Part shown: in pieces, positions 1 through 64,000 of the stretch
Layout: each line of letters starts with the position of its first letter
How positions within the stretch are numbered: the first letter of the stretch is position 1
Origin: Vitrella brassicaformis CCMP3155
Taxonomy: Eukaryota > Protista > Chromerida
Assembly: GCA_001179505.1 (NCBI GenBank)
Contig: CDMY01000292.1
Coordinates: 1 to 64,000 of the forward strand
Length of the DNA: 64,000 nt
Direction of reading: 5' to 3'
Program-made: the position numbers and the translations under genes
Notes under the pieces: generated by a model
Database searches by the model: none
Told to the model about the DNA's origin: nothing
Seen by the model: the letters and a program-made list of their open reading frames with translations, nothing else

Positions 1-149
1 AAACCCTAAACCCTAAACCCTAAACCCTAAACCCTAAACCCTAAACCCTAAACCCTACACCCTAAACCCTAAACCCTAAACCCTAAACCCTAAACCCTAA
101 ACCCTAGACCCTAATCCCTAAACCCTGAACCCTAAACCCTAAACCCTAA
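1..149 (-). repeat. Telomeric repeat array (CCCTAAA)n, i.e. TTTAGGG on the minus strand; chromosome left end
   Basis: About 21 tandem aaaccct units at the very start of the window. A few variant units (acaccct, agaccct, aatccct, gaaccct) occur, mostly toward the inner boundary. Confidence 0.98.
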
Positions 150-240
150 GGTGGTACGTTGAGGGACAGACGTGTGTGTGTGTGTGTCCTGGGAGGGGTG
201 TGACTGTGTTGGATTGAGTCAAGTGGCTGATCGCATTCAT
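150..240 (+). pseudogene. Telomere-truncated remnant (last 3 codons, stop and 3' flank) of the intronless gene family found at 32108, 45340, 52160 and 60801
   Basis: g-gtg-gta-cgt-TGA-gggacagacgtgtgtg matches g-gtg-gtg-ggg-TGA-gggacagatgtgtg (32108 copy) and g-gtg-ctg-gga-TGA-gggacagatgtgtg (60801 copy). The next segment gactgtgttggattgagtcaagtggctgatcgc matches gactgtttgattgagtgaagtggctcatcgc downstream of the 45340 copy. Confidence 0.75.
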
Positions 241-626
241 TTACGAAGTGAAATAGATGCCAGCACTTGTTTCATCTCATCTTTATACGCCACACGATTG
301 CAAAAGCATGAGCACGGCTGTGTGCGATGTCCTGACTGTGAATGTGTTGTGCTTCCTGGGTGTGTGTGTTGAGTGGCGTGTCCCGAGTGTGTGTATCCAT
401 CCACGTGACTGACTGCGAAGATCCGTTCAAATGATACGTGTGATGTGACATTCATTTGAAGGCATCCAAATATGAACCGATCCGCCTTACACACCCCTCC
501 ACTTAGACACACACACCTACTCCCACCACACCCCCACACTGTACCCCCACACACACACTCTAGCCCGACCGAACTGCCAGTTAGTCAGACCTCTGCTTAC
601 TCATCCGACCCATCACTGAGTGTCGT

Positions 627-2808
627 TCATGGCTCCTCCCTCTCCCTCTCCCTCTCCCTCCCCCTCTCTCTGTCTCTGTCTTTGTCTCTGTCCATCCGGT
701 TGATCATCTCATATCGGTCATACGGCCCCGGACGCCTGCTGCCCTCACTGGTGTGGGGGTCGTCTCGCCGCCGCATGGGGCCGTACCCTGGCGGCGACTC
801 GGGGCTGTCCTTGTCTCTGTCTTTAGGGAGGGGGTGCGGGGTGAGGGGCTCCTTGTCGTTGACAGTCGAGGGGCGATGTGGGCGTGGAGGCGACTCGTGC
901 TGCTGCTGGGCAGACTCACCAGGCCTGAAACCGTACACACACAGAGGACACACAGACAGAGAGACGGAGAGAGAGGGCTGGGTGGGTGGGTGGGGGAGAG
1001 TGGAAGGTCGTGTGTGTGTGTGTTTACATTGTGTGCTGCAGCAGGTGAGGGAGTGCCTCGTATAGGTCGTCTGGCGGCGATATGATGGGCCGCACGCGAC
1101 GCATCTGACGTCGAAGTACCTGCACAACAGAACCCGGGATTCTTCCCTCTCCCTCTCCCTCTCTCTCTCTCTGTGGAAGGCAGTTGAGCACCTCACCTCT
1201 CGCTGTTCGACTGGCAGCCAGTAGAGTGGGTATGGACACGGCTTGGTCTTCTTGAACAAACGAGACATTCGATCTGATAGACAGTGAGTGACACACGTAC
1301 AAACACACACATACACAGAAATATGGATGGATGGATGGGTGGGCGGAGGCCTGCAGGCCTGCCTCACTGACCGAGAGCTTCCACCGTCTTGTTTGCTTGC
1401 GGCACCGCACCCCCATTGCCTAAACGAACCGAACCAACACACATCCATACACACACGCACACACGCAATGAGTGAATGACACACAGACAGACAGACAGAC
1501 CCACCCGCTTTAGAGAAGGGCACCGGCATGCCGTCCGGAGTGCGGCCGGGGGGCAGAGGAGAGCTGCCATCCATCCATACATAAATACATACACACACAC
1601 ACACACAGAGAGAGAGAGATATAGAGAGAGAGAATGTTGTTGCACCCGACCATGCACCCGTTCATCCGTGCGCACATATGCTTTTGCCCTGCTGGGTGTG
1701 AGGCCGAGAAGGGCAAAGGGCTCCTGGACGGATGAGCACCTACACCTAGACACACACACACACATGCATGCATGCGCCCATGAGAGTGCGGGTGTGTGTG
1801 CCTCCCTGCCTACCTGGTATGGTTGGCTGTGCGTCGGGAGAGGCGACGTTAAGTGTGCGGGGCGGCAGCGCCTTGCGCTTACCGGCCTCGGCATCGTCCA
1901 TCTGCACATACACACACACATATGCACCCACCAGACAGACGCACAGACGTCAGACACCATTGCGCTGAATGACTGGCTGACCGCCCTCACCTCTCTCTGT
2001 GTGGCGAAGTGTGGCTCCAGCACACAGCTAGAGGTCTTGGGCCACACCACATCTGTGTGGAGACAGACATGTCCCTCCTTGCGTGTGTGTGTGTGTGTGT
2101 GTGTGTACCTGTGAGGGCGTCTTTGGTCCTGATGGCGTCGTCTTCGGTCTCAAACTGACACACATGACACACAGACAGACACCCGTGTGTGTGTCGTTGA
2201 GGTGTGTGCGTCTTGGCCTCACCTCAACGAGGCAGTGTGTCTTGATGGAATCCATCCAGAACCGCCGGATGGTGCCCGTCTCCTCAAGGAGCGAACGAAC
2301 AGACTGCGCACACAGATCATCACACACACCAGCAAGGATGTCCGCCTTGCCATGTGTGTGTGTGTGCGTTGACACCGACCTTCTCAGTGAAAGGCCGCAC
2401 GAAGCCATAGATGACCAGACAGGGCGAAGGGACCCCCCTGGCCACCTCCACCTCCCTCTCCCCGTCAGCACCACCCCCGTCATCAGCCCCGTTGGCACCA
2501 CCAGCTGGTGTGGCCTCTCCTTCCTCCCTGCCGTTGACATCGCCGTCAATGGCATGTCCTTTCATCGCAACGTCCTCGGGCAGAAGTGCCCCGTCCTGCT
2601 GCTGCTGCTGCTGCTCGCCAGCTGCTTCTACTGCTGCTCGTGTTGGCTCTTGTCCGCCCTGCTCGTCCTGCTCTTGTTGGTGGCCGTTGTGGTTGTCGAG
2701 AGGCTCCTCGTGGTCGTGTTGGACGTGTGCATCATCATCTGCTTGCATCTGATGCATGTGCTGGTTGGCGTTGTCCTGGCCTGCCTCTCCTTCTTGGTGG
2801 TGGTCCAT
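627..2808 (-). CDS. ACIN1: Acinus-like (apoptotic chromatin condensation inducer / ASAP complex) RRM protein, multi-exon
   Basis: Spliced pieces give an Acinus-type RRM (CLVIYGFVRPFTEK / SVRSLLEETGTIRRFWMDSIKTHCLVE / FETEDDAIRTKDALTG / VVWPKTSSCVLEPHFA), the RSB-like motif LFKKTKPCPYPLYWLP (about 1205-1260) and an RD/RE-rich tail. The start (2808 or 2916) and the last exon are tentative. Confidence 0.85.
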
Positions 2809-3034
2809 GCTGTGTTCTGCTACTGCTCCTGCCGCCCTCAGACGCCTCCGTTGCTCGCCCGCAGCAGCGGTTTCAGGGAGCTCGCCCAACGTGCGAGCTT
2901 TGAGAAAGATCTGCACTCAGGCAGCTTGTTGGGTTTGTTCGTTCGTTCGTCTCTCCCTCCGTCCCCTCACACCCTCTCCCATCCCCATCTTCCTCTGATC
3001 TGCAGCACCCCACCCCTCCCTGTAGCCAGCCATC

Positions 3035-4037
3035 ATGACGCCCCTCCCCCCCTCCCTTGTGCTGTTGCTCGGCGTTACGGCATCGTATGCCTACGTCCCC
3101 GGTGAGTGGCGAGTGTGGGGCGAGCCATGGCAACGAAGAAAGGCAAAGATCTGCATCTGCCTGTGTCTGGGAGGGAGAGAGAGACACGCGCCATGCAGGG
3201 TTGCTGTGTGTGTGTGGGTGTGGCATTCCTTGTCAGGTCCGTCGTCGTTTCTACGTAGCGGCAGGGTCGGCCCAGGCCGGTTTGAGGGCACCAAGCTGCA
3301 CCAGCAGCCACCAACGGCAGCCACTCAGACACACGCCACCACCCGAATGAGTACGCCATCCACAACGAGAGAGAACTCACAGAGGGAGAGGGAGAGGGAG
3401 AGGGAGGCAGAGCGACATCTGCACAAAACCAAAACACAACACACAGCACAACACACAGCTCTCCCATTCTTTCTCTCTGTGTGTGTGCGTGTGCAGCTCC
3501 TGAGGCCAAGTACCGAGTAGCTGTGATCGGTGGCGGCCCGGCCGGCGCTAGTGCCGCCGAGATCTTTGCCGAGAACGGCGACATGGTGGAGACCTTCATG
3601 GTCGAGAGGAAAATGGACAACTGCAAGGTGGGTGAGTCCCTCTACCAGTGAGTGCCACTTACTGGTGGGGCGGTGGGCCGAAGCATCGTGGACATCTGTG
3701 TGTGTGCTGTGTGATGTCAGCCGTGCGGCGGTGCCATCCCTCTCTGCATGGTGGAGGAGTTCAACCTCCCTGAGAGTGAGATGGGCACACTTACCGCCCA
3801 CAGACACACACACTCCCTCTCTGTCTGTCTCTGTCTGTCGCTCTCTCTCTGGTGACAGACATAGTGGACCGTAAGGTTCGCAAGATGAAGATGATCTCCC
3901 CGTCCAACAGAGAGGTGGACGTCGGCAAGACCCTCCTCCCGCACGAGTACATCGGCATGACGCGCCGAGAGGTCCTGGACAAATTCATGAGGGACAGAGC
4001 CGTCGAAAAGGTCAGCACGTGGGCCACACACACCCAC

Positions 4038-4070
<33 letters not shown>

Positions 4071-5545
4071 GGGAGAGTATGGCCCTCTGCGTGTGTGGGT
4101 CTCATCCACACGTGTGTGTATGTGTGTGTGTGTGGTCAGGGTGCGGTTGCTATCAACGGTTTGGTGACCAAGGTTGATTTGCCCGAGAGCAGCGACAGCG
4201 GCCGGTACGTCATCCACCTCAAGAACTTTGACAAGGGCGACAAGGGCACCGGAGTCAGCGAAACACTCGAGGTCAGTCAGTGAACCCGACAACCCCCACC
4301 TCCCCCCAACACACACACACACACACACACACACAGAAGGAGAGAGAGAGAGAGAGAGAGAGCAGTGACACACACACACACAGACACAGAAACACCATTC
4401 TTGTCCCTCGTTCTGTGTGGCCACAGGTGGATATGATCATCGGTGCCGACGGTGCCAACAGCCGTGTGGCCAAGTCCATCGGTGCGGGCGAGTACAACTA
4501 CGCCATCGCTTTCCAGGAGAGAATCAAGATTCCCGACGAGCAGATGAAATACTACGAGGTCAGCCACAGAGAGAGAGAGCGAGAGGGAGAGAGAGAGAAC
4601 ACTTGATGCGTGGATGTGTGCCTGTGTGTGTGTGTGTGTAGGAGCTGGCGGAGATGTATGTGGGCGACGATGTGTCACCGGACTTTTACGCGTGGGTCTT
4701 CCCCAAGTAATAAGCACCACACACACATACACATCCATCCATCCATCCGTGTGTCTGAGCGTAGGTATGACCACGTTGGTGTGGGCACCGGCACCGTCAT
4801 CAACCGGCCAGCCATCAAGGAATACCAAAAGGCCATCAGGTCAGTCAGCACCAGCCCCCCTCCCCCCCTCTCCCTCTCCCTCTCGACACCAATCTCCCCC
4901 TCTCTCTCTGTCCACTCCTCGTACTTACACAGGGACCGTGCGGCCGAGCGTCTGCGAGGCGGTGAGCTGTTGAAGGTGGAGGCTCACCCCATTCCCGAGC
5001 ACTACCGCCCCAAGCGTGTGGTGGGCCGTGTGGCGCTCGTGGGCGACGCGGCGGGCTACGTCACCAAGTGCAGTGGGGAGGGCATCTACTTTGCTGCAAA
5101 GAGCGGGCGGATGGCAGCCGAGGAGATCATGGGTGTGATGAAGGCCACTGGCAGGCTGCCCACCGAGCAGGAGATCAAGGACACCTATCTGAAGAAGTAC
5201 GACCGGGCGTACGGCCCCACTTACACAGTGCTTGACCTCCTCCAAAAGGTAAGTAACCATCACCACCACCGTGGTGGCACCCTCTCCCACACATACACAC
5301 ACACAGCCACACACACACCATCTCTGTGTGTGTGTGTCATTGCTTAAGGTGTTTTACACCAACAATGCGGCGCGCGAGGCGTTTGTGGAGCTGTGTGAGG
5401 ACGACTACGTGCAGAAGGTGACCTTCGACAGCTACCTGTACAAGAAGGTGCAGGGCAACGACCCCCTCAGCGATATCGGCTTGCTCTTCAAGACCATCGG
5501 ATCGCTCATCAGGTATGCTCACAGACACACACACACACACACACA

Positions 5546-5576
<31 letters not shown>

Positions 5577-5691
5577 GGAAACTCTGTGTGTCCATTGTGT
5601 GTGTAGGGGCAACGTGTATGCGCCGCCCGACAAGACCATCTCCAACCCGGTCGAATCGAAGAAGAGGCTCGGCTCAACCGTCCCAGCATGA
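3035..5691 (+). CDS. chlP: Geranylgeranyl diphosphate reductase (chlorophyll/tocopherol phytyl chain), nuclear-encoded and plastid-targeted, about 11 exons
   Basis: Signal peptide MTPLPPSLVLLLGVTASYA plus a Ser/Arg/Gly-rich transit-like segment. FAD motif RVAVIGGGPAGASAA, then ERKMDNCK/PCGGAIP, IGADGANSRVAK, VSPDFYAWVFPK and VALVGDAAGYVTKCSGEGIYFAAKSG. GT-AG introns fit; stop TGA at 5689-5691. Confidence 0.96.
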
Positions 5692-7363
5692 GCACCCTCC
5701 CCTCCCCTCCCCTCCCCTCGTGTGTCCGTGGTATCTGTGTGTGTGTGCGTGTGTCCTACTAACGCTGCTGTCTGACGTGTGCAATGGTTGCAATGATCCC
5801 TCTTCTCGCCCGCCCCTCGTCTCTCGCCTTGGCAACTCGCGGCTGGCTGCATGTGTGTGAGTGTGTGTGTATGGTGGTCGTGCTCCAGCCATGGGCACGT
5901 CGCACATGCTGCATCTCGTGTCGATGCACTAGCGAGTCGTGCACACGGCGGCTTCATGACCGACATGCGCACAGCACACACGAGCCACTCATCACTCGTG
6001 AGGGCGGTGCATGCATGCATCACACCACACGTACGGGGAGTTTTTCTCGTAGCGTATCAGGCAGGGAGGGAGGGATGGCTGCCTGTCTACCTGCAATTGC
6101 AAAGAGGAGGAATTTTTGCTGCCCTGCTGATTTACTCCCAGCAGGCCTGCAAAGGAATGGGAGGGAGGGAGGGATGGAAGGGGGAGACAAGGCAAGAGAC
6201 GACAACACAAACGAACGAACGAACGAACAAACGAACGAGCGGATGAGTGAAGGGTGGGTGCGAATTTAAGACAGATTGATTGCGAGACAGAGAGATTTTT
6301 CCACCGAGTGATGCGGCGAATGCGACAAGGGGTGAGGGGGAGTGCAGTGAGAGTTTGTATGTGTGTCTCGCGCTGCTCTGTGCTGTGCCGAGACGGACTG
6401 ACTTCCTTTTGGAAAGCGTCTGGGTGCGTCTGTGTGAGTGCGTGCGTGAGGGATATATGAGAGGGTTGACAAAGAAGTCGCTCAATATGGCAACGGAGCG
6501 ACGGATTCGGATGGATGGATGGATGGATGGCAGAGGAGCCAGCCCTTTTTCGGTCAGTCAGCGAGCGATCCAGAAAGAGAGAGAGACATGCAGACAGAAC
6601 AGAGAGGGAGGGAGGGATGTTTCCCCGTCCGTTTCTTTCGTTTCATATTCATGGTTGTACAGACAGCCACACACACACACGTGTGTCTAGTTCGTTCGCT
6701 TCCGATTCACCCCACACACCACGGCCGGGGCACGTCCAATGCCGGCTGCCGATGACGGCGGTGAGCACTCACAGTGCTCGCAATCGTCTGCAGCCACTGG
6801 ATCTGACGCCCACCGGCGCGATGTGTGTAGTGGAGAGGGTGGCTTGCCTTGTGCACAGACAGAGAGGCAGACGAGCTCTGATGTGGTGATGTCATGCTGT
6901 TGCTCTGTGTGTCACGTCTGGGGTGCCTTCGACGCCGGCAGCTCACGGCGGTGGCCAGCATTCACAGTGCTCGCTGTCGCCTGCGCTGTGAGCGTTGAAG
7001 CTGCACCAACGTGGTACTTTCTGAGCGAGATGTGCAGCAACACCACAATGTCAGTGTTCTGTCTGCCATTTTTTCATTTTCATTTGACGCGATGCAATGC
7101 GAGGTGATGAGAACCATGACGGACTCGCGCGCGTGCGTGAATGAGAATTCGATGGACGCAATAGTAAAGCGAAGGGAGAAGATCACCGTCAGCGTCGCCA
7201 TCGCCCCACACACAGTTTCAAAAGGACGCATCCATCGACCATCACATCAAAGTGTCAGTCGCATCCATCCATCCATCCACCCACACCGCGTGCCGCCACA
7301 CACAGCTACCGATCTACAAGTCTGTCAGGCAGCTGTTGCACCCCTCCACCCGTCAATTCATCA

Positions 7364-7469
7364 TCACTTCTTGGAGAAGCGCGACTTGATGTCCGTCTTG
7401 GTCAAGGCTGAGTGAGCGACACACAACACGCGCGCACACCAGTGAGAGCTGTGTTTTCAAGACAAGAGG

Positions 7470-7502
<33 letters not shown>

Positions 7503-7997
7503 CCCTATCGATTACCAGGTGGTAGTGACTGTTTGAGCTTCTCGGCCTTGTCCCTGTCGCCGATGCAGAGGGTGTAGGTGTACCGGCTACACCGCACCTT
7601 GAACTTGACCTCTGAGAGTGACGACCACACACAACAGTCACACAACGACGAGCAGATGCATTGAGTGACCGCTCCCTCCTCCCCTCCCCTCTGCCTCGTC
7701 CATTCCTTACTGTCCTTGGTCTTCAGAATCTTCACGTCTGCACACGACAGCCAACCAAGCCACAGACAACGAGTGCACCGCCCTCCCCTCCCTCCCCCTC
7801 TGCGTGTGGTCTTACGTTTGGCGTCTTTCCGCCTCGCCGTGATGAGGAAATCCTTGATCTCCTTGATCTCCTTCGGCTGAAGCAGTCACACCACACACAG
7901 ACAGAAATGAGCACCGAGAGATGGTGGCGACTGGGCGAGCAGATCTTTGTCTCTCTTGCCTCCCTCCCTCTTCCCTATGCCTCCCTGTACTCACCAT
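7364..7997 (-). CDS. RPL38: 60S ribosomal protein L38 (eL38), 5 exons
   Basis: ATG (7997-7995) | [20 protein letters not shown] | VKILKTKD | [32 protein letters not shown] | [17 protein letters not shown] junctions are consistent. Confidence 0.96.
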
Positions 7998-8105
7998 GGC
8001 GGCACAGCAAGCGGGAACACGGTGTCAGCACTGCGAGCTTATCTTTAAGCTCGCACCACCAAGCGAGTCGAGACTTTTGCCTTCGATTGGGGTCCGTACG
8101 CGTTG

Positions 8106-11100
8106 ATGACGCCAGGGGATACGGACGAGCAGCAAGAGCTCTCAGGCTGGCGATTCGGGGACTTCTTCGACTTCAATCTTCTACAAGGCTGGTCGGCACC
8201 ACACAAAGAGGGGCACGGGGCGGACAAACGGGTGGTGCGGACTGCTGTGTCTGTGTCAGGACGTTTCACAATGAGAAGTTGGAGACTACATACCAGCGTG
8301 AGTCCCTCACGGTGTGCCACAGACGTCAGATGTGGCTGGGCTGCTTCCTCCTTGTCCCCCACGCGATTCGGACAATCAAACTCTTTGATGTCCATGGACC
8401 GACCAGTGTGGACTTCTCTGTCAGGTGCCCTTTGATACTTTTTGATGTCTCTTGAGACAATTTATTGGGGCCTTTTTCGTCTGTTCTCTTGGCAGCATGG
8501 TGCTGGCCTCTTTGGCTGTGGCGGCCGTCGTTGTGCAGGCGGTGTTTCGCCTCAGAAAGGGTAAAGCGCTGACCAAGGAGAGCCTGTGGTGGCGCCGGCT
8601 GCACGGCATGATCATCCCGCTGTTCTATGTCCTCTACACGACTGTGTTCATCAACGAAACGTTCCGGGAGCGGGTGATTGACATATACGACTTCGGGAAG
8701 GAGGGGACAATGCCGTTCGCGCAGCAAGTGGGGCTGTTCGTGCTGACGCACATGATCAGCCTCTGCTCGGCAAGCTGTGTGGACTTCGTGCTGCTGTATC
8801 TTGTCACGTGTGTCTCCTTCTTTGCTGTGACCAGTACGTATGTGAGAATTGCCTGGAGGGAGAGACATCAGTCAGTCATCGAGTCAGATGTCGACATCGA
8901 TTGGCTTTCTTTTTCTTTCTCTGCAGCTTTGTGTGGAGGGGTGGTGCCTCGCTACCTCGGCCTAGTGGTCGTTGGGTATATCTCATCTCTCTGTTGGAGC
9001 GCCATCAATGTGCATGATGGCTTTCTGACTGATGTTCCTGTGGCCATTCACTCGTGCGTGTGTATCATCTGCAGGAAGAGAGAAAGCAGCGCGTGTTGAT
9101 CCTACAGAAGTGGCTCCAAAAGGAAGCAGCAAAAGGTCCGCGACCCCCACACAACGGCATTTCCCGCTGGCCTCACACATTCTCCCCCTGTTAACTGTCA
9201 GCAAAGCACCTGCTGATGGCGACAATGCACCACGAGCTCAAGAATGGCCTCCACGTGATGACTCTTGAGCTGGAAGAGATCGAGGAGATAATCTTGGAGC
9301 ACCAAAGGGAGCAGAGAACCGCCAGACAGAAGACCCAGACTCAGACTGACACCTACGATGCCAGTCTGCTCAAGAGCATATCTCTTGTCAAGGCTGAGTG
9401 CGAGGACCTGTACGCGAATGTGATTGACATACTCGAGAATGACCGCAAAGAGGCCGGAGGTATTGAAGAGACACATCCGTGACAATGACTGGACGCTACA
9501 AAGGTATGTATGTCTGCGCAGAGAGCAGCGCGGCTCGTCAGGAGGTGTTCTGCCCACGAAAGCCGATACAGCAGCTCGCCAAGAGATATAAAGTCAGCAA
9601 AATTCCTCTCGTCCGTTCACCTGCTGATCGTTTGTTCGCATTTCTTCAGATACTGGCGGCTCGCAATGGCAACCTCCTGAACGTCACTTTTGGGGCAGAT
9701 TTGCCGAAGTTGATCGTCGGAGACCGATACAGATACACTCAAATCGTAAACGGACCGCCCGCCACATGAGATATGGCCATGCCCTTGCCCATTCCCCTCG
9801 GTTGTGTCTCCCATCTGTGGAATGACTGCAGTGCCGCAACTACATGAACAACGCCATAAAGTTCTGCAAGCAGGTCAGGTGTGTCCGTGTGTGCATGTGT
9901 ACTGTAACACATGAGCGTTTGTGTTGACAGGGCACGATCCAGGTGTCTGTGGAGACGAGCCCCAAGCGGCACACCCTCGCCAGCCTGGAAGACACGAGCA
10001 GCGTCAACCTCGCCACTCTCATGGCCTCCCCTGAGCTCGTCCAGAAAGCTATGGGGCTCGCAGCCACCCCGTTGTCACTCAGTACTCTCACCGACTGGCA
10101 GGCATCTGGCCTGGCATTTCAACAGATGGAGATTGTGCTCAGAGTGACGGACTCGGGCATTGGGATCGACGCTGACAAGCTGCAGACGATCTTTACTCCA
10201 TGGAGGACAGCAGGTGGAGTTGTGGAGACGTCTTACTCGTCCACTGGCCTCGGTCTCTCATACGTCAGCGATCTGGCAAGAAACTTCTTCACAGGCGGCA
10301 GGGCGTGGGCGGAAAGCCCTGGCCAAAACCGCGGCTCGAGTTTCTTCTTCGCCGCCACGTTCACAAGTAATCTGGCTCTGCATGGAATGGCATTTCTGCC
10401 AATGTCATGTCTCGCTTGTCCTACCTGCAGCCATCGTGCCCGTCTCTTCGCTGCGGCCGGCCCACCACAAGTCATCCCCTCCCACCCCTGCAGCCAACAC
10501 GCCGGCCCTGCACAAGGCACACTCTTTCATGGATTGCCAGGAAGACGGAAACGAGCCTACCGAGACGCCAGCGGGGCACTCGAGCTCCAAAGACATCGAG
10601 AGAGCCCCTCCAAGAGACGAGAGCAAGAATCTGTCGTTCCACTGCGACGATGAGGTCACCGCCGAGGCGGACTTTCCACGAAGATGCTCGTTATCCCGTG
10701 ACATCACTGGGGCGAGTGAGTCTGCCCCGAGCCCCATCCTGCCAAGACGCAAGACCTCGCCTCTGGAGGGCGAAGAATTTGATGAGTCTGCCAGGCAAAT
10801 CAGGTGGACGCCGAAGAACCAGCTGGACGTGCAAAGGCTCTTCTCATCGACAGAGGCAGACACGGGCCAGAAAGGGGAAAAGGAGACGCAGCAAGATGGA
10901 ACGGAAGGGGGTGAAGATCACCAGAAGGAGGAGCGTGTGTGGACGCTGCTGCTGGTGGACGACATTGAGTTCATCCGAGCGACACAAGGGATGTTCTTCA
11001 TGAGGCGAGGCTACAAGACCATCCTTGAGGCCGACACGGGGAGGTTGGTCTGCCGATAAAAGACGTACCGGAGCCTTTGCCTTTGCTGTATCGTCTGTCT

Positions 11101-12127
11101 GTGCCTGCGTCTGTGTCGTGTGCTTTCAGGGCTGCACTGTCCGTCTACATTGATTACTTGAAGACGCACAGGCACTTTCTTGACGCCGTCGTAACCGGTG
11201 CGGGTCTATTCAGGAGAGACACGTCCATCTCCGCATGTGTCTCTGTCTGTCTGTCTGTCTGTCTGTGTTTTGCCCTCCGAAGATCTTGATATGCCCCAAA
11301 TGAACGGAGCCGAGCTTGGCAAGCACCTCCACGATGTGCACCATCTCTACCGAGAGGAGGCTCTCCGACTGGGCTATGGCATCCAGAACCCAACCTTTCG
11401 CATGCTCCAGCCGGCCAACCTCCCCCACCCCACCAGCAGCCATGCCTCGGTCCCTCTTCTCGCCACCATCCCGCAATACCTGGTGGACTCTCTCGTGCGC
11501 CACCTGCAGTCGGTTTTGGACGCAATAGAGCAGCCACCAGCAGAGGCTGACACGAGTGGAGAGAACGAAGACTTCGAACTGGTCCTCACTGGATCGACGA
11601 AGCAGTCGGCGACCCACGGCGGGAACGAGGAGTTATCGGTGATGTCTTCGTTCAGCCAGCTGGCCAGGGGCCTCAGCCCGCAGATGGTGAAGGAGCTGAT
11701 GAATGAAGTCAATATTCGTGGGGGCAGCCGGCGGTCGAGCCTTAAAGGCGATGAGATCACCGCGCCCACTGACGGCACGACCCCAAATCGGCGGATCTCG
11801 CTGGCTGGAGTGCCTCATCCGCCGGCTAGTGACAACCAGGGTGTCGTAGTAAAAGGGCTGCTGCCCTGCCCACCTCCAATCGTCCTGGTGAGTGCTTTTC
11901 GCTTTGTCAGCTAATATGGAATGCATTGCATTGTGTGTGTGGTGAGGTACATGTGTGCAGGTGACGGGTGCGAATCCGCAGTTCCTCAAACGCCTCGAAA
12001 AGACCGTCTTCACCGCTGTCGTGGAGAAAGGTCGTGTATGACGTGACAAACATTCTTGCCGACATTCATATATGCCGCATTGTGTATGTCTGCAGGCAAA
12101 ATGAAGCGACTCAAGGAGCTGTTTTGA
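8106..12127 (+). CDS. Membrane-bound hybrid sensor histidine kinase (multi-TM input, HisKA, HATPase_c, receiver), multi-exon
   Basis: Hydrophobic helices at 8452-9040. H-box LATMHHELKNGLHVM (about 9216-9260). N-box NNAIKF, G1 VTDSGIGID and G2 STGLGLSY. Receiver LLLVDDIEFIR ... AVVT|DLDMPQMNG ... PPIVLV|TGA ... AVVEK. Stop TGA at 12125-12127. Confidence 0.9.
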
Positions 12128-12726
12128 TATACGTGGATGAGCTGGCTGATCAATATCGATCTGTAGGGGAGCAAAATCGGGCTGCCTGTGCTTGCCCCAC
12201 AAGGAGGCAAGCGCGAGTGCATCATGTATGGCTCGGGTTTTCACGTATTTTATGTAACAGCTGCACTGCTGCAGACCGTAGCCGACTGTGCTGCGCCGGG
12301 GGACTTTGACTGAGCGCTCTTAATAATGAGCCTCTTATCGACTGTATTTCTGTGCGTGTGTGTGGCATTCTAGTGGTCCTGTTGCATGTAAGTAAGCACG
12401 CAAGCGTGTATTTGTCATTGTCTGTGTCCCCCTTCCTCCCTCGACTCGAGCTGCTTCCCCCCACCTCTCTCTATCTATATGGATTTCTATATGACTTTTT
12501 TCGAGGTAGTTTCTGAGCACATCTCCGCAGATGGTGAGGTCACCATCGTTGAACTGGTATGGCCGCGACCAGCCCCAAGTGCCGAAGCTCTTGCGACGTC
12601 CGTGTGTATGCCATTGAATGAGTGACGGGAATTACCTTGCATGTCTCTGAGGCGAGCTGGAAATTGGGGCCCTGCAGGAAGATCTATGTCTTTGTGAATA
12701 TTCTCTTTGTGAACTCCAAGAGCCAA

Positions 12727-15700
12727 ATGTTGCTTCCCATGGTCCTACTGACAGCCGCATTCTTCGCCGCTGCTTTGATCGTGTCGTCGCTGCCGGCAGC
12801 TGAGGCATGGGGCAGACGGCTGCTGCCGATCAAGACGCCACGCTCCGCTGCAGCCCGCAGTCGGCCTGCAGCCCCACAGAGATACGCTCTTCTGGCGGGC
12901 GACAGAGGCCTTGCTATGCGGCTCACCAATCAGAAGCGAGGAGAGAATATGAGCGAAAGGAGACGATTGTCAGTCAAACCAAATGACCTGACAATGACGT
13001 TTCCTGCCCTTCCAATCCTTCCCGAGGAGGTCGCATGATAACGCACACACGCCGCCTCCGTCGGCCGACACATACCCATATCAATCAGAGGTGTGTGTGT
13101 GTGTGTGTGCGTGTGTGTGTCCACAGGACTTCGATGATAGCAAGGGTGAGAAGGCGAATGGGGGTGGATGCACACTTTCCGCGTTCAACTCATTTTGTGT
13201 CTCTTGTAAGGAATTAAGATTCGTGCCTGGATGCGGCTGCATGGCCTCAAGATCAAGCCTGACGTGAAGAAAGATGGTCATCGAAGGTATTGGGTTCCGC
13301 TGCTATCTGTTGAGGGGAGCCACTCAGAAGAGATGCGTTCTTTGAGGAGCCAGGAACCGCCTTTCTCGCCTGTGGCGCTCGTGACAGCCCTAAAGGGAGA
13401 GCTTTACGGCAACCGAACTGCCTCTTGGGAGCTGTGTTGCGCTTCTAAAGTGGCAGACAATTCCTCTCGCCAGACGGCATCGGGCTTCAACTGGATGTCA
13501 GATTATATAATCTGCATGCCATTCATTCCACAGCGGAGTTCAGCAGCAAATGATATGTCCTTCGAGGCGTCCTTCTCGTGGACTCACATCGCTTGCCAAG
13601 CGGAAGTCAGAGAAACGCATGGCGACAAAAATGCGGGAACAAACAACACCAACCACCAAGCGCAAAACAACAGCTTCTCCCTTACGATACTGGTGAATGG
13701 CACCCTCGCGCGGCAGAGCACTCTGAAGATCCCCCCTGACCCTGATGAGTGGCTGTCGAAGAGTTATAACCACACAAACGCAAGTTGGCTATCGTCTGTG
13801 ATCGATGCAGACTTAAAGTCTACACATGTCATTCCCAACTTGGAGAGGCGGGTCGCCTTCCAAGCGCTGGAGGGCGTCAGGAGCTTCCGGGCAGCGAATG
13901 AGATGACAGTCAGCTTCTCTGGGCTATACCAGAGACTGCCTATGCCTCCCCAGCTGCCGGCTTTTCTTTTTGCAGTGGAAGCATCTGGAGATATGACGGC
14001 GAAAGAGAATTGGCTTATCGTGCAGGACGCCGACACGGGTTTCTCACTTACCGGGGTGGCCAGCACAATGCTGAACGGTGTCTTAGCAGAGATCGAGACG
14101 ACACCAGCATACAGGATGGCTCGAGATGGCGCTTTTGTCTTCGACATTGAAGTCAGCCAGGCAGATCATCCACACACACGACACACACATCCCTGCTCAT
14201 CGGTCTGTGTGTCGATGTGTGTGGCCTGCCTGCCTGCCTGCCTCCAGTTCGACAGCGTACGAGCTTGGAAAGACGTCGGCTCGGAGGAAGAGGGCGAAGC
14301 GAGACAACAGGCAGGGACACCATCCGCCCTCCCACATTACACGTGTTGCGTCTCTATGTGTGTGCGTGTGAGCAGACTCGCGCGGACGTCCTTTACATTC
14401 GACACATAAAGGTGAGGTGAGAACGGAGGGGGAGAGGCAAGATGGGTGCAAACGTCGGCTGGGTCTAAAAAAGCGATTTTGGTTTTTTATTTTCCTATTT
14501 TTGTTTTTTAATCCTATAAAAAACAACAACAACAACAACAGAATTTGTTTGCCTTTCTCGATTTCGATTTGGACGTGGACGTTGCTCCGGCACTGCACAC
14601 GGGCGGCGGCTTCAGAGTGCTGGAGAGGGTCTCACAGACCTACAGGTGCCCCAACGAGGCAATGCCATGTGGGACAACATGAACACACGCATGCACATAA
14701 TTCACATAAATGCTGTCCGATGTTGTCTGTTCGTGTGCAGCGACTGGGGTCTGCCATTCTTCGAGAATAGCACTGCAAGGCTTCCGCTCCAGCACGAGTT
14801 GACAGTCTTTCTTCAAGTGTCGTCCTGTCCCGACCCATCAAGACACGTATTCGACAGAGACGCGGAGGCTGTTGTGCTTCTAAGGGCGAGCCTGTATCCG
14901 GTCTACAGTGACATGCCAAGTTGGAAACATGCAGCTGTGGAGATGCTGCCTGAACAATTTCCCTTCGGTGTCCAGTTTGAGATTACGCAATTTCCTTTCG
15001 GTGGAATGCTCTTTGAGGTGTCCAGCCTAAAAGCCATTGATGACAAGAGCGTCAGCCGTGGAGTATGCGCGGGCTATTATCAGGTGGAAAGAGGACCTCC
15101 CGTTCACAGCCGAGATCTGCTGGGTGATGCAGAAGACGACCTTACGTATGAATCGAGGCCTTGTATTGTTTTCAATGCGACCCAATCGTTGGGGCGTCTC
15201 TGTCGGCACAAGAAGGGAGACAAGGTCAAGGATCTCCGGATAAGAAGCTTCGTTGACCTCTTCGGTTGCGGCACGGTGTTGCCCATGCTCTTAGTGCTGA
15301 GGGATTCGGCTGAAGATCTTGAGTGTTTCAAGTATGCTGTTCGTGCTGATACCAGATCGGATGCTGATGCATTTGTGCTACCAGACGTCCGACCAGCTGT
15401 CGGCTCTACGAGTGGGTCGGCTTTGTCATCTGAAAGACAGCCTAAGTGCCATCAGACGGCTCCAGTGCGTGTGACCATACACGATGAGAAACGACTACCG
15501 AAGCCTGATCCATTCGGCCAGATGTCTCCGATATGTCTCGGTAAGGGAATCGTATCATACTTAGCTCTTCACGCCTGCCTTTATTCGGCCTCCTGCCTGT
15601 GCGTGGTCTGATCAGGTCTCATTCGCACCAGTCTGACCCTCGATGCCCGCACAGACGCGACCAGAGAGAAATGTGAGACAGGCATATAAAAAGTAACATG

Positions 15701-18700
15701 CAAGATACACATGTCATGTCTCCTGTGCGTGTGACTGATGCAGGCGGGAGTTTGAGTCTGAAAGGCGACATGTGGGAGTTGGCATGCTTGCCTACCGCGG
15801 CATCGAGAAAACGGTGAATGAATTTCAGGTGAGAGAAAGCCATCCGTGTGCGTGTGGACTCTTGATTATTGCGAACATATGTTTACAGCCGACATTTCAT
15901 TCGTACTTGAACAGTGCTGTGGGCAATAAGTGTGAACTCGACTTCGCAATGATGCCTCTCGACTTCGATACAGTCTATGAAGCGGTGACTCATCCGCACG
16001 CGCATAAATAGGTTGCATCTGATTGGAGCCTTTCTGCTTCCTCCAGGCATCCGCAGGCCAGGTGCGTCGGGCTGACGGCGCCGTGGACATCGATTTCATC
16101 TTTACAAATGCAGGTGCAGCCAATGCGCATTGATTGAAATGAATGAAATGATGAGCTGACTGTCCGACTGACTGATCATGATGTGTACGTGCAGGAATGA
16201 ATGTCGAATTCGAAACAATGTACAGTAGTCGAGCACTGCTTTCCCTAACCAAGATTCGGTACGCAACCCTGAATTACGGTCCACACATCTCGCTGGCATC
16301 TGTGTGTCTCCCATCAGTCTTGGCATTCTCTTGCCCTTCTTCGGAGCTGTGCTGTTCACGAGGCGAAATGCCACGGACATCAACAATATCACCGATTGCA
16401 GAGGTGTGTCATCACTTTGCAAGACAGCTCCAATCAATTATGAGCGTCCCTCTCTCTGACAGGCAAGGTGATCTGTGGAGTGGATCGTCGTGCATTTGAC
16501 GCGTGGCATGTTGGCTGGCACGAGATGCTTAGACGAGTACGTGACGACGAAAATTAGACCAGCGCCCAATATCCTTTGTGTGTCAATGCTTCTGGGCTGG
16601 TGCAGGGTATTGACCCATATCAGGACGCTTCGAAAATAGAGTACTTCCATACTGGAGACAAGGTCAGTGAGACGCAGAGACGCAGGCGATCATGAGGCTG
16701 CTTCTGAGTGCTGTAATGTCATCGACGTAGACTGCGCTTGCCGTCCTCGACGGGAGATGTGATTGCGGCACAATCCGATCATCTACACTGGAGTCAATGG
16801 ATGCCGAAGGCACTATTCGCATCGATGATGTGAGGCTCTTGGTGACAAGGACTCATCCGAACTTCCCTTTTCTTTGCTCCACTGACCTGTATCCAGGTGA
16901 TGCGCATTGTCAATTTGTCATATTGTCTCAACCTGGTGTGTATTGTTTGGTGGTCAGAATGGGTGTTGTCGGCTCTCCAGCATGTTCCGGAGCGCTTGGC
17001 GATGAAAGTCGCACTCAGCCTGCTCTTCATCAATAGCTCTGATGCCACGGCAGAGTGGGCGAAGCAAAGAGGCAATTACGCAGGTTTGACATCAAAATTT
17101 TGGAGACACGGTGATGTCTCGCCACGTCTGCATGTCAATGCTAGGCTGGACTCTTCCGCAAAACGCCGCTGTGGTGCGCCTGATGCTTACAGGTGAGCAC
17201 AATCTTACACAATGCAGACTGCCTGGCAGACTGCCCGGGAGAAATGTACGTGAGTCTCTTGCATTTCCGCAGAGCTCGGCGTATTGACGGCTCTCGGCAG
17301 CTGCGAGGCGGGTTACGTGATGCACAGCAATGGCGACTGCGAGCAATGTCCCCCTGGCACATTCAGTGAAACAAAGGGAGCCCGAGCCTGCCGCATGTGC
17401 CCCTCTGGCAGCTTTGCAGCGGAGCCCGGTAGCACAAAATGTGAGAGGTACAGCTTAACGGCATTTTCGATGGTGAAAGTAAAAGAAAATCGCATGTTTC
17501 CCCTATCAGGTGCGAGCTGGGCTATTACATCGATCGTCCCGGAAGAGATTCCTGCAAGCAATGCCCGGGAGTGCGTACAACAGCCTATCCGGGCGCCTCG
17601 TCAGATGACAGCTGCGTCTGCCCGACGGCAAGCGACAGCATTGTGTCAATCTGCTTCTTTTCAGTTGTCTCCGTCCCCTGTCACACGCAGGGCACGTATG
17701 AGAAGCCGATTGCATCGAGAGACAGGGAAGAGGGCTTCAAAGAATGCTTTGACTGCCCGCATGGTCTGAGGTGCGAGGGCAGCGACATGCTCCCCAGCGT
17801 CGCGGCAGGCTATTGGGTGGACACGCGAGAATGGCTACCAGGAAACGCCTCTCTAAGATATGACTTTGAGCCCGACATCTACGCCTGCCATCCTCACGAG
17901 GCCTGTCCAGGCGGCCCGCTGGACAGTCGGATGATCGAGAAGACGGCAAATCAGCCGAAGGCTGCTGCAACCATGCCCAGGATCTGCAGGTCCAGTCTGT
18001 GAAAGCATCTTTGCAGTCACGCTCCCAACAGAGCATAGTGCTTCTGTTTTGTTCCCGCTCAGGGAAGGTGTTGATCAGACTTTTATCGCGTGCAGTAAAT
18101 GCCTACCTCGATACTTCTCAAGGCGAGCTGGTGGGTCAGCTGACTTGTTCAGGACTTGAAATAGGTGCACATGATATCGCTTCAGGCTTCTGCGAGCCAT
18201 GCGGCCATACCCCTGCAGTCGTCCAGATGGCGTGGGCAAGCATTCTCCTCCTGCTGACCATGGCGTTTTTTGGATTCATCCACTTCTACATCAACCGCGT
18301 TAGCAATGCCAGCGGAAGACCCGATGGTACTTTGATTAAAAAGTAAGAGAAAGGTGAGAAGCCCAAACCTCCACTAAATTCACTCACAGACACGAAACTA
18401 CCTGCGTGTGTCTTCCTCCCCCCCTCTCTCTCTGTATGTCTCTCTCTTCCTCCATATTTGTCCCATGTAGCCTCGGCCAGGTTTTCTCTCTCGCCGTGCG
18501 GTATCTCATGACAGTCGGAATCTTCGTGTCGTTCAATGTCAGCCACTATTCATTAGATGTCCTTCACACGGCATCTTTGACGAACATGCATCTTTTTCCG
18601 CTTTCCGCAGGTTCCGTGGCCTGAGCCTTCATCATCCTTCATCGCCGCAGGTGCCGTGATGTCTCTGTCGAGGAAGGGAACGTCTGACTCTCATCTACGC

Positions 18701-21670
18701 TCTCTTTGCCCAACCATCAGGCTCACTGATTGATCTCGACCTTCGCCACCTCAGGCCCGAATGCTTCCTACGTGTCGAGATGACGCCGCCAAGATACTAC
18801 CTACCGCGGCTCCTGCTACCCATCATGATAATAGGGATATTTCCCCTCATGTGGGCACTCTCGCTAATCCCATGGGGGTTCAAGAGGCTTCTCTTTGGCA
18901 CCACATCTGTGGGCCGCAGCGACAGCCAGAAATGGCACGAGTCAGAGATGTCGAGTGTTGGCATCTTCGTGAGAACCCCTGCCCTCACACAGCTTCGACC
19001 AACGCTCAGTGCTCCGGCAATGCAGATCAACTATAGCGAAAGAAGAGCAACTATAGCGAAAGAAGAGCTGGCGGTATCAGCAGCAGTGAAAAGGGTACGT
19101 GTTGCCCACATACAATGCACTTCTTAAAGTTCTTATTAAGATTCAATCTCGTCTGTTTTTTCAGACTCTAGTGGTGGCTGGAAGGGCTTACTACGCTGGG
19201 TAAAGCAGCAGCCGGATCGCATGCGAAAAGGGACCACCAACGTGTGCTACAGCCTGATGGAGTGGTCGCCAATGAGTCTGAATCGGCTGTGTAACTCAAT
19301 GGTCATGATGGTGATGAGAAGGATACGAATGAGGCACGAAAGAGGCACCAATCAGCTGCAGCGTTTGCATTCATTGGTGTCTTAGATCTACTGTATCTAC
19401 ATCCCCATGGTCGTGAGCGTCACTTGCATCTTCCAAGTGAGCGTGGCGTGCTGAGATCACACTCAAGCTTGTACACACATATGCAGACAGCCACACTCAC
19501 GTGAGCCATCTCGTGGTCCATCAGTGCTTTCGCTACCCCAACGGGCGCTTCAGCTTAATCCACATGCCCTATGTAAGTATGTGCCCGTCTACCTTTCCAC
19601 CAATCTTGACACAGCTCATGTCTCTGTCCGTCTCTGTGCGTCTCCTCTCTCCTCTCTCGGTGCGATCAGACGCTGTGTTATGATGCGAAGTGGTGGAGCT
19701 CCCTGTTTCGCTTGGCGTGATTGGCGCTGTTGTCTACATCGTGGGTGTATTGGTCTTCTACAGCGTCATTTGGTACGTGGCGCCAAATAGCTGGCCGAAG
19801 AGTGCCGCGTTTAGAGTGAGATTTCGCTATTTATTTGAGTCATGCCGAGCGGTAAGTGAGCGCCACCATATGAGCAACCGCCCCACTAGCTGCATGACTT
19901 TGCGTTTGTATGGTGATTGCAACGTAGGATCGCTATTGGTGGATGCTCTTCAATTTGGCGAGGAATACACTGCTAGCGACGGTGCCCATCTTCTTATGGC
20001 ACGACGGGGCGTTGGAATGCTTTTGCGCCAAACTGATCATCATCTTCTCTCTCGTCTGCCATCTGCTTGCTTGGCCTTGGAGAACGCCCGCCAGTAAGAA
20101 AAAGATGTTTCCCTCTCCATGTCTCTGTTTTTGCCGCGATTCTGCATGCAGGCAACTACCTCGAGCTCATGTACAATGTTCTCTTGTTGATTCTCCTGAT
20201 GTACGTGCACATTCTTTTTCACGAAAAAGCGAGCCCCTATTGATATATATATGTGGCATATGCTCACCAGGGTCGGGTCATATTGGGCTGAACGACGGTC
20301 AGGATCGCTCCCATTCTTCCAGAGGCTTGTCTGGACTACCACTTTGATTGGCATTGTCGGAACTGTCGCGGCTGTGGGGTGCGCCAGCCACAGAAAGTAC
20401 ATGAACCACCAGCCAACACATATGTTTCCTTGTTTTTCTTCAGGTATTCGGTGCTTTGGACTTGCAAGCGTGGTCCATTGAGGCAGGCGCGGGCCAACTT
20501 TGTGCAGGTGGATGCACACAGAAGAAACCCTCAACTCTCATCGTGCTGCATTGTACGCTGCTGGCTCGTGCAGCGGGTTGTGGACGACATGCATATCACA
20601 TCGCATGCGATTGTCAGCTTCCTCCAGGGCGGGCACCGACAGCCGCTGCCATCCCTACCCTCTTTTAGAGAGCATGGCGACGGCACTGCACTTGACAGAA
20701 GCATGGCCCCCTCGAGCCGCGTGGATGAGCCACTGCCGCGCGAGGTTTATTTGAAGGCAGCTGTGAATCGGCTACACCGCGTCGATCTCAAGGCCATCAA
20801 CGATGCGCACCAGGTGAATGGCCATCAGGAGAATGGACCTGACACCGTCGAGCTGTGAATCGGCTCATCAGGTCATTGCGGTTGAAATTCTGCCCTTCAT
20901 CGAGCTCCTTGACTCCCAGTCGAGGCGGTACTTAGCCCAGCACAGCGCTTGTGAATGCACACATACTTCTGCACGATGTCTCTGCCACAAATGGATGTGT
21001 GTGCAGGCCGGGCATGCCAGGCGACAGCCGGCACGCCCGCCGCCGCACTCGGCGTATTTTTCTCGCCGAATTTGACCACGTCTATGACCATCTTCTCAAG
21101 ACCGCAGGCCACCTCAACCGTCCGGCCGACACTAGTGGTAACCTTGCTCGGGACCTTCCCCGGCGCAGGAGCCGCAGCTTTTCCGAAAGAGCCGCGGACG
21201 ACGGCCAAGACGACGACAGCAACAATGCAGAAAGTGATGTGCCGGCGCCCTCTCGACCTGATGAAGGAATGGCGCCTCCTTGTGAGCCGCCCGCCGCCGC
21301 GTCGCTGCCATGGACAACGGGAGACACCAAGCTAGACCCCACCCGACTCAGGCGAGGGAGCTTCGCCTCTTGCAGCACGATCAGCGACTTTTATCAATTG
21401 GAAGCCGCCAAGAAGGATGGTAGACCGCCGCAGCACCGCAAGGCGGACATACGACGAGAAGACACCCATGGGTTTGTGAGAGACACGATGTGGCTTGAGC
21501 GGAAGTGCTCTCCACTGCTGTGGCCGGCCGAACCAAGTCAGACTCACCCGGCTCGGTCCGATCGTGTGCGGGCGTCTTCTGCGAGGCCTCAGCAGCAGCT
21601 GGAGGGCGATGATGCAATCGAGGGCATATCTGTGTCGAGCGGTGGCAGCCACGATTCTCTATCTTGCTGA
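12727..21670 (+). CDS. Large putative cell-surface receptor: signal peptide, unknown ectodomain, PhnD/phosphonate-type solute-binding domain, Cys-rich repeats, about 7 TM helices and a cytoplasmic tail
   Basis: Signal peptide MLLPMVLLTAAFFAAALIVSS. SBP exons at 15760-17195 (VGMLAYRGIEKTVNEFQ/PTFHSYL..PLDFDTVYEA/IDFIFTNA/FFGAVLFTRR/GKVICGVD/GIDPYQD/FPFLCSTDLYP/VPERLAMKVALSLL). CxxCPxG repeats (CEQCPPGTFSETKGARACRMCPSGSFA; CFDCPHGLRC..VAAGYW). TM exons at 18200-20400. Whether 12.7-15.6 kb and the 3' tail belong to the same transcript is unproven. Confidence 0.6.
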
Positions 21671-21712
21671 CGAGAAAGGAGAGAGACACGTATTATCAGA
21701 CACGGTGTCTCC

Positions 21713-22012
21713 NNNNNNNNNNNNNNNNNNNNNNNNNNNNNNNNNNNNNNNNNNNNNNNNNNNNNNNNNNNNNNNNNNNNNNNNNNNNNNNNNNNNNNNN
21801 NNNNNNNNNNNNNNNNNNNNNNNNNNNNNNNNNNNNNNNNNNNNNNNNNNNNNNNNNNNNNNNNNNNNNNNNNNNNNNNNNNNNNNNNNNNNNNNNNNNN
21901 NNNNNNNNNNNNNNNNNNNNNNNNNNNNNNNNNNNNNNNNNNNNNNNNNNNNNNNNNNNNNNNNNNNNNNNNNNNNNNNNNNNNNNNNNNNNNNNNNNNN
22001 NNNNNNNNNNNN
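21713..22012. other. Assembly gap (300 N)
   Basis: Run of N. Confidence 1.
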
Positions 22013-22342
22013 TCCCCCCCCCCCCCCTCTCTCTCCGGTGTGCGCAGCATTTGTTTGGTTGTTTGCCTGTCGAGTGAGAGCATGCACAGCATGCACATTG
22101 TGCTCTTTCGCATCGGTGGCGGAGATACACACGCTAGATATGACATACGCGACCATACGCGATATCCATATAAATCATGTGACGTGCAGTAAATGCGGAT
22201 TGATCGCGCTTAGAGTCTGGGGTCAGTTCGAAGTCTGAAGCATCCTCCCACTCAGCGACCGACCAATCCCCACATACACATACACAAAAGCATCGATCCA
22301 TCGATGGCTATTCTGTGGCACCCGTGGCCGGACATGTGTCTC

Positions 22343-24536
22343 CTATAGCACTGACTCAATGAAAAATAAAATGCAGGCAGCCATGGATAGATTGATGAGG
22401 ACAGCTGGTCTCCTGCTCGCCGTGATGAGACTGCAGTCGTGCTCTTCCGAGGGAGCCGTAGTGGATTGTGTAGGGGCGGGCGAGTGAGGTTTCGTTGCGG
22501 TGTACAGGCACACCAGCAGTGATGACGAACGAGCCCAGCCAAGGAAAGCCAAAACCGCTTGAACAACACAAGAAATGTCCTTCTGGTCTTCACGAGCTGT
22601 CTTCACCCACCACGTATGAACTTCACGAGCTGGCCCACACGTATGCCAGTGGGACGGGCTCGCCCGTGTCACCGTCGACGTATGCCTGTGCCTGGCGGAG
22701 GATGTCGCAGCCATATATCTTCAGGGGCCGGCAGTGTGCTTGACGAAGACGCTGCGGTGGATGCAGTCTGCGCGAACAGACAGGAAAGAAACGGAAGAAG
22801 CACATCAGACAATCAATTTGTATGTTCCCAATGTGTCCTCATCCCCCCTTATTGTCGAGGAGCCCCGGCCAGATGTAGCCCATTGCCGTCTTCTCCATCC
22901 ACTTGAGTCATCAGCTGGGGCTCTCCGCCTTCTTCGACCTCCATCAGCAGCTCTTGAGCAGCTCAGCCACTCACTGCACACACATGCATATGTCTCCGCG
23001 TGAGTGTCTCACGTGTACAGCCACCCACCTGCACAACTTGTTTGAGCCTCTGGTGCAGGGTCCATTCCTCCTGGTCGAACTGAAACACGCACCGCTCTTT
23101 CAACGGGATGCGTTGAAGAGCTGGTATGGGGTGCACGGCCAACATGACACTTTGACGCAGCATGCACCTGGAGGGTCAAGTGCCTCTAATATAAAATGTC
23201 GGCAGCGATGCCCAGCGCCCAATTCCTCCTCGGCACCGGGGGGCGGATGCGAGCCAGCGTGATTTCATATATGAGCTGGGCCGCGATGGATACCGCCTGC
23301 CACTCGGCTGGCCTCCACCATGTCGACAACCTGGTCCATCAGCGAGGTAGCTCTCGTGCACCCAGGCCCTCTCGACGGCCAGCTCTGCACAGCGTCAAAG
23401 GGCGAGATGGAGAGACACAAAAGAGAGAGAGACTGTCTGCCTTTTCTATGTACAGGGGAGTTTGTCGAATTTGCGCTGGCGGGGGATGGGCGTGCGGGGC
23501 TGCGGCTCCTCGATGAGTCTCCATACCCTTCCTCATCGCCCCACGCATGCAGTTTCGCTCTCATGGCCCCGTGTTCTTGTCGTTGTTGCCTTGAGTGCAG
23601 CCATCGCCTGCCATTGGTCTCCATAAAGTGCCAGTTTGACCCTGGCCTCTCCCCTACGCCTGGCGACTGCAGCGCCTTAAGGGCGCGGTTCAGCTTGTCG
23701 CCGAGGTGGTGGAAGTGCCAGGGCCGGCAGGCATTCTTGCCCCCCTTCGCTTCCAGCGCGTAGTAAAGATAGATGGGAGCGTCTGGATTGCGAAGGGAGC
23801 CAAGCGGGCCGATGGCGAGGTCGATGACTGCACCAGCACCGGGCCGTCACTCAATGAGGGCCTCCATCGCCGCCAGGCCGTCTGAGAACTTCCGCTCACC
23901 CGCCAGGCCGCAAAACGCCTTGCAAGCTGGCTGAATCCACGGCTCGTCTCTCTAAGTCTTTCTAAGGACTCTTAAAGTTGAGGACAAAAGCGCCACACCC
24001 CAGACAGGTTGGCTGTCTCCGAGACGATGAGGAACACCTTTGATGACCGCGAGTGTGATGAGGAACACCTTGCCCCACGGGGTGTTGCGGGAAAAACGAG
24101 TGCATCTGTTGGGATCTGCATACATACATACATCGCATCACAACGCAGCATGACCCGCCTGCACTGGCCCGTTCTCCCTCTCTCTCCGCAGTCTACTTTC
24201 GAGTGTCACGACGATGGGGTTGTTGATGTCTTGGCCGCTGTCGCCGAAATACGATTGCGGCGTGGCGGCAGATGACGGGATGGGTGGACGGCCGAAAAAC
24301 TGGACGTCCTGCCGGCGATGGTACGACTGGACGTTGTTGAATGTGCGGAGTAGGTCCTCCTGCAGCAATTTCATCTGAGGTGGGTCTGCAGCTGTCCTCT
24401 CTGCTCCCTTCAGAGCCGCATCGAAGGCAGAGGCATTCATTGCGACGTTGTCGATGAACACAACTTTCTCCTTCGCACTCAGTGCCGTCAACATCACGAC
24501 TCGGTGGTCTGTTGTGTCGTGCTGCCTTCCGTCCAT
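22343..24536 (-). CDS. Spliced hypothetical protein (boundaries uncertain)
   Basis: Protein-like exons RVVMLTALSAKEKVVFIDNVAMN...ESRL and DEPWIQPACKAFCGLA|VIDLAIGPLGSLRNPDAPIYLYYALEAKGGKNACRPWHFHHLGDKLNRAL. The latter two are joined by a phase-1 GTGAGC..GTGCAG intron that removes an in-frame TGA. No family recognised. Confidence 0.45.
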
Positions 24537-25173
24537 CTACCTGCTGTGCGTCGCTCTGTGGGCGGATGAAGAGTGTATTGCATTGGCGAGGAATCGGACG
24601 AGCTGACGCCAACCAGCTGACGGAGCATTCGTACTCGGGTCTCGAAATCGTGGAGCGACCCCTGGACGAACCGCTGGCGGTCGCCACACGCCAACTCACC
24701 GACCATCACACCCCTCTGCACATGGGCGTAGGAGGCCTTCCCCTCTGGACGGGAGCGAGCGAGGGGAAGGGCCTGAGGCCTTGGCCTGAGGTTTCGCCTG
24801 CGGTCACGAGCGAAAAGGAAAAGGAAGGCGCATCTGCGGGCAATCTGCGGGCTGGTTGATGCAAGAAAAAAAAGATCGAGCATCTTGTCCCCCCGCCCAG
24901 CTTTCTTCCGTCCGGCGGTGGGGGAGTCGTTGTCGTCGTTGTCGTCGTTGCCAGGGGGATTTATGGGATGACGCGGAGAAAAAGAAAGAAAGCCGTCTCT
25001 CGTCCAGATTTCTCGACACTTTTTTGCGAGCTCATTTCAAGGGAATTGCTGGAAGGCCACAGAAGGCCAGCAGCCGATGGGTGAGTAGAGGCATTCACAC
25101 CTCCTCTGGATGAATCCAAAGACTGTGTTTCTTTCGGTGTGATGTGTTGCTTTCCTTTCAGGCGGGGGAGATC

Positions 25174-28100
25174 ATGTCTGGCGGGCAGAGCAACGCCGCC
25201 CCGATCCTGCTGGATACGCCATCGCAGTCGGAGCATGAGCATGAGTCATCGCAGGAAGGCCGCAACAACAAAGGCAGAAAACAGGTCAGACCGATTGGAT
25301 GGATGGATGGATCAGATATCTCCGGCCGTGTGTTGTGGGTGGAGACGAGATCCATCCATCAGTGGCGCACATGTGTGGTCCGTCTGTAGGCTGCTGAGGG
25401 TAGTCGTGTTGGTGCTGCCAGTGGTGCTGCGGTGGCGGCAGTAGCTGCTCCTGCTGCTGCTGCCGATGAGAGCAAGGCAAAGCCGAGATGGTGGGAGCAG
25501 GTGAGCATTCACACACACTACACACGATTGGCGCCTCAAGATGGTGGTGTGGTTCTCTGCCTGGCAGCCCGCCCCGCCTGCTGCCATTCCAAAGATCGAT
25601 GACATCGACGACCTAGAGCTGGGTGATGATGACGCACATGACGCACTCGCAATGCAGGTACGGTGACACACACACACACACACACACTCATGCGAAGGAG
25701 CACACTTGTCGTTTCGTTCTGTGTGTCATATGGTGTGATCAGGTGGACGTCCCACCTCCCCTATTTCTCAACGGCAGAAAGGTCGCTCGCTGGGCGAGTC
25801 GAGTGCCACACACACGTGGATCGTGGTGTTGGCACATGTGTGGTGTGGATGTGTGTGTCAGGGAGGTGGCAATGAGGCCAACAGCAAGCAGAAGGTGAGG
25901 CGGCGGCGAAGGAGGGACGAGGACGACCCCACACAAGACAAGCTACCCATTCACAAGCTGCTAGAGCAGCCAACGGTCAGACAGCTGTCAGCCACACCGG
26001 GGCATCCATCCACACCCACACACCCATGTGTAGGTGTGTGTTCTTCACAACAGGATGATGCGGCGCGTGCAGGATGGCTCCGTCGGATACGGCGCAGGTT
26101 GATCAAGACTGAGGCGATGCTCACCAAGTACCAGTGGGAGCGAATGCAGATCCTCGCTGCCGTCAACCAGTAACCAACCCATTGCCCCACACCCCCACAC
26201 ACAAGTGTATACCATGAGCGTCTGTGTGTGTGTGTGTAAGGGTGCCTGTGGATGAGGTGAGCGGCCTCTTCCCCCGGTCGCCCTTCCACCAGCTGCCGAC
26301 GAGGGAGCGGAGGATTGACGACGGCATGAGGCGCAACGGTATGGGTGGTGGAAGGATGGAACCGTATCTGATATACATATCCCTTGCTTCTCCGTCTGTG
26401 GGTGTGTTGGCGGCTGTCAGCCATAGCTCTCCCAGATGCAGAGGGGCGGCGAGATGACAATGGTGGCGGCGGTGCTGGCATCATGATGCCATCGGGTCGC
26501 GAGCCCGCGTTGCCCGCGTCCATGTGGCACCTCACACATGGTACAATCACCCACCCAATGCACACAGACACATAATAGAGATGCGTGTGTGGTCTTTCTC
26601 GACCAGGCCGTGTGGCCCCCCAGTGTGACGACGCTGCCCTTTTCGCCACGCCCCCGGAGCCACAGCCACAGCCACGGCCACAGCATACCATATCATCCGA
26701 ACCGCACAGAGACAGTAGCAGACGTACGCCCCCTTGCCCCCAATTCCCTACCCATCCACCCAATGCACGTGTGTGCGCGTGTGTGTGTGTGTGTGTGTGT
26801 TTAGCGATGGCTTTCAGCCAGTCGTCCCACCAAGGTGATGGGTTTGAGGAGATGGTGGTCATCGGGGGGTCCAGCGGGGCCAAGGTGGCGCCGCCACTCA
26901 TGACCACCAGAAAACACAGACACAGAGAGGTCAGTCGGCGAGCCAGAGGGAGAGGGGGAGAGGGAGAGGGAGGTACCTCCTCCAGCCCTTCCCCCATCTG
27001 TCTGTCTGTCTGTCTGTGTGTGTGTGTGTGTGTGTGTGAATGTGTGTGCCTGTGGCTTTGTGTGCAGAGGAGCCGTGGCCATTCTGGTCAGTCTGCTTCT
27101 GCACACGACAATCCGGACAAGGATGCCCACGACAGACACGAGCCACATCCACCCCAACCACCACCACCAGCGCCACCACCACCAGCACCGCACCCTGTAG
27201 ATGTAGACATGGACATGGTCGAGAATGTCGGTGGTCAAGAAGAACAGCAGGAGCCGGCCGCTGCAGCAGCAGCGGCAGCTTCAGGAGAGCCACATGAGCC
27301 CCGAGGGCCACGTGAGTCTCTGCCGCTGCCGGCGTTGTTCGACCAGATGTTCTCGCCGCCCGACCCCACACAGACACAGATCGACGGACCAGCAGCAGGA
27401 GGGGCAGGGGCGTTCCCGCCCCTCTGGCCGCTCAACCGCGACAATGACAACGGGTGGGTCAGCACAGTGCACAGACAGACAGATGGGCAACGGGCAGATG
27501 GGCTTTGGTTGTGTTCAGGCCATCACAGGAGGGAGGCGGAGAGAGAGAGGCTGGCGATGAAAGGTCAGTCAGTTCAGGAAATCTTTTGGCTGGCGATGAA
27601 AGGTCAGTCAGTTCAGGAGATCTTTTTTTTTTTCATGATTCCTTACTTGGTGTGTCTGTCTGTTGACAACAACAGCAACGGGGTAGAGGTAGAGATGGAT
27701 CATGATGCGGCAATGGGTGAGATGGGTGAGATGGGTGGTGGTGACGCTATGGGCGATGCCGGTGGTGACCCGCACGCTACCATCCCCATCCCTATTGATG
27801 ACGATGACGGTGATGACCACGACGACAACCATAGAGACGACGGCAGAGGCCTGCACACAGACAGAGACGAGCAGATGCCGGTGGGTGGGCCGCAAGGCAA
27901 ACATCTGGCACACGATTCAATGCCCTTGTCTTGTTCCTACTGTCCACTCTCTATGTCAGGGTGGCCGCAATGGTGGCCGACGTGATGGTGATGGGCTCGA
28001 CTTGGATCTAGACATGGATGAGGATCATGAGGATCTTGAGGAGAACGAGGAGGAGGACGTTGACGCCACATCCTTGGGGATGCACTTGCCCACACACACA

Positions 28101-31100
28101 GCTGACCCTGATGTGAGCGCACACACACATCCCCCTCCCCCCTTTCCCCCCCTCTCTCTCCCACCGCCCATTCATCATGGTGTCATGCGATGCATCAGGT
28201 GTGGATAGGGTGCTGTCCGTTGTGGTTCCGGCGTCACCAGCCCTCCTATGAGGACCAGTTCAGGGATATCGCCGGCAGAGAGAGAGACGAGGTAGGGTGG
28301 GCAAAGAGAGACAGATGGGCCATTACACACACACACACACACCCAGCCACATTTGCCCCGTCTCTGTCTGTCTGTCTGTGTCTATGTGCGTGTCAGCTGG
28401 TGTGCACGCTGCCCGCCTTGATGGACGAGCAGGCCCGGCTGTCTGCCGAGGGCGACGGCGTGTCTGCGCGCATCTACGAGATCTGGATCGCCTACGTCAC
28501 CAGAATGATCGACGAAACGGTGAACTCGGGCACGAGAAGAGACGAGAGGAGGTCACGGATGGGCACATGAGTGTGATGAAAATTGTAGGAGGAGCGGGCC
28601 GCTGCAGAGGCATCGTCGGCCTCTGCTGCTGCCGCTGCTGCTGCTGCTGCTGCTGCCGGTGAGTGAGGGATGCACACCCACACAGACACATGGATGGACG
28701 AATGGCCCGTTTCTCTCCCTCTCTCTCTGTGTGTGTGTGTGTGTATGTCAGCTGCGCCCCCAGCAGGGCCACCAGCACCAGAGCCACCAGCACCAGCAGC
28801 AGCTGCAGCAGCGGCAGTATCGTCCCCGCCCCCTCCACCAAACAACGCAGCTGCTGCTGCTGCTGACAACGGTACCCACAGACTCACCGTCCGATAAACA
28901 CGTGAAGCGTGCAACGTGTCTGTCCGGTGTCATCTATCTATGTGTGCAGGCGGAATGGGGCAGGGGCCGGGCACACTGACCGATGAGACAGGTCGGTGAG
29001 AGGGCGAACGTGATCCGCACTCACAAAGGCAATGCACAGACTGCTGTTGTTCTGTTCTGTCTGCTTGTGCAGAGGTGATCCCATCTCGCCCCGACACACA
29101 GCCGCCCTCTCCCTCACCAGCAGCTGCTGCAGCAGCAGCAGCATCGCAGAACAACGATATTGCTGATGACGACGGCGATGAGCCGATAGACCTTACCCAA
29201 GTGAGAATGGACAGCGAGAGGGAGGGAGGAAGGGAGGGAGAGAGGGGGAGAGATTGGGGGGAAGCCGCGCATCCCATCTCATCCACAGCCACGATCACAT
29301 GGGGGTTTGACATATGGACCTGCAGGACTCTCCCCCCCTGGCGATTCCGCCCCCATTGGTGTCGCGCATCCCACTGGCTGAGAGGCTGGCGCAGCGGAGG
29401 GGAGGCGGCACCAACACAAACAATAGCCATAGCAATGGTATGCCCATTGGCACTCTTGTGGAGTGGCTGGCTCTCTTTCTCCCTCTCCCTCTGTGTGTCT
29501 GTGTGTGTGTGTGTGTGTGTGCGTCAGCCCCCCCGCCCCTTTTCGATGCCGACGACGCTCCGCCAGGCACCCACAGACACGCACAGATACTCCCCCATCC
29601 TTCAACACGTCTGTCTGTCTGTCTGTCTGTCTGTCTGCAGGCCCCCCTCCCGCCTTCTCCGCCCATCCTCAGTCGTCACAGCACGGTGCTGCTGGTGGTG
29701 GTGACGCCTCGCAATCCCAATCCCAATCCCAATCGCAGTCACAGAGGGAGAGGGAGAGAGCGCCACCACGAGCCCCCCCACCACCACCCCCACCAGCAGC
29801 AGCACCACCGCCACCGCCACCAAAAGGCCACAACAACGCCCCCAGACGCAGCCCATACCAATCTCAAGACCACCCACAAGGCACCTACGCAGAAAGAGCG
29901 CGACAAGCGGCGCGCAGAGAAATGATGGAACATGCACACGCCGAGCTCGACGGTGACGGTGATGATGACGATTTCGAGCCTCAGAGGAGGCCCTCTGCGC
30001 GCGCAGAGGGCCGTGCCGAGAGGCTGGAGGCCGTCTTCGACAGCGACGATTCGGATGAGGACATGTGCACACAACAGGAGGGTGGCAGGGGTGGTGGAAA
30101 GGGGTCGCAGAGTGCCAGTGCCAGCCAGTCTGCCAGCGCATCGGCATCGGCATCGGCATCGGCATCGGCTGCTGCGGCTTTTGCGTCATCTTCACAGCAC
30201 TCTCAGGGTTGGTGGGGGGTGGACGCGGAGAGATCTGTGTCCATGACCGAGTGATTCGTGTGCGTGTGTGTGTGTGTGTGTGTGTAGGTCCTGCACAGCA
30301 CAAGCGGAAGCAGCAGGGGGCAGGCGGGGCGAAACCCAAGAGGCTCAGAAAGAACCAGCCTGTGTCAGGNNNNNNNNNNNNNNNNNNNNNNNNNNNNNNN
30401 NNNNNNNNNNNNNNNNNNNNNNNNNNNNNNNNNNNNNNNNNNNNNNNNNNNNNNNNNNNNNNNNNNNNNNNNNNNNNNNNNNNNNNNNNNNNNNNNNNNN
30501 NNNNNNNNNNNNNNNNNNNNNNNNNNNNNNNNNNNNNNNNNNNNNNNNNNNNNNNNNNNNNNNNNNNNNNNNNNNNNNNNNNNNNNNNNNNNNNNNNNNN
30601 NNNNNNNNNNNNNNNNNNNNNNNNNNNNNNNNNNNNNNNNNNNNNNNNNNNNNNNNNNNNNNNNNNNNNGAGAGAGAGAGAGAGAGAGACATATGTGTGT
30701 GTGTGTGTGTGTGTGTGTCAGGTTACTGCCCTGCTCGGTTTGAGGACATTGAGTGGGCCAAGCTGGACGACCACATTCTCAAGGAATGGCTCCTTCACTT
30801 CGGAAGAAGCGTACACCCTCCCTCCCCCCCCAACACACACACACACGGCATGTGTGTGTGGATGTTCAGACGTCCGCGATGAGCCGCAGTGCGATGATCG
30901 GCTGGCTGGAGGGCCTCGCCGCCTACGTATTAGACAGCACAAGGCCCGAGGACTGCACGAGGGACCCAAACCGGACAAGCGCTGCCGCTGCCAATGGTAC
31001 GTCAGCTGTGCCCGTGGACAATGGGATCTCTCGCCCCTCATGTGTTGTGTGTGTAGGTGGTGGTGGTGGTGGTGGTGGCGGCAGGAAGGGCCACAACAAG

Positions 31101-31586
31101 AAAAAGGAGACTGAGGAGGAGTTGTTCAAGCGGATGAGGGAGGCCATCCAGAGCAACAAGGACCTCTACGAGAAGGTGCGGTCCGCTCCGTCGCACAACA
31201 CACGATTGCCTTGCCACCCATCTGTGTGTGTGTGTGTGTGTGTGTCGGGAGCAGCTGCTGGTGGGCGAGGTGGTTGAGCTGACGGACATACACAATTTCC
31301 TCACACAAGGTGGGTGGGTCTGTGGGCAGGCAGACACCTCTCCCTCTCTATATATACCTCTCTGTGTGTGTGTGGCAGAGTGCGGCGTCAAGGTCGATCT
31401 GCTCAAGGTCCGCAAATTCCTCGACGGCGAGGGCGCCATGGTACATTTCGACCACACACTCACACACCCCTCCCTCCCCGATAGAGACCCATCTGCTGTC
31501 GGTCTGTCTGTCTGTCTGTGCAGGTTGCCCAGAAGTGGTCGCAGAGGGATGACGGCCACGGCCATAGGCGGCAGTGGTGGGGGTGA
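25174..31586 (+). CDS. SLX4: SLX4-like structure-specific endonuclease scaffold (low-complexity N-terminus, SAP motif, C-terminal SLX1-binding domain), multi-exon, spans a gap
   Basis: SAP-like PARFEDIEWAKLDDHILKEWLLHFG..MSRSAMIGWLEGLAAY (30722-30930). C-terminal ELFKRMREAIQSNKDLYEK/LLVGEVVELTDIHNFLTQ/ECGVKVDLLKVRKFLDGEG (31100-31440) resembles the SLX4 coiled-coil/SBD pattern Y..IL.YEP..L.EL...L...G......L..FLD..G. The 5' extent is tentative. Confidence 0.7.
27549..27626 (+). repeat. 39-bp tandem duplication (2 copies), probably intronic
   Basis: ggctggcgatgaaaggtcagtcagttcaggaaatctttt repeated with one mismatch. Confidence 0.85.
30370..30669. other. Assembly gap (300 N)
   Basis: Run of N. 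Confidence 1.
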
Positions 31587-32107
31587 GGGGTCGACCATGT
31601 GATTGTGGGTGGGGGTAGATTGACACATGCTCATGAACCAGACCTAGCTAGAGGATTAGTGTGTTCCCGTCTATGTGTGTGCGTCATGCCATAAGTGTGG
31701 TGAATGAATGATGGAAACCCTGACTGAAGGAATCCAGGACAAACCGACGTTGTTTACGACCAACTACAACTGCAACCGAGAGAGACACTCAATGCGATAG
31801 ACGCGAGAAGAGAAGAAGGTCCACACACACACGTGCTGTGCTCATGCGATTGCAAAATTGAATGAGTGCGTCCCGTCCATCAGTCTCTTTAATTGGCCTA
31901 TATGGTCCTCCATCCATCTAAACGCAATCACACTCATCTCATGCACCTACAGTCAGTAAGGTAAGAAAAAAACACACTCATCGGCTTTGGCAAAAGAAGA
32001 AAAAGTTATCCATTCCACTTCGTGAATGAATGCTCTCAGCCCATTCATTCAACCCATCACAGTCAGCCCCCCTTCAGCATACACACACACACACACACAT
32101 CTGTCCC

Positions 32108-33157
32108 TCACCCCACCACCGTCCCTCTGTTGATAACGTCATTCTCGAGGCTGAAGTTCCGCAGCACGGCACGCCAGCAGGGCATCGATGTGGGGAAGCG
32201 GACGTCGAACGATTGAGGCCGATCGCCAACAGACCGCTCGGTCGTCCACAGAGTGATGTCGTTGGCGTCGCCGGCTGTCACCTGCAGATAGGCAGCGACG
32301 GTCTCGTTGGGCTGGAAGCCGCTCACAATAACAAAACGATGGTCGTCAGGGTTGGCATGATTCAGGTTGCCCGCGTCGTCGTCCCGGGAGTCCACAGCGA
32401 CGCCCTGCTGCTCGGTGATGGCCTCAGTCAGCAGACGGCGATAGCGGGGATCATTGTGGTTGATGGGAGCCTGCAGCACCAGCCTCTCGCCCACCCCCTC
32501 CTCCTGGCACCACGACACGAGCAGCGTGTCTAGGAGAAACGATGAGGAGGAGGGGTAGAGACAGTTTCCCTGTCGGATGACGGGATCGGTCGTCTGGTAG
32601 CCGGTAGCGTAGTCATTGCCGTGAGGCAGGTCACTCAGCTGCACCACACCGAACGACACGTTGCCGATCCGATAAGCACCGTTGCCGGCTTGCTGCAGCG
32701 CCAGGCTCTGTCCCTGGGAGGTGAGCATGTGGCCGAATAGGCGGTAGATGGCCATGGCTAAGGGCAGCTGATGGAAGGCCGTCTTGTTGGGGAGGTTGGC
32801 CATCAGCCACTGAGCCGACAGCACCAGCGGCAGCCCAGTGGCCGGCGTCATTCGATAGATGGCGGCGAGGCGGATGAAGACCACACCGACCCGACGCCAC
32901 TCCTGGCTGCTGCCCTGCTCCAGCACATAGGCCACTCGCAGCACATACGTCAATGAGAGGGGGGCCGTGCGGTCGATGTCGATGAGGCCGGTAAGTATGA
33001 GGCGGGCGAGGGACGCGTCGATGCGCTCCACCAGCACACCAGCCGTCACCAGAGCCGACTTCGCCCGGCAGGTGGCTCGCACACAGACGAGCTCATGGAC
33101 GAGGAGGGAGGGGAGAATGCGCCTGCGCCACACCTCATCGGGCGCCGAATCAGACAT
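32108..33157 (-). CDS. Intronless lineage-specific family protein, subtype A (F-box-like N-terminus plus shared unknown domain), about 349 aa
   Basis: Single open ORF. N-terminus MSDSAPDEVWRRRILPSLLVHELVCVRATCR is near-identical to the 52160 copy, and the C-terminal domain is shared with the 45340 and 60801 copies. Confidence 0.85.
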   Translation of the reverse strand: MSDSAPDEVWRRRILPSLLVHELVCVRATCRAKSALVTAGVLVERIDASLARLILTGLIDIDRTAPLSLTYVLRVAYVLEQGSSQEWRRVGVVFIRLAAIYRMTPATGLPLVLSAQWLMANLPNKTAFHQLPLAMAIYRLFGHMLTSQGQSLALQQAGNGAYRIGNVSFGVVQLSDLPHGNDYATGYQTTDPVIRQGNCLYPSSSSFLLDTLLVSWCQEEGVGERLVLQAPINHNDPRYRRLLTEAITEQQGVAVDSRDDDAGNLNHANPDDHRFVIVSGFQPNETVAAYLQVTAGDANDITLWTTERSVGDRPQSFDVRFPTSMPCWRAVLRNFSLENDVINRGTVVG

Positions 33158-33336
33158 CGCCACTCATCAATCAGCACATGGCACCGCCTCTCACTGACTC
33201 GAGGAAGATCTGCGAGCTAAGACACGATGCAAGGATCGCTGCCGGCGGCCTTTCCATTTCCCGTGGCCCGTGCAACATCTTGGAAGGCCGTGGTTCATCT
33301 TCATTAGAGATATCGTGAAGTGATCCATTTGAAACC

Positions 33337-33947
33337 ATGAGTCAGCAGCGGAAGACGGCCCGTCTCGTCGTCTCTCTTCTCGCAGCCCTCTCCCTCGCCA
33401 ATGCCTTCGTCCGGCCCGCTGGGCCTCCGCTGCTGACCCGAATGAGGCCACTCAGCCACACAGCCCGCCGCTGCTGGTTCGATAGTGGCCTGAGGGAGGA
33501 GGTGAAGCGGCTGACGAAGCAAGTCGGTGAGCTCCATGACACCAACTTGACGAAGGACGAAGTGGAGGAGCTGCGTGGGATGAAGGAGAGACTGGATGAG
33601 GGGCACGAGCTGAGGGAGACCGTTTTGAACGCGACGGTGGGGCGCATGCGAAAGTATTGCGATACGAGTGACGAAGAGATGACGAGGCTGGCGGACAGGC
33701 TGAACGAGGCACAGGAGCTGAGGGAGACCATTTTGAACACGGTGGTGGGGCGCAATCGAAAGTATATCGATACAGGGAGCGTGAGATGACGGCGCTGGCG
33801 GACAGGCTGAATGAGTTGTGTGACGACCTGAGCGATACCGAAGACAACCTGAGTACGCTTGTAGAAACGCTCGTGAAGAAGGGAGTCATTGAGAGCGACG
33901 ACCTACCTTATTCGCTCTCAAGAATGCTTGAGAGCGATGACGAATAA
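33337..33947 (+). CDS. Putative plastid-targeted coiled-coil protein with a 36-aa tandem repeat; 1-nt frameshift near 33782 (pseudogene or sequence error)
   Basis: Signal peptide ending LSLANA-F followed by a basic transit-like segment. The 108-nt repeat (ELRETVLNATVGRMRKYCDTSDEEMTRLADRLNE) has one base missing in its second copy (agc gt gag atg vs gac gaa gag atg). The restored frame runs to TAA at 33945-33947. Confidence 0.65.
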
Positions 33948-36221
33948 GACGACATTCGTGAGAAGCACAAGAATGTTTGAGGGCGTAGACGGATACAACA
34001 GATGCAGACAAAGGGAGGAGGGCAGGCAGCCACTGCGGCAGGCTGTTGTGTGTTCGGCTGATGTTGAGCTGTATCCTAGCTGGTCTCTGGCAGTGGGTGG
34101 GTCGGTATGTGCATTGGTGAGCAGGATGGTTGAGAGACAGACAGACAGACAGGCACATTCATCGCATAGACAGGCAAATGGTACATGGCCGCTTCAAGAT
34201 CACTACCAATATAAGCAACAAAGCTTGCGCATCCAATCACGTACGGACAAAGACACAGAGACACACATACACACCCGCAAGAGCCAATCAATCTGTATGT
34301 GCTGCTCTTCTCGCCAATTAGTTCACGCCTCACTGACCCACCGCCATTGGGCAGGGCGCATCTGGGCAGTCGGCCTCGATCTGCAGGGTACGGCCCCTGG
34401 CAGGACGGCGGGTTGTAACATATCCCATCAATCAATCTGCAGGCAGGATAACAGGCAAGTGACACAGAGGAAGCAAACATGCTTTCTTTGTTTCTCCTGT
34501 GTGTCTGTGTGGTTCTCACTTGGCGGCTTCTGACATTTCAGTGAAGAGCTTGCGGCAGGCCAACTGCAACAGTGTGGACAGCGACGTGGATGGGGGCATG
34601 TCATGAGAGCTGTGTGGTGTGAAGGGTGAAGTCAGCCATTTGGACATGAGTATGAATTTGAATCGACAACACTCACGCACACGAACATGGCGGCCATGCC
34701 ATGCATTCGTGGAACATCCTCTACGTATGTGCCTCTCGCAGACGGCAATGAATGGGGCCAGGTCGGTCAGCGCTGCGCTGCGCTATCTACCCTCCACCCT
34801 CCACTTCATCTTCGTGTTGTCCTTCCTCCATATGCACCGCACCTGACACGTCAGTCAGTCCATGCATCCACAACCCTCACAATGGACCCATGCGTGTGTG
34901 TTCCGCCCATCTCACCCTTCTCCATTATCCGCTGCTCATGCTGCTGCTACTGGCCATCGCCCGACTCATCATCCCACTCGCCATCCACATCTGCACACAC
35001 ACACAGAAGGCATGCACACACCCAAGTGAGACCAAACAAGACCGGCTGGACGCAACACACACACATCTTTTGACTGTGGGCGTTGACCTGCTTCTTGTGT
35101 CGACAGTACAGAGACAGCGATATAGAAGAGAGAGGCCTCTTCAGAAGTGGGCAGGCTCTTCTCGTTGACTTGTGTCTGTATGTCTATCAGGCACTATGAC
35201 GTCGGTCCGCGCGGCCTTTTCTCTCTTCCGGTTGGCCCCGCCTGCACACAGATAAACACGTGCAGTCCACTGCTGCCCGTCGGTGCTGTAGCGTAGCTCA
35301 CGGGACAGCCAGCAGCTCGATGAGCACTCCGACACACTGAAATGAAGCCGATCGAAGGACACGAAGTCAGGCTGTCTGTAGGTGGCAGACTGCCCGCAGC
35401 ACCCCCTCCCTTTTGACGGGTCCTCTCCCCTCTCGTCACCGCCAGGGGTCGGCCCCTTCTCCGGCTCGTGCTACTGCTGCTGCTGCTGCTGCTGCTGGCC
35501 TGCATTGCGACGCCTGGTCGACGCAGCAGCGCCATCGTCATGCAGAAGATCGCTGCTGTGCAGGAGCGTGTTCCGTTTGATGATGAAGGGGCGGAGGACG
35601 CGACGGTGAAACACTACAGCACGCGGCACCCGGTGTTGCGCGAAGGCCTACAAAGACAGACAGACATACAGACACACGGAGATAGCGAGGCAGAGCAGTT
35701 GGTGCTTGGTTGCCCACCCAATGAGCTGATTCATTTCCGCACGATCCTCCTCCCGGCGCCGTTCTATACACTCCATTGCACATCTCGGCTACCTCCTCCC
35801 CCTCCCTCTTCTCCCACTCCTCTGAGCCTTCCTCTTAGGGATCTAAGGACAGGACCCAAGCAAGAAACACGCGTGAGTTATTCATGTGTGTGCTCTCTGC
35901 TGGGCGTTGCTGCGCCGAGTTTCCCATGCTGCTCTGAATTAACACCATCACAGCCGCGAAGAACAGTCAGGGCCTTCTTTGCAAGCTCAGCGTTGCAAGA
36001 GATCTCCGATCGCGCAACGAAGGCAGCTGACTGGGCAGCCCTGCACGATGGATCTTGAAAGCTGCAGAAGAAGACGTCAGCGCCGCAGCGTCATTGCGTG
36101 AAGTGGGCATGTGAGAGGAGATCCGCATTTTGCTGCGTGTGGACTCCTTCCTGTTTGTGGCCACAGGCAATTTCTCAAGTCGGTGACCGATCTCTCGGAC
36201 GCACGCCGCGCCATTTGCCCG

Positions 36222-37599
36222 ATGAGCCACAAGGTTTCGGAGAAGTTCGCAGCGGAGCTGCTCGGCACGTATGGTAAGCCAGAGCAGCCGGATGAGTGCT
36301 TGAATGCCTGGTGGCTGATCCGCATGGCAGGTTTGATGCTCACCATAGGTAGGGAGGAAGAGGCATTAAGACCGACTGCAGCTCCAGCTCTCCTTCGTGG
36401 GCGACTGGCTGGTCAACTGTCTGTCCACAGGGCTGAACGCCGTTCAGGGGAATCCATCGGGGCCTATCGCTGTCGGTCAGGAAGGGGAGCGTACACCCAT
36501 CACTCAGCTAGCCGAAGGGTCTGCTGTTTTGTGGCCGTGGTGTATGTGTGTGCGCAGGGGCCATACTTGTGAACATGTAGAACACTGCTTCAGATGAACG
36601 GACACTGCACATAGAACACACACAGGTCACAGGTTCAGAAGCGTTTATTGCTCCCTTTTTTTGTTTTTTCTCCTCACCGCAAGGATATACATGTTTGGAT
36701 CAGTGTCGAGTACGCTTAGCAAACAAGCAACACACGCTGCCATCGATATCGCCCCTTTTCTGTTTGTGTCAGGGGCGCAGTTCAATCCCTCGGTGACGCT
36801 GGCGTTCCTGACGCTGAGCCGAAAACTCATCACCGCCCACGAGGCTCTGTTGATATGGCTGGCAGAGTTCCTCGGCGCATCCCTCGCCGCCGTCACCTTC
36901 TACCTCCTCACACCCAAGCCCGGCTCGGTGCCGCTGTTTGAGTTCAATGGCGCGTCCGCATGCTTCGAGGTTATTTGGACGGCGATCCTCGTGCTGGTCA
37001 TTCTCAACATCAACACGTGCCAGGCCGACTCGAAGCTCAGCGGCGGCTTCTTCAATGGTGGTGCGATCGCCCTCACAGTCGTGGCAGCTGCGTACTCAGC
37101 AGGTCAGTGAGGGAATGAGTGCATCGATTCCTTGTTCCTGCCTCATGGATGTGCTGGTGGTGTGGCGCGTGCAGGCTCGATCGCGCCGGCGTATCTGAAC
37201 CCCTGTGTGACATTCGGCATCGCTGTGGCCCACCTGATCGGCACCGGGGGCACCGACTCGACCGCCACGCGGCTGTTCGGCTTCATGGCCGTCCAATTCG
37301 CGGCTTCGATCCTGGCGGTGGTCATCTTCTCGTTCACCAATGGTGCTCGCGAGCTGAGGGCGAAGCCGCCCCAGGCTGAGAAGCAAGACAAAGAGGTCTA
37401 TCATGCTGAAAAGGAGAGGGTTGGCGGCCCTCACAAGGTTTTCTGCCTTCATCCTTGTGAACCGCCCTCTGCGGCTGAGCCGTGTGAGGGCCCGTGCTGC
37501 CCTTACCCCTGCTTCAGTGGCGTGCGTGTGCACATGCCCATGGGCGTGGGCGTTTTTGCTGCAAAGGACGACAGCACCAAGGCGCTAATGACGGTGTGA
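36222..37599 (+). CDS. Aquaporin / MIP channel, multi-exon, with NPS and NPC signature motifs
   Basis: KFAAELLGT (TM1), SGAQFNPSVTLA, IWLAEFLGASLAA, CFEVIWTAILVLVIL, GGAIALTVVAAAYSAG/SIAPAYLNPCVTFG, FMAVQFAASILAVVIF. Confidence 0.92.
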
Positions 37600-37836
37600 G
37601 GGAGGAAAGGTGTGACTTGAGACGAACACCGTTTTCTTGTTAGGGAGAGGGGGGCTGTGACTGATGTGGTGTCTGCTTGGCGATTGATTGGTCGTGTGTG
37701 CCTATGTGTGTTTGTGGTCTTTTATTCATTCATGTGGTTGTGGGACATTCACTGATCGAGTGGATGACAGACGGGATGGATCCACACACTCTCTCTACTG
37801 TGGGAGAGGGGGAGGGGGGGGGGGCCTTCTTCTGCT

Positions 37837-38136
37837 NNNNNNNNNNNNNNNNNNNNNNNNNNNNNNNNNNNNNNNNNNNNNNNNNNNNNNNNNNNNNNNN
37901 NNNNNNNNNNNNNNNNNNNNNNNNNNNNNNNNNNNNNNNNNNNNNNNNNNNNNNNNNNNNNNNNNNNNNNNNNNNNNNNNNNNNNNNNNNNNNNNNNNNN
38001 NNNNNNNNNNNNNNNNNNNNNNNNNNNNNNNNNNNNNNNNNNNNNNNNNNNNNNNNNNNNNNNNNNNNNNNNNNNNNNNNNNNNNNNNNNNNNNNNNNNN
38101 NNNNNNNNNNNNNNNNNNNNNNNNNNNNNNNNNNNN
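37837..38136. other. Assembly gap (300 N), probably spurious
   Basis: Both flanks carry the same poly-G plus ccttcttctgct sequence, suggesting overlapping contig ends. Confidence 0.9.
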
Positions 38137-39440
38137 GGGGGGGGGGGGGGGGGGCCTTCTTCTGCTGTGGCGTCCATTTAGTTGTCTACTCGTCGGGACG
38201 GGCGGACGGACAATTGACTCGTCATGCGTGTTGATCCAGACTGACTGATCAAGGAAGGCACTTTTTGCTCTCAATGTCCGGTGTTGCTGCTAACCCTTCT
38301 CTGTTGGCTGCTCGTCTCATGGGACGGTCACACGGGGGCTGCAATTGACCATGACCACATCCGGAGCAACAGAGGAGGAGATGAAACGTCCACACCTCAA
38401 TCTCTGTCACTCTCTCTGTCGTCATCGACCGATCGCCCCCCCAGTCATTCTTGCCAAATCCAGACATCCTCATTCGCTCACCAATCAATCAATCAGGCAG
38501 GCAGGCAGACAGGAACTCAGGCAGCTCTACTAGAAAAGACCAGCACCAATCACAAGCAGTCAAATCACCATCACCAAGCAATCCATCCATCCCTCCATCC
38601 CTCGAGGCCAACGCTCACACCCACACCCGACTCATTTCAATCATTCAGCGTGTGTCCGCTCCGCCCGCTGTCCACCATTCAGGCCCCCACCACCAGGCCA
38701 CCAAGCTACACGTTGCTGCCGCGCCGCAACATGTGGCCGAGTGGCCTGAGTCGTCTGAATGGTGGCCAGCAGACAGGGTGCGATCACAGCAACAAGAAGG
38801 CACCATGTGTTGTGTGTTGCTTATTCTGAGACACTCATAGCTCGTTACAATAGAAAAGACCTGCCAGCAGAAGACGGAATGAAGGTGCGATGGGATGCGA
38901 TTGATTTGGTTGGTGGGATGGCTGGATGGGATACAGTACACCTGTGTGGTGGCTTGCCTGTCCCTCTCCCTCTCCATGTGCCTCTGCCTCCACCTCCACC
39001 GCAACAGACACAAAGACACGCCAAGGAGGCCCTCTGATGGCTAAGTGCCCATTCATCACATCCACTGTGCAAAACGCTCCGTATGCACCGCATCGCATCG
39101 CATCTGTCTGCCCAACAGGCAGGCAGGCAGGCAGGCAAACAAACAAAAATACTCTTCTTCCCTTCCGCGAGACAAATAATAAAGTTCAACACATTCCCTG
39201 CCTGCCAAATCTCCCTGCTCTATCCTGCTCTATCTTCTGGCGACGGTGCGCATCGCATCCACCGCAAGAAAATGGCTACAAAATGACAGCCAGCACTTTC
39301 TGCCATGGCAGAAGGACACATAGAAAAAGACACACCACCAAATACTGGCAGGCAGGTACGAAACACTCCACCCACACCACACCCACACCCACACTCATGT
39401 GCAATTGGTCCACCCCATCCCATCTCACTCCTTCCTTCCA

Positions 39441-41136
39441 TTAAGACCGGTCGTGGAGTACCAGCCTGTCCTGCATGATGAGGCCGATCTCGGGGGCGTA
39501 GAACTTGGGCTCCTCCTCGACACACCCCTCCAACGCGTCCATCTCCACGATCTGCATGGCATGGTTTCACATCCCACACACGAATTCTTGCAGGGTGCGG
39601 GTGGTGGGGGACATGTGGAGGGGGTGGGGGAGGGGGAGGGCACTTTACCTTGATGGCCTGATTGGTGATGGTCTCTCCGGCTATGGTGGCCTCCACTTCC
39701 ACAAAGGCCACACGGCCGGTATACATCGACTCACCTGCACATACACACACATATCCAGGCACATTCACTCACATGAGTATGTTGTGCCTATGCCTGTGCC
39801 TGTGTCTAGTCTGTGTGTGTGTGGAGAGGAGAGCAGTTGCGGTGGGCCTTGCCTTACCAGGGACGAACTCCTCCAGGAACACATCACCCTTCTGCACACA
39901 CACACACACACACAGACACACACAGAGAGAGAGAGAGAGACGGAGTCAGATGACCACAGAGGCATAGCTGGTCACCCACCTGTGGCATAGCCGGCATAGC
40001 GATGCCCGGGAGGGCGCCGGCCTCCCCCGCCCGCCAGCTGTCCTCCACCACCACAGCACCGCTGTCATCGTACTCTGTCGCATCCTCACCCATATAACAC
40101 ACCTGCAGCACCACGGGCGACACACCGACACACAGACAGACAGACAAGCTGTGTGTGTCTTCCTGCAGGCATGTGTGTGTGTGTGTGTGTGTGTGTGTGC
40201 CTACTGTGCCGTCTGCTGCCTCCACGTAGAAGCCCCTGTGCACACACACACACACACATACGCAGTGAAACACAGCCATAAATGGCGTGACCATCATGGC
40301 CGCAGGTGTGTGGACCTTTTCAGCTCTGTGAGTGTGCCGTCGGTGTATTCTCGGGTCTCGATGATGAAGGTCTCCACACCCATGACCTCCTCTGTCTCGT
40401 TCAACACTCTGACCGAACAACACACAGACAGATGGCACACACACACACACACACACACGTCTGTGCGCGCACCGCCTCTCGAGCTGGATGATTTCTTCCC
40501 GGCCATCGCCATCGTCGTCCTGCAGCCGCCTCCGGCTCCCCCGCCGCAGTAACACCCTCATGCGGCCTCCCCCGCCTGCAGCTGCTTCTGTGTTGTTGAT
40601 CGTCGGCAAGGGACCCTCGGGGCCCGCCTGCACGCACCAATGCGCAGACACATGGGGGGTGCGCCTGTGTCTGTGTGGTGTGTGTTGCAGCGTACCAGCA
40701 CATTGAGGGTGCCGGGGATGAGAGGGAAGTAGACGTTGGTGCTGTTCAGGCTGAACGTCGTGGCTGCACACACACCACACAAGAGGCGCGGACACACACA
40801 CGTATGCATTTGGTGTGACACAAATGCCCAGATCTCTGATCTGATCTTTTTCTCTCTCTGCATGTGCCGTCGACTAACAGACAGACCAGTGGGGTCACAG
40901 AGTGTCTGTAGGATGTTCGGCTCCTCACACACCTCAAAAGCTGCTGGCGCGTCCGTCACCTGCACCGACCAACGCACCAACACAACACACGCGTCCGCAC
41001 ACCCCTCCATTCATCTGTGTCATCCGCATCTTCCCACGTGTGTGCGGCTCATGTCGGTTGTGACCTGTGCGTGTGCAGGCAACGCGCTGAGAAGGAAAAC
41101 AGCGGTGGCAGCTGTGGCGGTGGAGAAGGGATGCAT
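39441..41136 (-). CDS. Secreted protein resembling a bacterial uncharacterised (lipo)protein family, about 10 exons
   Basis: Signal peptide MHPFSTATAATAVFLLSALPAHAQ. Exons read NVYFPLIPGTL, VRVLNETEEVMGVETFIIETREYTDGTLTELK, GFYVEAADGT, VCYMGEDATEYDDSGAVVVEDSWRAGEAGALPGIAMPAMPQ, KGDVFLEEFVP and EMDALEGCVEEEPKFYAPEIGLI. Stop TAA at 39443-39441. Confidence 0.8.
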
Positions 41137-41391
41137 CCTGGCGGTGGATGAGGACGAATGGATGGATGGAAAGCGCCAGGGATCTCTCAGAGCGGATCTT
41201 TGCGCGCTTCAGCTCGCGACTCTCCGAAAAGCTCGCACCTCTCTGAAGAACGAAATTTCAACGAGCTCATGAGGATGTGTGACAGGTGCTGACGTCACTG
41301 TGAGAAAGGTGAGAGCTAAAGGCGCACAGATGAATGCACTCACTCCAGCTGTGTGGCTGCGCGCGTGTGTGATGGTGTGTGCGTCAGTCAG

Positions 41392-42271
41392 ATGGGCAAG
41401 CAGAAGAAGGGGCGGGAAGTCAACCCCACTGACGCCTACAGGTCAGCCAACAAAACGACCGCACCAAGATGCGATGCATCTCCCTGCATGTGTCTGTCGG
41501 TGTGTGTGTTTCTCTCCTTTATGATAACATCTTTCACCACCAGGAAGCAGCAGCGCGAGAAGGAGAAGAAGCGGGTAGGGGCAGAGAGAGGGGTCACGGC
41601 ACCCACAGCAGCCACACAGTGTGTTGTGGGCACGTCTGTCTGTCATCTGATTCATTCATCAGAACAAGCAGGCGCGTCAGAAGCTGCGCGAGTCGACCCT
41701 GGTCAGGAAGAACCCACACGCCATCAAGGAACAGATCGACAGACTCAAAAAGGAGGGTTAGTCCTCCTGCACCGCACACACCGCAGCCAACGCACAGATT
41801 CATTGCCCATTTGTGTGTGTGACTGTGTGTGTGTGTATGTGTGTGTGTGTGTGTGTGGGTCATCAGAGCACTTTGGTCGCATCACTCCGTCGGACAAGAA
41901 GAAGCTCGAGTCGCTCAACAAAACATGGGACAAGGTACGCACACAACACACAACACACGACTGCTGAGAAAGTCCGTATCGATGTCTATCGTTGTGGATG
42001 GGCCTGTGGGTGCACTGCAGCTCAAGTCTAGCATATTGGCCAACAAGGACAAGCTGGCGGACAAGGTCACCATCGACATGCAGGGCATTCAGGGTGGGCC
42101 TCCCAACCACTGCACACTGACTGACAGACAGAGAGACATCCCACAAGACACGCTCACAGTATCTGTGTGTGTCTCTGTCTGTCTGTCTGTCTGTGTGTGT
42201 GTTGAATTAACTGTTGGGTGTAGAGGAAGGGGAGAGCAGCGAAGAGAGCGGGGAAGGTACACACACACGGC

Positions 42272-42305
<34 letters not shown>

Positions 42306-44891
42306 CGAAGCGCACTCACCGATACGCAGAGACATCCTTGTGTGTGTGTGTGTGTGTGTGGACGTCACCAGAGTCCCCCCCAGAGGAGGCGGGCGCAGCA
42401 GCTGCGAGTGCGAGTCCGCCGTCGGTGCCTCTTCCCCCCCTGCCCCCTCCCCCGCCCCCGCCCCCCCCGCCAGGCATGCCGCCATTCATCTTCAGCCCCT
42501 TCATGCAGCAACAAACATTCCCGGGAGCCGCTGCTGCTGGTGAGCATTGATTGCCTGGGGTGGGCGGCCTTCACCACATCCATTCACCATCGGTGTCGTG
42601 TGTGTGTGTGTGTGTGTGTGAGTCAGCTCCTCCGCCATTGCCACCTGGCCCTCCACCTGGCCCTCCACCAGCCTCGTCAATGCCGGTTGAGCAGGTCAGC
42701 CTCACAGAGAGGGAGGGAGGGAGGTTCCCAGCAGTACACACACGGATGGATGAATGGATGGATGGATGGATGGATGTCAGCCGCCTCCTTTACCTCCCGG
42801 CCCACCACCGTTGCCAGAGGGAGAGCCGCCCACGGAGCAAGGCGGGCAGGTGCGTGTGGGCCGATGCTGTGTGTCATCATGACCTCTTTGTGTGTGTGTG
42901 TGTGTGTGGTCAGGGGGCCTCTTCTCTTCCTGGAGCTGCAGCTGCTGGTGACAACATCGGTATGTCTGCACGCACAACCGCACAAACTGAAATGCGCGCA
43001 CACGTGAATCGGTTCATGTGTGTTGGTTGTGGGTGTCAGTGTCCTCCGTCCCCCCCGCAGCCCGTGGTCGCGGCAAGGCCCTGACGCAGCCGGCGTGGAT
43101 GGCCAAAATCAAAGAGACAGACCAAGGCGCACATCAAGGCAAGCAGGAGGGTGGATCATTCCTTTCTTTGCGAGGTCACCATTCCTCTGTGCTGGGCTGG
43201 GCTGTGTGCGCGCTGCACAGAATCGGCGAAGGAGGAGCCCCCACCGCTGCCCGGTGCAATGCCACTAGAGACAGGTGAGGTGTCTGCACACACACTCAGC
43301 CATCCATTCATCCGTTTGTCAAGCCATTTGTCCATCTTATTGCGTGTAATGGCATGCAGCTGCAGTGCCTGTGGTGGGTGTGGGTGTCGGTGTTGGTGTT
43401 GGTGTTGGTGTTGATGTGGGTATCGGGGCCGGCAGGGCCCTCACCCAGCCCGCGTGGATGACCAAAGTGCAGCTACAGCAGCCGGGAGAAGGAAAGGCGG
43501 AAGGTGCGGTACATATACCATACGCCGCCCCATCCATGCCGCCCCATTCATCGTGTCTGTGTGTGCAGGTGGTGGCCAGGAGGAGGACACTGATGCCAAA
43601 GCAGACGAGGCGAATGTGGAGGGGGAGCGGCCACGACAGCCATCTGTGGTCACCCACCAGCCTCCTGCTGCTGCTGCTGGTGTAGCTCTTGGCGGTGGCG
43701 CTTCTGGCCCTTTGTTGCCCCCGCCTCCGCCACCCATTCCGGCGTGGATGCTGCCCATGTTGCAGCAGACGGGTCCGTGGGGTGCGTCGCTTGGTTCTCT
43801 CTGTGTACTGTGTGTGTGTATGTGTGTGTGTGTGTCTGTGTGGGTATGTGTCAACAGGTGTGGGTATGGGTGTGCCATTGGGTGGCACTGCTCCTCTGTT
43901 GCCAACTCCTGCAGCCTGGGACATGACGGCAGGTACGAAGTACGTCCCTCTGTCTGTCTGTGTCCTCTCCTCTCTAGCCATCCCATGATCGATGTGCAAT
44001 TGGTAACGCATTGAATTGCAGGTGGTCTACCACCCTCTCCCTCTGGGCACCAAGCGGCGCTGCGCATGCCAATGCCCCCACCGCCACCGCCACCGCCACC
44101 ACCAGCACCAGCATCAGCTATACCCATTGCGCAGAGTCCAGCAGGTGAGCGACACCCATATCTCCCTCCATCCGGAACACGCGGAGCGGACAAGATGTGA
44201 TTCATTCTACTGATTGATGATGCAGACCACCCCGTGGCGGCCCCTCCGGTGCTGACCGCATCAGCTGTATCGGTATCAGCGGCGCCAGTGCCACGGACTC
44301 AGATGCAGGCCCAGACACAGTCGAGTACGAGCAAGGTCCCTGCGGCCGCATTGAAGTTCAGACCCACACAGCTCAGGTAGGTGGGCAGGCACCGCAACGC
44401 CACATGTGTCTCTTGACGGCATGGCTGTGTGTGGAAATGGTGTGATGGATAGGTCTCGGCCGTCATCGGGCGGTGCTGCTGGTGGTGGTGGTGGTGGTGC
44501 CGGTGTGGGTGCCCGTCAAGTGTCGTCCCTCACACAAGTCACGGGCTTCTCCACTGGGCGGGATCGGCAGCATGTCGCCGCTGCTGGTGGCCATGGGGCG
44601 GTGCCGAAGCCGAAGGACGAACCGGTTGTCGTCGAGCTGCAGAGGGAGAAGGAGGTGCGTTGGTGTGGGTGCGTGTGGATGAATGTCACACGAGCAGCGA
44701 CACACGTGTGTGTGTGTGGGTGTTGGCAGGCCCCCGCGGCTGCCTCTCAGCCAAAGGCCGACCAGAAGCAATTCGATGACGTGAGCATAGTCCCCACACA
44801 CACACACACCCCTAAATGGCCGTATGTGTGTTGATGTGTGTGTGTGTAGGAGTACCTGGAGCTGATGCGGCAGATTGGCAGCCCGCCGTGA
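41392..44891 (+). CDS. WBP11: WW-domain-binding protein 11 (WBP11/SIPP1/NpwBP) splicing factor, multi-exon, Pro-rich
   Basis: N-terminus MGKQKKGREVNPTDAY/RKQQREKEKKR/NKQARQKLRESTLVRKNPHAIKEQIDRLKKE matches the Wbp11 domain pattern. Poly-Pro tracts follow, and the C-terminus reads ADQKQFDD/EYLELMRQIGSPP*. Confidence 0.88.
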
Positions 44892-45339
44892 GGGCTGCCT
44901 GTGGCTTAGTGGTGCTGGTGCTGGTGTCCTATGGTCGATGCTGACTTGAAAGACGGACACAGACAGACGCTGACTGACGTCAATTGTGTGCCCTACTGCC
45001 TGCGTGTGTGCGGTCATGCGTCAGCACAGAGCGAGCACATCACACCTCTGCCGACAGACAATGTGATGTGCACTCCTTTAGAGCGATATAAAGGAATGCG
45101 AGGCGGTTCAGTTGTCAGTTTGAATGCAATGCGTCCGTGAGTGAGTGGCTTTGGTCTGTCTGGTCATTTCCTCACTCACTGGCAGCAACAGAGTCCGCAT
45201 CCATCGCAGCCACACACACACAGCCATAAAGAAGAGATGACACCCACCCGTCCATTCCATTTCATCAACGCGATGAGCCACTTCACTCAATCAAACAGTC
45301 AGCCCTCTCCACCACACACATCTCTGTCCCCTCCTCCCG

Positions 45340-46427
45340 TCACACCACCGTCCCTCTGTTGATGACGCCATCGGCTAGCTCGAAGTGGCTCAGCACGGCA
45401 CGCCAGCGGGGCATCGATGTGGGGAAGCGGACGGCCAGCGGCTGAGACCGATCGCCAGCAGACCGCTCGGTCGTCCACAGAGTGATGTCGCCTATCACCG
45501 ACAGAAGGGCAGCGACGTCCTCGTTGGGCCGGAAGCCGCTCACGACCACATAACGAAAGTGAAAAGGGTTGGCATAATTCAGGTTGCCGCCGTCATTCCG
45601 GTAGTCCACAGCGATGGCCCCCTGCTGCTGCTCGCTCATGGCCTCGGTCAGCAGACGGCGGTAGCGGGTGTCATTCCTGCCGATGTGTGCCTGCAGCACC
45701 CTCCTGTTGCCGACCCATGCCTCATGGCACCACAGCATGAAGAGCCTGCCCAGCAGGAACGATGAGAAGGAGGCGAGGAGCCAGTTGCCCCATCGGATGG
45801 CGGGATCGGTCGTATTGTAGGCGCTGCGATAGGGATGGTTGGCCGGCAGCTCACTCAACGGCACCACACGGAACGACTCATCGCCGATCCGATGGACATC
45901 GTTGTCAGCTGGCTGCAGCGCCAGACTGGTGCCCTGGTGGGTGAGGCGGTGGCCGAATAGCCGGTAGATGGCCATGGCTAAGGGCAGCTGGAGGAAGGCT
46001 GTTGGGGAGGGCAGCGCATCAGCCGACAGCCGCAGGGGCAGAGTTGCATTGGGAGTGAGCCGATAGATGGCGGCCAGCCGAATGAACCGCCCCATCGCCC
46101 GCCACTCGCCGCCACTGCCCTCCTCCAGCAGATGCACCACCTTCCAGCCGTCCTCCAGACCACCGACGTCGAAGACCAGGGCGTCCTCGAGCCCCAGACG
46201 ACCGACGGCCTCCTCTATGCGCTGCTCGACGAGTGTGAGGGCGGTGCTGGCCTCGGCCTGCGGCAATCTGTCGATGCACTGACGGAGCGTGGCGCGTCTG
46301 TCGGGTGGGGTGACATGGCCATGTCTGCCGCCCTGGTGATGGCAAGGTCGGGCAGAGAGGGGACCGCCGGAGGGGCGGCGGGGGGCGGGGGAGTGGTGGG
46401 GGGCAGCTGATGCGACGACGACGCCAT
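45340..46427 (-). pseudogene. Intronless lineage-specific family protein, subtype B; apparent 1-nt frameshift near 46290
   Basis: ATG at 46427 gives MASSSHQLPPTTPPPPAAPPAVPSLPDLAITRAA, as in the 60801 copy, but this is out of frame with the 308-aa ORF 46266-45340. Adding one base (gac gcg [g]cc acg ctc cgt cag tgc) restores it. Could be a sequencing error. Confidence 0.7.
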
Positions 46428-46729
46428 CGGTGAGTGAGTGAGAGATCTGAATGAATCAAAAGAGGAAGGACACACGAACGAGTGAATGGCAATCAGTCAG
46501 TGAGACGAGATCCATGGGAGGGCGGGATGCTCTGCTTACCTCAGACAGACATTGTCACAGCAGAGAGGCGGGGAGTGAGCCGGGGTGAATGAGTGACTCT
46601 GCAGACAGAAAGCACGAGCGTGATGCAGCTCAGACACACCAGCAGCAGCTGTGTGAAGCATTGTCAGTCGTCCATTGCGCTCTCGCTGCCCTCTCACCTT
46701 CGATGAGCGACCAAAAGCCTTCAAAATCG
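46425..46729 (-). repeat. Upstream cassette R3, inverted copy of 60471-60803
   Basis: The reverse complement shares cgattttgaagg..ctcatcgaaggtgagagggcagcgagag..gacaatgcttcacacagctgctg and tgagg(t)aagcagagcatcccgccctcccatggatctcgtc..gattgccattcactcgttcgtgtgtccttcctcttttgattcattcagatctctcactcactcaccgATG with the region upstream of the 60801 gene. Confidence 0.9.
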
Positions 46730-46760
46730 CCGATGTCCCGCACACGGCAATCCACTACTG

Positions 46761-47054
46761 TATCTATGCGATGCATCGGATGGATGGCGTCTTGCCTTGT
46801 GGGACTGCCTGTTTTCCGACAGTGACGCCTGATTGATTGATGTGATGCGCCCGTGTGTGTGTGTGTGTGCATGTCTGTAGACACAGAATTGACTGAATGT
46901 CACCTCTTTCGGCGGTCCGCGCACCTGAATGCCATTCATCCACCGTTGCGAACTCGTTGAGAACTCATTCAAAAGGCGGTGGTGGTAAGAATTCAAAAAG
47001 TCGTCAATGAATGCGAGCTTAGACAGGAGAAAACGATCGCCATTTCGCGAAATC
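46761..47054 (+). repeat. Direct repeat R1, copy 1 (about 295 bp)
   Basis: Near-identical to 51432-51729; only a handful of substitutions and a (GT)n length difference by eye. Confidence 0.95.
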
Positions 47055-47228
47055 TCGACTAGTATAGTCTATATCCGCGCTCTTTCTCCCGTGGTAGCTT
47101 CCACGGCAATCGAGTGACAGAGCAGTTGTCGCAAACCCCTCTCTCTCCCCCCGGGTGACCCCCATTTCACGACTTCAAGACTTCAGGACTGGGAGCGGAC
47201 TAAGTTTGCAACCACCACAACAGACAGC

Positions 47229-50200
47229 ATGATGAGTTTGCGCGATGCGTCGGCCCCTGCGGCCAACAACAAATTCAACAGCAGTCGCGGGCGTGGGAGA
47301 GGCAGGGGCACCGGCTCTCTCTTTCGAGCGTCTTCATCCCCCGCTCTCCTCGGGATGGGCACTGACCAGATGCTGAGCCTCGAGTCGCCCGAGCACCCGC
47401 CCGAGGCGACCGCCCAAGCGCCCATCCTTAGCCTGGCAGGACTGGCAGAGCGGAGCAGCAGCGGATCTGCTCCTTCTGACTCGGTTCGGCCCAAGCGCGT
47501 TACGGTCGGTTTACCCAAGGTGGTGCCCCCCACTCTCGAGGGTCTCCTCCCTGAGCGAGCATTGAAGGGCAGGCCATCGACCCTCAGCCCCTCTGAACGA
47601 GAGCCCCTCACCGTCTCGACAGCAGGCAGCCCCTCGCCGCGAAAGGGTGTTCGACTGAGTCTGGGAAGGAGTGGCAGCGACATCGGGGCAGGGACGAGTG
47701 AGGTCGTGTCCTCCAGCAGTCAGCACGGCGGCGCCTTCCCTTTCGTGGATTCCAGCGGCCACAGCGACCTTGATGCCATGCGCAGGGCTATCACCAGTGT
47801 GCCGTCTCCGCAGGGCAGCGGGGCTTCGCACGGCGGCCTCTCGCAGTCATTCACGTCATCTCAAGGAGAGTCAGCCGCAAGTCGCCGAGAGTCGGCAGCC
47901 TCTGCCTCTGGTGCTGCCAATGAAGGGCTCGTCACGGCAGCCAAGATCGTCGCGCAGCTGCTGAGTGAGAATGAGCAGTTTCGCCAACATGTGCTCATCT
48001 GCGGGGACGTCGTATCAGCCATGGACCGCAGCCCCGGGCAGAGGCTTGACGCCTCAGGTCGGTCCTCGCAGCAGCGACGGAAGAGTGCGTTCGCGACAAT
48101 GGACAGCGGACTACTGTCAATGGGAAGCCTCGACGAGATATCGGAGAGCTACGAGCGACAGATGGAGACAATGGAGAGCGACGAGAGTGACAAGGCACGT
48201 CAGGAGGAGGAGCCCAGAAAGAAGGGCCTTTCTTCCCGCAGAGGGTCGCTGACCACCAGCTCTCGGCAGAGAATGAGCGTCGGCGAGCAGCAGCGACGGA
48301 AGAGTGCGTTCGCGACAATGGACAGCGGACTACTGTCAATGGGAAGACTCCTCCTCCTGTCGGAGTCCATTGACAAGGCACGTCAGGAGGAGGAGCAGCT
48401 GCAGAAGCAGCTGCGAAACGCCAACGAGGTACGCACGCATTCAGCAAGCGGACGAGTGGGACACGAGTCTGTTCGCTGTTTTTGTTTCGTCCCCTTTGGT
48501 TGGTCGGTGTCAGGATTTGAAGAAGCTGAGCAACACGATGGACACAGAAGAGTACAAGAGGTTGCAAGAGCGGTATGAGGAGAAGGAGGCTGAGCTCGCC
48601 ACTGTGAAGCGGCAAGTCAACGAGCACAAGCGGGGCGAGGAAAACGCCAAGCGAAAGAACACCGAGTTGCAACAGGTCGGTGCGTCAGGATTGAATGACA
48701 CACCAACTCCTCTCCGGTCCACACAACATCCATCTCTGTTGTACACATGCTTGTGTACGTACAGGCGCTGATCTGAAGGAGGAGCACGAGCGAGCCCTCG
48801 ATCGCAAGCGTCCCGAGGTGGTGGAGGCGCAGCGGAAGGCACACGAGGTCACCGAGCAGCTGCAGCGTCTCAAGGCTGTCTTCAAGGCGAAGGAGCGCGA
48901 AATGGACGACGACGTCAAGCGAGCGGAGCAGGGGTGGGCCGAGGCCAGTAAGCGGGCCCTGCAGCTGCATGTAGAGCTCAACAAACTCAAATCCGTGCTT
49001 GGTAAGCAAAGCATCACAGCATTAATCATTCATCAGACAAGCCTTCGTTTGTCTTTGTCCGTGTGTCTGTCTGTCTGTCTGTCTGTCAGATGATTACAAT
49101 TCCAAGGCCGCGAATCTCACCAACGTAAGCCAAGGAGTATCAACAACCACACACTGACTTGAACATTGTGCTGTCTGGGTGGCTGCCCTTTTTATGACCG
49201 ATCAGTTGGTTCGTGCTCTTGAGGCGAAGGAGTCCAGCTTCTCAGAGTCGCTGCAGGACCTCAGATCGCAGCTCGCCACTGGGGGTATTCCCAAGCCACA
49301 CCAGTACCCACAAAGCCCCCCCAGAGGAGCCACACTCACCAGAACACCCGTGAGTGAAGTGAAGAACACAGACCTCTTCGCGCGACTGTGGTACCTGTTC
49401 CTCATTGTGTGCGGCCATAGGGTGGTACAGTGAGTCCCGGTGCTCGACCCGCCTCACCGGCAGAGCAGTTCCAGGAGCTCGTGACTGAGTTGCAGTCACT
49501 GCACTGCCAGCAAGTCTGCGCTGCTCAGGTTCTCAGGCGCCACCGCGGCCATGCACAACAATCACGGCATCTGTCCTGTCAGGTTCTCGAGAACCTTCTC
49601 AGCGAGTGTGAAGACTACAAGAGAAGGTGAATGAGGATGACCTACCTGCAAATACGTGGGTCGTGATGCGTGTCCTGTCTCGGCCCCTCAGGTATGAGAT
49701 GAAGGTCGGCGCGCTCGGCGCCACCCAGGATGAGATGCGCGCATCCGCTCAACGAGAACAGGAGCTGCAGACTAACGTATGTGCACACAAATGTATCCCT
49801 CAAGCCATCCATTAGACACACATCCTCTTTTCATCACTAATCAGATTCGCGACAAGACTCGGGAGCTGGGTGAGTGTCAGCAGCGACTGCGGCACGTGCA
49901 GGGCGTGCTCGAGCAGTCGGAGAAGGACAGGCTGGAAATCAGACAGAAATACGTCGAAGTCGGGGAGAAATTCGAGCGGCAAGTCACTCATCCAATCCAC
50001 ACCTAAGGCGCCTCACCCAAGCGATTTGTATTATGTGTGCAGGTACATCCAGCCAGTGGAGCGTGAGAACAAGGCCGCTAAGGTACCTATCATACACACA
50101 CACACACACACATCGATGTGTGGAATGTGGATGCCAGGCTGCGTTTGTGCAGACTCAGCTTGTCCAGTACAAGAAGGATAGGATCAAGTCCATAGTCAGT

Positions 50201-50500
50201 CAGGTGCATGGCATGAATGTCATGATGAGTGAAGCTGGACCACCTGCATGCCATGCTGACGGCCTACGGCTGTCGTGTTCCATACAGACGGAGATCAGCA
50301 CGCTCAAGAAGCAGTTGGTCGTCAGTGAACAGGAGCGGGAGAATCTACTCATACAAATCAAGGTGGGTCAGTCAGACACACCGATGCACTCACTGATGAT
50401 GCACAGATTTCTCGCCTTTTTCTCTGTGTCAGTATCTGATGAAGCAGCTGGCGCTCGCCGAGGCGCGCAAGGACCAAATCCCGCTCGAAAAGCATCAATC
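47229..50500 (+). CDS. Ser-rich N-terminus plus long coiled-coil protein of unknown function, multi-exon
   Basis: A 449-aa first ORF, then heptad-rich exons (DLKKLSNTMDTEEYKRLQERYEEKEAELATVKRQVNEH; ADLKEEHERALDRKRPEVVEAQRKAHEVTEQLQRLK; IRDKTRELGECQQRLRHVQGVLEQSEKDRLEIRQKY). The 3' end is uncertain. Confidence 0.7.
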
Positions 50501-51431
50501 CATCCTGCAGGCAAGACATATGAGCAGCTTCCAGAGACAGACGCGTGGATGTACATACACAGATACTGCCAATTTTGAGGCTTTAAGCTGCTTGTAGGGG
50601 CGTGTAAGCGTGTGAAGGATGGACCTGTGAGAGTGTGTCGGCCGAGACCTGTGCAGTTGTGTGTGTGTGTGTCACGGACGCACGGAGGCTACATTGATTG
50701 CGACAAGGATGGAGCGGAGCGGGTGAACGGTCTTGTCTCTCCCACACAGCACAGTGCAGCACAGTGCACACGCACACGCAGGGCCTACACTGACACACAT
50801 GATACATACGGTCACTGACTGTCACTCGTGGTGTGGGTCGTGTGGGGTGGGGGTGGTGGATGGACGCATTAATTGTATATATTCTCAGTCAGTCAGTTGA
50901 CCATGTCGATCGACTAACCAAAAGGCCTCTCTCTCCCCATCCACTCATTCCACCCTACCTACCCCCCAGCCATCGATCCATCCATCCATCCATCCACCGC
51001 ACACACAAACAAGCGAGCCACACGACACCCGCAGCACCCACCCGCACAGACGAGACAGCAAAAAGACCATTAATGGTGTGCAGTGCACGCGTGTGTATAC
51101 TGCGTGTGGATGGATGGATGGATGGATGGACGCATTGCATTCTCTGGGTTACTGACTGACTGACTGACTGACTGACTGAGTGATGCGTTGCGATGCGCTC
51201 AAAGCTGATTTTCGTGCAAAAGTGGAGTATGCGCCTGTATCTGTGTATGTATGTGTGTATGTGTGTGTGTGCCCGGCTTGTTTCCATAGCTGTTCGTTCA
51301 TTGCAGTGAGTGTGTGGCTGTGTGTCGTTTTACAAGTGTCAGAGTGGCCGGGGCGGGTTCGGTGAGAGAGTGCCCTGTGTGTCTTTCTGTGCGAGTGGGC
51401 GTGGGCGTGGCGGTCGGTGTGCGGGCGGTGC

Positions 51432-51729
51432 TATCTATGCGATGCATCGGATGGATGGCGTCTTGCCTTGTGGGACTGCCTGTTTTCCGACAGTGACGCC
51501 TGATTGATTGATGTGATGCGCCCGTGTGTGTGTGTGTGTGTGTGCATGTCTGTAGACACAGAATTGACTGAATGTCACCTCTTTCGGCGGTCCGCGCACC
51601 TGAGTGTCATTCATCCACCGTTGCGAACTCGTTAAGAACTCATTCAAAAGGCGGTGGTGGTAAGAATTCAAAAAGTCGTCAATGAATGCGAGCTCAGACA
51701 GGAGAAAACGATCGCCATTTCGCGAAATC
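51432..51729 (+). repeat. Direct repeat R1, copy 2
   Basis: Matches 46761-47054. Confidence 0.95.
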
Positions 51730-51769
51730 ACGGTGCTTCGGGAGGGGGCGGAGGGCATCAAAGGGGACA

Positions 51770-51975
51770 GTACTTACACGCCAGCTGTTTTTGTGTGCTT
51801 AATTGTGTCAGGTTCTGTCACTCAGTCGCAGGAGAGCCAGGGAAGAGAGTGAGTGCTTCTCTTCTGAGAGGGTGGCCAAGGAGTGACTCACGGCAATGCG
51901 ATGACCGACAGACAGATAAGGTGTGTGTCAATCTCTTTGATGCTTTGACACACACACGTGCTGTGTGTGGTGGGG
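51770..51975 (+). repeat. Upstream cassette R2, copy 1 (inverted relative to 59766-59983)
   Basis: gtacttacacgc.agctg.tt.tgtgtgcttaattgtg..gtcaggttc; gagtgagtgcttctcttct.a.agggtggccaagg..tgactca; tcaatctctttgatgctttgacacacacacgtgc. Confidence 0.9.
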
Positions 51976-52159
51976 CGGTGTGTTTGTATGGCCATTCGTT
52001 TCTGACGCCTGTCTGTCTGCTGGTGCCGGGCGTCTGATATCATTTGAGGTGAGCAGAGCAGCCGCCCTTCCCATGGCGGTCGCCCTCTCCATCGGCGACA
52101 CTGTCCGTTGTGCTCTGTGGCAGGCGGTGGCCATGTGCTGATTGGAGTGGGTAGTGGAG

Positions 52160-53224
52160 ATGTCCGATGCGGTGCCCGATGAGGTATGGCGCAGGCGCAT
52201 TCTCCCCTCCCTCCTCGTCCATGAGCTCGTCTGTGTGCGAGCCACTTGCCGGGCGAAGTCGGCTCTGGTGACGGCTGGTTTGCTGGTGGAGCGCATCGAC
52301 GCGTCCCTCGCCCGCCTCACACTCACCGGCCTCATCGACATCGACCGCACGGCCCCCCTCTCATTGACCTATGTGCTGCGGGTGGCCTATGTGCTGGAGC
52401 AGGGCAGCAGCCAGGAGTGGCGTCGGGTCGGTGTGGTCTTCATCCGCCTCGCCGCCATCTATCGGCTGACACCGGCCAGTGGACTGCCGCTGGTGCTGCC
52501 GGCTCAGTGGCTGATGGCCAACCTCCTCAGCAAGACGACCTTCCATCAGCTGCCCTTAGCCATGGCCATTTACCGCCTATTCGGCCACATACTCACCTCC
52601 CAGGGACAGAGCCTGGCGCTGCAGCAAGCCGGCAACGGTGCCTATCGGATCGGCAATGTGTCGTTCGGTGTGGTGCAGCTGAGTGACCTGCCTCACGGCA
52701 ATGACTATGCTACCGGCTATCAGCGGACCGATCCCGTCATCCGATGGGACAACCTGCTCTACCCCTCCTTCTCATCGTTCCTCCTGCGCACGGTGCTCGT
52801 GTGGTGGCGCCATGGGGTAGGGGTGGGCCGCAGGCACGTCTTGACTGGACGCATCATCGACAATGACCCCCGCTACCGCCGTCTGCTGACCGAGGCCATG
52901 AGCGAGCAGCAGCATGGGGGCATCGCTGTGGACTACCGCTGGGACGGACGCAACCTGAATCATGCCAACCCAACCTACTTTCGATGTGTGAGTGTGAGCG
53001 GCTTCCGGCCTGGTGAGAGAGTCGCTGCGTATGTGGAGGTAGGTGTGGGCGACATCCGTCTGTTGACGACCGAGCGGCCTGTTGGCGATCGGTCTCAGCC
53101 GCTCGTTGATCGCTACCCCATATCGATGCCCCGCTGGCGTGCCGTGCTGAGGCACTTCGGCGTTGAGGACGATGTCATCAACAGAGGGAGGGTGCTGGGA
53201 GGGGGTGATGGGGTGAGGGGGTGA
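52160..53224 (+). CDS. Intronless lineage-specific family protein, subtype A (F-box-like N-terminus), about 354 aa
   Basis: Single ORF, paralogue of 32108-33157. The first ~190 aa are almost identical and the C-terminal half is more divergent. Confidence 0.85.
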   Translation: MSDAVPDEVWRRRILPSLLVHELVCVRATCRAKSALVTAGLLVERIDASLARLTLTGLIDIDRTAPLSLTYVLRVAYVLEQGSSQEWRRVGVVFIRLAAIYRLTPASGLPLVLPAQWLMANLLSKTTFHQLPLAMAIYRLFGHILTSQGQSLALQQAGNGAYRIGNVSFGVVQLSDLPHGNDYATGYQRTDPVIRWDNLLYPSFSSFLLRTVLVWWRHGVGVGRRHVLTGRIIDNDPRYRRLLTEAMSEQQHGGIAVDYRWDGRNLNHANPTYFRCVSVSGFRPGERVAAYVEVGVGDIRLLTTERPVGDRSQPLVDRYPISMPRWRAVLRHFGVEDDVINRGRVLGGGDGVRG

Positions 53225-53771
53225 GGCGAATGGACATGTGTGTGCGTGGTAGAGGTCGGCTGACTGTGGTGGATGAGTGTAGTGGCTAACCCTCCCTCTC
53301 TCTCTCTCGTTTTCCATCCCTATAGCTTCTGTATACCATATTGGTGTGTGTGACTCTCCATATGGCTAGGGAGAGGAGGGCGATGGATGGATGTCATTCA
53401 TCGTTGTGAGTGAGGGAGTGAGTGGGTCGGTGGATGTGAGACGACTCATCACACAGGTTTCTCCGGGTGAATGAACGACTTCTCTCTTGATGGTGATTGA
53501 ATTGACTGGCTGATAGACACCGTCAACGCAGGTCTCCACAGGCGACAGAGCTAAGAGGGTACAATCAATGTACAATGGTCTCACACGTATTGGTCGGCTC
53601 AGCCAGCCCAGGCACCACATCACATTGAGCCACGGACACACAGCAGGTAGGAAGAGCAGCTCCACGACAACGCTGTCCAGCTCGATGCTGTACACAACAA
53701 AAATTACGGCCATGACAAATATACAGCAAAAGCACACGCGCACACCACCTAATCGACAAAAGCGGAGACAG

Positions 53772-56700
53772 CTATATAACTACCGGTGCCGCATAGAGGA
53801 TGTCGGCGGCCTCGGGCGTGCCCAGCAGCACCTCACACGACCTCCTGAGCTCATCCACAATCTCTCTTCGGGTTTGATTGCTGCTGGCGAAACACAAGGA
53901 CCACCCCAGGAGTGGGAGGTCGGACAGGTTATACGACCGTAGTGACCTCGAATGCTCGACCGCCACACGCATGGCACCGGCGGCCTCGTCTTCCCGCCCA
54001 GCGGCGTACAGCTTAGATGCTCGCAGCTGCAGCAGCCTCGATATCAGGAGGATGTCGATGTTGACATCCCGCAGTCTCTGCAGCATCTCGTCCACCTCGC
54101 GCAGGTCGCTCGCTTCTCGCCAGCCCTTGAAGCTCAGCCGCTGCTGCACCTGCTCGATGACCGACGGGCATGCGGGCATGCGGGCTGTACTGGGGCTCGG
54201 GCAGCTGATAGTGGCGTGCTATCTCCCTCTCTTGGGATGGGCTGAAGCGTGCGTCCCAGTAGGAGACGGTGACCTCGGTGCCGCTCGCGATGGGGCGGAT
54301 GGCACCAACGACCAGCAGATTCTCCTCCACAACGTACCTGTGTCCATCAGATAAATGGCCTTGCCCGCATGCTTCCAAAATCTCTACGTGTCACTGGGCA
54401 TACCAGATGGCGGTGCGGCTCAGTCTGGCGTGGCTCAACAACGCTGGCAGCGGCCACAGGCCCCCTGCTTAGCAGAAGAAGACCGAGGGAAAACCCATAA
54501 TGAAAGGCCATCCATCCATCCATCCATCTCATATCACTCACACTACATTACCTGAATGGAGCGTCGGGGGACCTGGCGCCTGGAGGGAAGTCTCAGTGAT
54601 ATCGTCGGGAGTGCGGATGTTGAAAACCAGCAGCCGGCGGAGGTGGTCAGGGTCGCAGTCGATTTGCGCCACAGGCGGGCCGAACTCCTCCCCGGTGATG
54701 GACCAGATGAACCGCGGCAGGAGGGGAAACACCGGAGGCAGCCCAAGACACGTCTCAGGGACTGGAGGGGCCGCAATGGCCAAACCCCCTATGGCCGACG
54801 GCTGCTCCCTGCTGGGCGGCAGACAGCACAGCTGAGAGACCAGCCGAGGGTGCCAGGCGTCCAACTGGGAGGCCAGCTGCACCGATAGCCGTGCAGCAGC
54901 CACACCCAGATCACCGGCATCTTCCACGCTGACGGCCTTTTGGACGATCAGCAGCCGCCCCGGCTGGACATTCCCTGTGGCGATGAGGGTCGGCTGGCTG
55001 TCGGGGGCGTGCCTGATGGCGACTGGCCCGACGTACTCAGCCACGTCGATCGGTTTCGTCGATCTGCCGCTCCGTTTGTTCTGCGCATTGCCCATTGCCT
55101 GTTGATAAATGGCCGCCCAGTCATACACACCGCTGGCATTGGCCGCGTGGGTGTGGATGCGCCGCTGCAGCGTGGTGACGTCTGCTGCCAAGTGACCGTC
55201 CAAATCCTGATCGACACAATGAAAGCACACACACATGTCACCGGTTTCCCCCTCCTCCCTTGTCATGAGCATTTTATTGCTTACGTGTTTGGTGAGTCCC
55301 TGGAAGACGGCATCGGCCGCGTCGAACAGCCTCTCCGCCAGCAGCCCCTGGCCCAGCCGAATGAGCGTCTTCTGCTGGATGACACTCAGCTGTTGGCAGG
55401 GCCCCTTCAGGCAGCTCAGATGGAATGCGGCGGCCGCACAGCCGACGGCGTCCGGCCCGCCCTCCTCGATCAAGTCCGGCTTGAGCAGACACGCCGATGC
55501 GTTGCTCAGTAGTGCCACGAGGGTCGACACATCAGCGGCCGCCAGACCAGCGGTGAAGAGCTCGTGCGCTTCGGCGTATCTCTCGCCGTCCTGCAGCACC
55601 TCGCCCTCCGTCAGTGCATCCGTCACTTCCCGTGGAGCGCCCGCGGCCGGCCGATCTGTCGAGATCAGCGCACCATGACATCCCGCATAAGGGCTGCTAT
55701 CGCTTCCGTCGACGGCAACACGATGCCTTGGTCACCGGCCGCTTCGTCTTGACCACGTCGACGCCTCCGTCGGCCGCCGGTGAGCTGCTGAATCAGGGGC
55801 TTGTAGAGCTTTATGGCGATCTCCTGGACGGTGGCGCTCTTGCTGCCAGCCTCGATGGACGGTGGGGGTGGAAGGATGCGCAGGGCGACGGTGACATCGA
55901 TGAAGGCACTGAGGTAGCTCTCGAGGGCGATGAGGCACTGCGAGCGGCGAATGAGCAGCTCAGCGATAGTCTCACGCTCCGCTCGAATACCCTGACGCCA
56001 CACAGACATCACAGCAGAAAGCCGCCTGCATCGACGGCTCAGACTTCAGAGTCGTGTGTGTGTCGGCCACCCTGAGATAGGAGCGGTAGGCGTCGAGATA
56101 CTTGCCAGCCGTAAAGAGATCATTGCCAGTGTTCTTCCACTCGCCGGCAGTCGACGGCACAGAGGTAGAGCTCGCAGCAGCAGAGGCCGCAGCAGCACCA
56201 CTGCAAAGAGGAGGGCAGCCACATACAGTGATATACGACGTCAGAATGATGGTGGTGCTGTCAATCGAGTGTACGGCCCCCTGTCGGCACTCGACGAAGA
56301 CGGCTGACGAGGGTCCTCGTCGATCGGAGGACTTGACCGGCTGCACACACAGCCATAGAGAAAAACACTTAGACATTCGTCAGCCGTCAGTGGTGTGCAT
56401 GGTTCTTGCCTACTTACCTTGTGGACGAGGCAGTGGAGGGCTCAAAGCCACCCGCACCCTTCGCCGCAGGCCGCTGTGCCCTGCCGATGTTGGCACCCTC
56501 CCTGGCTCCGCTTCTGACACGGGCATACACAGTGGGAAGAGAAGCCATTCCGTGGCTATGCTGTGCGGTGGTGAGGGTGACGGTGAGCTGCTTACGAGAA
56601 GGGCCCGGCACATGAGGAGTATGGCATTGTGTCATCAAACGGACTGAGAAAGGACGACAGAACAACACAGTCACATGGCATCGCGATGCTACGCTTTCGC

Positions 56701-59629
56701 CGACTGCTGCCGACCTGTGTGCAGATGTTGGTGACCCGGGCGGCTCTCCATCCATCGCCTCAGACGGCATCCACATGCCGGCAGAGTACCCCTGCCGCCC
56801 GCTGCCTCGCCGACGCGCTGTGATGCCCTCATCTGCCAGCCGCCCGACGCCCTCCGCTGCTCTCGTCTCGAGTGGCTGGTAGCTGCTCGGGTGGATGGTG
56901 GTCTTGGTGTTCGTGTTCTTGCCCATGGTGCCGTCGTGTGCTGAGGGCAGCAGGGGTGAGATGGGGAGCTGGGCGGCCGATGAGGACGATGACATGTTCG
57001 CCAACGCCGCAGCGCCAGACTGGTCAGGTCAGACAGAACGGCACACAAGGAAGGATGAGTGGGTCAGCAGATGCATGACACGTGTCTGTCGGTTCACCTG
57101 ACTATGAGCATCTGGGAGTGTGAGAAGACCGCTGCTCGCCGATGTGGACCGATCGGAGGCATCCTGAAGCAGGCCTGCACGAGCCCTGTCGGCTGCCGTT
57201 TTGGTGAGCCGCTGGTACTTCGACAGGCCGCGCAAGAGGATGGCAGACATGCTGATGCACCCCTCTACCACCTCCTCGAGGCACCCCTCTACCACCTCCT
57301 CGAGGCCCACTGCCCCAGCCCACACGACGGGCAGATTGGCTGAGCCGAATGCATCGTGGGGCTCAAGGCTAAGCCCCGCACGCTCCTCACCGGCGCCACA
57401 GGTGGCCTGGGAAGCCGCCCTTAGCTGTCGCACAGCGAGCCGCTCTTCGGGTGGGGCGGAACTAGCGAGATCGAAGAGCTGTGTGTCGGTGACCTTGATG
57501 AATGCCGCTGCAGCGGCNNNNNNNNNNNNNNNNNNNNNNNNNNNNNNNNNNNNNNNNNNNNNNNNNNNNNNNNNNNNNNNNNNNNNNNNNNNNNNNNNNN
57601 NNNNNNNNNNNNNNNNNNNNNNNNNNNNNNNNNNNNNNNNNNNNNNNNNNNNNNNNNNNNNNNNNNNNNNNNNNNNNNNNNNNNNNNNNNNNNNNNNNNN
57701 NNNNNNNNNNNNNNNNNNNNNNNNNNNNNNNNNNNNNNNNNNNNNNNNNNNNNNNNNNNNNNNNNNNNNNNNNNNNNNNNNNNNNNNNNNNNNNNNNNNN
57801 NNNNNNNNNNNNNNNNNGGGGTGGTGCGTGGGGTACAGCTATGTCTCGAGCAGCTTGCTCATCGGCCACAGACTCTGTCACACACGCAGAGAGACAAGCG
57901 AAAGGTAAGCCCTGACACGCACCCGCCTCTCTTGCCCGCCTGCGTGTATGTATACCTGCGATTCGCCGCAAGTAGGTCTGCATGTTCTTGCCGGGGTCTA
58001 TGGGGTCTGTCGGACGAACGATCTCCGCCCACTGGGATGAGGCCACCACTGAATCCACGACGGCCCTCCCAGCTGACATGGCCGCCTGCAGTGCCGTGTC
58101 TGAGGCGTTGGCCGCCCACTGAGTGTGCTGCAGGCCGGTGACCTCGAAGACAAAGCCGATCGTGTCCACCGGCCTACCAGGAACGGACGCCTTCTTGACC
58201 ACCCTGACTTTCACAGATCCCCGCTTGCTCGCCCTCTTGGCCATGGCTCTGGCCGTGTCTGCCGCCTCTCTGACTTGTGGCGGGAGCTGCTGCTGCTGCT
58301 GCTGCTGCTGTGGGGCGGGTCGAGACGAGAACTCGATGACGGGGGGAAGGCAGGGGCGCGAGAAGGACGGGGAGGGAGGCCGCTGGCGCATCTCTCGCTG
58401 TACGCCGAACACCAAGCTGCGTGCTTGCTGCAAGTGGGGGTCAGTGCTCATGCGGTCGGGGGACGCACCATGCTGAAGCAGCACGCGGACGACCTGCTTC
58501 AGTCTGTCCATCTTGTCAGCTGAAGGCTTCGTTCCCGACCTCTCACTACGCTGCACGCCCGCGAGTTCCAGTGGCAGGAAGCCCTGTCCATTTCTCTTGT
58601 TGATCTCCTCCGCCCCAAGACGCCCACACAGCCACTCCACCACACTCGGTGCAGCCAATCGGACGGCGAAGTCGAGTGGCGTGTAGCCCTCTGCATGCCT
58701 GGCTGTGAGGGAGGCGCCGTGTTGGGCCAGCAGGTCGAGGTACGAGTGCATGAACTCCGACGGCAGTGAAAGCGCTTCTCCGCCTGCCACGTGCATGGGG
58801 GTAGCCCCGCTCTTCTCGAGCTGCTCGGTCGCCAATGTCGGATCATGCTGGAACAGCCGGCGGTAGACGTCAAGAAGGGAGCTGTAATACTGGGGGCTGG
58901 GGGACGAGGGAAGGACACTTGATGGCGGGAGGTCGCCCAGCCCCAGGCCTCGCACAGCCGCCCCACGCTTGAGCAGCACCTCCACAGCGGTCAGATTGGC
59001 GCACCAGCCAGCCACTCGGAGAGGAAGACCTATCACGTCCATCCGCCTAGTTCTGCCGCCGTTCACATCAGCCCCAACCTCGATCAGCGCCTCGAGCACC
59101 GCCCGCTGCACCTCGCGAGATGGCCAGAGGGAGGTCGAGCCGCCTGTCGTCATGCAGCTCCTTCCTGTCAGCAAACAACACAGGAATGGAGCTGTCGGCC
59201 GCGTCAATGGCCACCGACAGCAAGCTGATGGGCCCCTTCCGTAGACGAAGTGGATGGTCGGTGGCCAGACTGATGGCCATCTCGGCATCAGCTCCTTTCT
59301 CGCGGCACAGTCTTTGAATTTCAGACTCTGCGTCGGGCGAGCGACACAGAATGACGGAAGCCAGCTGCCGGTTGGCGGGGGTGTCGATGATCGGGCCGAG
59401 AGAGAAGTCTTGCGGACTGAGTTGGTCGTCTAGCTGCCGCCCGTAGGAGGGCTCCTGGTCAGTCTAAATGGATCAAGCACAAGCACACAGGAGACCACAT
59501 GGACGTCACAGCGAAAGGCTGCCTTTCCGTCTCATTCACCTGGCTGGACGAGGGCATGTCATCCACTGGCGGCCAAGAATAGGCAGCCGCCGGCCGGCGC
59601 CTCCCAGACGAGCCAGACAACGACTTCAT
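53772..59629 (-). CDS. Probable single multidomain gene: ankyrin repeats, linker, TPRs, degenerate SET domain, C-terminal helical/TPR region; frameshift near 59128, spans a gap
   Basis: Ankyrin part: ALIEVGADVNG, GATPMHVAG, GYTPLDFAV, GFLPLELAG. TPR part: AGEWKNTGNDLFTAGKYLDAYRSY, RYAEAHELFTAGL..LLSNASACLL. SET-like part: YDWAAI..DVAEYVGPVAIR..LIATGNVQPGRLLIVQKA and GLWPLPALLSHAR..W|YVVEENLLVVGAIRPIASGTEVTVSY. Splice phases are consistent from 57500 down to the SET exons. Continuity across the N gap is unproven. Confidence 0.65.
57518..57817. other. Assembly gap (300 N)
   Basis: Run of N. Confidence 1.
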
Positions 59630-59765
59630 CTGCACACCAGACTGAATTCCTTGCGTGTCCTTCGCCTTTCGGCACCGCTGCTGTCCGTTCGTGCGCTCAC
59701 TGACCTGAATGAGCCGAATGCACGGCTTGGACGCCCTCGAGGCACTGCTTGACAGACACCCAGCA

Positions 59766-59983
59766 GCACCACAGGCGGCACGTGTGTGTGTCAAAGCATC
59801 AAAGAGATTGATCTCCCGTTGTGCCTCACACACCTTGTCTGTCGGTCACCCCCTTCCCCTGAGTCACCCCTTGGCCACCCTGTGAGAAGAGAAGCACTCA
59901 CTCACTCTCAATCAAAGCGATGATCTGCGACCGAACCTGACACAACACAATTAAGCACACAGAAGCAGCTAGCGTGTAAGTAC
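59766..59983 (-). repeat. Upstream cassette R2, copy 2 (inverted), upstream of the ankyrin gene
   Basis: Reverse complement matches 51770-51975 with indels. Confidence 0.9.
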
Positions 59984-60470
59984 CGTGCCCCGGCATGGTG
60001 CGGAAGTACCGTACCCAATCAGGGTAGTTCTTCTCATCTTCGGAGAAGGTTGGTACGTCGCTGGTGCTGAGCTTGACGTAGTCGCTCCCGGTGGTCGTAG
60101 ATCTCGTGGTGGAGCTTGGTCAGGAGGCGAGGGGAGTCGACGGGAGTCGAGCGGCGAGTGTGGGGGTCTAAGGGGTGACCGAGGGAGGCCGAATGGACGA
60201 CGGGGTGACGAAGATCTGGGCAGATCTTTGGCTCAGCAGCGACAGCCAGAACGACTTGCTGCGCCCATGTCGGAAGATGAGCTCGAGTGGCTGTGGAGGA
60301 TCGCTGTCGTTGCCCGTGAAGGCAACAGATGAGCCAGAGGGACGGTTCACGAGAAGGAGGCAGAGTTCAGGGTGCTCAGGGTTCTCAGTATGCAGTTGCA
60401 TTACACGAGATCTACCCCAACTCACACGCCGCAGGCGTGGGAGTTTCGCAATGCCTCAATCACCCCGCGA

Positions 60471-60803
60471 CGATTTTGAAGGCGCTGCTCATCGAAGGTG
60501 AGAGGGCAGCGAGAGGCGCAAAGGACGACCGACAATGCTTCACACAGCTGCTGGTGGTTTGTCTGAGCAGATCTCAAGTCTCTGCGTCGCTCCTCGCTCA
60601 AGTTTGTGGTGTGCTGTGTGTCTGCAGAGTCACTCATTCACCAGGGCTCACTCCCCCCGCCTCTCTGCTGTGACGGTGTCTGTCTGAGGTGAGCAGAGCA
60701 TCCCGCCCTCCCATGGATCTCGTCTGACTGACTGATTGCCATTCACTCGTTCGTGTGTCCTTCCTCTTTTGATTCATTCAGATCTCTCACTCACTCACCG
60801 ATG
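60471..60803 (+). repeat. Upstream cassette R3, copy 2
   Basis: Matches the reverse complement of 46425-46729. Confidence 0.9.
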
Positions 60804-61856
60804 GCGTCGTCGTCGCATCAGATGCCCCCCACCACTCCCCAGCCCGCCCCTCCGGCAGTCTTCTCTCTGCCCGACCTTGCCATCACCAGGGCGGCAGAAC
60901 TCCGTCGGTGCATCGTCAGATTGCCGCAGGCCGAGGCCAGCACCGCGCTCACACTCGTCGAGCAGCGCATAGAGGAGGCCATCGGTCGTCTGGGGCTCGA
61001 GGACGTCCTGGTCTTCGACGTCGGTGGTCTGGAGGACGGCTGGAAGGTGGTGCATCTGCTGGAGGAGGGCAGTGGCGGAGAGTGGCGGGCGATGGGGCGG
61101 TTCATTCGGCTGGCCGCCATCTATCGGCTCACACCCAATGCAACTCTGCCCCTGCGGCTGTCGGCTGATGCGCTGCCCTCCCCAACAGCCCTCCGACAGC
61201 TGCCCCTCATCATGGCCCTCTACAAGACCATCGGCCATCGCCTCACCCACCAGGGGACCAGCCTGGCGCTGCAGCAAGACAACAATGATGGGGCGTATCG
61301 GATCGGCGATGCGTCGTTCCGTGTGGTGCCGTTGAGTGACCTGACGGCCAACCATCCCTATCGCAGCGGCTACCAGACCACCGATCCCGTCATCCGCCGA
61401 GACGACTACCTCTACCGCTCCTTCTCGTCATTCCTCCTGCGCACGGTGCTCGAGCGGTGGTGCCATGATGAGGGGATGGGCCGCAGGTGGGTGCTGCACG
61501 CTCACATCGGCAGGAATGACCCCCGCTATCGCCGTCTGCTGGCCGAGGCCATCAGCGAGAAGCAGCAGGGGGCCATCGCTGCGGACTTTCGCGTAGACGT
61601 CGGCAACCTGAATCATACCAATCCTGACGACAGTCGTCGTGTGATCGTGAGCGGCTTCCGGCCCAACGAGGACGTCGCTGCCTATCTGAGTGTGAGTGAT
61701 GGCTACATCTTTCTGTACAGGACCGAGCGGTCTGTTGGCGATCGGTCTCAGCCGCTGGCCGTCCGGTTCCCTACATCGATGCCCCGCTGGCGTCCCGTGC
61801 TGAGTCACTTCGAGCTGGTGGATGACGTCATCAACAGAGGGACGGTGCTGGGATGA
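60801..61856 (+). CDS. Intronless lineage-specific family protein, subtype B, about 351 aa
   Basis: Single ORF from ATG 60801 (MASSSHQMPPTT...). Paralogue of 45340-46427, with a 12-codon shorter N-terminal segment. Confidence 0.85.
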   Translation: MASSSHQMPPTTPQPAPPAVFSLPDLAITRAAELRRCIVRLPQAEASTALTLVEQRIEEAIGRLGLEDVLVFDVGGLEDGWKVVHLLEEGSGGEWRAMGRFIRLAAIYRLTPNATLPLRLSADALPSPTALRQLPLIMALYKTIGHRLTHQGTSLALQQDNNDGAYRIGDASFRVVPLSDLTANHPYRSGYQTTDPVIRRDDYLYRSFSSFLLRTVLERWCHDEGMGRRWVLHAHIGRNDPRYRRLLAEAISEKQQGAIAADFRVDVGNLNHTNPDDSRRVIVSGFRPNEDVAAYLSVSDGYIFLYRTERSVGDRSQPLAVRFPTSMPRWRPVLSHFELVDDVINRGTVLG

Positions 61857-62429
61857 GGGACAGATGTGTGTGTGTGTGTATGCGGTGAGATGGGGCTGAA
61901 TGTGTTAGTCGTGAGAGGGCACTGATCAGTTCACGGAATGGAATGGGTGTCACGTTTCGTTTTATGCAGACTCATCTGCTCACTGTGCATCAGTGAATTT
62001 ATGCTTTTGAATGGCCGAACTAAGACAGACATCCGACACCGTTGATTGAACACCGTGCAGTGCACTAACGGTCTCGCCACTGAGTTGCTGTCGACGCATT
62101 TGTCCGTCTTTAGCTGACTGACTTCATTGCCAGACTCTCACACCTCAGAGATGAAGGAAGCTTCACTTCCATTCGTCCTAGCTCTTCTTCTCTCTATCAG
62201 ATTCTCACCTACACAGACGCCCTCCCAGGGAATCACCCAAACCAATATGAGACGGTATCCACAAACACCACACCGCAGCGACACCCTCGCCAAATCAATC
62301 ACTCTCTCATCGGATATGGCCGGCCGGTCAGGAAAAGGGGGAACAAGACACTCTCAAACCTTCTCTGTCGGCTGTTCTCGCTTGCTGTGCTGTACATCAC
62401 ACCCCTCTACCTACATAATGGCTTCACAG

Positions 62430-63990
62430 TCAGCTGTCTGCTAGCTGACTAACAGGGGCCCAAATCGCCCCCCTTCCCGCCGTGTTGCGGACCTCACTCT
62501 CGCCATCCCTCTTCGTCTCCATCTCATTGCTCACCGGCGGCGGCCTCTCACCGCTGCCCCCCACACGCACACGAGCCCGCGCCTTTCTCGGCTGCCCATC
62601 GTCTAGGCCGTTGCTCATTGTCACGTTGCTGTTAGCCAGCATTGTTGGCGCACCGACAGCAGCAGCACCACCACCAGCAGCGTAAGGGGTGGTGAGTGGT
62701 GAGGGGAACATCCGGCCTCCCAGCAGGTCAAGCAGGAGAGCCTGCTGCAGCTGCTGGATCTGCGCGGCGTTGAGAGAGCCGGCATCAGCGAAGAAGGCCG
62801 ACACCTTGTCGTTGAGCTCTTTCTCCAGCTGGCGCAGGCCCTCCTGCTGCATGGACAGCGACCCCATCACCCTTGGGTCGAGCAGAAAGGACGGCACAGA
62901 GGGGAAGGAGGGGAACGGACTGACGGCCGAGGGCATCAACAGAGGCGACACTGATGCCATTCCGGGGGCGAAGAAGGGGGATGATGCTGCTGCTGGTGTG
63001 GTTGTGTTGTCGCCGTCGCTGCCCTCGCCAAACCGCCTTCTGGAGAGGCTGAGGCGCTTCTGGCTGCCCTCCCTGAACGACCGGGACGAGTCGTGCGTCC
63101 GCAGCAACGTCGCCCTCCGCTCTCGAATTGCAGGCGGGCTCGACCTGCTGCTGCCGCTGGTGCCCCGCTGCTCATCGGTCTCTTCTCGCCGTTGCTCACT
63201 CGTAGCATCCTCATGGTTGTTGCCGGCAGCAGCAGCAGCAGCAGCGGGAGGGTCGCTCCGTTGCCTCTCTGCCGACCTGTTTCTCTTCGGGTGTCTTCTG
63301 AGGGACCTGCTGAGGGTCTGGGAGACCTGCTGAATGCGGTCCTTGAGTGTTGGGGCGGCGGGTCGGGCTGATGACGGCTCGCGCGCAAAGCGCTTCCACG
63401 AGAGGGAGGGGGCTTGCGCAGCTCTGAACGAACCAACGAGGGAAGGACAATGGGACAGATGGACACACAGCTCTCTTCGGCAGATGTTGTAGAGTTCTTC
63501 TCACCTGTCGGTGACGGATTGCGATTGCTCATACGCATGGATGGGTGGGTATTTCCTGTGGGCCGCGGTGGCGGGGGCCGTGTCGTAGACCATGTCGGCG
63601 AGGGCGTTGAGTTGGTGGGCATCCATGCCCTCTGGCAGGTTGTGCAGCAGCTCGCTGATGTCGTCTTCGTACGAGTAGAGCTCACTGGCGCTCTCCTCAT
63701 CCAGCAACATGCCACCCTGACGACAGAAACGCAAAATGGATGTGCTGCTGCACATCCCACCCTCTCTCTCTCTCTAGCGGTGTGTGTGAGTTGGCCACCC
63801 ACCCGTGGCTGCAGTTGCATGGCCTTCTCGAACTCTCGTCTGGCCCGCCGCCTGCCGATGACGCCGCGGACAGTGCGGATGACGGGAGGAGCCACCACCA
63901 ACGCACCCACACCACCTGGACCAGTGCACACACATGGGTCAGCTTCGGTACAGGTGTGTCATGTCCGGCCAGCTGCTTACCGATGGCGAG
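62430..63990 (-). CDS. 3' part of a spliced hypothetical protein (5' end beyond the window)
   Basis: Exons VAPPVIRTVRGVIGRRRARREFEKAMQLQPR | GGMLLDEESASELYSYEDDISELLHNLPEGMDAHQLNALADMVYD | ...QQEGLRQLEKELNDKVSAFFADAG, separated by GT/CA-rich introns. No family recognised. Confidence 0.6.
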
Positions 63991-64000
63991 CACTCTGACA

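Follow-up and report, generated by a model that had tools for sequence, protein, structure and literature searches.

Telomere repeats joined to the 3' end of a truncated orphan-family gene at a chromosome end of Vitrella brassicaformis CCMP3155

The chromosome end described here lies at the start of contig CDMY01000292.1 (C292, 131,573 bp) of Vitrella brassicaformis CCMP3155, a chromerid and sister to Apicomplexa. The assembly (72.70 Mb in 1064 pieces) was built from short reads and scaffolded. The first 64 kb of C292, hereafter the window, were analyzed and found to carry the following features:

1-149, + strand: telomere array, C-rich strand (TRF, and the repeat at other contig ends)
150-162, + strand: family-A coding remnant of 10 nt (150-159) and TGA stop (160-162) (profile alignment)
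163-272, + strand: family-A 3' flank of one subfamily, of the GGGACAGA-(GT)n ... CTGACTGTG ... AGTGGCT type (profile, E=5e-15; blastn)
308-720, + strand: extended downstream cassette, common to two family loci (sequence comparison)
3514-5513, + strand: ChlP (geranylgeranyl reductase) gene, multi-exon (TIGR02028 exon pieces, E 6e-46, 4e-21 and 1e-20)
32108-33163, - strand: full family-A copy, ORF of 351 aa (family search)
45340-46266, - strand: family-A copy (family search)
52142-53224, + strand: family-A copy, its protein 81% identical to that of the 32108 copy (family search)
60753-61856, + strand: family-A copy (family search)

The telomere array starts at the first base of the contig and consists of (CCCTAAA)n, described by TRF as 21.3 copies of AAACCCT (period 7, 94% matches). 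It includes four variant units, all but one of which lie in the proximal third. The polarity of the repeat is that expected of a left chromosome end, and the identical repeat was found with correct polarity at other contig ends too. Exact-repeat scans located telomere tracts on 25 contigs, which is an incomplete list; twelve of the other ends were compared with C292 in sequence, and the C894, C697 and C802 ends were entered by coordinates only.

Moving inward from the telomere, the first intact gene that can be recognised is ChlP, approximately 3.4 kb from the end and with at least six exons. It is the only copy in the genome, all seven genome matches falling within C292:3514-5513. A possible signal-peptide exon was noted near 3035. 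The single-copy gene is presumably essential, and its location at 3514-5513 indicates that this chromosome end has essentially no dispensable buffer.

The four family-A copies of the window are single-exon genes, and in the genome at least 134 matches to the family were found out of 353 candidates. Stop codons were placed for 30 copies. One subfamily ends in ...GGTGGTGGGG TGA GGGACAGATGTGTG..., continuing through ...CTGACTGTG... to ...AGTGGCT, and the 32108(-) and 61856(+) copies end in ...GGTGGTGGGG TGA GGGACAGATGTG..., the counterpart of C292 from base 150 onward. No Pfam domain was detected in 18 members, even at E<=1, a profile search gave no sequence match in the PDB, and Foldseek with an AlphaFold2 model (pLDDT 69, pTM 0.60) gave no match to the PDB. 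An F-box identity was rejected, the ESM Atlas leads being sub-threshold (0.79-0.85) and Pfam blank in the 18 members. A telomere-targeted retrotransposon of the HeT-A/TART, SART/TRAS or Zepp type was also rejected: no reverse transcriptase, endonuclease or Gag was found (Pfam blank, 18 members), no PDB sequence or fold match was obtained, and the shared flank does not end in poly(A). A word-based search returned 86 family-A proteins. Every named relative from this search and from a profile search of 1.84 billion representatives belonged to V. brassicaformis CCMP3155; the others were short JGI metagenome contigs and MMETSP transcripts, the latter indicating that some members are transcribed. 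On the basis of these sequence searches, family A is classed as an orphan family confined to Vitrella.

The C292 sequence from base 150 is G GTG GTA CGT TGA, its stop codon at 160-162; GGGACAGA comes next, and then a (GT)n run and a G-rich block. The first-pass annotation had taken this for the terminal codons, stop and 3' flank of the family, beginning right after the telomere. An nhmmer profile of seven family 3' ends, all from other contigs and spanning -60 to +130 around the stop, was searched against the 64-kb window and 72 kb beside the twelve other telomeres. It confirmed the assignment, matching window 149-272(+) with E=5.1e-15 (51 bits, model positions 50-175). Its first aligned model position, 50, lies 10-11 nt ahead of the stop and falls exactly at the telomere junction. 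The four full copies of the window scored E 1e-35 to 7e-22 with the same profile, and the best background match reached E 0.002 (13 bits). Since 149-272 aligned to the family far better than GT-rich intergenic DNA did (E=5e-15 vs 0.002), the observation of a family 3' end at the telomere holds.

In blastn searches the fragment matched eight family loci, each exactly at the 3' end of that copy. The resemblance noted earlier between the next ~60 bp and the flank of the 45340 copy was recovered (181-240, 78% over 60 nt), and better matches were given by the flanks of the 32108 copy (150-258, 77% over 113 nt, E 4e-18) and of a C782 copy (80% over 81 nt). The homology reaches approximately base 720, farther than had been seen before: the copy at C1028:115376-116221 is followed by a 3' flank that lines up colinearly with window 160-257 and 378-720 (78%, E 2e-78). 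Beside the copies on C387 and C1028(-), segment 308-720 occurs inverted with respect to them, indicating that it behaves as a separate cassette. This non-coding cassette of about 400 nt was observed downstream of family copies in either orientation (window 308-720; C387:53010-53381; C1028:116475-116775 and 112588-112750).

No second near-identical copy of window 150-420, a candidate for the un-truncated locus, was found genome-wide in the assembly. All non-self genome matches of 150-420 adjoin family copies, and those in the 163-272 stretch come only from the C77 and C782 flanks. An ORF beside the junction gave no match when looked up in independent assemblies. By both the profile and the blastn comparisons, the stretch 150-720 is identified as the remnant of one more family-A copy with its downstream flank, and this remnant is a non-functional scar. 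Only 10 coding nucleotides, the stop and about 560 nt of flank are left, with nothing between them and the telomere, indicating that the rest of the copy was lost at the chromosome end.

The junction at 149/150 contains no N and the sequence is contiguous. No k-mer is common to the telomere repeat and the family sequence at this point, leaving nothing to mislead a graph assembler, and the microhomology with the repeat is 0 nt. Read 5'->3' toward the telomere, the strand to be extended is rich in C: it ends in ...ACGTACCACC (last bases ...ACCACC), after which TTAGGG follows. The orientation of the (TG)n tract puts (CA)n on the extendable strand, which is non-seeding for telomerase. No satellite separates the telomere from the gene fragment. 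This absence, to which the first-pass annotation had drawn attention, is real at C292 and not peculiar to it: none of the twelve other ends has a satellite, and in each the change from telomere to complex DNA is abrupt.

No motif was shared among junctions, no k-mer of 9 or more occurring in more than 2 of 13 junction regions. The innermost repeat phase ...ACCCT, present at 5/13 junctions, was not significant allowing for seven phases. Near 7/13 junctions there was a (TG)n tract, where the background rate is 28% (P=0.04); most of these tracts had the non-seeding orientation. The idea of a Cbs-like breakage motif at a fixed distance was rejected, the 13 junctions having no common motif beyond the genome-wide (TG)n.

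The C292 end has no block in common with the twelve other ends, of which eight share blocks of 1-5 kb and four are also without them; no universal element was found. Blocks of 0.3-2.3 kb (77-86%) are common to C374, C539, C542, C571, C310 and C283, and the C130 and C424 ends share 4.8 kb at 79% from about 1 kb inside the telomere. The long ORF (448 aa) of this last block gave no Pfam match. The block at the C374, C539, C542 and C571 ends (1-2 kb, 77-80%; C539 386-3027) carries a two-exon gene, here called family B, with at least 151 matches genome-wide out of 420 candidates. In hhalign comparisons, exon 1 of family B corresponded to family A residues 12-118 (E 8e-4) and exon 2 to residues 132-199 (E 7e-5), so that the exon order is colinear with family A. 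The family A profile, searched against 1.84 billion representatives, reached at library-wide E 1e-6 to 5e-4 proteins whose identity to the family B exons is 40-80%, and BLASTP with family B exon 2 matched family A proteins at about 1e-4. These ties indicate that family B is a distant branch of the orphan superfamily of family A.

Two further observations were made at these ends. An interstitial telomere tract, degenerate and running the opposite way (TTTAGGG), sits at the inner edge of the shared block on C539 (~3030-3067); it looks like an inverted former end. At the C374 end, about 12 copies of a variant unit, CCCTGAG, occupy the first ~90-180 nt inside the canonical repeats, before unique DNA.

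Three of the 25 telomere tracts have a family A sequence no more than 3 kb away: the remnant on C292, a fragment on C374 and a copy on C894 (961-2103) less than 1 kb from the telomere. The C374 fragment is an isolated family A C-terminus (residues ~272-350, E 5e-17), located 2417-2687 from the telomere on the minus strand and flanked by parts of the subtelomeric blocks that the ends share. For family B, six of the 25 tracts have a member within 5 kb (C542, C571, C539, C374, C697 and C802). In crude Poisson tests, which ignore clustering and treat as independent a set of ends that share blocks and form an incomplete list, these counts compare with expectations of 0.2-0.5 for family A (P 0.001-0.013) and 0.8 for family B (P 2e-4); either family occurs within 5 kb of 8/25 ends against ~1.6 expected (P ~3e-4). 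We take the end enrichment of family B to be real and that of family A to be suggestive. The contigs that carry most copies, C240, C350 and C377 with their large clusters among them, show no telomere repeats, and C292 is the only end at which the telomere lies inside a family copy.

The most economical cause of the C292 end, requiring the fewest steps, is a terminal deletion followed by a new telomere, and we consider deletion of a family-A copy followed by telomere healing the best explanation, with a probability of roughly 0.65. One more family-A copy would once have read away from the chromosome end; a double-strand break or terminal erosion would have removed everything distal to its last 10 coding bases, and the broken end would then have been capped with TTTAGGG repeats. 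The earlier proposal of breakage or recombination in a family copy, followed by telomerase action, is upheld as far as the cut is concerned: the copy is cut off by the end, and breakage or erosion with subsequent telomere addition is the simplest cause. Our inference is that the sequence was lost by deletion and that the telomere was built by telomerase, not by recombination. The family is involved at this end because its members are over-represented near ends and not because it induces breaks.

As at healed ends, the telomere is fused into a truncated coding region, 10 nt upstream of the stop. Elements of other ends are absent, but four other ends are also without them. On the other hand, the absence of overlap, the (CA)n on the extendable strand and the variant repeats near the junction do not fit a textbook telomerase event. 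The junction lacks the complementarity expected for annealing to the telomerase template, as judged against the repeat and not the Vitrella template itself. The variant units lie 20-45 nt from the junction, as they do at other Vitrella ends, suggesting either that the event or telomere is not recent or that the contig end is noisy.

In P. falciparum 3D7, 5 of 28 ends lack TAREs, and their telomere repeats are fused into genes or directly adjoin them, in four cases within truncated var genes; at all nine healing junctions pairing with the telomerase RNA template was possible, and healing events were observed arising in culture (Calhoun et al. 2017, PMC5550746). The C292 end is like the var ends in that the repeats run directly into a truncated member of a multi-copy, end-enriched family, producing a pseudogene, and like the healed ends in that the repeat elements of other ends are absent; the repeat is of the TTTAGGG type in both species. 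In contrast, the Vitrella junction is without complementarity and is known from one assembly of one strain, and its family, unlike var, is an orphan and not a known surface antigen. Terminal deletion with healing is a known kind of event with an ordinary mechanism, here in a lineage for which we found no earlier description, a literature search for Vitrella telomeres having returned nothing specific.

The zero microhomology and the C-rich primer strand would also agree with a telomere acquired by recombination instead of telomerase, whether by break-induced replication, by taking over the telomere of a different end or by exchange at an interstitial tract. Vitrella subtelomeres do exchange blocks, and the inverted interstitial tract of C539 points the same way. 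Recombination requires shared sequence, however, and the family sequence at the junction is unlike the repeat; moreover, no donor block lies alongside the C292 telomere, and we consider this origin unlikely. The nature of the assembly, short-read, scaffolded and in 1064 pieces, raises the question of whether telomeric reads were misjoined to an internal family locus, since repeated families break assemblies and the C571 telomere tract was scaffolded internally beside Ns. Such an artefact is quite improbable given the gapless junction, the lack of k-mer overlap between repeat and locus, the uniqueness of 150-420 in the assembly, the equally abrupt junctions at the twelve other ends and a repeat polarity that is right for a left end.

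The proposal of the first-pass annotation that the family may mark or promote chromosome ends survives in its weaker form, as over-representation near telomeres; promotion did not, there being no junction motif and 0 nt of overlap. The stronger version, in which the family 3' end is an active signal or hotspot for breakage or telomere addition comparable to the chromosome breakage sequences of ciliates, would account for the proximity of A or B to 8/25 ends, where ~1.6 were expected. It is nevertheless very unlikely, because the telomere lies inside a copy at one end only, the 13 junctions have no common motif beyond genome-wide (TG)n, the tract at the C292 junction is in the non-seeding orientation and most copies (the C240, C350 and C377 clusters) are on contigs without telomere repeats. 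We give just as little credence to a fragment already 5'-truncated on arrival, by retroposition or segmental duplication, with the telomere lying at its edge by chance. The genes of the family have a single exon in a genome rich in introns, and gene fragments do occur in subtelomeres, as on C374, but there is no reverse transcriptase or endonuclease (Pfam blank), the shared flank does not end in poly(A), and a homology start coinciding exactly with the telomere junction would be unlikely.

Terminal deletion with healing, the preferred reading, identifies a concrete junction (window 149/150). Like yeast Y'/X, Plasmodium var/rif/stevor and trypanosome VSG, the Vitrella families are large, lineage-specific and over-represented near telomeres. 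As in those patchwork subtelomeres, Vitrella ends share blocks (77-80%) and hold gene fragments and an interstitial telomere tract; unlike them, they have no canonical ordered (TARE-like) subtelomere, and most A and B copies are on contigs without telomeres. Ciliate chromosome breakage sequences offer a likeness in the alveolate lineage and in the placing of a telomere on non-telomeric DNA without microhomology, whereas Vitrella has no conserved motif near its junctions, no sign of programmed fragmentation and a single junction of this kind.

Telomere healing in subtelomeric family genes is central to the loss and diversification of end-located genes in malaria parasites. The Vitrella scar, the end-enriched orphan families and the exchanged blocks suggest that this end biology is older than parasitism. 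Tentatively, families A and B could form a true subtelomeric, fast-turnover orphan superfamily in a free-living photosynthetic relative of Apicomplexa, in which chromosome ends break, are healed and exchange blocks as the var regions of Plasmodium do, a view we regard as possible but doubtful. If it were true, a multigene family at healing-repaired ends would predate parasitism, instead of having evolved to serve antigenic variation. As a by-product, the orphan superfamily enriched at ends and the exchange of subtelomeric blocks are of most interest.

Telomere tracts were also observed away from contig ends. A long tract lies inside scaffold C571 (265866-266082 of 331701) and adjoins a run of N, indicating a chromosome end that was probably wrongly scaffolded to other DNA; on this reading, the public Vitrella scaffolds contain at least one chromosome end joined internally. 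On C1017 a tract at 1926-2044 lies approximately 1.9 kb inside the contig start, in the CCCTAAA orientation.

What the first reader, a model, noticed from the sequence alone, without database searches (positions are those of the whole stretch)
12727..21670. Class-C-GPCR-like receptor built from a bacterial PhnD-type binding domain, Cys-rich repeats and a 7TM-like region
Seen: spliced exons at 15760-17195 reconstruct a PhnD/phosphonate-type periplasmic binding domain (VGMLAYRG..PTF..YL..PLDF..DFIFTN..FGAVLFTR..GK.ICGVD..GIDP..GTIRSSTLE..FPFLCSTDLYP..VA.SLL). CxxCPxG repeats and several TM helices follow, ending in a ..WPWRTP../N.LEL motif. Established: class C GPCRs use Venus-flytrap + Cys-rich + 7TM, and PhnD-like domains serve as sensor modules of bacterial kinases. 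Inference: an independently assembled nutrient or phosph(on)ate-sensing receptor with an extra ~700-aa unknown N-terminal ectodomain.
Basis: partly seen in the sequence, partly recalled or inferred. Interest (0 to 1): 0.75.

Follow-up and report, generated by a model that had tools for sequence, protein, structure and literature searches.

The report
Binding-protein sensor on a nine-helix receptor
The alga Vitrella, a free-living relative of malaria parasites, carries a roughly 2,090-residue surface protein that joins a bacterial-type solute-binding domain and cysteine-rich repeats to a nine-helix membrane core of the CRMP/TRP-like kind, not to a GPCR, and this points to small-molecule sensing in a receptor family that parasites need for invasion.

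Summary
A gene of about 35 exons runs on the + strand from the ATG at 12727 to the stop at 21670. The genome is Vitrella brassicaformis CCMP3155 and is not human.

Ten micro-exons (15744-17192) rebuild a PhnD/TtrS-type solute-binding domain and splice in phase into two Ephrin_rec_like repeats. A colinear paralog on contig C887 conserves about 1,700 residues in the same order, with dN/dS near 0.16 in every module. That supports one gene unit.

The membrane part is not 7TM. It has nine hydrophobic segments. Its relatives hit Pfam PF06011, the fungal Flc/Pkd2 "TRP" family. They also share the core of Vitrella CRMP-type genes. Sister genes in Vitrella carry an ANF_receptor Venus flytrap, Ephrin repeats and the same core.

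So this is a modular family of binding protein, Cys stalk and nine-helix core. It resembles class C GPCRs only in its ectodomain design. The N-terminal 750 residues remain unassigned.

The window copy has a 1-nt frameshift near 19712 and a 20-nt tandem duplication (19024-19068). These are either assembly errors or signs of a young pseudogene. The C887 copy lacks both.

I did not search or fold the joined spliced protein.

The parts
12727..13029 (+). Exon 1: start codon, a signal-peptide-like hydrophobic N-terminus (about 12727-12807), and the conserved YALLAGDRGL and TFPALPILPEE blocks.
   Evidence: Translation and hydropathy peak of 2.53. Conserved in the C887 paralog.
13126..15523 (+). Unassigned N-terminal ectodomain, about 650 residues. 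Exons: 13126-13144, 13211-14151, 14248-14310, 14376-14411, 14542-14645, 14741-15523. One candidate GC-AG intron lies at 14311-14375.
   Evidence: 45-74% identity to the paralog, dN/dS 0.17. Frame-preserving junctions. No Pfam match, no homologue of 220-698 aa, Atlas blank. The AF2 model is unusable at pLDDT 38.7.
15744..17192 (+). PhnD/TtrS-type (PF12974-like) solute-binding domain of about 280 residues in ten micro-exons: 15744-15828, 15889-15984, 16047-16113, 16195-16258, 16318-16403, 16463-16536, 16606-16662, 16731-16896, 16958-17083, 17145-17192.
   Evidence: Phase-consistent GT-AG splicing. PF12974. TIGR01098 and NF040750 at colinear profile positions. Atlas gave 30 of 30 PF12974 clusters. 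dN/dS 0.14.
17273..18217 (+). Cysteine-rich stalk. Ephrin_rec_like repeat 1 is exon 17273-17447. Repeat 2 plus the juxtamembrane Cys-rich module is 17510-17989. Further Cys motifs lie in 18063-18130 and at the start of exon 18186-18342.
   Evidence: PF07699 at E 2.8e-8 and 1.4e-7, above the cut-off. In phase with the last PhnD exon. 69-75% identity to the paralog.
18218..20396 (+). Nine-segment membrane core. TM1 18218-18292, TM2 18472-18534, TM3 18795-18881, TM4 19386-19436, TM5 19699-19779, TM6 19937-19999, TM7 20018-20074, TM8 20160-20200 continuing into the next exon, TM9 20326-20382. Motifs: the C...C loop FQC/CFRYPNG...TLCYDAKWW, FRVRFRYLF...DRYWW, ARN, WPWRTP and NYLEL.
   Evidence: Hydropathy. 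Alignment to family members. Paralog to P0001, E 8.9e-18 against 1.8 billion proteins. Relatives hit PF06011. Family profile against CRMP-type loci.
19024..19068 (+). 20-nt tandem duplication in the TM3-TM4 cytoplasmic loop exon. It shifts the ancestral frame. Frame is kept only if the donor at 19099 is used instead of GTACGT at 19095.
   Evidence: TRF: period 20, 2.2 copies, 96%. Junction enumeration. Absent from the paralog.
19698..19714 (+). 1-nt deletion relative to the paralog inside the TM5 exon (19670-19851). Reading ...TLCYDAKWWSSLFRL runs into a stop, and the conserved sequence resumes one frame over at GVIGAVVYIVG.
   Evidence: DNA alignment. tblastx frames. No canonical splice rescue.
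20444..21670 (+). Cytoplasmic tail of about 350-400 residues. Exons: 20444-20507, 20574-20813, and 20936 or 21007 to 21670. Conserved blocks RRIFLAEFDHVYDHLL, RRGSFASCSTISDFY and FVRDTMWLERKCSP. Stop at 21668-21670.
   Evidence: Conserved blocks, dN/dS 0.15. No Pfam family. The paralog ends at the same C-terminus.

Best explanation
One intron-rich gene (12727-21670, + strand, about 35 exons, about 2,090 residues) of Vitrella brassicaformis encodes a surface receptor with its N-terminus outside the cell.

The domain order is:
- a signal peptide;
- an unassigned domain of about 750 residues;
- a PhnD/TtrS-type type-II periplasmic-binding-protein domain;
- two Ephrin_rec_like repeats and a juxtamembrane Cys-rich module;
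- a nine-helix core of the PF06011 ('TRP', fungal Flc/Pkd2) / CRMP superfamily;
- a cytoplasmic tail of about 350-400 residues.

Shown here: the anatomy, the single conserved gene unit, and the family relations.

Inferred: the binding domain closes on a small extracellular solute, probably an oxyanion. The rigid Cys-rich stalk passes that movement to the nine-helix core. The core then either opens a cation (Ca2+) path, as proposed for fungal PF06011 proteins, or signals through its tail and partners as proposed for apicomplexan CRMPs.

The gene is one of at least nine Vitrella genes with this core. Some of them carry an ANF_receptor flytrap instead of the PhnD-type domain.
For: Genome identity:
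- 72,700,666 bp in 1,064 scaffolds, matching the published Vitrella CCMP3155 assembly.
- P0001 = CEM29628.1 sits on a contig of 300,752 bp, which is the length of C677.

Single gene unit:
- 51 colinear conserved blocks with the C887 paralog run from signal peptide to stop.
- dS is saturated and dN/dS is 0.14-0.17 in all five modules.
- The PhnD exons splice in phase into the first Ephrin exon.
- Frame-preserving GT-AG junctions exist for the rest of the gene.

Binding domain.

Cys repeats.

Membrane core:
- Nine segments.
- A phmmer search with the paralog found only 10 relatives. Several are Vitrella proteins by their source names.
- These relatives hit PF06011 at E 3e-6 to 8e-10, some above the cut-off.

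Same architecture in sister genes:
- P0016 and P0013 are single annotated proteins with ANF_receptor, Ephrin repeats and the TRP core.
- P0002 is a UniRef entry with the same span.

Wider family:
- Thecamonas, Perkinsus, and an uncultured member with 13 Ephrin repeats, NCD3G, DUF7630 and TRP.

CRMP link:
- A GFLxNGY pattern gave 7 own-genome hits against 0 for the control pattern.
- ORFs at four of those loci align to the family profile over about 75-125 residues at E 3e-5 to 5e-4 with Z = 1e6.
- The same four ORFs hit PF06011; three reach the 28.5-bit cut-off at 29.5-32.8 bits.
- Published CRMP cores show the same order of motifs by eye.
- CRMPs have nine TM helices and Ephrin/EGF-like repeats.
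Against: - No transcript evidence exists for this gene. Neither it nor the C887 paralog turned up among the predicted proteins or transcriptome ORFs searched.
- The PF12974 hits are below Pfam's cut-off, because only single exons could be scored.
- The window's own membrane exons give no PF06011 hit, so that link is transitive.
- The window copy has two frame-disturbing features.
- The AF2 model of a family member was too poor to compare folds (pLDDT 45).
- Ligand, channel activity and partners are all inferred.
- The identity of the Vitrella CRMP-type loci with published CRMPs rests on motif comparison by eye.
Confidence: 0.62

Rival explanations
1. The window copy is a young subtelomeric pseudogene. 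The architecture is real and functional only in the C887 paralog.
For: A 1-nt deletion in the TM5 exon and a 20-nt tandem duplication that shifts the ancestral frame. Both are absent from the paralog. The gene lies about 12.6 kb from a telomere repeat. No matching transcript ORF was found.
Against: Long-term dN/dS is 0.16 in all modules. All other junctions keep frame. A donor 4 nt downstream compensates for the duplication. Short tandem duplications and single-base indels are typical of gap-closing in short-read scaffolds, and this assembly was gap-filled.
Confidence: 0.35
2. It is a binding-protein-dependent transporter or transceptor. The tethered PhnD-like domain captures a scarce anion and hands it to the nine-helix domain for uptake, as in bacterial transporters with fused binding proteins.
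For: PF12974 proteins are mostly ABC-transporter binding proteins. Yeast PF06011 proteins were first described as flavin carriers.
Against: A stalk of about 300 Cys-rich residues separates the binding domain from the membrane. Sister genes swap in ANF_receptor, FG-GAP or other adhesive modules on the same core. One relative carries a cytoplasmic TIR domain, which is a signalling feature.
Confidence: 0.12
3. It is a true class-C-like GPCR whose heptahelical domain couples to G proteins.
For: The ectodomain order, flytrap then Cys-rich then membrane, mimics class C. There is a weak NCD3G hit. PANTHER labels some CRMPs GPCR-like, as reported in PMC9670195.
Against: No 7tm family hit. Nine segments. 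Relatives match PF06011. The CRMP authors themselves say CRMPs are not bona fide GPCRs.
Confidence: 0.03
4. Two genes lie here: a secreted binding protein (12727 to about 17200) and a separate Cys-rich membrane protein (about 17270 to 21670).
For: No RNA evidence links them. Micro-exon genes are often mis-joined.
Against: The last PhnD exon splices in phase into the Ephrin exon, with no stop and no second signal peptide. The order and spacing are kept in the paralog. Sister proteins are annotated as single chains spanning flytrap to core.
Confidence: 0.05

Closest known systems
Alveolate CRMPs (cysteine repeat modular proteins; TgCRMPA/B, PfCRMP1-4, Tetrahymena CRMPs)
   Same: A large modular ectodomain, with Ephrin-receptor-like or EGF-like Cys repeats next to the membrane. 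Nine TM segments and a cytoplasmic C-terminus. The same order of core motifs: the C...C loop, FL..(Y/F)....(Y/W)W, R(K/N), and P(F/W).....N.LE. 'Many diverse' members are reported in chromerids.
   Different: The ectodomain carries a bacterial-type solute-binding domain instead of lectin, Kringle or MAR modules. The core is a divergent 'WPW' subfamily. Vitrella is free-living, so a role in host invasion does not apply. The link to published CRMPs is statistical only through Vitrella's own CRMP-type loci.
Fungal PF06011 'TRP' proteins (S. cerevisiae Flc1-3, S. pombe Pkd2, Cryptococcus Flc1)
   Same: Relatives of the membrane core, and the Vitrella CRMP-type ORFs, match the C-terminal half of PF06011 (positions about 230-420 of 426). 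Several matches are above the cut-off. These proteins are implicated in Ca2+ homeostasis.
   Different: Fungal members have an ML-like TRP_N lipid-binding head, not a binding protein plus Cys stalk. The window's own exons do not reach PF06011 directly.
Class C GPCRs (mGluR, CaSR, GABA-B, taste receptors)
   Same: The design logic is a Venus-flytrap binding domain, then a Cys-rich linker, then a multi-pass membrane domain. Sister Vitrella genes even use the same ANF_receptor flytrap family.
   Different: The flytrap here is type II (PhnD-like), not type I. The linker is Ephrin_rec_like, not NCD3G. The membrane domain has nine helices of another superfamily, not 7tm_3.
Bacterial TtrS/ThsS sensor kinases with a Phosphonate-bd sensor domain
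   Same: Two exons match the TtrS model at colinear positions. A PF12974 domain is used there as a sensor rather than for transport.
   Different: There are no HisKA or HATPase domains. The output module here is a eukaryotic nine-helix core.

Membership tests
Class C GPCR | 7tm_3 heptahelical domain | tested here: not met
   No 7tm Pfam hit on any membrane exon or on the paralog's open frames. Nine hydrophobic segments. Relatives hit PF06011.
Class C GPCR | ANF_receptor (type I) Venus flytrap | tested here: not met
   No PF01094 hit in the window. The binding domain matches PF12974, which is type II. Sister genes P0016 and P0013 do have PF01094.
Class C GPCR | NCD3G nine-cysteine linker | tested here: not met
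   18.3 bits against a cut-off of 38.9, lying under an Ephrin_rec_like hit of 33.8 bits.
PhnD / Phosphonate-bd (PF12974) binding proteins | Sequence match to the family profile along the domain | tested here: met
   Scored exon by exon. PF12974 positions 149-202 at E 1.2e-4 and 4e-5. TIGR01098 positions 186-240. NF040750 positions 5-55 and 175-215. 30 of 30 Atlas look-alikes are PF12974. Each hit is below the whole-domain cut-off because only single exons could be scored.
PhnD / Phosphonate-bd (PF12974) binding proteins | Bilobed fold and anion-binding pocket residues | not testable with these tools
   This needs the joined spliced domain, which I did not fold or search. A PDB sequence search with the largest exon frame found nothing.
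CRMP / PF06011-type nine-helix receptors | Ephrin-like or EGF-like Cys repeats directly before the membrane domain | tested here: met
   Two PF07699 hits above the cut-off at 17273-17620, followed by a Cys-rich module and TM1.
CRMP / PF06011-type nine-helix receptors | Nine TM segments, N-terminus outside and C-terminus inside | tested here: met
   Nine segments by hydropathy and by alignment to family members. The signal peptide and the odd number of segments give the topology, which is an inference.
CRMP / PF06011-type nine-helix receptors | Homology of the core to CRMP cores | tested here: inconclusive
   The family profile aligns to ORFs at four Vitrella CRMP-type loci at E 3e-5 to 5e-4 with Z = 1e6. 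That these loci are CRMPs rests on motif identity with published cores, read by eye. Published sequences could not be fed to the tools.
CRMP / PF06011-type nine-helix receptors | Direct PF06011 match | tested here: not met
   There is none at E <= 1 for the window exons or for the paralog's 229-aa frame. The match is met transitively through P0001, P0003, P0011 and others.
TtrS-type two-component sensor kinase | HisKA and HATPase_c output domains | tested here: not met
   No such Pfam hits anywhere in 12622-21667.

The most novel reading that the evidence does not exclude
Chromerids hold a family of ligand-gated, TRP-like (PF06011) cation channels. Their gates are bacterial-type binding proteins, either ANF_receptor or PhnD-like, mounted on a Cys-rich stalk. 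That would be a convergent counterpart of class C GPCRs and of ionotropic glutamate receptors. Because the core is shared with CRMPs, it would imply that the apicomplexan invasion sensors descend from small-molecule-gated Ca2+ channels, and may still be such channels.
Probability: 0.2. Interest if true: 0.85.

Novelty: new variant of a known kind. Interest (0 to 1): 0.58.

Why it matters
CRMPs are essential for rhoptry discharge in Toxoplasma and Plasmodium. What they sense and how their nine-helix core signals are both unknown.

A free-living relative carries the same kind of core behind recognisable small-ligand binding domains. That offers a tractable way to test the sensing hypothesis, because a soluble binding domain can be expressed and screened for ligands.

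The two CRMP papers I read did not mention this link. It gives a concrete mechanistic lead, namely ion flux.

The gene also adds a eukaryotic case of a PhnD/TtrS-type domain used as a receptor head.

Tried and rejected
- Pfam, NCBIfam, a word-index homologue search and the ESM Atlas on the N-terminal exons all found nothing.
- AF2 of the largest N-terminal exon with its paralog gave pLDDT 38.7, which is unusable.
- AF2 of family member P0011 with a 17-row alignment gave pLDDT 45. I therefore ran no fold search, since matches would be meaningless.
- PDB sequence searches with the PhnD exon frame and with the family profile gave only chance hydrophobic hits to acetylcholine-receptor helices at E about 0.02.
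- An own-genome scan with the TtrS model found nothing at genome-wide E.
- A scan of bacterial and archaeal genomes with the exon-H alignment found no relative.
- A word-index search with the P0002 core found only P0002 itself.
- Rfam found nothing in 12000-22500.
- I looked for an intronless neighbouring gene, hoping to recover the public gene model through an exact-protein look-up. I saw none and dropped the idea.
- I considered rescuing the frameshift at about 19712 through an alternative acceptor. I rejected this because no canonical site keeps phase, and it would delete the conserved Cys loop.
All searches were by exon or by stop-free reference.

Full report
**What the sequence is**

The window is contig C292 of a 72,700,666-bp assembly in 1,064 pieces. 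Those are exactly the figures published for Vitrella brassicaformis CCMP3155 (PMC4501334). A family member found later, P0001, is NCBI CEM29628.1 of that strain. It sits on a contig of 300,752 bp, which is the length of C677. The window begins with CCCTAAA telomere repeats. The contig is not human.

**Checking the observation**

- The + strand from 12727 to 21670 holds many short open stretches separated by introns of 59-130 nt.
- The ATG at 12727 opens a hydrophobic, signal-peptide-like N-terminus.
They keep reading phase without a stop, from 15744 to 17447. This carries the binding domain straight into the first Cys-rich repeat.
- Frame-preserving GT-AG junctions exist for every other exon pair. 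The exceptions are one probable GC-AG intron (14311-14375) and the two lesions described below.
- Summing the exons gives about 6.28 kb of coding sequence, or roughly 2,090 residues.
Everything was searched exon by exon or by stop-free reference.

**Evidence that this is one gene**

- A search of the organism's own genome with one membrane exon found a paralog on contig C887 at 77% identity.
- tblastx of the whole region against that locus gives 51 colinear conserved blocks, 1,701 aligned residues. They run from the signal-peptide exon to the last residues before the stop, in the same order and on one strand.
- Synonymous sites are saturated (pS about 0.69). dN/dS is 0.14-0.17 in each of five regions: N-terminal, binding domain, Cys-rich, membrane and tail.
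- The blocks were chosen by protein similarity, so the ratio is biased downwards. Even so, uniform constraint over all modules in an old duplicate is hard to reconcile with separate genes or with noise.

**The binding domain**

- ORF 16731-17033 matches Pfam PF12974 (Phosphonate-bd) positions 149-201 at E 1.2e-4.
- The paralog's equivalent frame matches at E 4e-5.
- NCBIfam adds TIGR01098, and also the tetrathionate sensor kinase model NF040750 at two colinear places: positions 5-55 for the first exons and 175-215 for the large exon.
- TtrS is known to use a Phosphonate-bd domain as its sensor (PMC5408782).
- A language-model look-alike search with the paralog's C-terminal half of the domain returned 30 of 30 PF12974 clusters at score 0.95.
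- Each single hit is below the curated whole-domain cut-off, as expected for fragments of 20-55 residues. Together they are convincing.
- The exons add up to about 280 residues, which is the size of such a domain.
- The ligand is untested.

**The Cys-rich stalk**

Two repeats match Ephrin_rec_like (PF07699) above the cut-off. A weak NCD3G hit lies under the first repeat and is below its cut-off. Further Cys motifs follow, up to the first membrane helix.

**The membrane region**

- Hydropathy gives seven strong segments and two weaker ones. Aligned with family members, they form nine segments with a long loop between the third and fourth.
- No GPCR family matches.
- I ran an exhaustive phmmer search of 1.8 billion representative proteins. 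The query was a 229-residue stop-free frame of the paralog that spans segments 4 to 7. It found only ten proteins.
- By their source names, several of these are Vitrella proteins or marine transcriptome and metagenome fragments.
- They match Pfam PF06011 'TRP', the fungal Flc/Pkd2 family, in its C-terminal half. E values run from 3e-6 to 8e-10, and some exceed the cut-off.
- The window's own exons do not reach PF06011 directly, so this link is transitive.

**The family in Vitrella and beyond**

- P0016 (CEM29294.1) has a full ANF_receptor flytrap (E 3e-31), three Ephrin repeats and the same core.
- P0013 has ANF_receptor, four Ephrin repeats and the core.
- P0011 has Ephrin, DUF7631, DUF7630 and the core.
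- A profile of the family finds at least nine loci in the genome.
- Outside Vitrella the profile finds members in Thecamonas (FG-GAP repeats) and Perkinsus. It also finds an uncultured organism's protein with 13 Ephrin repeats, NCD3G, DUF7630 and the core.
- One relative carries a cytoplasmic TIR domain.
- So the core is a widespread eukaryotic receptor chassis with interchangeable heads. The gene in the window is the version with a PhnD-type head.

**Relation to CRMPs**

- The apicomplexan cysteine repeat modular proteins have Ephrin/EGF-like repeats and nine TM helices. They are needed for rhoptry discharge and are proposed to be host sensors. 'Many diverse' members are reported in Chromera (PMC9670195, PMC9815656).
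- The published core sequences show, by eye, the same succession of motifs as this family.
- To obtain a statistical test without typing sequences, I searched the Vitrella genome for a degenerate pattern encoding GFLxNGY. It gave 7 hits against 0 for the control pattern.
- Three of the stop-free frames around these hits read like published CRMP cores (...GFLYNGYRRSFFYWD...RPFDSRSFNILNRME). A fourth (L020) carries the FGFLYNGY..FYFWE motif but breaks off before the PFD motif.
- Frames at four loci align to this family's profile over about 75-125 residues, in register, at E 3e-5 to 5e-4 with the database size set to one million.
- The same four frames hit PF06011 at the same profile positions. 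Three are above the cut-off, at 29.5-32.8 bits against 28.5.
- I therefore place the gene in a CRMP/PF06011 superfamily, as a divergent subfamily.
- Direct homology to the experimentally studied CRMPs remains to be tested formally.

**Two blemishes in the window copy**

- Relative to the paralog, one base is missing inside the exon for the fifth helix, near 19698-19714. The conserved reading runs into a stop and resumes in the next frame.
- A 20-nt unit is tandemly duplicated at 19024-19068. The sequence after it is homologous to the paralog in a different frame. The strong donor at 19095 then falls out of phase. A donor 4 nt further on restores phase.
- Both could be gap-closing artefacts of a short-read assembly. 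Both could also mark a young subtelomeric pseudogene.
- The C887 copy has neither, so the architecture stands either way.

**What remains unknown**

- The first 750 or so residues have no detectable relatives or fold.
- The tail has no known domain.
- Structure prediction of a family member failed for lack of alignment depth.
- No solved structure is detectable by sequence.

**Verdict**

The gene is a new variant of a known kind: a modular CRMP/TRP-like nine-helix receptor that carries a bacterial-type solute-binding head.

Noticed in passing
window 1-150: CCCTAAA telomere repeats at the start of the contig. The receptor gene starts only about 12.6 kb from a chromosome end.
   Followed up: partly
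G000:C520:98961-98981 (-), C520:149728-149748 (+), C751:6642-6662 (-), C277:118815-118835 (-), C243:97780-97800 (+), C236:80758-80778 (+); loci L019-L025: Vitrella has at least six loci with CRMP-type core motifs (GFLYNGY...YFW[ED]...RPFDSR..LNRME). ORFs at four of them hit Pfam PF06011 'TRP', three above its cut-off. This suggests that the CRMP nine-helix core belongs to the fungal Flc/Pkd2 family. I did not see this link in the two CRMP papers I read.
   Followed up: partly
proteins P0009 and P0015 (Logan assemblies, organism unknown): Relatives of the nine-helix core with a cytoplasmic TIR_2 domain (E about 7e-5, below the cut-off). This would be a receptor core fused to an immune-type signalling domain.
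   Followed up: no
window 21713-22012: A 300-N scaffold gap begins 43 bases after the stop codon, so the 3' UTR and terminator region are missing. Similar 300-N gaps lie at 30370, 37837 and 57518.
   Followed up: no
window 13091-13120, 14224-14243, 14340-14370, 14522-14540: Introns of the N-terminal part carry (GT)n, (GCCT)n and (AAC)n microsatellites. Some introns present in the window are absent from the paralog and vice versa, which indicates intron gain or loss since the duplication.
   Followed up: partly
window 14311-14375 and 17628-17687: Two candidate GC-AG introns. The first is required to keep the reading frame. The second is 60 nt, so it is neutral to frame.
   Followed up: partly
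G000:C669:2873-9647 (-): This is the locus of P0016/P0002, with ANF_receptor, three Ephrin repeats and the nine-helix core. The UniRef entry P0002 is only 83-96% identical to the assembly exon by exon. It may therefore come from another Vitrella strain or from a transcriptome.
   Followed up: no
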